Of a stretch of 64,000 nucleotides of DNA, positions 1-64,000 are shown piece after piece. Source of the stretch: Paecilomyces variotii. Lineage: Eukaryota. The notes beneath the pieces were generated by a model, which saw only the letters and a list, made by a program, of their open reading frames with translations, ran no database searches and was not told where the DNA came from. Location: the NCBI GenBank assembly GCA_004022145.1, contig RCNU01000001.1. The stretch is one strand, 5' to 3'. A program made the translations under genes and the position numbers. How positions within the stretch are numbered: position 1 is the first letter of the stretch; each line of letters starts with the position of its first letter.

Positions 1-1279
1 GTCGTAGATCTCTAGACTCTGCAAAGGCAGTGTCCGGACCAAAGTCCTGAGGTGCGGCCTTGGGTGTCACCGGTTCCGATATCTCATTCTTGGGATCTTT
101 TACAGAGGATTGCGGTGATGGATTCTCTTCCTCGAGAGTGTGTAGACCGCCATCCGATACGCCGCTGGCAGCTCTCTTTTCCAACAACGAGTTTTCCTCA
201 CTGTATCCTGAGACTCCAGAGGCCATGCTGCCTAAGCTAACGGTTCGAGCCAAGTCCTTTCTTCCTCGAGCTTGTAGATCGTCGTTATGGCCAGGTACGG
301 CGCCTCCTGACTGAAGCGCATAGTCCATTCCCATTGTTGCATCGCTGTTCGTGTCGGTATTGGTGCTGGTAACAGACGAATAGGAGAATCGATGCGTAGA
401 TTGACGACTTGTCAAGAACTTGGGTCTGTTGCGCCTCCTATCAACCACGGAGCCTGATGCACTGAGACTATCCCCTTCGTCGCCGCTTTTATTACTGAAT
501 AATCGGGGCCCAGGCGACAAGCTCCTCCCTAATGATCTGTTCCTCGCTGTTGGGTCTAGATGATCTTCGGGACTCAGGAGGGGCGATCCAATGGCCGATC
601 GATCTGGCGCATCATCGTTGGTCTCAGTGTTCTTCGAAGCGGTAGACAGGACCCTAGCAACAGCTCTGCTGGCGGCAGCCGTTGTAGGTGACGACGTGAT
701 CGTCTCCAAGGATGTAGTATTGCCTTCATAAGGGCTGGGTGTAGCCTCCAGATCTGTAGTCTCATGTCCATCATGTTCTTCAGATGCTGCCCATCCCTGC
801 TCCGCACCATTTCCTTCGTGTAATTCGACCCTGGCCGCAGGTGACGAGTGCACCCGGCTCGTATCTAAAGGGCTCGTTCCAGCATCGCCCGTCACTCCAA
901 CCAGGTAGGTATCATCCGCGCCGACACTGGATCCCGGCGCAGCCATTCCCACCGTCGAGGGCTCTGGTAGAAAGCTCGATTCCATCTCCATGAGTTTTCT
1001 TCGCATCTCCCTCTCCTCCATCAATGTCTGATTGTTCTGGTGATCGTGGTCATCGTCCCGCGACGGAGAGAAGACACTGCTGCTGTCGTCGTGATCCATC
1101 GTGAGCGAGGGAAGCGGGAGAGAGGTTGTGCTATCATCATGCGTCGCATACTCCGCTGTCACACGGTCGTCTGTATGCTCGTTAGCGGTGTTGGATTCCC
1201 TGACGTCGCCGGTTTCCCCTTTGGCCGCAGCGTCGGTGGGATCCTGACCATGGTCCTCCCCTCGCGGCTCCTCCGCCAT
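1..1279 (-). CDS. 5' part of a large low-complexity protein, probably ApsB/Mto1-like MTOC protein (runs off window start)
   Basis: Minus-strand frame from ATG 1279 (MAEEPRGEDHGQDP...) appears open to the window edge. It contains EEREMRRKLMEMESSFLPEPS and DYALQSGGAVP...VSLGSMASGVSG, which I recall from the N-terminal part of Aspergillus ApsB. The diagnostic Cnn_1N domain would lie outside the window. Confidence 0.55.
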   Translation of the reverse strand, partial: MAEEPRGEDHGQDPTDAAAKGETGDVRESNTANEHTDDRVTAEYATHDDSTTSLPLPSLTMDHDDSSSVFSPSRDDDHDHQNNQTLMEEREMRRKLMEMESSFLPEPSTVGMAAPGSSVGADDTYLVGVTGDAGTSPLDTSRVHSSPAARVELHEGNGAEQGWAASEEHDGHETTDLEATPSPYEGNTTSLETITSSPTTAAASRAVARVLSTASKNTETNDDAPDRSAIGSPLLSPEDHLDPTARNRSLGRSLSPGPRLFSNKSGDEGDSLSASGSVVDRRRNRPKFLTSRQSTHRFSYSSVTSTNTDTNSDATMGMDYALQSGGAVPGHNDDLQARGRKDLARTVSLGSMASGVSGYSEENSLLEKRAASGVSDGGLHTLEEENPSPQSSVKDPKNEISEPVTPKAAPQDFGPDTAFAESRDLR

Positions 1280-2701
1280 CTAGTAGGAATTTGAGCCGTT
1301 CGTCGTCGTCGTTTCGAGTACTATTTCGTCTCGCGCGGGGAGAAAACGGCGACGAGTCCTGTCCGCGTTGAAACCGCAAGGTAACACGAGGACCTTCTTT
1401 TGCGTTGTGTAGGAAACGTAATAATCGGAGAGCCTCTAGTAGTCCATGTAAATTCGCTATTATTGTTTTAGCCCTGCTTCGGTTTGATCACCCTGGTTTT
1501 GGTTTGGCGCAGACACTGCTCGGACTCCGTCGATATGGTGACGGCACCCCGAGATTATTGTTTTGTTTCTCCACACCCCTAGCCTAGCCAACTTTGTTCC
1601 CACCTGCAGGAGGACCGAGCTGGTCTAGTGTGGCAGAATAATGGCGACGGTGTGTTTGGGAGAGAAATGACTTCAGTAGAGTTCAGGACCGGCGGGAAAG
1701 AAAGTCCGTATATTCATCTGACGATAGCTGTAGACGGGGAGATCATTGTTCAATTATTATGGATTGATTGATCGATCAGTTATTGATGAGGGCAGGGGTG
1801 GGAAGAGAAGCATAAGAAAACAGTGTCGGTGCGGTCTGAGTTGAACGGGAGATCGACTGTTATTATTGCAGATCTTCTTTCTGGCCTGATAAGAGATGGG
1901 GAAAGAGAGCAGAGATGCATGCATGGATGGGAGAATCCAGTCTCTGATGTGTTGTGCATTCGACAGTCTCTTGATGGTTAACTAGAGAGTAGGATTATTA
2001 TTTACATTCGGTCCGGGTCCCGTGGTTCTTCCCCGATCGGGCAGCGCTTATCCCCACGGCCATGGCTCCGCAGAAAGACTTTACTACCACGCCTTCCCTG
2101 TCGCATCATCACAATGCCACAGCCTACATCAACAAACGGGCCTAACCATGGTCTATGTGTATTAATACTACAGGGAGTGTAGACAGAAAGGCGCTGAGCT
2201 TGAAATTAGTCGTATATATTATATGAAAAGCTATCGTTAACCCGTCATACGATTTCATCAAGTCCCATCCCGCACAAACAGAGAAACAGACACGAGACTC
2301 CTGTAGCCCCAGTCCCAGAAGCCCACAAGTAATCAGAGAACCAACAAGTATAGAGCAGAAGACCCGTCACAGGCCACAGCCGCCTAGCTAGACGATCTGA
2401 CGGTGATAAGTCGGACTAGAAAAGAATAAGAGAAAAGGAGGGATGGAGAAAAGGCTTTTTCTGAACAGATCGTGCGACGACGCAGACATAGCAGAGCTCA
2501 TGGACAATGATTAAAATGGATGAGGGATATCTGAAAACGCCCGACACTGTAACATAAACAGGAAAGGTATCCATATGAAAAAGAAATGCAGGTGAGCCCT
2601 GGGGCTAGTATAACGCTGACAGGCTGAGCATATATCCGACGAAGGGACCTATGGTTAAAGAGGCAGTCGTTTAGAGGTGCAGAAAGATGGTTATTTTGCA
2701 G

Positions 2702-5700
2702 CTAAGCAGCGACAGAGACCTCCTCGGGCGCTTCAGCAGAAGCGACTTCCTCTTCTTTGGGGTCTTCTCGCTCTGCATAGATCTTCGCTTTTTGAGCCTG
2801 CGCGTATCGCAAACAATCGATATACGTCCGGAATTTGACAATCTCCCGCAATAGATAAGAAGACTTCCGCTCCCAGTTAGCCATGGCTTTGGCCGCGTTG
2901 GGATGTTTGGGAGAGAAGGCCAGGATCATCGCCGGCCTTAGCTCGTTGTGTTTCTGCAACTCGGCTTCCACATTCTTGACATAATTCTGAAGAGCCTTGA
3001 GCTGTTCTTCCTCCGGAAGATTCGAGGCAACCATGCTTTGCTGAGGAGGCGCCCAATCGCTGATCATTACTCGATCAGCAGGGAGCTTCGGTCGCACACC
3101 TTGCTGGTCGATGGAGCTCCGAATAGAGCTTTGGAGACTCGGGCGCGCGGCTCCAGCCGAGCCTGGTGGTGACCTCGTATCTGCGTGGATCACAGCACTG
3201 TTGATGACCGAATCACTCCAGCCGTACTCGATGTTACTGACTCCTCCAATGAGCGGTTCCTTAGACAGTCTCGCGCTCCAATAGTTGGCCGTTGTGACAA
3301 ACTCTTTCACAATCTCGGGCGTGCCGGCCTGGAACAAGTGCACCGCACCAGTCGGCAAGCTCAGAGCCCATACATGTGGTCTCGACTTTGAATACCCAGG
3401 CGGAGGCAAGGCACTGGCAATGGTCTGCCGAAGAAGAAACTTCCATACTTCCTCCGCATTTTCCATCCAGTTGCCCCCGCCAACGATGCCACCACCGTTC
3501 CTCGTCTTCTTCTGCCTCATGGACTTTGTAGAAGCATTGAACGAGAACAGGCGCATCCATCCTTGCTGGATGACGGCGAAACACTCGTTCCAGTTGCGAT
3601 CCTTGGCCTTCTTGTCGACAGCGTCCAAATGGTGCTTGTGCTTGAGGCTGCCTTCCTTGGCCCATGGAGCGCCTGCGAGTTCCAGTGTCTCATCCTCCAG
3701 CAGAGGCGTCGTTCGAGGGAATTCTTCAATGCTAGTTATAGACTTCGAAGAGTCTTCGCGGATTATTGCTTGACTGAGGGCATTTGCGAATCCGATCGAC
3801 TGCTGATACTCGCCTCGCGGATAATCTGAACCGAGGGAATCAACAGACATGGAGGTCAACGTCTTGCCCAAAGAATACTTACTCCACGTACTTGATGCAG
3901 AAGGGCTCCAGAAGGAAGACTGGTCATCCAGACTAGTGCGACTACCCATCGCAGAGTTGGGGTACAGTCCCCTCCGCCCCGAGCGCGGTTTCGACGACGG
4001 CCAGCGGGCAGTTGCAGAGCGCGAGTCTACGGAACGCCCCCGCGAGGAAGGGTAAATGTCAGATCCGCTCTTGCTCAGCGTGCTAGGAGTCCTGCGAAGT
4101 CCTTGGCTATTCGGTCCTAGGAAGTTATTGGATTGATCACTCTCAGGATCTGCGCCATACAGCGGGAGCCTGTGCTTCTGGATGGAGCTGTAGAAGTCCT
4201 TCAAGACAGCCTCGACCTGCACTTCCCATGCTCTCATGGTGCCGGTAAAAGGCACATTGACCAGTGGGCCGGGATCAATGTTTGACGTTGTGGAAGCACT
4301 CGGCCGCAACGTCAGCATTACTTTCGAAGCTCTCTTGTCCGAGATGTCCATGTCGGATCCCGCATCGGATTTGGTTGATAGACCTGACTCAGAAAAGGGA
4401 AGTGGGACTCTGCTCTTGGTGCTGGCACGAATGGTATCGAAACTATCTGGCGCTGCATCCATCGCCACTCGATGAATAGTGGGCATAGTATTTCTAACAA
4501 ACTGGGCTTTGGTCATTTTCTGCTCGATGTCCGCAACATGGAGATCCGTATTCAAAAGAAGCAGAGAATAACAGATAGTGTGAACAACATCTGCTCTGCG
4601 TCAGTATGCACCCAGGTAAGAAGTAGTAGGCTGCACTTACCAGGGGCCTTAAAGCCGTGGTACGGGTTACATTCGCACCACCTAGAAGAAAATGCGTCCA
4701 GGACTCTATCAACTTGCTGGGTTTCACCTTTCAGTGTCGTCCGCGTGCACAAGCTGCGCAGGGCCGAGAGAATATTCATGTCGGACCAATCATAGAGCTC
4801 CATATAGGCCTTCCGGACCATAGAACGGTCAGGGTGTCCTAACCAAGCTGCGGCAGGCTCATTACCCGTGATCCTGTCTTGGTTATCGAACACCTTCTGG
4901 GCAATTTCATAATCTGCCGGAGATGGTTTGCCGTCGGGTGTGCTCTCTTCTGCCGTTGCATCAAGAGGGGAAGTTGGTTTGGACTTGGGGTCCTCCGAAA
5001 TCACAGGAGTGTTTGATGCCGTGACATAGTTTGATACGTCTGACATGGACGCCCTAGAAGAGTCGCCAAGCACATCAATGGATAGAGGAGCTCCGGTGGG
5101 CTCGTCTGGTCTTTCCGCAAAGGAGCCAAGATCATGCTGTACCGAAGAGCGCCTTTCCTCGTCGTCCGCAGGAGCGACAGTCGGCTGTTTGGCCACGGAG
5201 ACTGTTTTCCCAACGGATACCCCATTCAGGAAGCTCTCCCGGCTTTGCAACATGTTTGGAGGTAGAGGGACATCCACCGAGGCATTGAACATATGCCCAG
5301 GAGCCACGGGGCTTGTGCTGGGTCTCCGGGGCTTGTCTTCACCAGTACATCCGGACTTATCATTCAAGTCCTCGTTTCCACTGCTCTCATGGAGGAACGA
5401 GTCGAGAGGTTCGCGATTTTGGAAGTCAAGATTTAGACTATATTTCGTTCTCAACACAGGGCCCTTGGTAGCAGAAGCACTGGCTCGCTGAGCACCACGA
5501 GCGTTTTGCGTCCGCATATCAGTTGCAACGTCACCGCCTGTACTGTCCGCAAGAAACTCTTCCTCGGAATCAGTCTTACCACCAGGTACGGCCGACGAAC
5601 CGTCGATCAAGTAAGGATCCAGCGTCTTCCGCAGATCGTTCGCCACGCTTGGTTCCCCTCGACTTTGTTCCGAAAGTTTCAATGCATTCTGCGGGAGAGA

Positions 5701-7137
5701 GCCAGCCGGTAGAGGGACATCGGCCACTGACTTCTTCCGGCGACGGAAGAATGATGGCTTCTTGTTAATCACCTGTTGGCCGGTCTCGCGAGTGGGGGTG
5801 TTTCCCGTAGAGGGTTGTTTCGAGTTCTGTTTCCATCCTTTGTTGACCGCAGCAGCGGGGTTGAGATCCCTTGGCTCGCTCTCCTGCTGAGATCCCGGAC
5901 TCTCGACCGTGTATGGGTTGTCATACTGTGCCGAGATTAGATTCTTGGACGACCCGAAAACACGCCGGAAGAAACCCGGTCGTTCCTTGGTTGGAGCCGG
6001 ATCTACAGGCGGTATACACGGCTTGTTATACGAGATTGTTGGACTAGGAGCAGGCGGGTTGGCGTAAGCATCAGGTATAGGCGGCGGAGGCTCTCGTAAA
6101 GCCTCCTGGAAAGACTTGAAGTCGTTATCACGGGCTTTCACACTGGGGGTCCCCACAGCTTCCGCGCGGCCCTTCTTGGTGTTGTTGCTCTTGGCTGATT
6201 TGATGCTGTTTCTACGAGACATTGCAGGTGTTCGCGGAGCCTGTGGCGGCTGAAAAGGCGCAATATCATTGCCAGGAATATCATGATTCCTCCGCGGACC
6301 GGCGGGCACTGTCGGAGTAGGAGCGGCCTCCAGATCGTCTGCTAACATCCTCTCCCCAGGCATTGATTCCGATAATGGGATGAACGGTAGCCTCGAACCG
6401 AAATCGAAGCTTGCGGATCTCCTTTGTCCAATTCGGCTACCGGCAATCATCTGCGCAAAGTCAATGTTGGATGAAGCATTACTTTTCGTACTACTTTTCC
6501 TCGCAAGATGAGACCGGCTGGTCTGAGTTCTTTCCCCAGGCAATGCAACACGTTGCGAATCGTAGACTCGACCTCGACTGTTGGTGCCATCTCCATCCCC
6601 AAGGCTATCGATTCTTTTCAATCCCGGCTGGTAATTTGAGCTGCTATTGCTCCTATGCCCTCTCGTCGACTGGCTCGACCGCCGTCCCGGGCCATCGTCC
6701 GGGGGCACGTCCGCATCGGACGACATGGACGACGAGAACGTATGACCTCGATGCCGCCCCTCCCCCAAGGCAAATTGTAGTCCCAGATTATATGGTTCGG
6801 CAGTGGACCCGAAGAAGCGGGAGTCATCTAAGAAACCCGAGCTGAATTGATCGAGGGAAAGAAGCATGTTGTCGACTATGGAAGTTCTGGTGACGTGCTT
6901 TGGCGATAACGCCAAGTCGTGGGGATCGCGCTCATCGTCCGAATCACTGTCCCTCCGGCTATCGTACATTGCAGCCTCTGGGAAAGCATCTCGTAGGGAC
7001 GGTCGTCTCGTATGGCCTCGACTGGAGGACTTGTAGCGAGGGGTTCGAGGGGGGGAATCGTCCTGCTGCTGTTGCTGGTACATCTTGACGCTTCGACTTG
7101 TCCGGGTGGTGGATGGCCTCCGGGAGTACTCAGCCAT
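2702..7137 (-). CDS. Sec7- and PH-domain ARF guanine nucleotide exchange factor (Syt1/Yel1/EFA6-like), 2 exons
   Basis: ORFs 4552..7137 and 2702..4555 are joined by a GT-AG intron at 4591-4640. Sec7 motifs LKGETQQVDRVLDAFS and HTICYSLLLLNTDLH; PH domain KEGSLKHKH...WALSLPTGAVHLFQAG. Confidence 0.9.
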
Positions 7138-9285
7138 TGATGGTCAGTATCGACAGATCCCGATGCAGTCTGCGAAAGATGGCCATCCAGAGTTAGAACA
7201 GAAGACCGCAGAACCAACAGAACCAAGCAAAGCAACCCAACGGTAGCCAGCAACAATCCGCAATCGGTCTCCTGGGCGTGTTCAAGGGCTGTTTGATGAA
7301 GCTCAATTGGCAGTTGAGAGGTTTCCCGTTGTACAGTACGAACGCCGGGCAGTGTGCACGACGATCACTGGGATATCGGAGACAGAGTTAAACTCCTCGT
7401 GTGAGGGTTGGCCAGGCCCATTGAGGATGCGCTTGTGAGGAAACCCAAGACGGAAATAATAAAGGGTCGTCTTGTCGATGTGAGATCGGAAGTTGGACGA
7501 GCGCAGCCCGTGCGGCGATGATAGTCGAAGCGGTTGGCCTTCCTTGCCGGCTTGAACTCTGAGACGCGAGCGATTCCAGTCGATAGGGAGCCCACTACTG
7601 GGGGAGTGTTTAGGCCGTCGTTGAGCGATCAGTGGAGGATAGGCGCAAGGGGGCGATATCCACGTTGTTCCTCCTTCAGGGGCAGCGATGCTCTCGACTG
7701 GGTTGCCAGCCGCCTCGGCGCAAAACTAGCTGGGTTTAGCTGCTGGACACTATCTATCGACGGCTTGTCCGCCTGTCAGCGTTGTTTGCTAGCATCAACT
7801 TTCAAGAAAGAATGTCTTGTTCCAGCCAGGATGATGCTGGCTGCAGTGAGGAACCCCGTCTTCCAAAGGGTAACTAGTTATCGTTCGGAGATCAAGGGGG
7901 GTCCATATCTGCCACTATCGTTGCAGCACTGAAGAACACCCATCCGAACTACTGCTGCTGTACAACAGACCGGAAGAATCATAGTCGCTCTCGAGATAAT
8001 AATAATCAAGTCTGGATGTTTCACAACTGAGTTTCCCAGTTTCCCAAGTTCACCAAGACACGACCGTGTCCAAGATCTTGGTGCATCGAGAATAATAATA
8101 ATTATTATGGTATTTAATAACAACCATAATTGACGACTCCTATATAATTGCTTTTTGCAACACTCCAACCAGGCTCTACTTTCTGCTCTATCTATCTAGT
8201 CTGCTTCAGTCTGGCCAGGATGCGCACTTGGTGGCGCTCTTGTCGGTGGATCGCCTGGATTAAGAACGGTTTGCTTTAGAGTAGTTATGGTACATTATTA
8301 ACATTCTCAACGAGAAGAAGAATAATAATAATAAATGATGCGATGAAGAGACTTTTTGTGTACTTGAGATGTGAAAGGCCAATCAATAAACAGCCTCACA
8401 TTTTCATTTTGTCTCTCGCAGTGCAGTAGTTATTCTTATATTATAATCATGACGGATGATAGGAAACACTTGTCAGTCTCCGATTGTCTTCCCGTAAGAA
8501 CTGACAGCGCAAATCATCAGCGTCTCTGGATTAGAAGAAAGCTTATGAACAACACACTCGGGACACTGACTTTCTGATCTGTCTTAGGCGTGAAAAGCAA
8601 ACAAGAAAAGCAATTATGATGACAATAGAATCTCGTCCAAGCAGGACATTGGAGACTTGAGTTCGATAGCGTTATCAACTAATTCCTTTACTCAAATAAC
8701 TGCGCATCATTAAGATCCCGGATGGAAGAGTACTCCTGGACCAATAATAACAAACTCAAAGGAGCAGGAAGGACGATATAGACCTGACTGCTGATAAGAT
8801 TCAAGTTCTCTATAAGTTGTATCTTGCGAGTAAAGTCCCTTTGGCATAGGATTTCTCAGCGATGTTGATTGATAGCCTCAAGTTGCGATGCTGCAGCTGT
8901 ACACGCAAATGCTGTTACTGTACAATACAAATAGATCACATGGATCATCATATCTATTAACTATACCCTTGACAAACCTCTAAACAAAAATAAGCAGTGC
9001 TTATGGATACAGATATCCCATTGCTCGTCCTGAGTGAAATGGCAGCCAAAAACCTACTACAGTTACACTCACTGTGATGAACGCGGTGCTGGATCGACCG
9101 ACTAAGTGATGAACCAGTTAGCCTCCGCGGACAACCTGCCTAACGGACCTCAGCTCATCGGCCAAACTAGCATACAGGCAACCCGAACCGTTGTACAGAT
9201 CGCTCAGGACCCATTCAACTCCATTTTCTCCTCCTCACTCTCCTATATACTGAGCCATAAACTTATTCTACCTTCGTCGCAGGCG

Positions 9286-10508
9286 ATGAACCCTCACATT
9301 TCAGTCCCGCGACAACATGGCGCCACGAGCTTCGGTGGTACCACGCCGTCGAGAGGATCCGCTGTACGAATGCCACGGTTCTTCAAGAGGTGCGCACTGG
9401 CAGTCCCCGGCCTTCATTGTTCTTGCAGACGGCTATGCGAGATTGGGAACGGTCTCTAACGCGTGTGGGTGTCCTGCAGGCTCTTCAAGTTCCCCCAGAT
9501 GGACTTCGAGATGGCTATCTGGGAGATGACGTCGCTAATCATCGCGCCAAAGAAGGTCTTCAAATCCATGTATTATCATGTGAGTTTCAATCTTCCTATA
9601 CGCGTACTCTCTGTCTCTCTCTTTCTCGCTATAGGACCCCATGCTAACGGCTTTCGGCCCTCTAGAAACGTACGGCCTCCTCCGAATCTATCTCGTTGTA
9701 TCGTCTACGACCTTGTTAAGGTCACCAGACATAAAACAATCACAAAGCTGATACTGGATTTGGATTATATACAGAAACGAAAAACACATGGCACCGACCA
9801 GACCCGTCCTTCACCTACCTGCTCTCCTTCCTGCTCGTCTTGACCGCTCTGGCCTGGGGACTCGCATATGCGCCGTCCTTCGGCGCCATTGTCCGCATGT
9901 CGCTGCTCTTCGTCTTCGTCCACTTTATAGGGTCGTCATTACTCATTTCGACCGTGGCATATCTCTGTGTGGGACGGCTGTTTGGACCTAATGGAGCTGC
10001 CGGCAGCTTCACCGGGCTCCGGGGTAACAGATACCGCAGGCGAGGAGCAGCGCAGGGTTTATTTGCGCAGCCGGGAGAGAAAGAACAGATTGAATTTGGC
10101 TACTGTTTCGATGTATGTTTCTCCTCGACCCTTCATGATTATTCTCGGGCAAGATATCGTTTCCCATCCACTCTTGGTAACTAACCTATTGAATAGGTCG
10201 CTAACCGCGCCTTCTTCCCACTCTATCTCCACCTATATGTCGTGCAGTTCCTCCTGCTGCCCCTCTTGACATTGAACCCGACGAACTTCTTCGCCGTCTT
10301 CGTCGGAAACACACTCTATCTCTCCGCCTTCACATATTACACCTACATCACCTTCCTTGGCTACAATGCCCTACCTTTTCTCCATAACACCGAGCTTCTT
10401 CTCCTCCCGATCGTCGTTTTCGCTGTACTGTGGCTGGTGAGTCTCATCGCACGTTGGGGCGTGATCATGCCCGGCCACGCAGTGGAGGGGCTATTTCTCG
10501 GTGTCTGA
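9286..10508 (+). CDS. GMH1: UNC-50/Gmh1 family Golgi membrane protein, multi-exon including a 4-nt microexon
   Basis: Spliced translation gives MPRFFKRLFKFPQMDFEMAIWEMTSLIIAPKKVFKSMYYHKQTKNTWHRPDP...IEFGYCFDV...YTYITFLGYNALPFL, typical of the UNC-50 family. Canonical introns. Confidence 0.9.
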
Positions 10509-11252
10509 TTTTGATTGCTGCACGGAATAGCAATGCATTGCATCATTAATATGATATGCCTAGCGATGAATGTCATTTCCTCGAAAGGCCCATGTTGCAT
10601 AGTTCCAAGAGAACATTTGTATGACAAAAGAACGTGACATTTTCTATATCTTTATTTTTTATTCTGTTGCTTGTGATATCTTTTTTTTTGGTTTTAATTT
10701 CCGGCGTTCAAGATAGAGAGCTATCTGGTCACTGTTAATGTGTGTTGCTCATGTCATGTCCTAATGCATCTTTTCGTGGCGATCCCCTATTCCCAATCTC
10801 TAGGTCTAGGCCCTCTAGTATATATCATTTACCACAGTTCTTAGGGACTATTGTAATGCAGTATTTCCTCCATTTGTACTCTGATTTTCTGCAAGAGGCT
10901 ATGCATTCAATATTCGTTTAGGACAACAGTATTGATTTATTTCTATGTCTACCTTGTTCGGAAAGGTATCCAGAATCTTGTATAGTTCATATCACCAAAC
11001 ACAACAGATAAGAATGTGTGCAGAGTTGAATCCAAGGCAATGTTTTGCTAACGGATCAGAATATATTTCTGAATATCCCAATATGTACCCCTCACAGAAA
11101 CCCACAGAGAGACCGCCAAATGTCATAAACCACATGAAATCCCTATCACAATCCCATCGTGCTGTTGCTGGTGGTGGATAACGGCAAGAATGAAAGACAG
11201 GGAGGGAAAAAAAGGAGGCTCCAATGCTATTTATTTTATAGTTGGGCGGCCT

Positions 11253-12225
11253 TTATTTCTTCTGCGCTTTCTTAGTTCCCTTCTTCGCACCAGGTCCCAT
11301 AGCAGCTTCGCGCAATTTCCTCTCTCTCTCAAGCACTTCAGCGCGCGCTTTCTTACGCTCCTCTTCTTCCTCCTTCTCCGCCTGCTTACGGGCCCTTTCT
11401 GCTTCTCTCTGCTCACGGATAATAGCCAACCGAGCAAGGTCCGCCCGCGCCTCGTCCGTCTTGCCCTCCGCGTGGAGTTTCATATACCGCTCGCGCGCCT
11501 GCTGCGCCTGAATAGCCTCACGTTCGCGACGAGAAAGCTGCGAGAGATCCTTGCTACTCTTCGCTTTGGCCTTCGCCGGTTCTTCTTCAGTAGCTGGTCC
11601 CTTCGCGGCCTGCGAGCGCGATTTCGCAGTATGGTTCGGGTTCGCGGGCATATCGCCGTCTGATTCTTCCTCGGACTCGGAGTCGGAGGGAGGCAAGTCA
11701 CCTGGCGCAGCGGCAACTTGGCGTTTCTTTGCGAGGGCGGCTTCTTTCTTAGCTTTGGCTAGAGCTCGACGTTGTTCGCGGGTCATTTCTTGTTGGTTTC
11801 CTCCCTGTGCGGAGGGGCCGTCTTCGTCGGATGATTCTTCGGAGCCGGATTCTTCGTCCTCTTCTTCGTCGGATGAGGATTGGATGTCAGCGTCGGGTTC
11901 CTAATGTATGGGTATATTGATTAGTATCTTTTCTTTCCTTCTTTTTTTCTTTCCTTCTAGGTTGATGGAGAAGATATAGCTAAGAAGCGTAAGAACGTTA
12001 CATACCCGCCATAAGCTCACAGCATTACCGTCCTTATCGATCGGTTGTACATCTCGACTGAAGTGTTTTCCGCCTGTAATTGTAGCACATCACGTCAGAC
12101 TCAATATTCATAATATATTTTCTGGCAACATTATCTGTTCCAAGAAAGAAAGAGAAAGAGAAAGAGAAACCCCTACCTCCTCTCGACGGCTTGGAAAATT
12201 TCCCTCCACGACCGCGGGGCGCCAT
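11253..12225 (-). CDS. PP28/PDAP1-like acidic phosphoprotein (casein kinase substrate domain), 3 exons
   Basis: Start [17 protein letters not shown], an acidic tract, then [45 protein letters not shown] (PP28 motif). Confidence 0.85.
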
Positions 12226-13044
12226 GCTGGGCTATCTATGAGTGAATATGAGAAACGCGGAGTCTAGATATAGTTCCTCCTGGAAAAATGAAATCTGTTA
12301 GGAAGGTATCCCTATCATCAAACTTCTCGCATTGGGTATATGATCATACCTATGACTCGTCTCTGAACAGAACAGAAGACGCTCGGAGAATTTGAATTTG
12401 CGGGGTGAGGCTCCGTAGAGATACTTAAGACGCGACCAAAAAAAAAGGTGGAAAGATTGGAATGTCCTTATGGCAGATTTCAACCAGGACAACAGAGCGC
12501 GTCGGAGATGGGATAGGCCCCAAGATAAAGAAACAAAGCACGAGAGCGGTTCTTCTGTTGTTTAGTTAAAAGGTCGACCTGACACGTCGAGTGCTGGTGA
12601 AAGCGGAGATAGGCGGGGTGGCGGGCGGTAAGTAAACCACACTGGACCCCTCCATTACTTATGACTATTTAACCCCAGAACCAACCGTGGAGCTTGAATT
12701 ACGATATCTCGTGTTTTGCTTTGAAAGGCGCTGGGGATCACTGTCAGCTCGTCTCGCGAGATGTTTCATATCGCTCGAGATGCTACGATCGAGGTATATT
12801 ATTCTTCAGGTCTTCTTTGATGAACATGTCCCATTGTTCGTATACCACCTACCTAAAGTTGGGAGCACGTCACCAATTATTGCCTGATGAACTATAAGCT
12901 AGCCAAGACGTTCGATCACATTACGATGTGTTAGCATTTCTTAAGTGAGATTATGATGGGCTACTTTGTCATCCAAAACTCTGTCATAAATGATTTTTAC
13001 GTGCGAACTGGTATCACAACGATTACGCCAAGGAAACATCCAAA

Positions 13045-15538
13045 TCAGACAGCAGGCGGAGCAGCAAAGGAATCAGGAATGCCGTCAAAAACCCAATTTA
13101 ACGAATCGAATACGTCGGAGAAACTCGCCTCGCTGATGATGCCACCGTTATGATCGAAGGGCGAGAGGAATAAAGTGGGATCGTTCAGAGAGTTATCTTG
13201 CGGTTGAGTGACAGGTCCGCTGGCCGATAGGTCGGGGTTCTGGTTCGATACGGAAGAAGCTGGTTTCTCCATGTTAGCTGGTATGTCCTCCCCCAGAAAA
13301 ATCTGGGTAAACCCACATTGCGTATCGTCTGTTGGCTTGGCCGGTCGGAATCTTTGACGCCAGCGCCAGACGGTATCGTATACGTGACTCATGCTCATCC
13401 TACAGCGGACTTTGAGCTGTAGAGCGTCATCTCCCGAGGCTGATGACCCGGAGCCACTCGCGTTCCACATCTGAGAGAGGACATCCGCAAGGCGGACTGG
13501 TCGGTCATGGTCCATCACGCTGATGCGTCTTATAGCGGAAATGGCGCCGTTGAAGAGGAACTTTCCTTGGTCTAGGTCGATTTGTCGAGAAAAGGAGCTC
13601 TTGAGTAGTTTCATGAGGGCAAATGCAGCCGAGACCACCATCTGCAGTATATAATTGGTGGCATGACTGAGTAAGTTTCCCGGAGATGTCTCTAGGTCCA
13701 AGACTCGTCCAAGGAATGATGTTGTCGCGACGAACAGGTTTGTTAGGTCTTCAATCCTGGCATTAGTGCCAAGGAACACAAAGTATCGCAAATGAAGGTC
13801 CGCAGCGCGGAGGTGGATCATATTGATCTCTGCAGAGGGTCAGTGAGAACGGGCCGGATGAAGGTTAAAATATTTCGTACGTGATATATCCTGTCCAAAT
13901 TCCAACTCCATTTCTTTCAGTTCTCCCTCCAAAATGCGCACTATGAGCAGCTTCTCTGCTGTTGCAAAGTCAGCTGGATCGGGTTTGCTGCTATACAGTC
14001 CTTTGGTGACTCTGTCACAGAATTTCTCGATTCGGAGCCGAATGCGTATCTCTTCTGGAATACGATAGTCCGCCACCTTCAGAGAGGTCGGTTCTATAGC
14101 CCAGTCGTAGATAGTTCCAGGTGGCTGTCCATAGCCAGTTGCAACGCTGCCAAACCAGTATAAGCTCTATGTGATCCTGACAGTGAAAAAGGCTATAGCA
14201 CTTACTGCTGAGCAACTATGTTGCATATTATCCAGGTCTGCAGTCTATCCTTCAGCTCTTCGCCTCGGACCTCGATTCTGAAAGTGGTGAATTCTTCCGC
14301 TTGAACGGGACGATGCAAACCAAGTTGCATAGCCACCTGCATCATCAGACCGCTGAGCATAAAGGTAGGGTCCGACCTCTGACTTGTAGTGGGCAATGGC
14401 CATGTGCAGAGGAGGCAAAGTGCCTTGACGACATGATAGTTCTGCGGGACAGTCGTTATAGTCGACCATAACAGCCTGCTAAACGGCTGAGTAAGGGAAC
14501 CAAGGAGGCCAGGCTCCGATGGAGCACGACGACTAGCCACAAAGATGATGGTCCATGCCAGAAGAAGCGAACTGCGCATATATTCATCTGCTCCTTTCAT
14601 AGGATCCAACAGAGGGAGAAAAGGGTGGTAGTATTTGAAGTATCTTTATCGATATCAGCCAGTGGCCCTGGATGGGTATAAGTATGCTTACTGTTGAAAT
14701 AGTCGTGCCACTGTTGCTTTGGATATAGTAATATCCTCCAATGACCAGGCATTATCATCGTCCAAGAGGATTGGTGGTTCCGTTGCCCGTAAGGACAAGG
14801 GCGTCTGGAGAGCTTGTTGTGTTTCGACTGATGCATGCAGTGGTGGAACCCTGGTCGGAGGACTAGCTGTTCCACGAAATATGACCTCTGAAGGTTGATC
14901 TATCCTTTCAGTCGGATTAATGTCAAAAGACGGCTGCGGCCGATGTTCGCCATTTTCTAGCCGTTGTCGAAGATCTGCAATTTCTCTCTCCATTTCGGCG
15001 TTCCGTCTGTGATGAAAAAAATAGTAATAGACGTGTCAGATGTACATCCATGGTGGACAACAGTCGCGTCTTCTTTCCGGGTATCTGCTTTACCTTCTTT
15101 TTGATATCCGCTTGAAGGTAGGCTCGACCTTGCAGTCGATGCCCAATCTTCTGCAACGCGAACATGTTGCGGAGGGCACTTGAACAATATCACACCGCAA
15201 CTACAGAGATTAAGTTGATTCAGCCATATTTCTATCATCTCACAGCTATAAGACGAACAACAACAGCATAACAACAACGACATATGACGGCTCACTTTTT
15301 GCTGTTTACACTCATTACAAGCTCTTCTACTCCCTCCTCGACGTTTGCGAATAACGGGCTGAAGCTTGTCTGCTTGGCAGTTTCCCACACTTCCACTGGA
15401 TGATATATCGGAAGCTGTCATGGGGCGATTATTCCCCGGGTTGCTCCGAATGTCGCTCTGAGGTATCGTAGGTGAGACCAAGGTGCCGGGTGCGGCAAGT
15501 CCATTCGCTCCCATGGCGCCCCTGAACCCGAGTTCCAT
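13045..15538 (-). CDS. Zn(II)2Cys6 transcription factor (Sef1/Leu3-like) with fungal TF middle region, multi-exon
   Basis: Spliced zinc cluster RRACNECKQQK/LRCDIVQVPSATCSRCRRLGIDC, a coiled coil MEREIADLRQRL, and downstream exons with KALCLLCTWPLP and MQLGLHRP. Exact start (15538 vs 15514) uncertain. Confidence 0.85.
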
Positions 15539-16296
15539 CCGCACCAGCTGATGCCCGATGAATAGCAAATGACGATATAATGTTTCTCAAAAGACAATGT
15601 ATGATCTTTCAATATCGATAATGACACAGGGGAACTTCGACGAGGAGAGTGACATGGTAGCGGGAACCGGCAGAAAAGTTGCTATGGCGAAACTCGGCAG
15701 TTTTTCATTTCGGATGCTTATTAAGCGGCATCAACCTGCACCGAGATGGCGTGTTCTAATAACAGTATTATTCCCCCTGGGAACTGACTGTGATTTTATA
15801 TTTGACATAATTGAGGTTGTTACACGCTTTGTGGTTTCTGTGCAATTGAGATTACATTTATTGCCAACTTGAAAGGTAAAAAGGCATTGCACCCTTAAGA
15901 GTCGGTACTTCAGGCACAGCACGTGCTCATGCTAACTATATACATTCAACTTTCGAAGTTATGCCCGCGGCGAAAGCCACATGTACAAACTTTTCTTTAT
16001 TTTTTGAGGGGAAATATCCTTATATCTATGCACTATAGAATATATCGCCCAATGGCTAGTCTACAGGTAGATATGTGGTTCGTACTTCGCTACAGATAAC
16101 TAGCAGAGCAACTCTGCTTTTTGTTAACGTGGTTATCTCCGATTTTCGGTTCTTCGTCGATGTCACGTGGTATCTGTATATTCCCATAAGGATTAATGGT
16201 GATTCTCACCGCATCGTCAGTCTAAGCTCCTGGATGCATGCGGGCCCAGCAGTAATAGTTATAGGGCTGACAATTACTAGGTAGATAACACTACTA

Positions 16297-16664
16297 CAGT
16301 AAATCCCCGCTATAACGAACCCCCTTATTACGAATTTTCCGCTATAACGAATTTTTTTCAGTGCCTGATTTAATCCCCCATATAAAATTCGTTAATTCCT
16401 CGGTATAACGAAATTCGTTACAATACTCTAGCTTACCACTGATTTTATATGGGGGATTCGTTATAGCGAGGGATTAGTCATAGCTAATAACCAATAAAAA
16501 TCCATAATTTCTTGAGATTTATTACATAATATTGTAAATTTTCTGTCCCTTACTGTGATTACATAATGCAAATCACTTTTTGCTAATATTCGCTATTACG
16601 AATACCACGCTATAACGAATTTTTTTCCGTGCCTCATTCAATTCGTTATAGCGGGGATTTACTG
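16297..16664. mobile_element. Non-autonomous Tc1/mariner (pogo/Tigger-like) MITE, 368 bp
   Basis: Perfect 23-bp TIRs CAGTAAATCCCCGCTATAACGAA (16297-16319 and 16642-16664), TA on both flanks (16295-96, 16665-66), internal copies of CGCTATAACGAA, AT-rich, no ORF. Confidence 0.9.
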
Positions 16665-17209
16665 TAGTTACTAGTAATACTAGAGTAGCGTCACTCGCAT
16701 AGAGCGTCAAAGGAACCTTGCTTATCTATTTAGATGATTCGCACGGTCGCCCATAGATCGACTACCATAATTCTCAGACACGTGCATCCATATTCCATAT
16801 AGAGTATGTTCTGCACTCGATTGTCGACTCTTGTGTGAAGTCCAATACATACACCTAGATGAGAGCACACTCTAGAATTAATAATAGTCTATAACCATAT
16901 AATTTCCGTTTAATTATGACAGCTGCTGCCCTGTGGACCTTGACGCCCAATGCGGCTTTGCGAGAGCGTGGCGGAGCTTCCCCGCTAACCGGCTCGTGCG
17001 GCTCCCGAGAGCTCCAGTACGTGGCTGAAAGGGGTCCGCGTTGCTATTGCGTAGGCTATCTACCCCGTACATAAATAACTATTATTTACTGTATAGCTCA
17101 CTGTCGCCATGGTTTAATGACTTCTGGTCTTGTCGACAATACGATACCCTATCCCAGAGCAGTCACACACTACGCGGGGATAGAGTCATTCTAAGCTTCC
17201 CCTCGTTCC

Positions 17210-19645
17210 ATGTCGGACTCCGCAGATGGCGCTCAGTCGCCTGGTGCGCCCTCTCAACATGGCGGTGATATTGCACCTCCAAGTGCCCGTCCCCTGTTTG
17301 GTGGAGATGGGGGAGTGACGGATACGGCGGGTGTCTCAGAAGAGACAGCAGCGCGTCTGCAGAAAGTCATGCATTCTGAGGTATGTCCCACCAAATTGGA
17401 TGCGGAATTGTAACTCACAGATGCCTCGATAGATTGGTGCCACAACTCTCCTGACGAGACTGAAGCAAAGCATTGCTTCTGCAAGGGTAGGTAGACATTG
17501 AATAACGGCTTGGCTGCGATGTGGATCTGACGGGTATCTCCAGGACTTCGCGACATTCTTGAAGAAACGAGCTGCGTTGGAAGAAGAGCATGCTCAAGGT
17601 CTTCGAAAGCTGGCTCGAGCCGGCCTGGACTCCGCGCACAAACCTGAACACCGACAGGGAAGCTACAGTCGCAGTTACGAGGAAGTCAACAGAATCCATG
17701 AACGCATGGCGGATCACGGCCAACAATTTGCTGTTTCCTTACAGCAGATGTCGGAGGACTTGCAAGAGCTGGCAACGAACATCGAAAAGGGCCGCAAGCA
17801 TTGGAAGCAGACAGCGCTGAGCGCGGAAAAGAAGGTCCAGGAAGCCGAGAATGCGGCAGAGAAGGCCAAGGCCAAGTACGACACGCTCGCAGAGCAGTAC
17901 GATCGCGTGAGAACGGGCGATAAACAGTCTGGGAAATTTGGATTGAAAGGCCATAAGTCTGCGGCCCAGCATGAGGAAGAACTTCTTCGCAAGGTGCAGA
18001 ATGCAGACAATGACTATTCTTCCAAAGTCAGTGCTGCCCAGGCGGCCAGGCAGGAATTGGTATCGACTTTGCGACCTCAGGCGGTGCAGAATATCCGTCA
18101 ATTGACTACCGAATGCGACTCTGGTCTTACATTACAGTTGCAGAAATTTGGTATGTCCATCATAGCCGCTGGTAGAGAGAAGATTGGCTGACAGGTTGGG
18201 TAGCTTCATTCAACGAGAAACTGCTTCTTGGTACTGGTCTCTGTGTGAGTCCGCTGAAGGATGCAGCAGCCGGACCCAAGAGTCTACGCGAAGTTATTCA
18301 TCAAATCGACAACCAGAAAGATTTTAACGACTATGTCTTGAGTCATTCCGGAAATCCTGGCGCGGTGACTGCGCCAGAAGTCAAATATGAGCCTCACCCG
18401 GTAATATTAACCCAGGCGTCCATCTTGCTAGGCTTTTATTTCTGACTTCCTGCTAGACTCTAGCTCCGAATCCACCTCCAGCCGCTCCTCCAGCCTCGCA
18501 GCAGAGTCCTCTGAGCAAAAGACAGTCAACGCTGATGCTCTCTTCTCCCACTACCTCGCAACCGCCTGCGAGCTCTCCTAAGCCTGGACCACAGCCCTCG
18601 CAAAATCTCAGCCCAATACCTCCGCTAGCATTTCAGCAACAGCCCGACTCCCTTCCGTCACCGCAGCAGTACAGTCAACGCTATCTTCCGCCAGGGCCGT
18701 CTCAACCGCCGTATCCAGTCTCTCAGCCCTTATCTCCGCAGGATCGACTACCCGCGCAGCATGGCAATGGATATCAGCCGCCCAGCCTGCCACCCGTGAA
18801 GCCTGTGTTCGGCGTTTCGCTCGAGGACCTCTACCGGAGGGACGGAACCGCAGTACCTATGATCGTGTATCAGTGCTTCCAGGCTGTAGAACTATTTGGG
18901 CTTGATGTGGAAGGGATCTATCGTCTTTCAGGAAGTGCCAACCACATAAATCACATGAAAGCACTCTTTGACAATGGTAAGAATTTGTCACTAGCTCGTT
19001 CAAACGCAGGGTGCTAAAATAGCGGCGAACTACAGATTCGACTCAAGTGGACTTTACAAACCCTGATAGCTTCCATCACGACGTGAACAGCGTTGCTGGA
19101 CTGTTGAAGCAATTCCTCCGGGAGCTCCCAGAGCCCCTTTTCACCACTGCATATTATTCTGATTTTATCAATGCGGCTCGTGAGTTTGGCCACTTTCAAT
19201 GGTGCTTATGGTGTCTCTAATCAAGCTCTAGGGATCGACGATGACATACAGCGACGCGACTCGTTGCACGCTATCATCAACAATTTGCCCGACCCTCACT
19301 ATGCTACGTTGAGAGCCTTGATCTTGGTACGTATTTGGAGAAATCAAGCCAGCAGGTTGTCTGGTCGGATGAGACTTACTAAAGACTTACTAACGAGGGT
19401 TATGCAGCATCTTAATAAGGTCCAGGAACACTATGCGACGAACAGGATGAATGCTGGTAACCTTGCCATCTGTTTTGGGTAAGCTCCATTGCCATAGGTA
19501 TATTCATATTTTGGGATTGCTAACATGCATTAGTCCTACTCTTTTGGGTGCTAATTCAGGCGGCAATATTGCGGACGCGGGCTGGCAAGCCCGAGTCATC
19601 GAAACAATCCTCTTGAACACCTTCCAGATCTTCGATGACGATTAG
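17210..19645 (+). CDS. RGD1: F-BAR (FCH) + RhoGAP protein Rgd1, multi-exon
   Basis: F-BAR segment FLKKRAALEEEHAQGLRKL, a Pro/Gln-rich linker, and RhoGAP motifs PVFGVSL, GLDVEGIYRLSG, DVNSVAGLLKQFLRELPEPL, NRMNAGNLAICFGPTL. Confidence 0.92.
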
Positions 19646-21184
19646 CTAAGTCTTTGGCTTCGACATAGCATTTACGTCGAGCAAGCGTGATTTAACTTTG
19701 TAATTCTATTTCGCGTATCTCTTGCAATACCTTGGAATATCGCTTTGATGCTTCTTCATCTTTACCTGTTTAATACCTTAGTTCTCACAAGTACCTTGCT
19801 CTTCCGGCACCGTTGGTATGATATTGTCATTATACACTGTTATCATTCTTAATACGCATGGCTTCTCGCTGCTATAGACTCTACACCAGCACCTAGAGAA
19901 AACATAATGTTTTCAGCCAGCCAACTATCCGCTCACAGCATTACCTGGTCAAAGCTATCTATTTTATGGAATCCGCCACTGTTCACTTTCTGCTGTAAGT
20001 CTTCGCTTCAGAAAGTTCACTCCGTCCCACTTGTCGGCTAATAAACGCTTCCACGTCTCCGTAGTATTACCAGACTTAGCCTAATCAAGGAATTCGAATC
20101 CAAGGACGGGATTGGCGTTTGTCCTCTATATAACGGCTTCCACAAGGCACCCGTTAGCTGGAAGCCGGGAATGTCATCGATTTTATACTCTGTGCCACTG
20201 GTCTTCAAGTGGCTAGCTATTAGGTTCATACAAGGGGACATACTGAAGCCGTAGCACTCCTATCGAGAACATAATTAGCTGAGTCCGTCAAATACAATGA
20301 CTGGTCCGAACAATACACATAGGACGTTACACAGGGCGGTATAGCCGAGGCACAGTACGGCAAATGGAGAAACCCCTTTACGCGTACCGACTCCCCGACA
20401 TTCTACATCCCGCATGGTCTAGCTATACGAAGTCGAAGCCGCACACACCGCATCATGAACTCCAAGATATGCAATTGTCCTTTACGTAGCAGATAAATGA
20501 GGTTTCGGAAAGTCAGCCCCTTTGACAAGATTCACCAAGATGATCGTGTGAGTTCAGTATCCGAACCTTCGGGTTTTCAAATTTGGCTCAGGGAGGCCCT
20601 TCTCCAAGAATTTGACTCTCCCCAAACCGAACTACGCAATAACTAGGAGAATGATAGACAGTCTATATATCTTAACAACCAATTGTGAAGCATCGATTAC
20701 TCTATTCACAAATAGCTGCCCTAATAAGATTCCATGCCAAGCTTTCCCCGCATCGATTTACTCCATACTATTCAGATCTCCCCGGATTTGGCCCTCTCCA
20801 CATCTCCCCGCAGCCCAGCATTCCTTCTTTAATGCTCAAGATGGTCAAGTGGTTTCATCGGTCCGAGGTCTAGAGTCACTGTACTTATCGACAAGTGCAG
20901 TATCCGACACAATGGCTGTTATCAAACGTCGGATACGGTACAGTCCGTAGTGCTGTGTTTGGTTCATCGCCCGATATGCGTAAGGGCTGAGGGTGACAAG
21001 GAGCCCTGTTATGATGACAGGGTTTATGTATAAAAGAGAATAGATCAGCTCAATTTGAAATTGAAGTCGTGGCAGGAGTAAATTAGCCAGTCTGCTTCCC
21101 CCACCCCCTCGGTCAAAGAGTTTGCGCTCATCTCCCGTCTTATCGATGTACGCCGTCTTATTGCAAACTAATTAGCAAGGGAAA

Positions 21185-22789
21185 ATGGCAGAGACAACAG
21201 TCATTTCCTTCTTCAAGGCCTATACCGGCTACATTATACTCGTGTTACTCGTTCTGAGACTCGTTACCAACAGATTCAGACGAGGACTTGCTGGGATCCC
21301 GGGCCCGAAGCTTGCGAGCTTCACGGCGCTGTGGAAGCTGTATAGTGTCTGGAAGGGTGATCACCATAATACTGAGATACGCCTACATCGCAAATATGGG
21401 CCCCTAGTGAGGATTGGGCCAAATCATATCTCAGTGGGAGATCCCAAGGCGATCCCGGTGATTTATGGCTTGAACAAGGGATTTACTAAGGTAGATGGAG
21501 ACAGCCAGATATTGGAGCTTGAGATATACCAAGCATGCTGACATGGAATACTATAGACGGCCTTCTACCCAATCCAATGCATATCATGGAACAAAAAGCC
21601 GCAAATGAACCTTTTCTCATCCCGGGATGAGCAGTATCACCGCGATCAAAAGAGGTCCGTAGCCAACGCATATAGCATGACCTCACTCTTGGAACTGGAA
21701 CCTGCTGTGGATTCATGCACTGAGATCTTCCTTTCGCAACTACATCGGCTTGCGGATTCCAAGACCCCTGTGGATCTGGGAATGTGGCTGCAATATTACG
21801 CTTTCGATGTCGTCGGTGAATTTACCTTCTCGAAGAAGCTTGGCTTCCTCCAGGAGGGTCGTGATGTCGATGACATGATCAAGGCCATCGAAGGCATGTT
21901 ATTGTATGCCAGTATTTGTGGACAGGTGCCAGAACTGCATCCTTTTCTCCTGGGTAACCCTCTATTCCCCATTCTTGTACCTAGTATGGAAACATGGAAC
22001 CAGGTGCTGCAGTTCACTTTGAAGGCGGTTAACTCTCGAGCATCATTGCAACGAGATGGAGAGCTCGAGGAAGGTCACCAGGATGGTGGGAAAGATATGC
22101 TCTCGCGGTGGATGGCAATTCACCAAACGGATCCTGAGAAGCTGTCCACGCGAGACGTCATTGTCCATTTATCCACGAACGTCTTTGCCGGCTCCGATAC
22201 CACGGCTATTGCCATGCGCGCAATTTTATACCTGCTCCTCCGCCACCCTGAGAAGCTGGCCAAGGTCCGCGACGAGATCGACAGGGCAGACCGCGAAGGG
22301 AAACTCAGCAACTTCATTTCATACCGCGAGTCGTTGTCAAGCCTCCCGTATGTGGGCGCTGTGATCAAAGAAGCCATGCGTCTGCATCCTTCTGTTGGCC
22401 TTATCCTCGAGCGCCACGTTCCCAAGCAGGGAGTTACACTCTGTGGCAAGCACATTCCCGGCGGAACAGTGGTTGGCATCAATGCCTGGGTGATCCATCA
22501 TGATGCTAATATCTTCCCGGATCCGGAATCATTCATTCCCGAACGGTGGATTGAAAGTTCTGAAGAGCGACTCAAGATTATGGAACAGAGTTACTTCGTC
22601 TTCGGATCTGGATCGCGCACATGCATCGGGAAGAATATCTCTCTGATGGAAATGCACAAGGTCATTCCACAGCTGCTGAGAGAGTTTGATATCATTCTGC
22701 ATAATCCCAAGGAAAACTGGAAGACGAGAAACGTATGGTTCGTTCAGCAGGAGGGACTCGTTTGTGATCTAGTCCCGAGGAGACGATAA
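21185..22789 (+). CDS. Cytochrome P450 monooxygenase (pisatin-demethylase/CYP57-like group), 2 exons
   Basis: N-terminal TM anchor, YGPLVRIGPN, intron 21491-21557, I-helix AGSDTT, ExxR (EAMR), PERW, heme motif FGSGSRTCIG. TATAAAAG lies about 155 nt upstream. Confidence 0.92.
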
Positions 22790-23384
22790 ATGTGACTTCT
22801 TTTCGTTCTCCTTCCAAACTTTCATGATGGAATGATGGCTACTAAGAAAGAATATATATAACTAACAGGATCCATTCCAAAGATTCGAGGGGCGGTTACA
22901 ATGCCTTTTTGTAGTTATATCCAAGCACAGTGTCAGATTGTATACAAATGTCGCTTATAATTTCTTGTCCAGACGCTCCTTGTAGCTCTCTAAACTTGTC
23001 AGGGGCGAGCACTTGGCAGCTAATACGGATTCCTGAAACACAACGGGCTTTTATATGCCAGGTCATAACTGTAGAATATAATTGATACATGATAATAATA
23101 ATACTGTACACTGAACCGGTGGCCAGGTTCGATTTGGAGTGTCGGAGATAGAGAAAAGGGCAGAGGACTGCTTTCTGGACATGTAAAATCGCTGAAATGA
23201 GAAGACAGCGCCGAGGATTGACGAAGACGTTTCTGGAGAATATTCGTCCGCTGCCCTAATGGCGTTCTTTGGAACTCCACACACTGTATTGTGCTCTCGA
23301 TAACAGACCTGACAATGCAGGAACATTCCTAGTGCGGCTACTGCTAATAGAAGTGTCCTGTTTTCATATCCAATTCGTGACGGA

Positions 23385-24559
23385 TTACGGCCTCTTGTTG
23401 CCCTGCATCGTCTCCCTCATGGCTGTTAGACGTTCGCTAAGAGTCAACCCTGAGGCAAAGAATGGGCTGTCAAGATCATCCACTGTCGTAGGGGCAGCGT
23501 GACCCCAAATGCGCCAGTCATCGTCTTCACCAGTCCACCTCAATTTCTGCAGGACGATGTATTCAGTACAATCCTGCTGCTTGACCTTTTCAACGTCCCT
23601 ATTGTCGGAAGCGGGTCTGACCCCACGTTTGGAACGGCCTGTAGATTGCCGGCTGGTGATCCGTACGATAACCTGTCGAACGCCGGAATTAGGTAGCTCT
23701 GGAATCTGGGTGGCACGATCCGAAACAACGCGGAGTCCAGTGAAGAAGGTCGCTGGAGTCCGCAGGTACTTCTCCAATTTCCAGCTAACCCTCTCGTCTC
23801 GAGCGCGTTTAGTGATACGCGAGCCGAAGTCATTTGCGAGGCCTGTGCAACAGATCTTGCGGAGGGTATCGGCATCGCCCCTAAGGTGTTCAGCATATAT
23901 GGTTAGTTACGTATGGAAATGAAATGTAAGCACCACCACTGGAGTAAACATACGCCGCAAATGCTGAATACATGGCTTTGTGAAGCTCCCGAGCAACCTG
24001 TCTTCGCTCCTTTAGCCGGAGCGGAAGTCCTTTATTGATCCATTTGCTGTATGCTAGGAGACTGCTGCCCAGTTAGCAGTGCTCTTCAAGACGGTGGTCA
24101 AGTGAAAGAAGGATCACCCTCGGCCTTTTAAGACCGGTCTTGGTGCCTCTTCACGCTGTCTGAGAAGAAGTTTGGGAACAGAACATACCCCACAAAATTT
24201 TGGAAGGCGGATTTTAGCCAGAGCCATTCCATCTGCAGTCTCTCTCGCGGCTGTTCAAAAATCGAAGGCATATCCCGCCATAGAGGCCGAATAAAGGTTC
24301 CTGGAAGAAGACCGATATCTTGCGGCAGGTCTGCTCTCGAGATTTCTCTCGTCCGTGTCCTGATACTAGGTTGAGCTGGTGTTCGAACAGGCACGTTCTG
24401 GCTAACGCCCCGTGAGCGTCTTTCTAAGGACTTCGAAAATAGCCTGCATTGTGATGATAGCACCGGAGATCGCTTCGACTGCGAGCGGAATTGCGAGACA
24501 GCTCCGGGTGACCGTGCGGTAGAAAACAGGAAATCAGAGAGTCGCATTGAGGACGCCAT
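23385..24559 (-). CDS. Mitochondrial Tim44-like domain protein (Mba1/mL45-like), 3 exons
   Basis: Arg/Ser-rich presequence MASSMRLSDF...; DIGLLPGTFIRP; spliced MYSAFAAGDADTLRKICCTGL...VRQVIVRITSRQ...EYIVLQK...WRIWG, typical of Tim44-like domains. Confidence 0.75.
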
Positions 24560-25111
24560 GGCCACCGTTGAACGAACAGAGCTGGATACAGCACGACCAG
24601 CGGTATGTCGGCGTTCCTGGCTACTCCAGAGGAAAATAAATCGGCGATGGCTTTTGCCCGCGGTCTACCCGATGCTTCGAGGTCACGTGATGCTCCCACC
24701 GGTCAAGAGAGTAACAATACTCAACTACGTGCCATCAGTTAGTTACCTAGTTATGAGAAATGACGCTTAAACCTACGTTCGTGGTCAATCCTTGCCTCTT
24801 GGACTTCATGAAATGCTGTCATTGCTAGCCAATACATAGGTATTAGCTGGCTAGCCTGTCTAAAGAATTGCTGCGGTGACATAGAGTCTCTGCAAGTTCT
24901 CTTTTCCCGCTTGACGGCTCATCCCTTTTTCTCTACTATACACTTACCATTCCACTCTACCTCTCTGCTTTAACGGCATTAACAGCACCCGGACAACGGC
25001 AGTTTCGACCTTCTCCTCACTTACCTATCATTCCGGTATCCAGAGTATCCTAATACCTCCCCATCGAATTATAACTGTACATCTTGCGGCTGTATATGCC
25101 GTGAAACAAGG

Positions 25112-26344
25112 CTGGCTTCCATCCGGCGCGATGCTCCTACTCCGCCCTTCCCTCCTTCGGCCTCTGCGGAGCCTCAAGTGATTCTCTCTCATCCGGAATC
25201 GAGCCTGACATCTCGCCCGGCCTTCTCTGCGAGCGCCATTCCCAGCGATGGAAGACGATCGCCGTCGCCCGCGTCGACTATTGTCCCTCCTTCTCCGGTC
25301 TCTTCCCACTCCGAATCACCGTTCAATGCTGCCAGTGTCAGTGAGGCCAATGCTCCCGTCCCGTCGGCGTTGCATCCCCGTGTGGCTGTCATTCTGGGCG
25401 TGGACCGCAAATGGTACATACCGCTACTGGTGTGTCGGGCACTGAGCACTGCACCGGCACTATGGTGGGGTCTGCGATGTGCTTTCACTTTCCTGGCGGA
25501 GCTGCTGCGTATCAGGCCGGGCATGTGGCGGGAAGGTTGGGCGGCCGCGATAGTAGGGAGTACGATAGCGGATTGGGACGTGGAGCGGAGATTCAGGGTG
25601 ACGGAAGTAGCTTTGGCGATTATGTGGGTATGTGAAGATCTATAATATATCTCGCCCAGATGCTGCAAGTATACTGAACTCTAATCAATTTCCAGTGCTG
25701 TGCTTCTGCATATCTGTCCTATTTCTTTGCTGATTGCATGATGTCTCGATGGTGGGTGTCGATACGATTATTTGTCGATTGATCCAGTCGAACTGGAATA
25801 TCTAACTTCAACAGGCTCCTCAATTACAGTCCTCCTGCTGTCGTGATTCGCCTTCTCACTATCAATGGCCTCATTTCTTATATGACATCCTGGGTTCTCT
25901 ATTTGTCCGGGGCGTCCTCTGACCCACGACTCCTCCTCCCGGCCTGGATATCAATCACCACCGTACGTGCCCTTTACCTTCCCTTTCCCCTTTATCATCG
26001 AATCTCTAGGATGCCACCGGCCAAGCAAACTGTGTGCTTAGAAGCGCGATCTACAGACATTGACCTTCCTTTACCATGCAACTCAAAATCACGCCACTAT
26101 CAAACGCGAGACCACCGCATCCATCTCCGTCCTCTCCGTCGCCAGCTTTATCAGTATGTCTTCCCTTCTACTCCAGCTCCACCTCACACGGGAGAACGAG
26201 CCTGAAGTTCCAGCTTTCGTCATTGCGAAGAAGCTATGGGAGTGGTTCTGCCAGGCCCTGCAGATGTACGCGGTACGAGATATCCACGGCGATCCCGGTG
26301 TGGGTGGTATAGGCAACGGGGGAAGCGGGGGAGTGGAGTTATGA
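25112..26344 (+). CDS. EOS1: EOS1-family ER membrane N-glycosylation protein, 4 exons; start codon uncertain (candidate CUG at 25112)
   Basis: LHPRVAVILGV...CRALSTAPA...TEVALAIMW/CCASAYLSYFFADCMMSRW/LLNYSPPAVVIRLLTIN...LLPAWISITT...SFISM match the EOS1 family. No in-frame ATG precedes the conserved domain. Confidence 0.8.
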
Positions 26345-27137
26345 TTTTTTTTTTCTTGTCTGATCAATTTCTGTGCTATGTAAATAGGGGGAGAGGGCAA
26401 GTCTGGACTTTTCGTACCGATTTTATGTGTTCATATTTGATTATAGTGCATCCAGGTGGTACATATGTGCAGGCTCCCCCGATACCCCATGGCCGGCAAG
26501 ACAGACCACGATAATCATCACGCAAGACATTTTTGATGCTTCATGCGTGTCGAAAGGTGCAACCACAATACGCGCTAGGACGCCGACCTCGCAGACCGGC
26601 TTGAAATACTGCAATACGAAAGAAGATAATAGAATGAGATGGAAACAGAGTGAATTAAAAGGCATAAGCCTCGCCGAACACCGGTCTCAAATCCCATCCA
26701 GCGAACACTCCTAACCCACCTGCCCAAGTAACCGCAAAAGATGGGTCACAAAATCGGCTCAACATCCACCAGCAAAAGCAGCAGACAAGAGCAAAAGGCA
26801 CAAATCATCTATGGGTATCTAATAACGCATCGTCCCGTCGTCCCTGCCATAATGAAAGTTCAGAGTAAACCCAGCCAGAAACTACCGCTCCCTATATATC
26901 CTTCACTCATGCCCTAAAGCGGCTATTCCGTTTGGGTTAATAAGTTCTGACCCAGCACTTCTAGCGCTGGGATATGAATAGGACGCAAAGAGGACGATTG
27001 AAGTGATCCGGAAACCTCAAGGGAGAGGCACGTGTACAAGGCCAGGTATCCATGAACCGAAGCCTTGATCGATCCTCCGGCACGGATTCCCTGCGCTGAG
27101 GGACCGGGACCGGGACCGGGACGGATGCGCCATACGA

Positions 27138-27946
27138 TTAGAACCCGTGCACCTTAGTTGGGGGTCAGTAACTGACTCTTGACATGGTGAGAGAGAGACC
27201 CGTCGACTGAGACGTACCTTGATGGTCTTGGCATCAAGTTCGAGACCTTCCTTCTTGTCGGTCAAGAATTCCTGGACGTCCTTACGCTGGTCTCCTTGCA
27301 ACTGAATCACCTCACCCATCTCGGTGTCATTGACAATGGTGCCATTGCAGGCTAATCCGGAATCAGCATCATGGTCATCCCTGCAGAGAGACAATGCCAC
27401 AACAAAGGCTGCAACAACATACCGAACTTCTTCTTGATGACCTTCAAGATCTTCTTCTGATCGAACTTCTTGGGGAGACCCTGGACAGTGGTCAAGGTCT
27501 TTCGACCATTGCGCTCTGCAAGTTACAACCACCATTAGCGTCTTTTGTCGCGCACCACCCGACGACAGCCAAGATCAGCAACAGTCAAGAGGACACGTAC
27601 GTTGGATTCGTATATGAATGTAATTTTGAGACTGTTTAGTCTCGCCGGTGTCTTCGTCAGCTTCGGCGAAGGGGTCTATTGTCGTGCTCGTTAGCCACCA
27701 AGCCACGTCTCAAGATTACCCCACCATCATCCACAAAGGGTAGCGCAACACGATAAGATTGAGCAGCCTGCAGTTTCATCGAAGAACAAGTTGACCAGCT
27801 GCCATCTACCGCGTTTTGACTCGTGTAGGCAGGAAGCGATCGAACTATCGGAGACAGAAAGTCCTCGTTCCCCATGGTGGATGGCCCGGTCGAGGGAGGG
27901 GTACAAAGTCACACTCACCGAAGGTCTTGAGGTTTTCGATGGACAT
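27138..27946 (-). CDS. SUI1: Translation initiation factor eIF1, 5 exons
   Basis: Spliced: MSIENLKTFDPFAEADEDTGETKQSQNYIHIRIQQRNGRKTLTTVQGLPKKFDQKKILKVIKKKFACNGTIVNDTEMGEVIQLQGDQRKDVQEFLTDKKEGLELDAKTIKVHGF*. Confidence 0.97.
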
Positions 27947-28870
27947 AAACTCGTCCTTTGCCCGAAATCGACTAAAAAGGGTTTGAGGGAATAAAGACTG
28001 GGGGATCGAGAGCGTTTGTCTCGTAAGGCTGCGATGAGAGCGTGTCGTTGAAGAACAGTTGTCTGATGATGGTGTCGGGAACCAAGAGAGTTGGGAAGAG
28101 AGAAAGTCGGGGGAGGGCTTTCTTAGCAGGTGGGCAGGTGGGCGGGCACAAGACCGGCGGGAGCCAGTCACAGACGAGAAGACTCTGCCGACGGAGGCGA
28201 ACGCCGCTCTGGGCCAATCAGACCCACGGATCAGGCGTTTTGGCTGAGTCATCACGGGTGGCCAAGGCCCTGACTGGTTGCCCGCAAGATCTCGTACTTT
28301 CTACACGTATCAGGCGGTATCAGTACTACGGTACATGGATCGAAAAGCCGGGGGCATGTGTATGTGGTATATCATGGAGGAATCCATTCTATCGTGCGAA
28401 TTTCTCTCTGTCCTGTGGGCGGGATCGAAAAGTCACATTCGAGTGCGAATGTCCCTATGATTGTTGAGATATAGTATCCGGTTTTGCGATGTCATTATTC
28501 CTATTATTCGACAAGACTTTCTAATAATCCTCTGATATGTGATTTTCAAACACAATTATGGTCTGCTTATTGCATACCCATCACATGCTCGGATGTAAGG
28601 ATCATACCAAGATGCACATCGGTCATGATTAGTCGTTGGTCAATGCAACCATCATCGTGATCCAGTACACCAGAAGTGAAGTTGATAATAGACACAGCCT
28701 ATTGGAACATATTGCTTCCGAAGCAGCAGGGTATCAACGCGTTCGTCCCTATGGTCGGCTGTATCTGGCTTCGACCCATATTGTACAATACAATCGCTAG
28801 TATTCACCTGGCTACTAACCAGCCTCCTTCAGATTATCCGGCGAGATATCGCTCTGTAACTGTAGATCAC

Positions 28871-29672
28871 CTATGCTGACGGGACGGGAATTGGAGTCGC
28901 AGCAGCGTTGCGAGGTGCGGCAGGAGGCAGGAACAGAGGGAAGTATGTCTGAGTAGCAGGTCAGAAAGGAATTAATTCGGAGTGCACAATAGAGCAGCCA
29001 TAGCTGGGAACGTACGACAACGAGGGCCATCACTAAAACAAGAAACAAAGGCAGGTCAGCTATGAACGTCCACGTATACTCAAACCAATCGACATAGCAA
29101 GATCGACTTACGCGACATGAAGACGGACATATAGGCTGGTGTACTCGCCGTCTTCCTCTGCTCGGGGGACTCGGCTAGCCAGGTCTGGAGAGAAAAGACA
29201 AGGGAAACCCTAACAATCTGGTTGGATTTCATTTCATCTTAGATAAAGGATAGCGAGAGTTCCAGCCTACCATCCGATCATCCTGCATGCATCACATCTT
29301 GTAAGAAACTCGATCGACCACTGGGTCCAGTAAGGGTTCTCACCTATTTCTAGTGAACATCTAGGGCGATATTAGCATACCAACCTGTAGAGCACTGGAG
29401 ATAAGAGGAACCCACCGCAGCCATAGGCATCGTGCTCGACATGGCACCTTTGCGCAGACAGTTAGTCATCACTCCACGTAGTTATAAGTTATGCTGTGGC
29501 CACCGCGACTGGTTCCGTACCCGACATATCGGCCTCGTTCTTGTCCTTGGGCGGATCAACATAGGGGATGACTAGAGGTAGAATGCTGTTAGAACCATAG
29601 CCATAAAATGCAGCAACTGTAGGTTTCGAGCTTACCCAGGTCCGGCCTCCGCATGTCCTTCTTCGAAGCCAT
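28871..29672 (-). CDS. Small membrane protein, Asterix/WDR83OS (UPF0139)-like, 8 exons; absent from the ORF track
   Basis: Manual splicing at GT-AG sites gives MASKKDMRRPDLVIPYVDPPKDKNEADMSGAMSSTMPMAAMFTRNRMIGWVSLVFSLQTWLAESPEQRKTASTPAYMSVFMSLMALVVTYFPLFLPP...*, resembling UPF0139. Confidence 0.75.
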
Positions 29673-30486
29673 CTTGGATTTAAATTGCACGGAAAGATTC
29701 TCCCAGAGTAGAAAAGAGTCGCTCTCTCAGTTGCGCGCGCGGTGTGCTGAATGGACAGGTAGCGCGCGAGCTTCTAGATCGAAAAGAGTCCGCTCGGCGG
29801 CCGCCAGTTCGGTACTGCTGCCGGGCCCACCCCCGGAAGAAGAGATCCTCCAAGTTCCAACAGACAACATGACAATAACGAATCGTACCAGGTCTGCAAG
29901 CGAGATATTGTACTCTCAGCCTATATCTATCATTTGATCTACTTGCGTGCTACGTGCTATAACGTTTTGTGATTCCTATTCATCACTTATCTCCAGAGAA
30001 TTGAGGGATGAGCCGCATCCTTGTCCTCACCAAAGCCGCTAGCCATGCATATACGATATGTACAGTACGGAGTACATAGAGTAGTTATGTCTCCAGAACG
30101 TTACACAAGAATGGCTTGCAGCGACGCAGGCAAGGGCAAAGTCGAGAGAGCATCAATAGTTCGGAAGTACCGGTCATCGAAATTATTGATATGGGGCAAT
30201 CCCATGTTCGGACCACGTAGCGAATTGAGGTGAGATATCTGGGGCAAGAAATAGATAGCATATCTCAGCATTCCAATTCGTCAGTTGCCAACCATCTCAG
30301 ATCACGGTCGCATATATGTCTATTACTGCGCAGTAGTTAGTTAAAAAGAGTTCATGCTTCAGTAATCCACCAGATCGCCCCAATGTCGGTGACTCGGTGA
30401 GTGGGAAGGGCGATGATAAGCAACATAATACGGGGGACAACTTCCGGATCACACAATGGTCAGGTTAATAATAATAATATAAGACG

Positions 30487-30506
30487 ACTAACTAACTAAC
30501 TAACTA
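30487..30506. repeat. (ACTA)n tetranucleotide microsatellite next to an (AAT)n run
   Basis: actaactaactaactaacta directly visible. Confidence 0.7.
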
Positions 30507-31081
30507 GCCAGTTAACTAACTACAATCTCCATCGCGGAAGTAGTGAGTGAGAAAGCGAGAGCGAGCCATAACTATCTGGCTGATACCTAGTTAGTCTGGT
30601 GTGGTGACTGCTCCACTGCAACCACGCCATCCGAGGCCCGTACCGTTACCGTACGGTCACTTACCCCATCGGTCGTGCTCATTCGGCTTTCATCAACTCC
30701 CGATTACTACTCATCTAATCCTAATCGACATCTTGCTGCCCTCTGCTGACCCTCTGGTCTGCTTCTTTCATCGTAACTAACTATCAACGGTCTTGACCCC
30801 TCTGTTGGGCTGCCATATTCGGAGGAAAGGGGACTACTCCAGGTACGGAATCCCGCTTGTCACGGCTGCTGCTATCCGTTTGCTGATTGAGCAGTCTCAT
30901 TGCGCTCAGGTCTTCCACCGATTCACGAGGGAAAGAGAAAACAGCGCATGAGGCCTCCCCGAGCTACGAGTACATATTCTAGATCTACGCTGCGCAGAAG
31001 TCGACGGTTGGACTATTCCCTCTTCCTATAACCTGCTCGATGCTTCATATTTGATATCCGGATCGACACCATGTGCCTGAG

Positions 31082-34000
31082 ATGATTCCTCATACTTCCG
31101 CTGGTGTTCAACCGTGGGCCCATCAGATTCGCACTCTAGGCAGTCATAACGCTGGGGGGCCGGATGGCGTAAATGCCGCAGATCGCGCCGTGTCTGCTGC
31201 TGAGAAGTTGCCAGGGGCCGTCTCCATGCCTCAGAACGACCAGACTGTTATCGACCTGACATCTGGCGAGTCGGCAGTGCAAGAGAATGAGCGTCCGACG
31301 AAAAGACAGAAACTAGATGTTGCCACTGGTCCCAACGTCAGAAGCGCAGAGGGCAAAGGTGTGTCTAGCCCAGCGGCCTGGAGAAGTGCCCCTCTCGCAC
31401 ACCGCGCTCGTCCAGCATGGTCGTTTCAGGAGCTGGTGTCGGAGACATATGCAGGGAACCCAGCGACCGGTAATGATGCTCGGAATTCTTCCTCCCCTCT
31501 TCCCTTTCCAGTTCGACCATGGAAGTATACGCCTCTGCGCCAGGGCAGCAATACCGGGGGTTCGAGGGAGGCCTCGCCCGAGAGACAAGTTCAGACAACA
31601 CCGTATCACCTCGAGACACCCTCGGTTGCCCCAGTACTCAAAGGAGAAAGTGCGTTATTTCCGTACACTTGTTCGTGATACATGAGGTTGATACTGACTA
31701 ATGCGATACAGAAGTTGCCGATTTCTCCCCGTGGACCGGGAATCACCCGGAAGACGTGCTAAATGAGCAAGCCGCCAAGCAAGGACATTACGACCGTACA
31801 CAGGTTTCTCAGAATGAGTCCAATACTGCGAGACCGTCACTGTACGCGCAGCTTCGACACCGCTCCGGTCTACAGGTGCTGTCGTCCGTTTTCGCAGCTG
31901 CTCTTGAAAAGCGACAGACGAGCAGCAAACTTTCTGCAGCATCGACGTTCAAACCGCCTCCCCGAGTAACACTCACTGATAACAAACGGGAGGCTTGGCT
32001 GCGCGATCTCGCCAATCCCAATGTTCCGCTACGCAGGCTCAGCCGGACCATACCGCATGGCGTGAGAGGAAAGCTGCTTCTGGATCAGTGCCTCAGCAAG
32101 TCAATCCCCATTGGAAGAGCTGTATGGCTGGCTAAGTGCGTCGGGGCAAACGAAATCCGTGCCTTCAAGCGCAAGGGCACAAGCGGTACGCTAGCTCTGG
32201 GGCTCGAGGTTAAATGGATCAGAGATTGGACAATGAACGTCCATCTGTTCATCGAAGGAGTCATTTCCGGTTGCCGGGAGCCGGAGTGGAAAGCGAAGAT
32301 AGCATATGCGTAAGTATCCATGATATGCCGGCGATTTAACCAGACTTACTGAAGGATTGCAGTGTGAGACTCACGGCTCGCTTGTATTTCGAACACCTAC
32401 TCGACCAAGACCAGCATCTCGACTGGTTCCTGTCTTCCTTAGAGATGGCATCACTTGATCGCCTTCCGATATGGCTTATGGTCCTTGGCGTGTATTGGGG
32501 TAGTATTGTGCCATTCAGACGCCGCGGAAGAAAGCTTATGGAGATTCTACTGGAAAAACTTCGACATGTATGTGATTTCCATTTCCGCTACGCAGTCTTC
32601 TTTCATCAACTTATGGAATTATCTAGATCTCTCAAACAGGGCAGGAAATACTTCTGGAACCAATGTCTCATCGATTGTCGCATCTTATCAGGAAGCTGGT
32701 CTATGAGCAAAGCTCCTCCGCGGTTATTCCTAGATCATGGGACAAATACAGAAACATCCTGTCCTCCTGTCTGGCAACTAATTCCGGAGACGAGGCCGTA
32801 TTTCAGGCTCTGGTCGATCGTAATTCTTACCTGCAATGTTGCAAGGGTCCGGGCAATGTCTCTCAACGCTCCCCTCTACGCCAAATAATTACATCTCTTG
32901 ATTCTGCTTGCTCCACTTATGATATAAACACCGCTTCTGAGGCGTGCTTAAGTGTCATCGACGACAAGGAAGCTTTAATCGCTAGGGTTCTCGAATGGTG
33001 TTCCACCTCCTTCCGTCAGGGTCTTGTTAGGGTGTATATTGCCATACGCTTGCTGCGGAAGTGGAGACGATCAGGAGTGGATACGGATCATCACATCTTC
33101 TCCTTCCTCTCAAACGCCAAGGGTAAAGTCGGGTTGCATATGGACAATGTGTACCATGTCGTTTCTGAGCTTGTCAGGTCGCAGACGTTCTCTGTTGGCA
33201 GATATCTGCAATGGCTCATCGCCAAAGGCATCGTCGACTCTCACCAGGAGAATGAGCACAAGGTGAGTACCGCATCTACATGGAGAATGGTACAATGCTC
33301 AAACAATGAACAGGAGGTGTGTCTCTATATCGAACTGCTCCGTCACATCCCTGTGGGGCGTCTTCCGGAACACGTTTGCAGCCTTCGTAACACGCTTATG
33401 CTCCGTGCTGGCTTCCCACCTTCTGAAGAAGGCTCTATCATCGACGCGCTCAGATCACTTATCAGGCGGCTGCTTCCGGAGATTTTTGGGTCAGATACCA
33501 GGACCAATACTGACTCCACTGACAACAAAATGTTGTTCAATCAGACACACGCTGTGAGGTCTGAAATTGGCCAGTGGATACGATCCGGTGTGTCAAGGCG
33601 TTCTAGAAATACTACAGCAAGGTAAGATCCTATACTTTCCGTCCGTCTTTGATCCAGAGCTGAGAAGTTCAAGGGGGTACCACGGGCATCGTTCATCCCA
33701 CCCCGACGAGGTGACATTCCTAACTCCAGATGAATTCTATACTATTCGGGGCATCATGGAAATCTTCGGGGACCTCTCGATATTAGCCGACATACTGAAC
33801 GACGCTGCCAACTCGGATAATATCATCGTTCTGGCTTCGGTTGTGGACACTCTCAACTATCATTTTGACTCTTTTACTGTCATCGGCGCCATGATGGATC
33901 TTTGGAGAGCGTCTGTTGATGCTTGGTCTCGTGTAAAAAGTGCTGGTCTGTCTACACGAGAATTGGTCTATTCTCTTGTGGAACTGGGACTCCGCCTTCC

Positions 34001-36250
34001 TACTGAAGCTAGTACGGTGGCTATTCTCCGTCATGAGCTATTCCGGCTAGATTGCAGATCAACACTAGCTGCGTCGTCGCCGGTATCTGATCACATGGTA
34101 GATACGATAAGCTCTGAGAAGTGGACATCCAACGAGGACTTGGATCAACTTCTGTCATCTGCGACAGGCATGGAAGAATCCATGCTAGCTACAATTTTCG
34201 GAAATCTCTGCAGGCGTCTAGAATTCATTGGATCTGCAGACGGGCATCTGCCCTTGGACGACACATGCCGCCACTTAGTGCAGCTGAGATCTTTTAATTC
34301 CAAACTCTTCGATACTTTGTTGATCAGATGGATTGGACAAGTCCTCAAATCCACGCCTCGGCCAAGACTCTCAAAGGTCCTGGTCCCATTGGTCGGGGTC
34401 GGGTGCGTGAGCTTAAAGGGCTTCTTTGCTCTGGCAAGAAAAATGCTGCAGCTTGAATCCAGTGCTGCCATTCCAGACGCTGTCGAGCTGCGGCTGGAGC
34501 TTCTTGAACTTCTTTGTCCATTGTCTCCCACGCAGCGAGATACATTGAACTTGGTAAGGCTTTTTTTTCAATTAGTTTGCAGGACGAATTCTGATTCTGG
34601 CCAGGTCGCTTATCGCTTTGCAATAGCTCAACAAGAGTTCCTCACCAAAAACGCTGATGAGATACTTGATTTGATCCGGGACACTGGAGACAGTTTTGTC
34701 GCGTACGCTAACTCGGACAGCATGAAAGGCACTCTGCTGTCATTCCATGCTTGTTCAATACCTCTGCTCTGCCACTTGCTTGTTCGCAATCCTCAATCTG
34801 TAGTCGAGCGCTGCGTTCAAAAGCTCCGTGGCGAGAGTCGGTCTACCACGAATGCTGTACAAAAGGCTTTGAATCTGCTCCTTGGGTTTAACGACAAGTC
34901 AGGTGCGTTTCTCTTTATTCATCACATATGTATTTATTCTGACTTCAGTCGAGGCATAGATTCAGCCCTTATCGAGGCAGAGGACGCCTTAAAAGCAGCA
35001 AACGACTTCTCGCTGCCGTTCTGTCAGATGAAACTTCAGCTTTTGTTCAACGCAGAATCGGGAGAAGGAATGAAAAATGGCATCATAGATGTCATTTTCA
35101 GGGCAGCAGTGGCAGACATCCAGGCAAGAAGATCAAACTGGGTTGACTTGGTAGTAACAATGAGTATAGAGGCGGTACAGCAGGTATGAATATGCCTCCA
35201 GAATTGGCGTAACCCTTAAACTAAATTGTCACCTAGATTCGACAACGAGCTGAAAGAGGCTTTTTCTCGGTTGCATTATCTGATTGCTCTGTCGGCGAGC
35301 CTCAGGTTGACGAGCACAGCGCACAAGACATCGCAAGGGTGTATCTCACCATTGTCGAAGAACTCGCATACAGTATTCCAGACACTGGCGTTCCTTCTAT
35401 TGCCCCGTTGCTTACTGAAAAGACGAGTATCTTGCTGAATAAGATCGTTGCTCTGCAGAACAGTGTAAGGAATCTCTCTCGAAATGAGGGCGCTCTGGAA
35501 ACCGACCAAATAGAACCAACGCTTTCTACTTTCGGAAGGCACAGTGCTTTCTGGATCACTGCTCTCCTAAGGATGACTATCATCCATTGTTCCGCATTTA
35601 CGGGCTCTTCTGCAGCAGGCAAGCCTAGTATCCTGGACCAGACTCGCTTGCTGATCGCCATCTGTATTATTGCTACATCGCAGCCCCCTTCAGGTCCAGT
35701 TTCCGAGTCTCAGGCCGCGGCCTGCCTTCCCGGACAGCAACGAGGGCAGTCTCTCAAAGGTCTACAGGCCTATGCTTTCGATGTTGCTGCTTGTCTTGTG
35801 GATGTCCTTCCTGAAGATGTTCGTCAACACTGTGCTCGCTTTCTGAAGGAACGATGTCCATCATCTCTCCACGTGCGGAATAACCCCCGTCTACTCTACC
35901 TCCTTGGCCCTGTAGCGGATCTCGGGACGTTTACTCAATCCCAAGCTGCAGCTGGATCGCCACCCGCTACGTCTGGCCCTGCATCTACGCCATCGTCGTC
36001 GTCGAATCTAGGCACCGGAACACCCGCAGGCCTGCAGTCTAGTTCGCCAGCTATGGCCTTTGCCGGGCCATTTGAAGACCCAAGCCACCCTGCAAATCGT
36101 CTTCGGATTCAGAATCGTGGGCGCGTGGTCGGGGCTTATCCTTTCAGGCCGTGGGAGATGCTGGAAGGAGCCGCACCTGTCTTGGGCGTAAATGACACTG
36201 CCGTGGCTCTTGGTTTCTTCAGCGCCAGAAAGACGACTGAGCTTCAGTAA
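31082..36250 (+). CDS. SRB8: Mediator kinase-module subunit Med12/Srb8, multi-exon
   Basis: DFSPWTGNHPEDVL, FKPPPRVTLTDNKREAWLRDLANPNVPLRRLSRTIPHG, IPIGRAVWLAKCVGANE (Med12 domain); C-terminal RPWEMLE. Confidence 0.93.
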
Positions 36251-37079
36251 GCAGGAAAATTCCAGGTTTCTATATATCCTATACTGTCATTAACTTGCCT
36301 CCTTTTCCCCTCATTCCCTCTTTTCAAAGGCCAGGGGACTGTTCTTCGTCAAAAAGAGAACGATACGAACCGCTTTCCCTCCTCTCCACGTCATTTCTAT
36401 ATCCTATCGCAAGATATATATATCGCAAGTTTACCACGTATATCACCCCTTCTTCCTTGGCGTGCTGTCATGATTATGAATAAATCCCACCTGCATCTTG
36501 TTTACATTGTAGTGCCATTTGCACATACATCTATGTTTTGACTATTGGGGGAGGAGGTCTTTTCTGTATGTTCAGTCATGATTGCATCAGGCATAGGTTG
36601 GTTCATTGGCGTAACGGTCATAGTGACTCGATTAGCATATAAATACATGTGGCTCTGAGTTATTGAAGCCAGTGGGAATCAACCAGTGCGGACTACTCTT
36701 ATGAACTCATAGATTCCCATTCTGTGTCATCAAAGTGCTACCATCCTGAGTTCAGGACCACATTGTTGCAAACCTTACAGATATAAATTGACTAATAACA
36801 ATCAATCGGCCATTAAAACCAGTACAACCAATAACAACGGACAGAAAACCCAAATAACACCAAGTAGGATCAATCCCTGACTATCATGGTCACACGCTAG
36901 AACTATCTAACCAAGTTGCGTATAATGGAGTAAACCCAAAGACGCATTATGGATAACTGTATGACAATGAGCCACTGCTACTCACTTGACAGATCAAAAT
37001 ACCGATCAATACTGCAGTTAAGGATAAGGTTTCTAGAGGAGGACGACCTAGGCAAGATACCATCATGTGTCCATTCCAT

Positions 37080-38815
37080 TCACATTCTCTTCTTTGATTT
37101 GGCTGCTTTCTTTTCGTCTCGCTGGTGTTCCTTGGCCCGTTGTTCTTCTTCGAGATCTCTGATAACCTCTTCGACGTCTTCGACGGATAGATCAATATTC
37201 CTCTCCAGCATTTCTTGGTAAACCCAAGGTCGAATTTTAGGAATAATGGTGGACCCGATATTGAGTGATTGTTTGAACTCATGAAGGATAGATTGTTCAT
37301 TGCCTTGTCCAGTATTACCCTCCGTGTCCCGGGCAGGAGATGGACTTGTCTTATTGGATCCTCCATATCCATCCACAAGAGTGGTTTCTGTGGTCCTGGA
37401 ACCTGACCTAGATCGAGATTCTGGAGTTGCGATTGAACTTGAGTGGGAGTCTTGCTCGCCATCTTCATGTGTAGTGGTCGTTTTACGGTTCTGCACAGCA
37501 GGCCCCGCTTTTTTGGCAGCCTGCCCAGCTTCCTGTGTGGCTTCTTCCCCATTTTTAATGGTAGACTGACTTTCTGTGTCTGTGTTGGTGGTTTCTGTGC
37601 CACATTGGACCGCTGAGGCGCTCTCCGTCTCTGCGTGAGCGACAACTCCATCTTTGGCTGATGATGGGGCCACTGTATACTTCGATCTAGACCGTGGTCC
37701 AGACTCATGGGTGGCATTTGAGCTCACTTGAGATGCGTGTGGCAGCATTAGGTGTGCAAGCGGTGGATGTAGTAACGGTGGGCAAGGAGGTAAAAAGAGT
37801 GTCGGAGGCGCCCAGGCAAGCAGTGGGCTTCCGTCTATGGGAAGTAATTGCATAAAATACTTGAAAGAATGTTCGAGAACCTATTCAAAGGCGGTATTTA
37901 GTCATTTAAAAGTGTTCAAAGAGAATTACGATTGAGGACTCACCTTTATGGCATCAATACAATCATCAATATAAGCGAATGTGACCGTGGCAACTTGAGT
38001 AGGATAGTACCCGTGAAATAATACCGGTTGGATGCAGAATGCTTCGAGAGGTCCTCGATCATAGAGGGCTTCATAGACATCAGCTTCGGTCATGGGGAAG
38101 CCGTTACGATGACCCAAGGACGCCGTTCCTAGGAAAGTGCTATCAGCCACATATTGACTCAGGTTTCTTTTAATTGAATGCCCATTCCGAGAAAGAGCAT
38201 CGCAGGAAATCAAGGGAAGCTTGCTTACTTCTCGCTTTGGCCCTCTCGATCCTCAATACACGCCCGTGAAGCACAGGGGCGTTATTATATTGCAGAGCAG
38301 CTTCAGCATCCTGTGTTCTCTTTTGTGCGGGGAAAAAGGCCCAAGTCAGACTGGGGATCTTCAAGCAGGGAGACTGGAGTGAGATAGTCACCCATACCTC
38401 GAATTGCAGGAATGCCGTTGGCAACTGATTCTTTTTATCATATTTGATCTTAACATGGCAGTTACCAAACATCGCAAACCTGGCTTCCAGATCTCTGGCA
38501 AGTTGGTGCCTGGAAACTTGAGTTGAGAGGCTAGAAAACCAGAATCATTTAGTAAGAGATGTCATGGGATGGATACAATTATACCATATAGATGGAGATG
38601 AGAGGTACAGAGATGGTGTATACTTACTTGCCGATGAATAGGCACGCACTTGGTGGAAAGAGACCTTGCGCATTCATCGCACATGGTCTCTCGTGGACTC
38701 TGTCAACACGTCGAGGATAGATGACGCGGCTTTCCACAGGAGGATAGATAGGAGGAGGCGGACCCTCAAACACTGTCATTTCTGAGTAAACAGGTGCGGG
38801 TTGAGTTTCGAACAT
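37080..38815 (-). CDS. Divergent two-RRM RNA-binding protein, Rim4-like, about 5 exons; start uncertain
   Basis: NAQGLFPPSACLFIG, ARFAMFGNCHVKI, LPTAFLQFE, LHGRVLRIERAKAR and second RRM GPLEAF...TFAYIDDCIDAIK resemble the Pezizomycotina Rim4-like RRM family. Disordered C-terminus. Confidence 0.65.
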
Positions 38816-39556
38816 TGCTTCGTTGTAGACTGATGTTCCAATGAATGCTTCAGATGGTATTAGTATGTAAGGCAATTGAGAATGGATCTAAATGTGCAGA
38901 ATGATGCGCTATATGCACAATATAGATACTATACAGAGTGTTAGTAGAAGGAATAGTGTAGTTGCCATCAAGGGAGAAGATAGAAGTGTTAATATAGAGG
39001 CTAATAGGCACCAGAGGCAAGGCTTTCGGTAGGCAAAACCAAACAACCATCCCATAGTCTGGTACCATAGATAAACTATGCCTATCCGGATGATGACTTA
39101 CCTTATACTATTATAACTATTACTTGATTAGCAACCCACGAAACCCGATTCTTACTGTATGTTACATTAAAACGTTCTAGGCATAGTATATCCATGTTAG
39201 TCGACGTCTACCGAACATGATTCATGGTTCCAATGACATTAGTAACATGTTAGGCTACAATTCTCCCCAGCCCTCCATTCGCCAAGATGGAATGCGAACA
39301 GAACTAGGTATAGAAATATGATAAGGCTATTATTCATAGTACCGAATGTACACATGCAAAGGAAATGTTTTTCGGTCAAAATTGTCTTGAATAATTAATA
39401 TGTATCAAAAGCAGTTTTAGCAATATATTCTATTTGAGGAGGCAAGACTGGAGAGTTCGCCTTTTGGGTCGAGTTTCTACTAAGTTATAACACAATATAG
39501 CAACTAAAGCTCAAGAATAAAACAAAGTTTTCTGGCTCTATATATATAAATTTTGT

Positions 39557-39964
39557 CAGCGCAGAAAAGCCGCGTGCAGGTAGCCTGTCGTATCATCGGG
39601 TTTCAGCAGGTCCTTTGATTACTTGATTATCCTGATCATAGTATATAGTATAGACTATTATGATCTAGATTCTTTGCATGCTATAGGAGATCAATACGGG
39701 ATTAACTCCCCTAGATCTCGAGTCAAGCAAGCAACCTAGCGATCAGCTAATCCTAAACGGCACAAAAGCAACGGTATAACTTGAACATTCTAGCGATACA
39801 GCTAAGATGCTTGCTTGTCTTGGGCTCTAAAGAGAAGTCTATCCTATATTTACCTCCTAAATCTACAAATTACAAAGAAGGGAGGTACCTTCTATTCCGT
39901 AGAACCCGCTGTAAACGGATGATATGATACAGATAGACTAGCTGCACACGGCTTTTGTGCGCTA
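39557..39964. repeat. Degenerate long inverted repeat (foldback / decayed MITE-like element)
   Basis: Reverse complement of 39557-39611 aligns to 39903-39964, and reverse complement of 39672-39740 aligns to 39801-39869, by eye. Many differences are C>T/G>A. Confidence 0.7.
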
Positions 39965-40660
39965 AGAGTCTCTTTTGAACTTAAGCTCGAGCAGTAAATT
40001 CTTCGATATAAATAATATCTGCAGACTAGCAATACTCACTTAGATATTCTGCGCTATTATGTTATGCAAAGGGAATAGAGAGTAATGAAGCTAGCTAAGT
40101 TACAATAACTAGTTTTTATATTTTTTAAATACTATACCTCTCGCTTTGCTATAGGTGACAGATGCTGCTTACTGGGCTACCTTAGAAGAAATTACTAACA
40201 AAATGAATGAGTGACACAGAGACTAGGAGCCATTCTATAGAAAAGTTGATTTACTTATGTAGGTAGGTTAGGGGATTAAGCACACTATACTGTAAGTAGC
40301 CTGGATGTACTACGTACCGGAGAGCATTATTCTGTGCGAGTTCCACAATAGAGATTTATCTATCTTTTGCCCTTGTAAGTACTTTCTCTTGTGCTACTGT
40401 GGCTGTTATTTTGTCTCGACTCTCGCTAGGCTGCATGGTCGCTGATTATCTTATCTAATCAGTAAATTCTTGGCGCTAGCGATCAATCTGCTCCTTTCTC
40501 GGATCACTCTCAGAGTATGGCTGTTGACATCACACCAAGTTGGCACTTCTCGTCTGTTTCGCAATTCAAAGTATTCTGTATTGATTAAAAGGCTGGACTA
40601 AACGAATACAATACGAACTGTGACCTTGTATCTGACATTAACTGCGACCATTCCCATACC

Positions 40661-41823
40661 ATGTTTCCCACGCCAAGGTGCCTGGCCGCAAAACCCGCTG
40701 GATTCCTAAAGCGGAGCACACAGGAGTTGAGTCGATTGACAAGGATAGGTACGATGTTCGATCTGTCGATATAGTCTTGTCGAGTGCTTCTTATGCGGCC
40801 GTACTCACCTCTATAGCATGGAATACCGAAGCCCTTACCACACCCACGAAACCATACGATCTCCTCGACTTCGAAGACGAAACCACCGTCGCAGGCTGCA
40901 AGACGTTTGCCGATCGAGCTGTAGGTGGTTACAGTACGGCGAACCTCGACTACGTGCCTGCGAACCCTTCTACAAATACACCTGCACATGCACGCTTTCA
41001 CGGCAGTATTTCAACAAAGCTCCCTCCGAATTGGCGAGTCGAGAGAACAGGCACGTTTTTTACCATGAAATTATATTTGTTCTGGCTGTGATGTATAAAG
41101 CTAATTACGAGGTTTTACTGTGTAGGATATGCTGCGTTCCGCAACAAGGATCGCGGGCTCTGGCTCTTCGGTCGCCTTTTCTGGGACATCGACCCTTATG
41201 CCTACCTGGCTCTCCGTGTGAAGTCAGACGGACGGCGTTATACAGTCAATATCCAAACAGATTCTATTGTCGAGACCGATATCCATCAACATAGACTTTA
41301 TACGAGACATCATATACGTCAAGCACATCTACCATCGCCGCTTTCTGCCGCCACTGAAGCCTCTGAGAGAGGCGCTGCACCGGCAGCTCTCTCAGATATC
41401 CCTCCAGAATCTACAATACTATCTTCCTCCAATTCGGTGACTACATCGGGTTCTACAGGGTGGGAGACTGTTCTTCTACCGTTCAATGCCTTTGTCCGCA
41501 CCAACCACGGCTTTGTCGTCGAGCCCCAAACTTCCCTCCTTCGACAGCGTGTGAGAAGTGTGGGTATCGGGTTGACGGATCGTGTGGAGGGACCTTATGA
41601 CCTTCGCATACACAAAATATGGGCCACAAATGGTATAAGTGAAGAGGATGCCGAGGAAGAGAGAAGGATATGCGGTCCATACGCGCTGCCCGTCGACGAG
41701 GGAGTCAGAACGGGCTGGATGTCAGAAAAACCACATGAAAGGAGCTTGGAGGGGAAAGAGCTTGTTGGACAACGGCGTAAGGCTAAGGGCCTCAAGGGAC
41801 TGAGAGACGAGTGGGAGAGCTAG
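40661..41823 (+). CDS. CIA30: Complex I intermediate-associated protein CIA30 (NDUFAF1), 3 exons
   Basis: ADRAVGGYSTANLD, HARFHGSISTKLP, GYAAFRN, YLALRVKSDGRRYTVNIQTD, SVGIGLTDRVEGPYDLRI. Confidence 0.92.
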
Positions 41824-41878
41824 CGCCCAAGCCTTGTTCATGGCTTTAATGCTCAAGATGCTAAGCGGACAATAATAT

Positions 41879-41928
41879 AAACACTCGTAGAGCTCACATA
41901 TTAAAACACTCGTAGAGCTCACATATTA
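41879..41928. repeat. Perfect 25-bp tandem duplication between convergent CIA30 and ADE1
   Basis: AAACACTCGTAGAGCTCACATATTA x2. Confidence 0.9.
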
Positions 41929-42102
41929 GAACGAGTGGCGTGAACCAATGTCCACGTGCCCAGTCCGCAGCTTGTAAGGAGCTGTATACCTACACGCTTA
42001 TGATGGATACTATGTCATAGGAGACTGGTGATTTTCATGCATATATTCAAACGGCATTGTTGCACGAAATCTTGCTGTTCAATGCCCGTTGACAATAGTT
42101 TT

Positions 42103-43133
42103 TCATTGACCTCCAGTTATCTTCTCCCACGCTTCCCGGTACTTTTCCTCTGTCCTCTTCACGATCTCTTCGGGCATACACACCCCTTCCTTACCCTTCA
42201 GCCCTTCCTTGACTAGCCAGTCGCGAAGGAACTGCTTATCAAAGCTATCTTGGCCGCGTCCAACTTGATAGGAGCTCGCAGGCCAGAATCGCGACGAGTC
42301 GGGGGTCAGAACCTCATCCACCAGGACGACCTCGTCCGTTTCCTCGTCATGACCAAATTCAAATTTTGTGTCCGCAATGATAAGACCACGAGACAGAGCG
42401 TATGCGTGTGCGGTTTTGTATAGTTGAAGGGCAAGTGATTCGATCTTAGAGGCGTAAGGCTCTCCAACTATCTTAGCGGCTGTTGTTCGCAAACAACTAT
42501 TAGCATATATTATTTGTAATAAAGGTACAAGCTTCAAACCTTGGTCAGGATGAATGTTTTCATCGTGGCCTCCCAACTCCGCCTTCGTGCTGGGAGTGTA
42601 GATCGGACCGTTTGGGAATTCCTGGCTCTCCTGCAATCCAGCTGGGACTTTGATCCCATGCACGGTTCCAGACGTCTGGTATTCTTTCCACGCTGATCCA
42701 GTGATGTAGCCACGGACAATCGCTTCGATGGGAAAGACCTTCAGTTTGCGAACCTGCATACTACGATTCTGCAGCGTCGGCCGGAGTGACTCCGGAATCT
42801 GAGGGGGAAGATCGAGAGTAATGAAGTGGGTACGCAGAGAGGGAATGGCGTCTGTAAGAACCTTGAACCATGTTTTGGTGCAGAGAGTCAGAAGAACACC
42901 CTTAGAAGGAATACCCTGCAGAGGATGAAGGCGTCAGTATGTAATCAGACTGGCATCGGAAGATAACTGTATCGTGAACATACGTTTTCCATAATGACAT
43001 CGTACGCAGAAATACGATCTGTTGCAATGAAAAGAAGTGTCTTGTCATTAACTTCGTATAAATCTCGCACCTTTCCTCGAGCAATTAAGGGCAATACGCC
43101 CCCGAGATCTGTCGTCGTGAGCACCTGGCTCAT
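42103..43133 (-). CDS. ADE1: SAICAR synthetase, 3 exons
   Basis: [66 protein letters not shown]. Confidence 0.97.
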
Positions 43134-43660
43134 TTTGGACTAAGACCTGGGAGGTTAATAGAATCAAATTGACAGACGATAAGATGACCTGGATCCCTAG
43201 AACTTGAATAAATGGATTCTCTTTTTTTTCACCACTGTATACCAAAGTTGTATCTTGGGATTCTTTGACGATAGAAATGGCAAAGCGCTTTTTTTCGCTC
43301 TGCCCTTTCGGCGGGGTGTGCCCCACATCTGTAGCCTAGCTTTTAAGGCACATACATTTCCGCTGATCCACAGCCAAACTAGGCGCGTATTGAGACATCC
43401 ATATTATCTAAATTGTTTAAGTACCAGACGCGTATCGAGCTTTCAGCCGTGATCGATACAGGAGTGATTAGCCATATCTCTTTGCGAAGCTGACTCGGTA
43501 TTGCTTTTCCTTACATTAACATTACGAGCTGGCGCACTTCCATTGAAACAGACTCTTTCGCGGCTTTAAGTGCAAGGTACGTATTTACTAGGGAATGTAG
43601 GCACTTGCCCTCTCTCCCTAAGGGAAGAATAAGCCAACAGCCTATGACCTTACCTTGAAA

Positions 43661-46263
43661 ATGAGTCGCTACCTGACCCCCTCAAAGGTCGCGCTGTTGT
43701 GCGTGATCTCGGTCTATGTTGAAGGAACCGTCCCCAATTCCTCCGCTATACCAGTTCTCTCATTTGTTGTCTCCAACCTGTTTCCTCCAGACCATACAGA
43801 AAATGGTCCATTCAAATGGGATATGCATCATGCTGTGTCGATCGATCAATTCTACGAGGCGTTATCAGCCCATGTATCTTCGATACCTGGTCGCTCAGTC
43901 TGGGATATTTTCCTCAAGAAGATATGGTCAATAGACAGCTGCGATGCTCTACAGAGCTATTTCGAAAATATATCTTCGATGCTCGTCAAGACGCGAGAGG
44001 AGCAGCTTCGCGATAGAGATGATGGTATCGCTCCAGAAACGGGCCGGATGCTGCTCTCACGGTCATCGCCTCTAGGCGTATTTGTGAGAAGAGCTCAATT
44101 GGAATTCACAAGGCTTCAATTCCATGACTCAGTGAATTTATGGAAGGGGTTTATCAAGTATCGCCTGGAAACATACCGCGCGTGGGCTAGGAAGAACCCG
44201 TCAGCTGAGCAGACGGCTGTTGATATCAATCTTCTGGAGCTAGGACTTGCTCCCAGCAGCCCACTGGCGCAGGTGATGTACGATAACATCATGGAAGGAT
44301 CGGAAGATGATATAATTGTCAGTACGAAAGATGTAGAAAGACTGTTAGAGTTCCAAGTTGGGGAATTGCAAAGTACGGCCGTATCTCTTTTCTGCAAGGG
44401 CTTTGCTAATGGGACACAGGACTTGGAGGACGAGTGCCTGACGAAGTGAAAGTTCAACTTGAACGTATAATCTCGTCCGGGGTTACCATTCCAAGTCTAT
44501 CTCATTACCTCCGGTATGTTACTCTACCATATCCTTGGCCATTCAAGCGGCTGACAGTCTAGATTTCTCGACTCCTGGAGGGCAGGGGACTATTTATCTG
44601 CTTTCGACAATCTTCACCGTTACTTCGACTATACAATGCACAGTCATGATCGCAGCTTTTATCAGTACGCATTGCTAAACCTTGCTATCCTACAGGCAGA
44701 CTTCTCTTGTTACAGCGAAGCTATATCTGCGATGCAGGAGGCTATCTCCATTGCGCGAGAATCGCACGACATGAACTGTTTAAATTTCTGCATGAGCTGG
44801 CTTTATCACTTTGGAAAAGCATTCCCGCAGGAGATGGCGGGTGTCCAGAATGCCGGCCGCCTTGGGACAGAAAAAGAGGGCCTAGCCTTCCTGAAGGCGA
44901 AGGCAAAGGAGACGGAAATGTGGAGCCTTTTGAGCACAACACTTCTGAGTGAAGCAAAACTGCAGGCTCAACGGGTATTTATCTCGATATTTGCTTATGC
45001 TCTTCAGCCAGCTGACTACATATACAGGGCGAAGGGCTTGCATTGGCTTTTGAGAATATTGTCAAGGCCTCCCATCTTAACGTAACGAAGCACTTGAAGA
45101 ACTCGATGGGTCCTTTATTGTTGCTCCAGATTTCACTGTTCGCTAGGATAGGTATGAAAGCCGCAGGTGCTTTCTATAATAGACTAAGCTGACTACTTGT
45201 AGGTCTCACACATCTATCGTGGATACAGTGTGAGGTTTTCCGTGAATGTTACGCGGATAAGGCTTTACTTGAGGACTTGCTTAGGAGCATCTTCCGAAGC
45301 TGTCAGATAGTAAGTATCAAACTTCCACCAGAGCAAAACAATCACTAACATATCTGAAGCTCGCACAAAAAGGTTGTTATAAGGAGGCCATAGCACGCGT
45401 CAATGAGATCTCGCCAGAGATACTTCGCTCAATGAAAGCAAACCAGCATTGGATATATCTCTCAGGTATCCTAGAATTGAAGAGACAACTACATAGGTAA
45501 GACGGTCTATTCTATATTCGGGCATGCTTACCTGACCATTCCTAGAAACAACATAGAATCTGCTGAGAGTTTGTTGTCACAACTTCAATCCATCCAGCTC
45601 CCCGATGTGGACATATCCAGCAATCTTACTCTTCTCGAAATCGAACTCAGCGGCCGGAAGGGAGAATACGGACACACCTTACAGTTAGTTGAAGATGCTG
45701 CGCAGCCTTCACAAGAGGAAAATTTCGACATAGTTTCGCAAGTCAAGTTGCTATGCCTGAAAGTCCAATTTCTGATCAAAATGGGCCAGCCGCATCGTGG
45801 GTTATCGTTAGCCGTTAGAGCGACCAGCATCGCACACCGATCGAGAGTGTTGGCTGGCCTCTGGGAAGCGCTTTGTGCTCTCGCAAGCGTACTCCTCCAC
45901 CTGGAGGAATTCGAAGCATGCGCTGAAATAGTGGAAAGCATTATGCCACAGATCCTTGAAGTTGAAGATAGTGATCTAGCCGCGCGTTCCTATTCGCTCC
46001 TAGCAGACGCGAACATGGGACTTGCAGGAAAACTGTTGAAAGATGGAAACGGAGACCCAGCTGGGAAAGATTATATGACCCGTGCCCTCGAATATCTCCA
46101 CAGCGCTTGTGATGGCTTCGAGGATATCGAGAACCTGACTGGGCAATGCGAGACGGTGGCGAAGAAAGCGACAATCATGCACCTGTCTGGAGATCTCTTG
46201 TTGGCGAATGATTACGCTGCGAAGTATCTGGATCTTAGAAAGCAAAGCGGTGATACAGCATAA
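43661..46263 (+). CDS. APC5: Anaphase-promoting complex subunit 5, multi-exon
   Basis: MSRYLTPSK start, SPLGVFVRRAQLEF, AFDNLHRYFDY...YQYALLNLAILQADF...EAISIARE (Apc5 TPR). APC5 is a known neighbour of the MAT region in Pezizomycotina. Confidence 0.92.
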
Positions 46264-46664
46264 CAGACTTCATTGCTAGCAATTGCTACAAATGCTACAA
46301 ATGCGATTCTATATCGCAGCTCTAATGTGATTCAGCTTAAATAACGCGAAACGTTTCTCAGATTTATCATATTCCTATATCACCCGATACCAAGTCAGTC
46401 CTGGATAATGTCTTTCCAATTTTCTCAAGTTCAACTATTTTAAGAATCACCCACAGCTTCTTCTTTCATTAAATCTTTCTGAACCCCAGTATTCAATGCC
46501 TGGTTGCCTCCACTGACTCTTCATCTTCGATCTCACTTATCGCTCAAGAGCCAGGGTGACTGTCGTCAGAATCTCTTCCCCCTCTCTTTATGTACATTTA
46601 TCCAAGCCATTCACCTCGTCATATAGGAGAATGAAATGCATTTCAGATATGTTTCTTCTTGGCT

Positions 46665-46705
46665 TCTCTCTCTCTCACACTCTCACACACACACACACAC
46701 ACACA
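46665..46705. repeat. Compound (TC)n(AC)n microsatellite
   Basis: tctctctctctcacactctcacacacacacacacacacaca directly visible. Confidence 0.85.
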
Positions 46706-47425
46706 AATGACCTCTCTAATATCAAAATAAGACACGTTATGGAGCTGAGGCTTTGAACAGACAGCTCTTGACTCACTAAATCTACTATGGCTCTTCCCGC
46801 TACTTCTTGCCTTCGAGGCCTCCTGCTCTTTCTTGATTATTCAAAACTCCAAGATCCGCTCGTGCGTACGGAAACAAATTGTCTTGCGTCGGTTTTTTGT
46901 TGGATATTATAACATCCACCCTCTACGAAATTTGCAGTATCATCTCGGTTGACTGGTCTGCTTGGTTACTACCCCTTCTGGCTAAGGTAATTAACTTATT
47001 ACTCCGGATTAGTACCACACCGTGGACACAACAGAAGCGAAATTGGCGTCTGAACGTGAGATTGATTATTGTCACCTATGAATGACCTCTTACTAGTTCT
47101 GCTAACAACTTGTGATTCGGGCTCTCATCTAGCGCTGCAGACGAACGTGAGATATCTACATCGAGTTCCGGCGGTTGGGAACTTCTAGGATTCTACAAAA
47201 GATGGATGTGAATGACTCTTCTTGTACATTGCTTGGTCCACTGACAAATTACATAGGAAAGACGGAAAGTGTGTGCAGATGAAATTCATCGTCCGGTACT
47301 CTACTTTCCCCTGCGTCATCCACGCTACCTCTACTCTGATTTGAGTGCGTCAGAATTCACATTCAGCTTCATACCCGAAAGATTCGACATCTGGGTAATC
47401 GTTGAAAGTTGGAGGCTGGAGGCAC

Positions 47426-48234
47426 TTAAGCGGCCTTGTCCTTGTTGTGGTAGTTGACAGAGGGGTTCCAGCTATACCATCGTTAGCAAATTGAAGCCCA
47501 AAATCTATCAAGCGCACAATTTTTGTCGAGAAAGTTGCGACGCATATAATGCACATCTGCACATCATCGTCGACAGCAGCGAGCGTTGTGTGTGATCAAA
47601 AATCAACTATGCGAAAAAAACAACAATACTTACAAGAACGTCTAGGGGTTCCACGAAGTCAGCGACAGCATCATTATACGATTATGCTTATACGAGGCTG
47701 GTCACTTACCTTGTCGCCATCGCCCCAGGGGAAGTTCTTGGTGCGGATGTTTTGATAAGCATACTCGGTACGCTCCTCAAGTGGGGGCATGTGCTCCCAG
47801 TGCTCCCAGTGCTCATTCCAAAGGTTGTAGGCATTGATGCCACCGAGGATCAGGCAGGGAACGACAGCGCTATTTCATTGTGAGCCTATTGCTAACTTCA
47901 ATAGTTTTCGGGCCTCCGGCTCCTGCTTTGGCTAGGTGACATACTAGATAGAGAGCTTTCTCCAGAGGTCTGGCAAGCATTGAATTAGTAATGAGGCATT
48001 GTGATACATATGAAGCCGCCGGGAACCATAAGAGATATTGCGCAACTCACCACTAGTGGCAGCAGCGTGTTCCTTGACGGCTGCACGCTCACGGTTGAAC
48101 TCATTGTCGACCACCCACGGAAGCTTGGGCTCGGAGCTGTTGAAGCGTCTCTGGACAGCATTGCGAGCAGGAGATGCCCGCAGCTGCTGAGCAGCGCGCT
48201 GGGATAGACGGAGGACACTGCGTTGAGAAAGCAT
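47426..48234 (-). CDS. COX13: Cytochrome c oxidase subunit VIa, 5 exons including an 8-nt microexon (47634-47641)
   Basis: NEFNRERAAVKEHAAATSDLWRKLS...EHWEHWEHMPPLEERTEYAYQNIRTKNFPWGDGDKTFFWNPSVNYH. Confidence 0.95.
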
Positions 48235-48574
48235 GGTTACGGTCAGTCGAAGTGTGAAGTGAAGCGTCGTCGGGATCGCTGGAGGTTTCAATGTTTGACG
48301 AACTCGAAGTGAGCCGTTTAGCGTTCCCGTGATTCGCCGGAGGGCCGGAAAGGGCGACTTCTGCTTACATAATCGGAGTGGCCTGATGTCACCGCTCTCC
48401 AGCATCACGTGCATCTTGGCACGCGAAAGATATACCAACCTCGACATCTGCGCGTCACTGGCTGTTGCCCAAGACAAAGCTTTAAAGAGTGGCATCCTTC
48501 TTCATTACCACTGGGACGCGGCTTGTTGCCGTATATGGGGGAGATATGCAGTCCTGGGGCCGCAGACGGTGAAG

Positions 48575-50796
48575 ATGGGGTTCCGTATTGTCACCTGGAA
48601 TGGTAAGTCGTATACATGTCCTTTCTGAGTGCATTACGTATCGAGATGCATTTCTCGTCTAATCATACATGCTAACTATGGCTTTAGTCAATGGTATCCG
48701 GTAAGAAGCACCGCACACACTTGTTACCACTGTGATTCTGGCCGAAGTATTGCTCTAACTCCTACGTAGAAACCCGTTCGGATACCAACCTTGGCGCGAT
48801 AAACGTACATTCGAGGCGAGTGCCTAATCTTGTTAATGCGCAACAGTACGCTAATCGTCAAGTGTGAAGGCTATGTTCGATGTCCTCGAAGCAGATGTCG
48901 TCGTGTTTGAGGAGACCAAAATACAGAGAAAGGACCTGCGGGATGATATGGTATTAGTGTCGGGATGGGACTGCTATTTTAGTCTCCCGAAAATCAAGAA
49001 AGGTCAGTCATGCCGAAGCCGCAGAATGATCTGAAAGTGACATAGTGCAGGCTATTCTGGTGTGGTAATATACACTCGCAATGCGACATGTACACCTGTA
49101 CGCGCAGAAGAAGGCGTGACCGGGATCCTCAATAGACCGGGCTCTTCCACCCCTTATCGTGATCTTCCTGAGGATCAACAGATCGGAGGCTATCCAACTG
49201 CAGAGCAACTGAGTGAATACGAGGTCGATGCCGCTTCACTTGACTCGGAAGGTCGTTGCGTGGTTCTCGAGTTTCCTGCGTTTGTCCTGCTGGGTGTTTA
49301 CTGTCCTGCCAACCGGGATGAGACCCGCGATGGATTTCGTCTGAGCTTCTTAAATGCCTTAGATTCTCGTATACGGAATCTTGTGGCTAGCGGGAAGAGA
49401 GTGGTTTTGACTGGTGATATCAACATTTCGAGAGCTGAGATTGACGCGGCGCACGCCACAGAAGCTGTTCGGAAACAGAAACTGACCGAAGACGAATTCG
49501 TTTCATCACCAGCGCGACGTATCTTTAATCAACTGGTGTTGGATGGGAAAGTCATTGGCCCTAGAGACGAGGGTAGGGAGAAACCTGTGCTTTACGATAT
49601 ATGCAGGGCTTTCCATCCTGACCGTCGGGGCATGTATACGTGCTGGGAACAGAAGATCAATGCTAGACCGGGAAACTATGGCTCAAGAATTGATTACGTT
49701 CTTTGTAGCCTGGACATGAAGGACTGGTTCTTCAGTGCAGATATACAACCAGGACTTATGGTACGCTTCTCTCGGGATCCAGTGATATATTGCTAACGTT
49801 TCTGGAGGGCTCTGATCATTGCCCTGTGTATGCAGTACTCAAAGATGTTGTTCCATTTGGCGGAACCGACGTGGATATTCGGGACATCATGAACCCACCT
49901 GGGACATTTGTGAACGGAAAACGCCAACGAGAATATTCGACGAGGGACCAACTGCCGCTGTCGGGACGATTAATTCCAGAATTTGATAGACGAAGGAGTA
50001 TCAAGGACATGTTTTCCCGTAGAGCACCTGCGTCTGGGGGACGGTCTCCGGTCTCTCTCCCGCCACAGCCGAGCCAGGACCCAATAAACAAGACGGTGCC
50101 ACCACCAGCGGCACAGCACAACCTAGATAGCGCAGGGGTTCCAAAAGATTGGATCACAAGCTCTAGTTCTCAAAGGCTACCCAAGCGTGATGCTAGCCCT
50201 CCAGCTGGGAATGTTGATACTGCTGGATTCCGTCCGGTCAAGAGATCTAAATCTGCCACTGGTGCTGCTCCTGGGGCATCTACTAAAAGCCAGCAGAGTT
50301 TAAGGGGCTATTTCAAGTCCAGGCGGGATGAAACTGAAGCAACAGGTGGTTCATGAGGCCCGCAGGAAAGTGTACCGATAGCTGACCTCGGTGTCTATAT
50401 GCAGTGACGCGGCCATCCTTATTGCGAGCATCGACCGGTATAGCAAATTCTGTAGAGCTAAAGGACGGCCCGTCAACAAAAACGTCTGCCGCCCCTCTTG
50501 AAAAGAGTACATGTGCCACGAGTTCCGATAAGACATCTTCAGAGGCCACCGCTATTATTGATCCCATCGTCAGCAAAGAGTGTTGGGCAAAGTTATTCAA
50601 CAAAAAGCCTCCACCTAAATGCGAGGATCACCAAGAGCCCTGCATCAGTATGGTTACCAAGAAGCCAGGTATTAACCGTGGTAGGATGTTCTGGATGTGT
50701 CCTAGGCCGCTTGGACCTAGCGGGACCAAGGAAAAGGGGACACAGTGGCGTTGCTCGACTTTCATTTGGGCGAGCGACTGGAACTCTCCAGACTAA
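48575..50796 (+). CDS. APN2: AP endonuclease/DNA lyase Apn2 with C-terminal GRF zinc finger, multi-exon
   Basis: MGFRIVTWNVNGIR, DSEGRCVVLEF, VVLTGDIN, NYGSRIDY, GSDHCPV, CEDHQEPC...GRMFWMCPRP...WRCSTFIW. Canonical MAT flank. Confidence 0.96.
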
Positions 50797-52089
50797 TCCA
50801 GAAAGCTGTACGGCATGGATAAACGTATTTTAATTAGAGACATGCGGTATCGTGTTTGCTGGCATCGGTAACGGGCTTGTGGAATAAGGGCCGACTTCTA
50901 TGAGAGGAAGTCAGACTATCTTGGCATTCTTCAGTGAGCAGTCACGGCTCCAGCAGAACACCTATTTTGACAAATACCAGAATTGTCATCTTCGACATTG
51001 TTGATACGGAACAGAAAAAATCCCTCGCATAATTACTAACAATCTCTATGGTATCTCATGACATCAGTGCATTCCGCGCGCGCTCGCCAGGTTCAGTTGC
51101 GCATAGGATATATCACTTTGAGTCTCAAGAAAAACGGCATAATAGATAGACACTAGAGGCGCTAATAAATCACAGCTAAATCAGTCTGCGTTCTACTCTC
51201 CAACTGCATTTGCATATGACAGTATACCAATATTACAATGATAATGTACCGATAATTGAAACCTCTTCTGGAAAGAATGCATAGCTTGACTTTATCGCAA
51301 CAGAAACACGATTTTACATACAGGGATATTAACTATGAAGATTTACTTCGGAAAACAGCACAACAGTGTAAGTAACAGCATACGAGCCTTAAACCACAGT
51401 GAATGGGATGGGACGTTAATGCCTCTTGGATATAGGTTCCTGCGCAGACAACACGAAGTGATTCGCTAGAAGCCCGACATCTTTTAACACGGTGCTGGTT
51501 CCGAGTGTCTAGATGATCCGTTTCCCTAAACAAAATATATCTGATGCTATGCCGTTTGTTAGAATCAGCGTACGAAATCATTACTTGCTAAAGGGTGCTT
51601 GTCTCCCTATGTGTCCTAGTATTTGAACATCAAGTCGAGCAATCGATTTTTTGGGCTGGTGGCCACATTTAGCGGTCATAAAGTCTCCGTCATTGACACC
51701 TGTGAATCTTTGTGACGGTAAGATATCTCACTGAAGCTTGCGGACTCTGTCAAAAGCTATTGTTACCTCCGTAGACAAGACTTAAAGTCAACGACCCGAG
51801 GGACAATAAGATACCAAATGTTTAGATCATATTCGTCCTTCGTGCTTATTTAATTTGTAGTACGCTATCCATCTCGCTTAAAATGGCATAAAAGATTTAT
51901 TAGACACATGTATATGTGCAGAGTCATTTGATAATGTTAGTCCCCTTGGGACTTATAGTAATAATTCCCTGACATAATGATACTGTTGAGAATATTCTTC
52001 GCAATTTCGTGAATATTAGAACGCAAATGCGCCTGCGATCTTTTCTTCCTGCCCTCGGGGCTGTGATCTCAAAACATTCCAGAATTCGA

Positions 52090-52890
52090 CGCATGGAATA
52101 GACTGGGCTACGAATACACCCGGTGTGTATTTGAATTTTGGTTGTTAGTTGAACGAATGAATGGGATAATTCTTAAATCCCACATAAACAATTTATTTGA
52201 GTATAGTCATTCTGGTGTGTGTCTCACGTGAAGCTGCCAATATGCTTTCATTCTCACTGACTAGCCTCGATGAAGATGAGTATTTAAAAGAGTTTCCAAC
52301 CGCAAGGGAGAATATTTACATGTCTCTTCCATTGTCTTGTATTTGGATTCTGCTTGAAGAAATATGCAGTTTACATTACATGGAAGCCCACATCGTTGGT
52401 GCCACGGGCACAGATTAGTTTCTATACCAGGAAACCATGGTTTTGGGAGCACTTCTGATAGCTTGACATAAGATGGTGGCGCAAAGGGAGAAACACGTAA
52501 GAGACCAATCGACCTTCCATCGGAGATTAAAATACAATAAATGGGAATTTGATCAAATACGTGAGACAGTGAACTTGTTGGTAAAAACTTCAGACGCAGC
52601 TAAATCAGACTGGGCCCCCTTGCTAGACGGGTTAACGAGTAGGGGTTTCCTTTGAGCAACGTACTGAAATAGACAGACAAATTGCAGACTCGCATATTTA
52701 CATTCGGTTCTCATGGAGACATCGAATTCTTGACATATAACCCGAAAGAATCATTTGTTGCGAGTACTTATTAGCCGAGTACATCAACGCCAGCAAAATC
52801 TGTATCCATCCCTGGGTAAAGACTCCATCTCTGAAAGGCATGTCGCCATTGGTGGGTAGATCTGCATTTTCTCACATCATCGGAGATTAA
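52090..52890 (+). pseudogene. MAT1-2-4: MAT1-2-4-like pseudogene (premature stops and frameshifts) inside a MAT1-1 locus
   Basis: Collinear fragments PGVYLNF / intron 52201-52264 / LDEDEYLKEFPTARENIYMSLPLSCIWILLEEI...EAHIVGA / IPGNHGFG / ALLIA*HKMV / FHRRLKYNKW / VLMETSNS*H / LLAEYINASKICIHPWVKTPSL match my recollection of Eurotiales MAT1-2-4. Stops at 52416, 52464, 52653 and 52731, plus frameshifts. Identification is from memory, not a search. Confidence 0.65.
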
Positions 52891-54173
52891 TGCGATCCAC
52901 ATCCCAGTACAAATAAACAGAAACGTCTCTAAAAAGAAGAAGAAGAGAAGAGAAGAGAACTGCTGTCCCAGCTGACTCATTATCCATCTAACCATCCACA
53001 ATCGTTGCAAGCCCCGCATAGGCCGTAATGCACAGAGCTTAAAGTTCAGGCTGGACCGGAATGACTAGGTTTATATGATAGACTTATCCAGTCATTAGGA
53101 ACTGTATGACCTGGTAATTCTCGGATTGTCCTGATTAGGCTTGACCCGGACGTGGCTCGTTTAAAATGCATGCTCGGTTCTTATAACGGTACCAAACGTC
53201 TGAGGTGCAGTGTATAAGCGTTGTTCGTCATATCCCTCCAGGGTATCTGCAGGAAAAGATTATCAATCGCGTTTCACCACTAATAACTGCCTCCTAGATA
53301 GCCAAAAGGTAGGGACGATATCAGAATAAATACCTATCATCAAGGAAAGCTGTGCTGGTTCCGCAACGTCTGCGAAACCACGGAAATCTGGCTGATGCTG
53401 TAACTTCTTAGATGAGATCGACAAGCAAAAATGATCAAGCTTTGAACCATTTCAGTTAACTTACCGGAAACCATATGTTTGGGGAACTTGTGAACTGGGG
53501 TCAGTCAGTCGAGAATAATAGACTTTAGGAAAACTTAGCATCCATACTCGGACCATTTCGTGTCGTAAACCGAAAGAAGGCACCTGATCTTTCATTGTCG
53601 GAATCTCCTTAAAGTGAGTTAAAATCATCAATAGCACTAAGTAGGAGTATATCTAATGACTTACCTGAGTTGTATATGCTTGCGAAGGATCAGACGAGAG
53701 GCTCCCTGGGATTGCGGTCTTCCCCAACGCATTGGTGTCACATTATTGCTTCCTGTTTCCATGAGAAGCTTACCTCTCTGCACTTTTTCTCCGTCTCTCT
53801 TGCCTTTGAATGCCATTCTCTTAGGATACACACAGCCCCAGGAGGAAGTATGCGAAAGGATGAACTCCCGGAAGGGGTGGCAAGTGAGTCCGGCTTTTTG
53901 TCGTAGAAGATACCTCGAGCATCGAGACCGCTTCCAGGGGCGCCATCCATTAGAAACTGCTGCCACGAATTCAAGCGTGGATCATAAGTAGGATGCTGAA
54001 TAGCCAGAATTATCTGTTGTTCCGCGCTATGAATTCTTTCCCAGCAGAGACTTTGGTGCATCTTTTTTGCGGCCGAGAGGGTTCTTTTATGGTTGATGCT
54101 GATTCTGTTTTTAATAGAACAGAGAAATCTCTTTGCTGAGTCTGAGGATGGATACAGATTTTGCTGGCGTTGA
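52784..54173. repeat. Perfect 28-bp inverted repeat pair (52784-52811 and 54146-54173)
   Basis: TCAACGCCAGCAAAATCTGTATCCATCC on + at 52784-52811; its exact reverse complement GGATGGATACAGATTTTGCTGGCGTTGA at 54146-54173. Confidence 0.95.
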
Positions 54174-54546
54174 AGTCGACGGAGCTCGGGAACCACAACT
54201 AAAAGAGTAGATGTAGCTTCCTCGATAGAAAGATACACGTCCTCCAAAATAAGGTCAAAAAGTGATGGCTGAGGATTAGTTTTGTGGATCGGCCTGTCAG
54301 ATTCCTGGATGCTCAAGAAGACAAACTGGAAAACCTGTGCATAGGCTTCTTCCACGGCTTCTTCCAGTTCGCAAATGAATTGTTCAGAACTTTTCCGGAG
54401 CACCTGACCATTCTCTGAGTAAAGTCAGCACCCGGGCGTTTCAAACGCTTTGATGTCATACCATCTAACTGTCCTCTGTCATGTTTCCATGTATGACAGT
54501 AGCTAGGCTTCTTTGGCTCCATTGGTGATTCCTGAATGCTCTCCAT
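53161..54546 (-). CDS. Accessory MAT1-1 idiomorph gene, about 340 aa, 7 (possibly 8) exons, divergent from MAT1-1-1 (MAT1-1-9/MAT1-1-4-type position)
   Basis: Exons 54546-54462, 54414-53774, 53718-53665, 53607-53548, 53494-53465, 53397-53334 and 53246-53161 join in frame through six GT-AG introns of 47-87 nt. An extra intron would move the stop to 53084. Lies between APN2 and MAT1-1-1. Confidence 0.75.
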
Positions 54547-54756
54547 TATCGATGATGCCGTGCTGCTGGAGATTAGGAATTTCTAAAAGGCTCGAAAATT
54601 GAAGATGGCCGAGAAATATCTGACATGTGCTTGGTACATAAAGCGCATCTCATATCCACAAGTTTGTGTAGGGGATTAGGGAATCAAGAGGTTACATCTG
54701 TGGTGTGCATATCGGCCCCAGAGTGAAGGACTCCCGTCCAAGTGAATACAACACAA

Positions 54757-54766
54757 TTCTTTGTTT
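54757..54766. promoter_or_regulatory. Candidate HMG-box (Ste11 TR-box-like) site in the shared MAT promoter
   Basis: TTCTTTGTTT matches the S. pombe Ste11 TR-box consensus TTCTTTGTTY, in the ~480-bp divergent promoter. Confidence 0.35.
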
Positions 54767-55023
54767 TGTACAAAGTCTTGCCAGCCACCAAGGCCACAGC
54801 GACATGACAGTAGTGTCAAGTAGGAACACTTCTACTTGAGCTCTTTTCTTGTCTTGTCTTCTCCGTCTTCCTTTCTTCCTGAAAAAAAGCTCCTTTCTCG
54901 AGCCAGACAGTTCTCATTGTCCTAATTGCATTTCCTTTTCACTTAGGAGATAGAAGATCGATCAAACCTCTACGAAGGCTTCACTGAAAACGAAGAAATA
55001 TCAAGAGAAAGCTATTCATCACC

Positions 55024-56176
55024 ATGGCTGTCGATTTCACCCCTCTTCAGCGTGCATTCAACGCCTTTCTCATGGCTATGCCTCCTGGTGAGCTGGAAGA
55101 GTTGCTCCGCTATCTTCATGACCACAACACTTCCACCGCTGGTCGAGCAGCACAGGCCACTGAAGTTGCTCCTATAGCTGCTGCTCCAGTCGCCGATGGC
55201 ACTGATAAGAACGGTACTCGGAACAGAGTCACAGCTGCCCGTGGAAAGCGCTTCCGTGAAGGGAAGTTGAGACCTCTCAATAGTTTCATTGCTTTCAGAA
55301 GTACGTTACGAAGTCACTAAATCACCTAAAACTTCCTAACAAAAGTTTTTTTTAGGTTTCTACTCTGCAGCCTTTCCGCAATTTACGCAGAAGGCCAAAT
55401 CCGGGATCCTCAGGTTTCTGTGGGAGAACGATCCGTTCAAGGCTAAATGGGCAATTCTGGCCAAAGCGTACTCGATTATCCGTGATAATCATGTTGGGCA
55501 AGTCTCACTTGATACTTTTCTGGCCCTGAACTGTCATTTCGTCGGAATTATCATGCCAGAAAAGTATCTTGCGGCCATGGGCTGGGAGCTCGCAATGGAT
55601 GAGAACCACCAGCATAGCATGGTGAGGACTGGCGCCACTCTTCCTATGGAAACTGAGACCACCATTGACTACTCTGTCAACGATATCCTGGATCACTGTT
55701 ATGAGACAGGCTACGTCAAAGGCGATCCTGGCCATCGTACTATTGGAAAACTCAACGAAGGCTCTCTGATGTCTTTTTCAAGTCAGCCCACCATGGCAAG
55801 CAGTGGGCTCGAAGTCAATACCGCCAGTCCTGAGATCACTACAGCAAACTTCAGTGGGAACATGGGAGTAAAAGCCAGCATTGATATTTGCCCTCCGCCA
55901 ATGCCACTGGATGATTTTCATGTCGAGGGAAGCGCTGTCAATGAAGACGTATCCTCCATCTCTCAGTTGCTTGAGCTCAGAGACGGACCACGCAATCAAC
56001 ATGAGTTTATGACTGAACTTGACGACGCTCTCAATGATCTGCGCGGGCCTAATCCTGATGACGACGACCTGTTCGCTCCCTTCAACCCGGCCATCGAGAC
56101 TCCAATCGTCCATTACGACCCTCTGGCCAGTGAGCCGTTCGATGCGTTCGACATTCATGAGTTTATGAATCTCTGA
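55024..56176 (+). CDS. MAT1-1-1: Mating-type alpha-box transcription factor, 365 aa, 2 exons
   Basis: KLRPLNSFIAFR/SFYSAAFPQFTQKAKSGILRFLWENDPFKAKWAILAKAYSIIRD alpha box with the conserved intron 55301-55355. N-terminal PLQRAFNAFLMAMPP is typical of Eurotiales. Confidence 0.97.
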
Positions 56177-57216
56177 GCATTTCTAGAAGCTCTCAATCAG
56201 TTGTGGTTTTTCTCCCGACGCTATTTCGCTGGCATACGGTCCACTGTCCTCTGGCCAAGGTTTTCATCTCACTTGAACTGACACCACGAGGGTGTCAAGT
56301 CTATTATTTTTTGTCAATACAAAGCGCATTCCTTTTCTCGTGTGCCTATATTTCTCTGGTTATGCATATACATGTTGCATGCCGGGGAGATACCGATGTC
56401 TAATATCCTTTTCGTCCTAATAAGCACTCTGTTACCATATTCTTGATCATGTTGAAGGAAATACGCCAACAGAAGGCCTTCTCTGATAGGCAACGATCAC
56501 CTCGGTGATTTACATTATTATGTTCACATGCACGCAAACAAATTCCAATGCAGATGCTCCGAGCCGTCATTTTCATGCACAACGGCCGAACTTTAAGTAG
56601 TTGACATCTTTCAGGGATGGAGGAACATGATGAAAGCGCTCTGAACCTCCGAATGGAAGGAAAAGTAAGATAGATAGATAAATATAGATATTTCTATCGA
56701 GTCTACATCACACGTGTATGGTTCTGAAACAACAGTTCTGTCCATAACTAGAATGTGGATGTCCTTATGTTAGGGTAGAGATGAGTTCGATTCGTGATTT
56801 GAACTGTTCTAACACCATTCTTTCTCTACTAGTCTTGTGTGCCACTCTGGGTGTGATCCTGCGCCGGCAATCGTCAAGTTTAATCAAGAGGCTTGAATCA
56901 AAATATAACGACTTGCAAAGCTAAGTATTTCATTATTGAGATATAATGGTACTTTGCCAATCAGATGTAGGCAGCCTTATGAGAACCGTGGACCGATACT
57001 ACGGCGATCACGGACTGAGTGACCGAGGAATGTGATAAGAAAACAAGATGAACAGAATAAGGAGATGGCATCGGGAACTGAACCACGTACGGAAGGAAAA
57101 TATATACTGCGTCGCTAGAACCGTTCTACTCAAACTAAGCTAGAGATTCACAGGACCAGACAAGGACCGGACTGTGCGTTGTGCACAATACAGATAACGT
57201 GATCTGAACGTTTATT

Positions 57217-60200
57217 TTACTCCTCCTGGTAAGAGATCTTGCGCATTTCTCCCAGCCTCTGTCGGGCCCTGGCCAAATTGTTTTCGAGCTGGAGAATTTC
57301 GACCTGCAGAGGATATTAGCTCTAGCTGTACAGCAAACCTAGTGGCTGCCGATTGAGGAATTACAGGTTTGGTCTCAAATGAGAACAAACCAGCTCTGGC
57401 CGTGAACACTCGGAAATAATACACAAAGGATCTGCAGTAGAGATCAAGGTACGTACCTGCTGCTCCATTTCTCGTACTTTGAATTCGTGACTGCTGAGCT
57501 TCGTGTAATCGACAACTTCAGTCTCGTCTCGGCTCTTTTCAGCTATTATGTCCTGAACTTGTCGAACCAGACTTCTGCAGGCAGCCCCGACAGCCTTGCT
57601 TGCGGTCTCCAGACGGTCCTGAGTCTTACTCATAAACGTAGCCTTGACTCGGCTAGCAGCAACAAGCTGCGCCGTGCTCGCTGCCACATCGTTACTGGCA
57701 ACAATCAGCTGTTCTGGTGAATTGCGTCCTGAAATAACACCATCGGCAGTTTCGATGAGGGTATTTGTGGAGGACGCCACAGCTTTCGCAGCTGATATGA
57801 GACCCTCCGTCCATCTGTTATTCTTCTTATAGAATGCTGTCCTTGACGAGCTCCCGCGGCCTTCTTTGACGATCTCCTGTTGTGATGCTGTGGCAGCTTT
57901 GATAAGTTCGGCGATTGCATTGGTGACAGCGATGGCAGCTTCGAGGATAACATCGTTGATCCGTAGTTCGTATGTCGAGTATCCATCGCGCGGCTTTTTC
58001 TTTAGTTTAGCCAAGCGCTCTGCAGCAGCGTCAATAGCATCCGCGGCCTTCGTAAGCTCCTTGTCTACCAGATCGCCTAGATCACCAGATGTGCTGATCT
58101 TGCTGCTCTTCGGAGTGAAAGTGTCGGCTAACTTAGAAAGTGCTTGAAGGTCCTTCTGGACTTCTAAGTTGTTGTTGATGACCACATCGGTTTTCTGTAG
58201 AGGCTCCATTCCTTCGAGGCGGAAGGATTGCAAGCCACGGAAGAACCGCACAGTAGCTTGAGCAGCTTTGCGAGCAGCACCAATAAGTTGATCCGCGCTT
58301 TTCTCATCCGTCGCGAAACGAGTCAGACCTTTGGTGTTGCTGAGGACATCCGCAACTGAACCGGAAAATATAGACACCGTGCGGATGATCTCAGAGTGAG
58401 CACTGTTCGGGCCGTCTGCTATGAAGTTGTTGAAAGCGGTGGAGAACTCAGTAGCCGATGCAGATGCCTTCTCGATTTGAGACAGTACGTATGGTGCAGA
58501 CGCGTTCTGGTTACCGGCCTGCATTGTAGAGTCCAGCTCATAGAGAGCGTCATCTACACGCTGCACACCACTCTGAAGGACTGAATCAATCATGTCATTG
58601 ACCTTAGAAACAGTACTCAGTAATACGCTGTCAATTTGCGTATCAAGTGCATGATCGGCGTCTCCCTGGCTCTATTGACTGTCAGTTGCGTTCTTTTGAG
58701 TCGATCCTTGACCGTAGAACAGACCAATTTCAGTTCCTCCAACTCCATCAGAGCTTGTTCCATTCCAGACTTGTAAACCTCTATCTCTTCGTCTTTCTCG
58801 CGCAAAGCAATCTCACGGTCAGTGTCTTGTTCCCCGTGTCGCGCTGATAGCTCTTCAAGAGCACGAGTTTTGTTCTAATAGACACCCTTGTAAGCATATG
58901 TAGTAAAACAAAAATCGGAACATAGGCTTACGCGTAGAGCCTCTTCCAGGTCAGCCATTTCCCTGTTGTATTTCGCCAACATAGAAGATAGTTCCGAGCC
59001 CTTTGCACGTTCTGCATTCTCTGCTCGCTCGATAGCGAACCTTAATTCTCGCTTCAGCTTCTCAACCTCTTCTTTGTTGTTTCCACTGAGCCGATCCCTC
59101 TCATGTAAAGCACGGTCTCTCTCTCTGATCATATCTGCCAGTTCGAGGTTCTTAGTCTTCATCTCTCGCTCAAGCTTCTCGCGCCTGTCAATGGCTTCTT
59201 GTGCAGAGGCTGCTTTCAGTTTCAGGTTCTTTGTTGTTTGTAGAAGATCAAGGTGCTCCTGGCGTAGTTTGGAGTACAGCTTGGCTAGAGCTTCGTATTT
59301 CGTACGCCAAGTATTCACTTGTTCCTGCAGAGCTCTTATCTGATCATCTTTGGATGCCATTTGTAAATTGAAGTTGGAGTTGAACTGGTTCAACTGCTCC
59401 TCCAAATCCTTCATGCGCTTATCGTACTGCTGTAACATCAATTGATCCCGTTCATATTGCGCTCGCGCATTGAGGTTTTCACGTTCCAATTCAGCCAGCG
59501 CACCCTGGGTCTGCGCCTGGTACTGGTCTCGTAGTAGCTGTTCCTGCGCTAAGCGCTGCTGCTCAGCCTGCAAACGTTGTTGTTCTTCGAAATCGCGCTG
59601 AGCTTGTTGCTGAGCCAGGAGCTGTTGCCGTTGCTGTTCCTCCCATTGCTGTTGCAATCGTCGTTGCTCAGCTTCGTACTCTTCTTGTTGACGCTTGGCT
59701 TCATTTGTCCAGAAATCGTTAATCGGTTCCGGATCAGCCGCGGATAGCTTCGGTGGCGGAGATTGTTCACGCTCGACTTCTTTCGTTGGTCTCTTTGGGA
59801 GGGCAGGACGTTCGTCGTCTTCGGCCAACAGATTTGGGGGATCCTGAGGAAGTTTAGGTATGGTTATTAAGCTGGTAAGATAACGCAAGTTAGAGCATTC
59901 GTAATAGAATCGGACGAGTCGATAATGTTGAGCGTTGTAACGGTTACGCAGTGGTTCGAGTGCCTCGTCATCTCCCGTAGCTGTTGATGAGTTAGTGCCG
60001 AGCATGACGAGCCAAGGGGTCAGCTTCATACTAGTATGCATAGCCCTTAACATGCTTGTTATAAACTTGTAGATGCCATAGCTTTCCTGTACAAGTGGGA
60101 CAAGTGCAGATATCCTGCATTCATTATTGGTACCGCTTTGGAAGTGAGAGAATATCAATTTTTGGAAAGCATCGATCTGATCTTGTAAGGTCATGAGATC

Positions 60201-61120
60201 AGTGATTGTCTCGTAACTAGGAGGAGGTCAGCTATAAGCAAAAATGTAAGTCGAGAGAGGATCGCGCCAACTAACCCTTCATTGGGATCGTTGATTGTCT
60301 TCAAACTGATATACTCCTCATACTCAAAGAGCCCTGGGTACGTTAGCAATACTCAAGAAATGGGTCGAAAGTGAGATTTGAGTGAGAATACAATGTCACA
60401 GTTGATGGGATTTTAACCTACCGTTGAATTCCGGATGATGGCGGTGAAATGCCAGTTTTGACTCCAGGAAGAAAACATATTCTCTGATCAATGGTCCATA
60501 GCCTGTTCACCATAGTTATTACCAACGAGTCAGTCCCAAGCTGGCAGGGGAGGGATTCAGCTATGAAGTACACACCTCTAATGCCCTCACCAGCCACACC
60601 CCTTGTTAGACTGTCGAGCCAGTTCACATGGCTTTGCGCCTCTCGAACGACTATAGGATGCCCCTCTTGCAGCACTTTATGTATGGTTATCAGGGCTTTG
60701 AATGTCTGAACTTCGTCGGCAAGAATGGGCTGTCTAAAGGATGAAAAGAACAATCAGTGGGTTGTGGAAAAGTAAATCAGGGAACACCAAAGAGCTTACA
60801 CTTTCATACCCGCCCAGAAAGACGCTGACGATTTATGGTCCCATGTATAGACGATACAACTCCGGACATGTTTCCCTGAACGAGTCGGTTAATTCTCAAT
60901 ACTTATTTCATCTGAAGATAAGTAATACATACTTTTTGGAGCAGTCTCCTCTGTTATATCGCTTGGTTAACAGAGCCTCCGTTGGCTAAGCGTTTGAGAT
61001 AGATATCTTACCGATACTGGTGGCTTTGCGAATATTGATAGCAAGATCCGCCTCCGTTCTGCGAAATAGGGTTAGTCAGGCAGCCGAATGAAAGAACTCG
61101 ATCGTATTTCACCTGCTCAT
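57217..61120 (-). CDS. SLA2: Sla2/End4 cytoskeleton assembly protein (ANTH, coiled coil, I/LWEQ), multi-exon
   Basis: EADLAINIRKATSI, QTFKALITIHKVLQEGHP, a Gln-rich coil, FYKKNNRWTEGLISAAKAV...VAASTAQLVAASRVKA, EMEQQVEILQLE. Canonical MAT flank. Confidence 0.96.
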
Positions 61121-61965
61121 ATCGACGTTGCGTGTTACTGCAGCGTTGTATCCGTAAGACATCTTGTGTGTTCAAGCTTCCCGTGAAAGCCCGGGCAACA
61201 TCGAAGTGGGAGAAGCCCCACGAGTCAAGCGGTACTGCCAGAAGATGCACGATACTATCTATCTCAGTTGAAAGCAGAGGGTGAAGATAATTGATCTGGA
61301 GATTTGGACGCCACGATGTCCTATGGTGATACTTATACCATAGGTGACCTGGAGCGATGTGGTTGGCGTCGGTGCCTGTCGCATTGCGTCTCCCTAACTC
61401 ACCGCTTTTACATCTGGTCTTGGCATTTAATTCTGCCGAAGTATGTAGATGCTAAGGCGGTCAGACAGCATTCGTAGGAACTTCGGCACCGTCTAATGCT
61501 CAAGTAGCAGGTGTTTTGCGAAATTGCCACGGTTCGAAAAAAGAAAAAGAAAACAAAATATCAGCGTCTGCGATAATCCTACATCACAGCTCCACAGTTC
61601 ACAGGCCATTTGTTTATAAAACTATAGCTGTTACGGGATATTCTCCAAATAGTATCGATTGAATACCGATGGACTACTCGCATAGTCATAAAAAGGTATT
61701 GACAGTTCTCTAGCATAGAAATGACGCGTTTCTTCTTACGTTGGGATGAGAATAAGCAGTATTAGCTGGAATAGCAAGGGTCGGAGATACCATATCGAAG
61801 GACTTGTTCCACAGTATGTACGTGGTAACTAGGTACCTAGGTACCTAAGTACCTAATCCCCATGTTTCTCAAGGCTTTTCACGAACCAAAGGTCTCGACT
61901 TAATTATGTCGAATATCTGATCGAGCGTTATGCTCCCATTCGAGATGACTCTCATCCTAGAGCAG

Positions 61966-64000
61966 TTAGTGATCGTCATCTTGATCTTCTTCGGCTGCAT
62001 TTCCACCAGAGGTCAGAAAGACCGGTGAGGACTCTGTTCCTGGCATCGGAAGATCACATCCCAGCATAGGTCTTTCATCGGCAGGTTCAGATCCCTTGCG
62101 TGGCTGTGGTATAGGTTGTTTATCTCCAGAGGCGGTATTGTCAGGCATGTCTGCTTTTCTTATGTTTTCTTTTGCCACCAGCCCTTTCCAACTCCAACTT
62201 CGAGGCGTGCTAGTAGCTGATCTCAGAAATCTTATGCCCTGGTACCTTTCTCGCAAGGAGGTGGAAGAGCGTGATGGCAGGAACTCAAATGTGTTACGTC
62301 GCCTGGATAGTTCGCCGGCTGCAGGTGTTGCAAAGGTGGTCTCAACCTCGGACGTTGAGAGGCTTAATCTATGTTGTCTGGAAGTCTGTGAGCGCGCCGA
62401 CAGCCCGCTTTTATCCCCCTTATCTCCGGATAGCACTGAAGTAACTCGAGGAACGTCATCGTCGTTCGGCGTGTCACGCTGGCATGGAGGGTCAGGTGAA
62501 ACAGGTGTATTCATAGATAGAACCTGTTGTGTAACTGTAGTCTCTTTGCATCCTTGCTTCGCGAATCCTTCTCTTCGAGAAACATCAGGTATCCCGGTGT
62601 GTTCAGCATCAGCAGCAGCAGCAGCAGCATCAGTGGTGCCTGGTGAATCTGGCTTATAGAAGAAAACGGAGGGACCGGGAAGTTGCGAAGGGGGGTTGTC
62701 CATCATACTTGCAGTAGAAGAACGTATGTCGCTGTTGTCCCGAGGTTCTAGATGCGTTGACACCAGACCACTTTGCGTACCTGATGGGTCGTTCAAAGGG
62801 TCGGTAGGTCCGGATGTATTCGCCACCAGAGCGTGTCCAATATCGAGACTACCGGCAGGAGTACTCTCGGAGTCAAAACGTTTATCATCGGTGACAGCTC
62901 CCATGCTCCCCTGGGCATTAGTCTCCTTATCTGTCTGAAAGTTTCTAGTTTGCCATATCCCTCCGCGGAATGGACAAGAACTAGTGTCGAAGAACGGTAT
63001 ATCCTCCCAGAAAGGAAGTACAATGGTCTCGGAGATGACTTCTCTTATCCTGTTCTCAATGGCGCGAAGAACGACTCCGTAGGTGATTTGTCTTGTGCCA
63101 AATATTGGCTCAATAGACATTATCACCGTTGGCATCGTTTCGAATGCAAACCAGATGCGATTACTCGGGGGTGGTTTCAGCCTCAGAAGGCAGTGACCAT
63201 CGACACGGTTAAGTACTACCGCGAGAACGAGGTCGACTTCTCTTGACTTGAATCTAGTGCCCAAGTCAATGTGAACGGTTGCTGATACTTCTAAGCGGAA
63301 ATTGCCCGTGTAGCTAAAGTCCACTCCCACGATACAATCCCCGTCCAAGGTCAGCTCTCGCAGCCTTGGATTATTGATGAACGGAGCTCCATCTCCCATA
63401 TTCACTTTCCTTACGGCAAGCTTTGTGATGAAATTAGGAGTCTTGGCTCGCGAGATCTTCTTGGCTATCTTCCTCTTCACTGATTCCTCCATTTCTGGCG
63501 TTCTATATAACGCAAGGAATAGTCTTCCCAAAATGGCATTAATCCAGCGCGTTGATTGCTGTTCCTCTGACGAATATAGACGCTGAAGTAGATCGATGAT
63601 ATGCCTAGCGTCATAGCTCAGATACGAAGGCGAGAGGCCTGCTGAACCTGGCATCTTTTCTTTGTTCCTCAGCATGGCAAAATAGAGGTCCTCTTTTTCC
63701 GAGAGATTCTCCGAGAAAATGTAGAATGGGCGCGATGGCGTGTGCGAAGCCGATGTGGGATCAGGCCTGCGAGTCAGACGTATTGCATTTCTCTTCGCCC
63801 AAAGCTCCTCCTCAGGTATATCCGCTCCACCGGAATAGATACTGACATTATGATGAGCCAGAGATATGATATATCGAACATCTATCTGCTGGGTATCGTC
63901 ATAAAGCATAAGATGGCCGTGCCTGTTCAAATATGAATATTGTCTCTGATCGGCGGGATGGTAGCTGCACTCACCTCAAGACGACGAAGAACAAGTCGTT
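61966..64000 (-). CDS. PH + SMP domain membrane-contact-site protein (Nvj2/TEX2-like), 5' end outside window
   Basis: HGHLMLYDD...EKEDLYFAML (PH); TRWINAILGRLF...GHCLLRLKPPPSNRIWFAFETMP...ETIVLPFWEDIPF (SMP); intron near 63922-63973. Confidence 0.85.

Follow-up and report, generated by a model that had tools for sequence, protein, structure and literature searches.

The 64,000-nucleotide stretch of Paecilomyces variotii DNA analysed here (the window, in whose numbering all positions are given) contains the mating-type gene MAT1-1-1, with an intron at 55301-55355 that is marked by a joint in the RNA run X15, and a second, divergently transcribed gene adjoining it (Table 1). The latter codes for a 339-aa product of unassigned function and ends with a TAA stop codon at 53163-53161 on the minus strand. 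Five of its introns were defined by joints in RNA contigs of X15, while intron 1 (54415-54461) was placed from the sequence. Translation gives the exact sequence of P0011, named a hypothetical protein of Paecilomyces variotii by its source. Pfam analysis of the product revealed no family above threshold, and a homology search returned only three protein clusters, all of them from Paecilomyces or unnamed. More distant Paecilomyces lineages are represented by P0002, from a divergent P. variotii lineage, and P0003, from another Paecilomyces species. A Protein Atlas query with P0002 gave low recognition (1232), with Dor1/COG8-like helical proteins as the nearest clusters (0.85-0.90), and was treated as uninformative.

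Table 1. Features of the MAT1-1 region considered in this study, with window positions.
Feature	Position	Strand	Evidence
Left arm of the repeat, putative derived inverted copy	52784..52811	-	exact match; reverse complement of coding arm
Right arm of the repeat, native copy and putative donor	54146..54173	-	exact match; codons from spliced model
Coding sequence, 339 aa, 7 exons, function unassigned	53161..54546	-	RNA joints and sequence
Exons of the 339-aa gene	54546-54462, 54414-53774, 53718-53664, 53606-53548, 53494-53465, 53397-53334, 53246-53161	-	
Probable 3' UTR of the 339-aa gene, at least 663 nt, holding the left arm	52498..53160	-	X15 record 2
MAT1-1-1 (alpha-box) gene	55024..56176	+	Pfam MATalpha_HMGbox, E = 2e-30; ORFs

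A preliminary description of this DNA reported a perfect 28-bp inverted repeat with one arm inside the 339-aa gene, and the neighbouring MAT1-1-1 gene places this repeat in a MAT1-1 region. Exact matching bore the repeat out: the left arm, read on the plus strand, is the reverse complement of the right arm at 28 of 28 positions with 0 mismatches, and the extended arms (52781-52811 and 54146-54176, separated by a 1334-nt spacer) agree at 30 of 31 positions. The pair is the longest exact repeat, direct or inverted, in the window, where no third copy of the 28-mer was found even when up to 3 mismatches were tolerated. None of 100 dinucleotide-preserving shuffles held two matches to the 28-mer, and by our own arithmetic about 3e-8 such pairs would be expected by chance. 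The repeat is thus real and not a chance match.

Similarity between the two sites stops at the arms. Gapped local alignment of 150-nt flanks gave scores of 8.0 and 9.5, compared to shuffle means of 8.7 and 9.5, and comparison of 51000-53300 with 53301-54700 by word-7 blastn and tblastx recovered the arm alone, all other matches having E values of at least 0.07. A 32-codon tblastx match (E = 3e-4) was rejected as a sign of wider homology since the arm itself supplies 9 of its 16 identities and the match lies off the reading frame of the gene. The minus-strand ORF at 52261-52599 showed no relationship to P0011 (E of at least 1.1). A templated patch is expected to end as abruptly as this, unlike a long duplication that has decayed.

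The right arm comprises the last base of codon 109 and codons 110-118 of the minus-strand gene, within exon 2, and reads QRQQNLYPS there, as the preliminary description had it. All 6 homologues that cover the peptide LQRQQ[N/H]LYPSS retain it (5 with N, 1 with H; 8 proteins were aligned, 2 of which are too short to cover the peptide), down to 81-83% identity, and no SNP fell in the right arm in either of the variant-bearing data sets described below, X9 and X17. Since the arm keeps the reading frame of a gene whose product matches a P. variotii protein exactly, and since its peptide is kept in homologues, the right arm is the original coding sequence of a lineage-restricted gene adjoining MAT1-1-1.

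The left arm lies on the APN2 side of the MAT1-1 locus. In the spliced model it occupies nucleotides 349-376 after the stop codon of the 339-aa gene, in good agreement with an earlier estimate that a 3' UTR of 300-380 nt would reach it. The arm had also been assigned to a heavily decayed, convergent MAT1-2-4 pseudogene. In Aspergillus, MAT1-2-4 is described as an accessory mating-type gene, which in MAT1-2 strains of A. heterothallicus is flanked by SLA2 and MAT1-2-1 (PMC6231087, citing Yu et al. 2017 for the gene). It shares with the left-arm region a Eurotiales MAT-locus setting and the label given in the preliminary description, but the left-arm region has no detected protein similarity and its place is on the APN2 side of a MAT1-1 locus. 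Neither protein nor Pfam searches supported a pseudogene of this kind, or any second, convergent gene around the arm, on the assumption that MAT1-2-4 family members are present in the protein libraries searched, which stood in for direct comparison to a MAT1-2-4 sequence. A HMMER search of the plus-strand frame-0 read-through, its 6 stops replaced by X, against 1.84 billion representatives returned P0005 and P0006 alone. P0006 was discarded as a repetitive artefact, and P0005 is the protein call of the 67-aa ORF at 52218-52418 itself, which is annotated as a protein in related assemblies (6 contigs) and which in X9 has no start codon (52244 G>A; P0005 has I there). Word-index searches found no match for the plus-strand frame-1 read-through, and none among longer proteins for the 62-aa ORF. 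Over 50800-53100 in six frames and 56177-57362 in plus frames, nothing in Pfam scored below E = 0.09, and neither an HMG-box nor any other remnant of MAT1-2 was seen. Rfam, at E <= 1, matched nothing in 50800-57400.

Nor does the composition of the region suggest RIP-type decay. The dinucleotide indices of 51900-53160 (TpA/ApT, 0.70; (CpA+TpG)/(ApC+GpT), 1.30) are close to those of neighbouring genes and are not RIP-like, which argues against RIP as a cause of the decay claimed near the left arm. The preliminary description had further contrasted a reading NASKICIHP in the left arm with QRQQNLYPS in the right. Both readings exist, the former in plus frame 1 of the left arm, yet the contrast is arbitrary because plus frame 0 of the same arm also reads QRQQNLYPS. 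For this locus, neither "MAT1-2-4 pseudogene" nor "idiomorph fusion" should be kept as a label.

A spliced RNA contig of X15 extends from 54367 to 52498 with five minus-strand introns removed and holds both arms; record 2 of this run (1554 nt) continues past the last splice junction (53334|53246) and reaches 52498 without a break. As exon 2 and the left arm thus share one spliced contig, both arms probably lie in one mRNA. The X15 contigs are unstranded, so that overlapping plus-strand RNA may have been merged into the UTR part and the contig alone does not prove a single transcript. The contig ends at 52498, just downstream of a U/A-rich stretch (about 52541-52524), and X15 gave no cover over 51920-52471; this hints at a 3' end on the minus strand, but an uncovered stretch is not evidence and was not counted. 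The contigs of the metatranscriptome X17 keep the introns at 53247-53333 and 55301-55355 and hence look like DNA or pre-mRNA; they were used for a single SNP only, at 52808.

ViennaRNA predicted a 28-bp duplex of -52.8 kcal/mol between the arms, and when the mature RNA of 1737 nt was folded, its minimum free energy (MFE) structure contained all 28 pairs, at probabilities of 0.94-1.00. Because any perfect 28-mer is predicted to pair in this way, the fold is not independent evidence of a role. The earlier suggestion that the arms form a stem within one mRNA thus gains its precondition, a contig holding both arms and 28 positions that pair, but a function for such a stem is at present only a candidate.

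Two DNA contigs, X5 (0 differences from the window) and X9 (18 differences), each carry 51000-56500 in one collinear piece. The two assemblies are independent, their contigs measure 91 kb and 66 kb, and both arms are in place in each. X5 hardly differs from the window and could have been the source of it, which leaves X9 as the independent witness. No strand-change joint was seen among the 4 runs compared, all 8 listed joints being intron-like skips in X15. Contigs lose rare variants, and this result on orientation says nothing on inversion that is of low frequency or specific to meiosis. In a sampling of words from the region, shares of 0.92-1.00 were recovered in 14 runs from 6 studies, and 8 runs from 2 studies contained all sampled words. 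By our own arithmetic, the five SNP sites of X9 in 52300-54700 would by themselves give a share of about 0.93, and no inversion is needed to account for the 14 runs. A search for relatives in metagenomes by protein alignment pattern matched 305 stretches, none of which is a relative, and a metagenome scan for an exact 23-mer gave 0 matches.

The repeat had been called unmutated, but the left arm carries an A>G substitution at 52808 in both X9 and X17 while the right arm is unchanged. This substitution creates an A-C mismatch in the stem without compensation and reduces the predicted duplex to 27 of 28 pairs (-48.4 kcal/mol). None of the 18 differing letters of X9 falls in the 1020-nt coding sequence, whereas 5 fall in the 663-nt putative UTR, 1 of them in the left arm, which therefore behaves like fast-evolving non-coding DNA.

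We consider it somewhat probable that the repeat is a one-off templated inverted micro-copy made within one transcription unit, which now drifts neutrally, with an RNA stem as a possible by-product and with DNA that was not seen to invert. In such an event, 28-31 nt of codons 110-118 would have served as donor and been copied in inverted orientation into non-coding DNA about 350 nt beyond the stop codon of the same gene, when DNA polymerase was briefly engaged on the wrong template, either by a replication template switch or in a templated patch during break repair. The left arm would then have drifted, remaining 28/28 in one haplotype and acquiring a substitution in another. An mRNA with a long 3' UTR could pair its coding region with that UTR over a 28-bp duplex, which might in turn alter translation or stability. 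The features at the locus are those of a templated patch: the copy is short, perfect and sharply bordered, and its reverse complement is native sequence nearby. The direction and mechanism of copying, its origin in a single event and the neutrality of the later drift are inferred.

Mutation by brief template switching, with perfect inverted copies and RNA hairpins as its products, has been described (PMC5453318, PMC8794818, PMC8604942). The repeat resembles the mutations of the four-point model presented there in being a perfect reverse-complement copy of some tens of nucleotides, lacking homology in its flanks and producing an RNA stem in one step. It differs in that 1334 bp separate donor and copy, whereas the published scan for short-range switches covered only 100-200 bp around mutation clusters (PMC5453318), and in that its ancestral state is an inferred one; the event would be unusually long-range. 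A scar had been among the origins proposed earlier and is the one preferred here. Its derivation from an idiomorph fusion, however, finds no MAT1-2 remnant to build on, and P. variotii is reported to be heterothallic (PMC6300479).

A micro-copy that drifts neutrally has to be weighed against a selected 28-bp duplex that would regulate the MAT1-1-linked gene in cis, by slowing translation, by affecting mRNA stability or by supplying dsRNA for RNAi. The 28/28 identity of the reference haplotype and the abundant spliced contig that spans the arms (record 2) would be expected of a selected RNA structure as well, and a single polymorphism does not establish neutrality. The completeness of the predicted pairing, nearly kept in the variant allele, and the standing of the pair as the longest exact repeat in the window also speak for such an element. 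Against it, the 3' part of the X15 contig could derive from either strand, Rfam gave no match, and the sole variant seen, at 52808, breaks one pair uncompensated and so shows no covariation that would maintain pairing, although the two haplotypes sampled are closely related. Ribosomes would moreover unwind the coding arm during translation. We regard a selected duplex as possible but doubtful. A more specific version, in which a young cis-regulatory dsRNA element born of a template switch (codons 110-118 with the 3' UTR) gates a Paecilomyces-specific, MAT1-1-linked orphan gene by translation block or Dicer-type processing, is a speculation to which we attach a low likelihood. If the stem is functional, one replication error could give a mating-type-linked gene a new RNA-level control; if the specific version is true, a regulatory RNA structure would have arisen from one mutational step at a mating-type locus.

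It appears unlikely that the arms are remnants of a longer inverted duplication, or a gene-conversion patch between similar sequences, perhaps involving a decayed plus-strand gene. The frame-0 reading QRQQNLYPS of the left arm shares its frame with two upstream ORFs, the 67-aa ORF has been called a protein in related assemblies, and in Sclerotinia sclerotiorum the MAT inverted repeat is likewise a gene fragment copied to the 3' end of a neighbouring gene (PMC3574095). However, no residual similarity at the DNA or protein level extends beyond 31 nt, the frame-0 read-through has its 6 stops and no relatives among the representatives searched, and the ORF lacks its start codon in X9. The missing RIP signature and the lack of any HMG or MAT1-2 remnant in the regions scanned also stand against a decayed gene.

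The preliminary description had also proposed that recombination between the arms inverts 52812-54145 and truncates the gene, an on/off switch. The inverted arms do flank most of the MAT-linked gene, and inversion would join codon 118 to 15 more codons and a stop, giving a product of about 133 aa; "codon 135", earlier named as the truncation point, comes near the end of this hypothetical fusion ORF (118 + 15 = 133 codons) but is not the position of the arm. A precedent exists in S. sclerotiorum, in which a 3.6 kb MAT region inverts between 250-bp inverted repeats whose motifs are identical in all 36 isolates (PMC3574095). As in that species, the repeat lies in the MAT region, with one arm formed by native coding sequence of a MAT-linked gene and the other a copy near a 3' end, and recombination would truncate the gene. 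Unlike in that species, arms of 28 bp, about 1/9 of the 250-bp motif, occur in a single orientation in both DNA contigs, without a strand-change joint in the 4 runs; the arms differ in one haplotype; and the region of this heterothallic species holds no MAT1-2 genes. Repeats that drive deletion also differ. Direct repeats of 115 bp, about four times as long as the present arms, mediate switching in Chromocrea spinulosa (PMC5608430), and the same kind of switching is described for Sclerotinia trifoliorum (PMC4891775). Those MAT-locus repeats derive from a split MAT gene, are direct, measure at least 115 bp and delete MAT1-2, whereas the present one is inverted and 28 bp long, with no MAT1-2 to delete and no HMG-box in the regions scanned. 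No recombinase gene was noticed nearby in the ORF list. A DNA inversion switch is very unlikely.

A mis-assembly or random match, for which no supporting point was found, can practically be dismissed given the shuffles, the two contigs with both arms and the 8 runs from 2 studies with all sampled words.

If the micro-copy has left a scar only, it is a clean and unusually long-range (1.3 kb) templated inverted copy in a fungus and adds little on mating. A by-product of the analysis is a transcript-supported 7-exon model, with what appears to be a 3' UTR of 663 nt or more, for the gene beside MAT1-1-1.

The locus is a Eurotiales-type MAT1-1 mating-type region. The 7-exon model of its minus-strand gene, the neighbour of MAT1-1-1, takes five introns from RNA contig joints and a sixth inferred from sequence. 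The predicted product is identical to P0011, a P. variotii hypothetical protein by its source's naming, with locus tag C8Q69DRAFT_511399. The large exon matched no more than three protein clusters out of 5.8 billion, and one carries a name (hypothetical protein, Paecilomyces variotii); no Pfam family was found for the 339-aa protein, and its neighbours in a protein atlas were weak and uninformative. P. variotii is described as heterothallic in PMC6300479 and PMC10055108. PMC6300479 is inconsistent as to strain mating types (Methods, CBS 101075 = MAT1-1; Results, CBS 144490 = MAT1-1 and CBS 101075 = MAT1-2), and the later PMC10055108 gives CBS 101075 as mat1-1.

Genes and intervals of the MAT region, in window coordinates
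Feature	Position	Strand	Evidence
COX6A/COX13-like gene	47944-48501	-	
APN2-like endonuclease gene	~48855-50800	+	
Stretch without recognisable genes	~2.3 kb between APN2-like gene and minus-strand gene		
Minus-strand gene, 339 aa, 7 exons	54546-53161	-	
MAT1-1-1 with alpha box	55024-56176	+	Pfam E = 2e-30
SLA2 with I/LWEQ domain	57361-60227	-	

The window contains exactly two copies of the 28-mer, one at 52784-52811 (+; left arm) and one at 54146-54173 (-; right arm), confirming the perfect inverted repeat of the preliminary description. With up to three mismatches permitted, no third copy was found in the window, and none of 100 dinucleotide-preserving shuffles gave the two-match outcome. An exhaustive exact-repeat scan identified the pair as the longest exact repeat of the 64-kb window in either orientation, while a repeat finder extended the arms to 31 nt (52781-52811 and 54146-54176; 97% complementary, spacing 1334 nt). 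Since the repeat is unique, is not reproduced by shuffles and has a chance expectation of ~3e-8 by our own arithmetic, it is real and arose by copying; an artefact or chance match is a negligible candidate for its source.

Elsewhere in the window, a 376-bp element at 16293-16668 has perfect 27-bp terminal inverted repeats at both ends and, in its interior, several copies, in either orientation, of a sub-repeat containing CGCTATAACGAA; its structure resembles that of a miniature inverted-repeat transposable element. Among exact direct repeats, the second longest is a 25-mer in perfect tandem duplication (41879-41928), and an intergenic (CA)n microsatellite (46684-46705) lies downstream of an APC5-like ORF (45481-46263).

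The right arm comprises the last base of codon 109 and codons 110-118 (QRQQNLYPS) of the 339-aa gene. Eight homologues were aligned, two of which are short gene models starting downstream of the segment; the six covering it all keep LQRQQ[N/H]LYPSS, with N in five and H in one (P0003, an 81-83% identical relative). In the allele P0002, 16 of 339 residues differ from the window protein, all outside codons 109-118. The right arm is therefore native to the gene, an ordinary stretch of constrained coding sequence.

The left arm occupies nt 349-376 past the stop codon of this gene. Searched with HMMER against 1.84 billion representatives, the + frame 0 read-through of 52230-52883 (six stops as X) gave only two matches, one being the same sequence called as a 67-aa ORF and the other a repetitive artefact. 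Neither a 62-aa ORF nor the read-through of frame 1, in which the preliminary description read NASKICIHP, had a match among longer proteins, and nothing was found by Pfam in all six frames of 50800-53100 or by Rfam. The start codon of the 67-aa ORF is missing from another strain (DNA contigs of public run X9, 52244 G>A), P0005, the called protein of this ORF, has I at this position, and RIP indices are not elevated around the left arm. On this evidence from library searches and sequence features, neither the proposed MAT1-2-4 pseudogene around this arm nor the proposed origin by idiomorph fusion has support.

No similarity extends past 31 nt: local alignment of the 150-nt flanks scored 8.0 and 9.5, compared to shuffle means of 8.7 and 9.5, and sensitive blastn and tblastx returned no match other than the arm. 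A perfect inverted copy taken from native sequence, isolated and sharp-edged, bears the signature of templated copying error; a long duplication in decay would have another appearance. One-step perfect inverted copies and RNA hairpins resulting from template switches are documented in PMC5453318, PMC8794818 and PMC8604942. The repeat appears to match this product class in the two features compared. Its arms are 1.3 kb apart, beyond the 100-200 bp examined in PMC5453318. We consider it fairly probable that the left arm arose in one event, older than the split of the two haplotypes, in which a template switch in replication or a templated repair patch made an inverted micro-copy of codons 110-118 in the gene's own downstream region. 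The copy would have drifted since; its sole known consequence would be that the coding region can potentially form a duplex with the 3′ UTR.

Could the pair instead be a functional RNA stem? X15, recorded as probable RNA only, is RNA because introns are absent at canonical sites, that of MAT1-1-1 included. Its record 2 (1554 nt) joins 54367-53774 across five minus-strand introns to 53246-52498, so the right arm (exon 2) and the left arm, which falls in an apparent 3′ UTR of 663 nt or more, both lie on this unstranded contig, as the stem option of the preliminary description required. In a mature RNA model of 1737 nt (54600-52498 minus six introns), all 28 arm positions are predicted to pair mutually in the minimum-free-energy structure (pair probabilities 0.94-1.00), as expected of any perfect 28-mer; the isolated duplex is predicted at -52.8 kcal/mol, with a loop of 1015 nt. 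In the boldest reading, a one-step mutation may have given a mating-type-linked orphan gene a putative regulatory dsRNA element. Overlapping plus-strand RNA might be merged into the X15 contig, and translation would open the coding arm; we regard a functional stem as unlikely. Within 53131-53392 and 54799-55460, contigs of X17, a run recorded as metatranscriptomic RNA-Seq, keep introns that are removed in X15; X17 is therefore uninformative on mature RNA, and much of its signal at the locus is DNA or unspliced RNA.

Slightly less likely again is that the pair is what remains of a longer duplication, or a conversion tract involving a second gene that has since decayed. Explanations other than those named here are jointly improbable.

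Inversion of the intervening DNA, suggested earlier as an on/off switch, would join codon 118 to 15 more codons and a stop. Part of 52300-54700 is present in 20 of the 24 runs listed, with all sampled words found in eight runs (two studies) and 0.92 of them in six (four studies). By our own arithmetic, five SNP sites in this interval explain the 0.92 share of the second haplotype, so that no inversion is needed. Four of the 24 runs were aligned to 51000-56500, which the DNA contigs of X5 and X9 each span in a single collinear piece; X5, possibly the source of the window, has no differences from it, and X9 has 18 differing letters (none in the 1020-nt coding sequence, five in 52498-53160) and 2 indels. 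The eight joints listed for these four runs all come from X15; each skips intron-like sequence bounded by GT..AG or CT..AC, and there is no change of strand at any of them. The contigs thus present a single orientation, while being blind to rare inversions, strand and transcript ends. Contrary to the description of the repeat as unmutated, one of the five X9 differences in 52498-53160 (52808 A>G, also carried by X17) falls within the left arm and the right arm is unchanged, so the arms are not homogenised; the variant is predicted to cost the RNA duplex one pair (-48.4 kcal/mol). In Sclerotinia sclerotiorum, 250-bp motifs are identical between arms in 36 of 36 isolates (PMC3574095). The repeat resembles that MAT system in miniature, with a native coding arm and a copy near a 3′ end, but it lacks three of the four defining features compared (length, two orientations, identical arms), and 28 bp is far under the 250-bp and 115-bp repeats of documented MAT rearrangements (PMC3574095, PMC5608430). 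An inversion switch is therefore very improbable.

Between APN2 and the MAT-linked gene, 51184-51870 (+) is a small gene or a non-coding RNA that lacks annotation, and Pfam gave no match to it in any frame; X15 RNA contigs cover ~51184-51735 and contain a plus-strand GT..AG intron (51368-51435), and X17 contigs, possibly DNA, extend to 51868. A joint in a single X15 contig (depth 4) skips 205 nt with GT..AG ends at 54742-54946 (+), upstream of where MAT1-1-1 translation starts (55024), implying a 5′-UTR intron of MAT1-1-1 and a transcript start at most ~200 nt from the start codon of the 339-aa gene (54546), and hence a very compact promoter region shared by this divergent pair.
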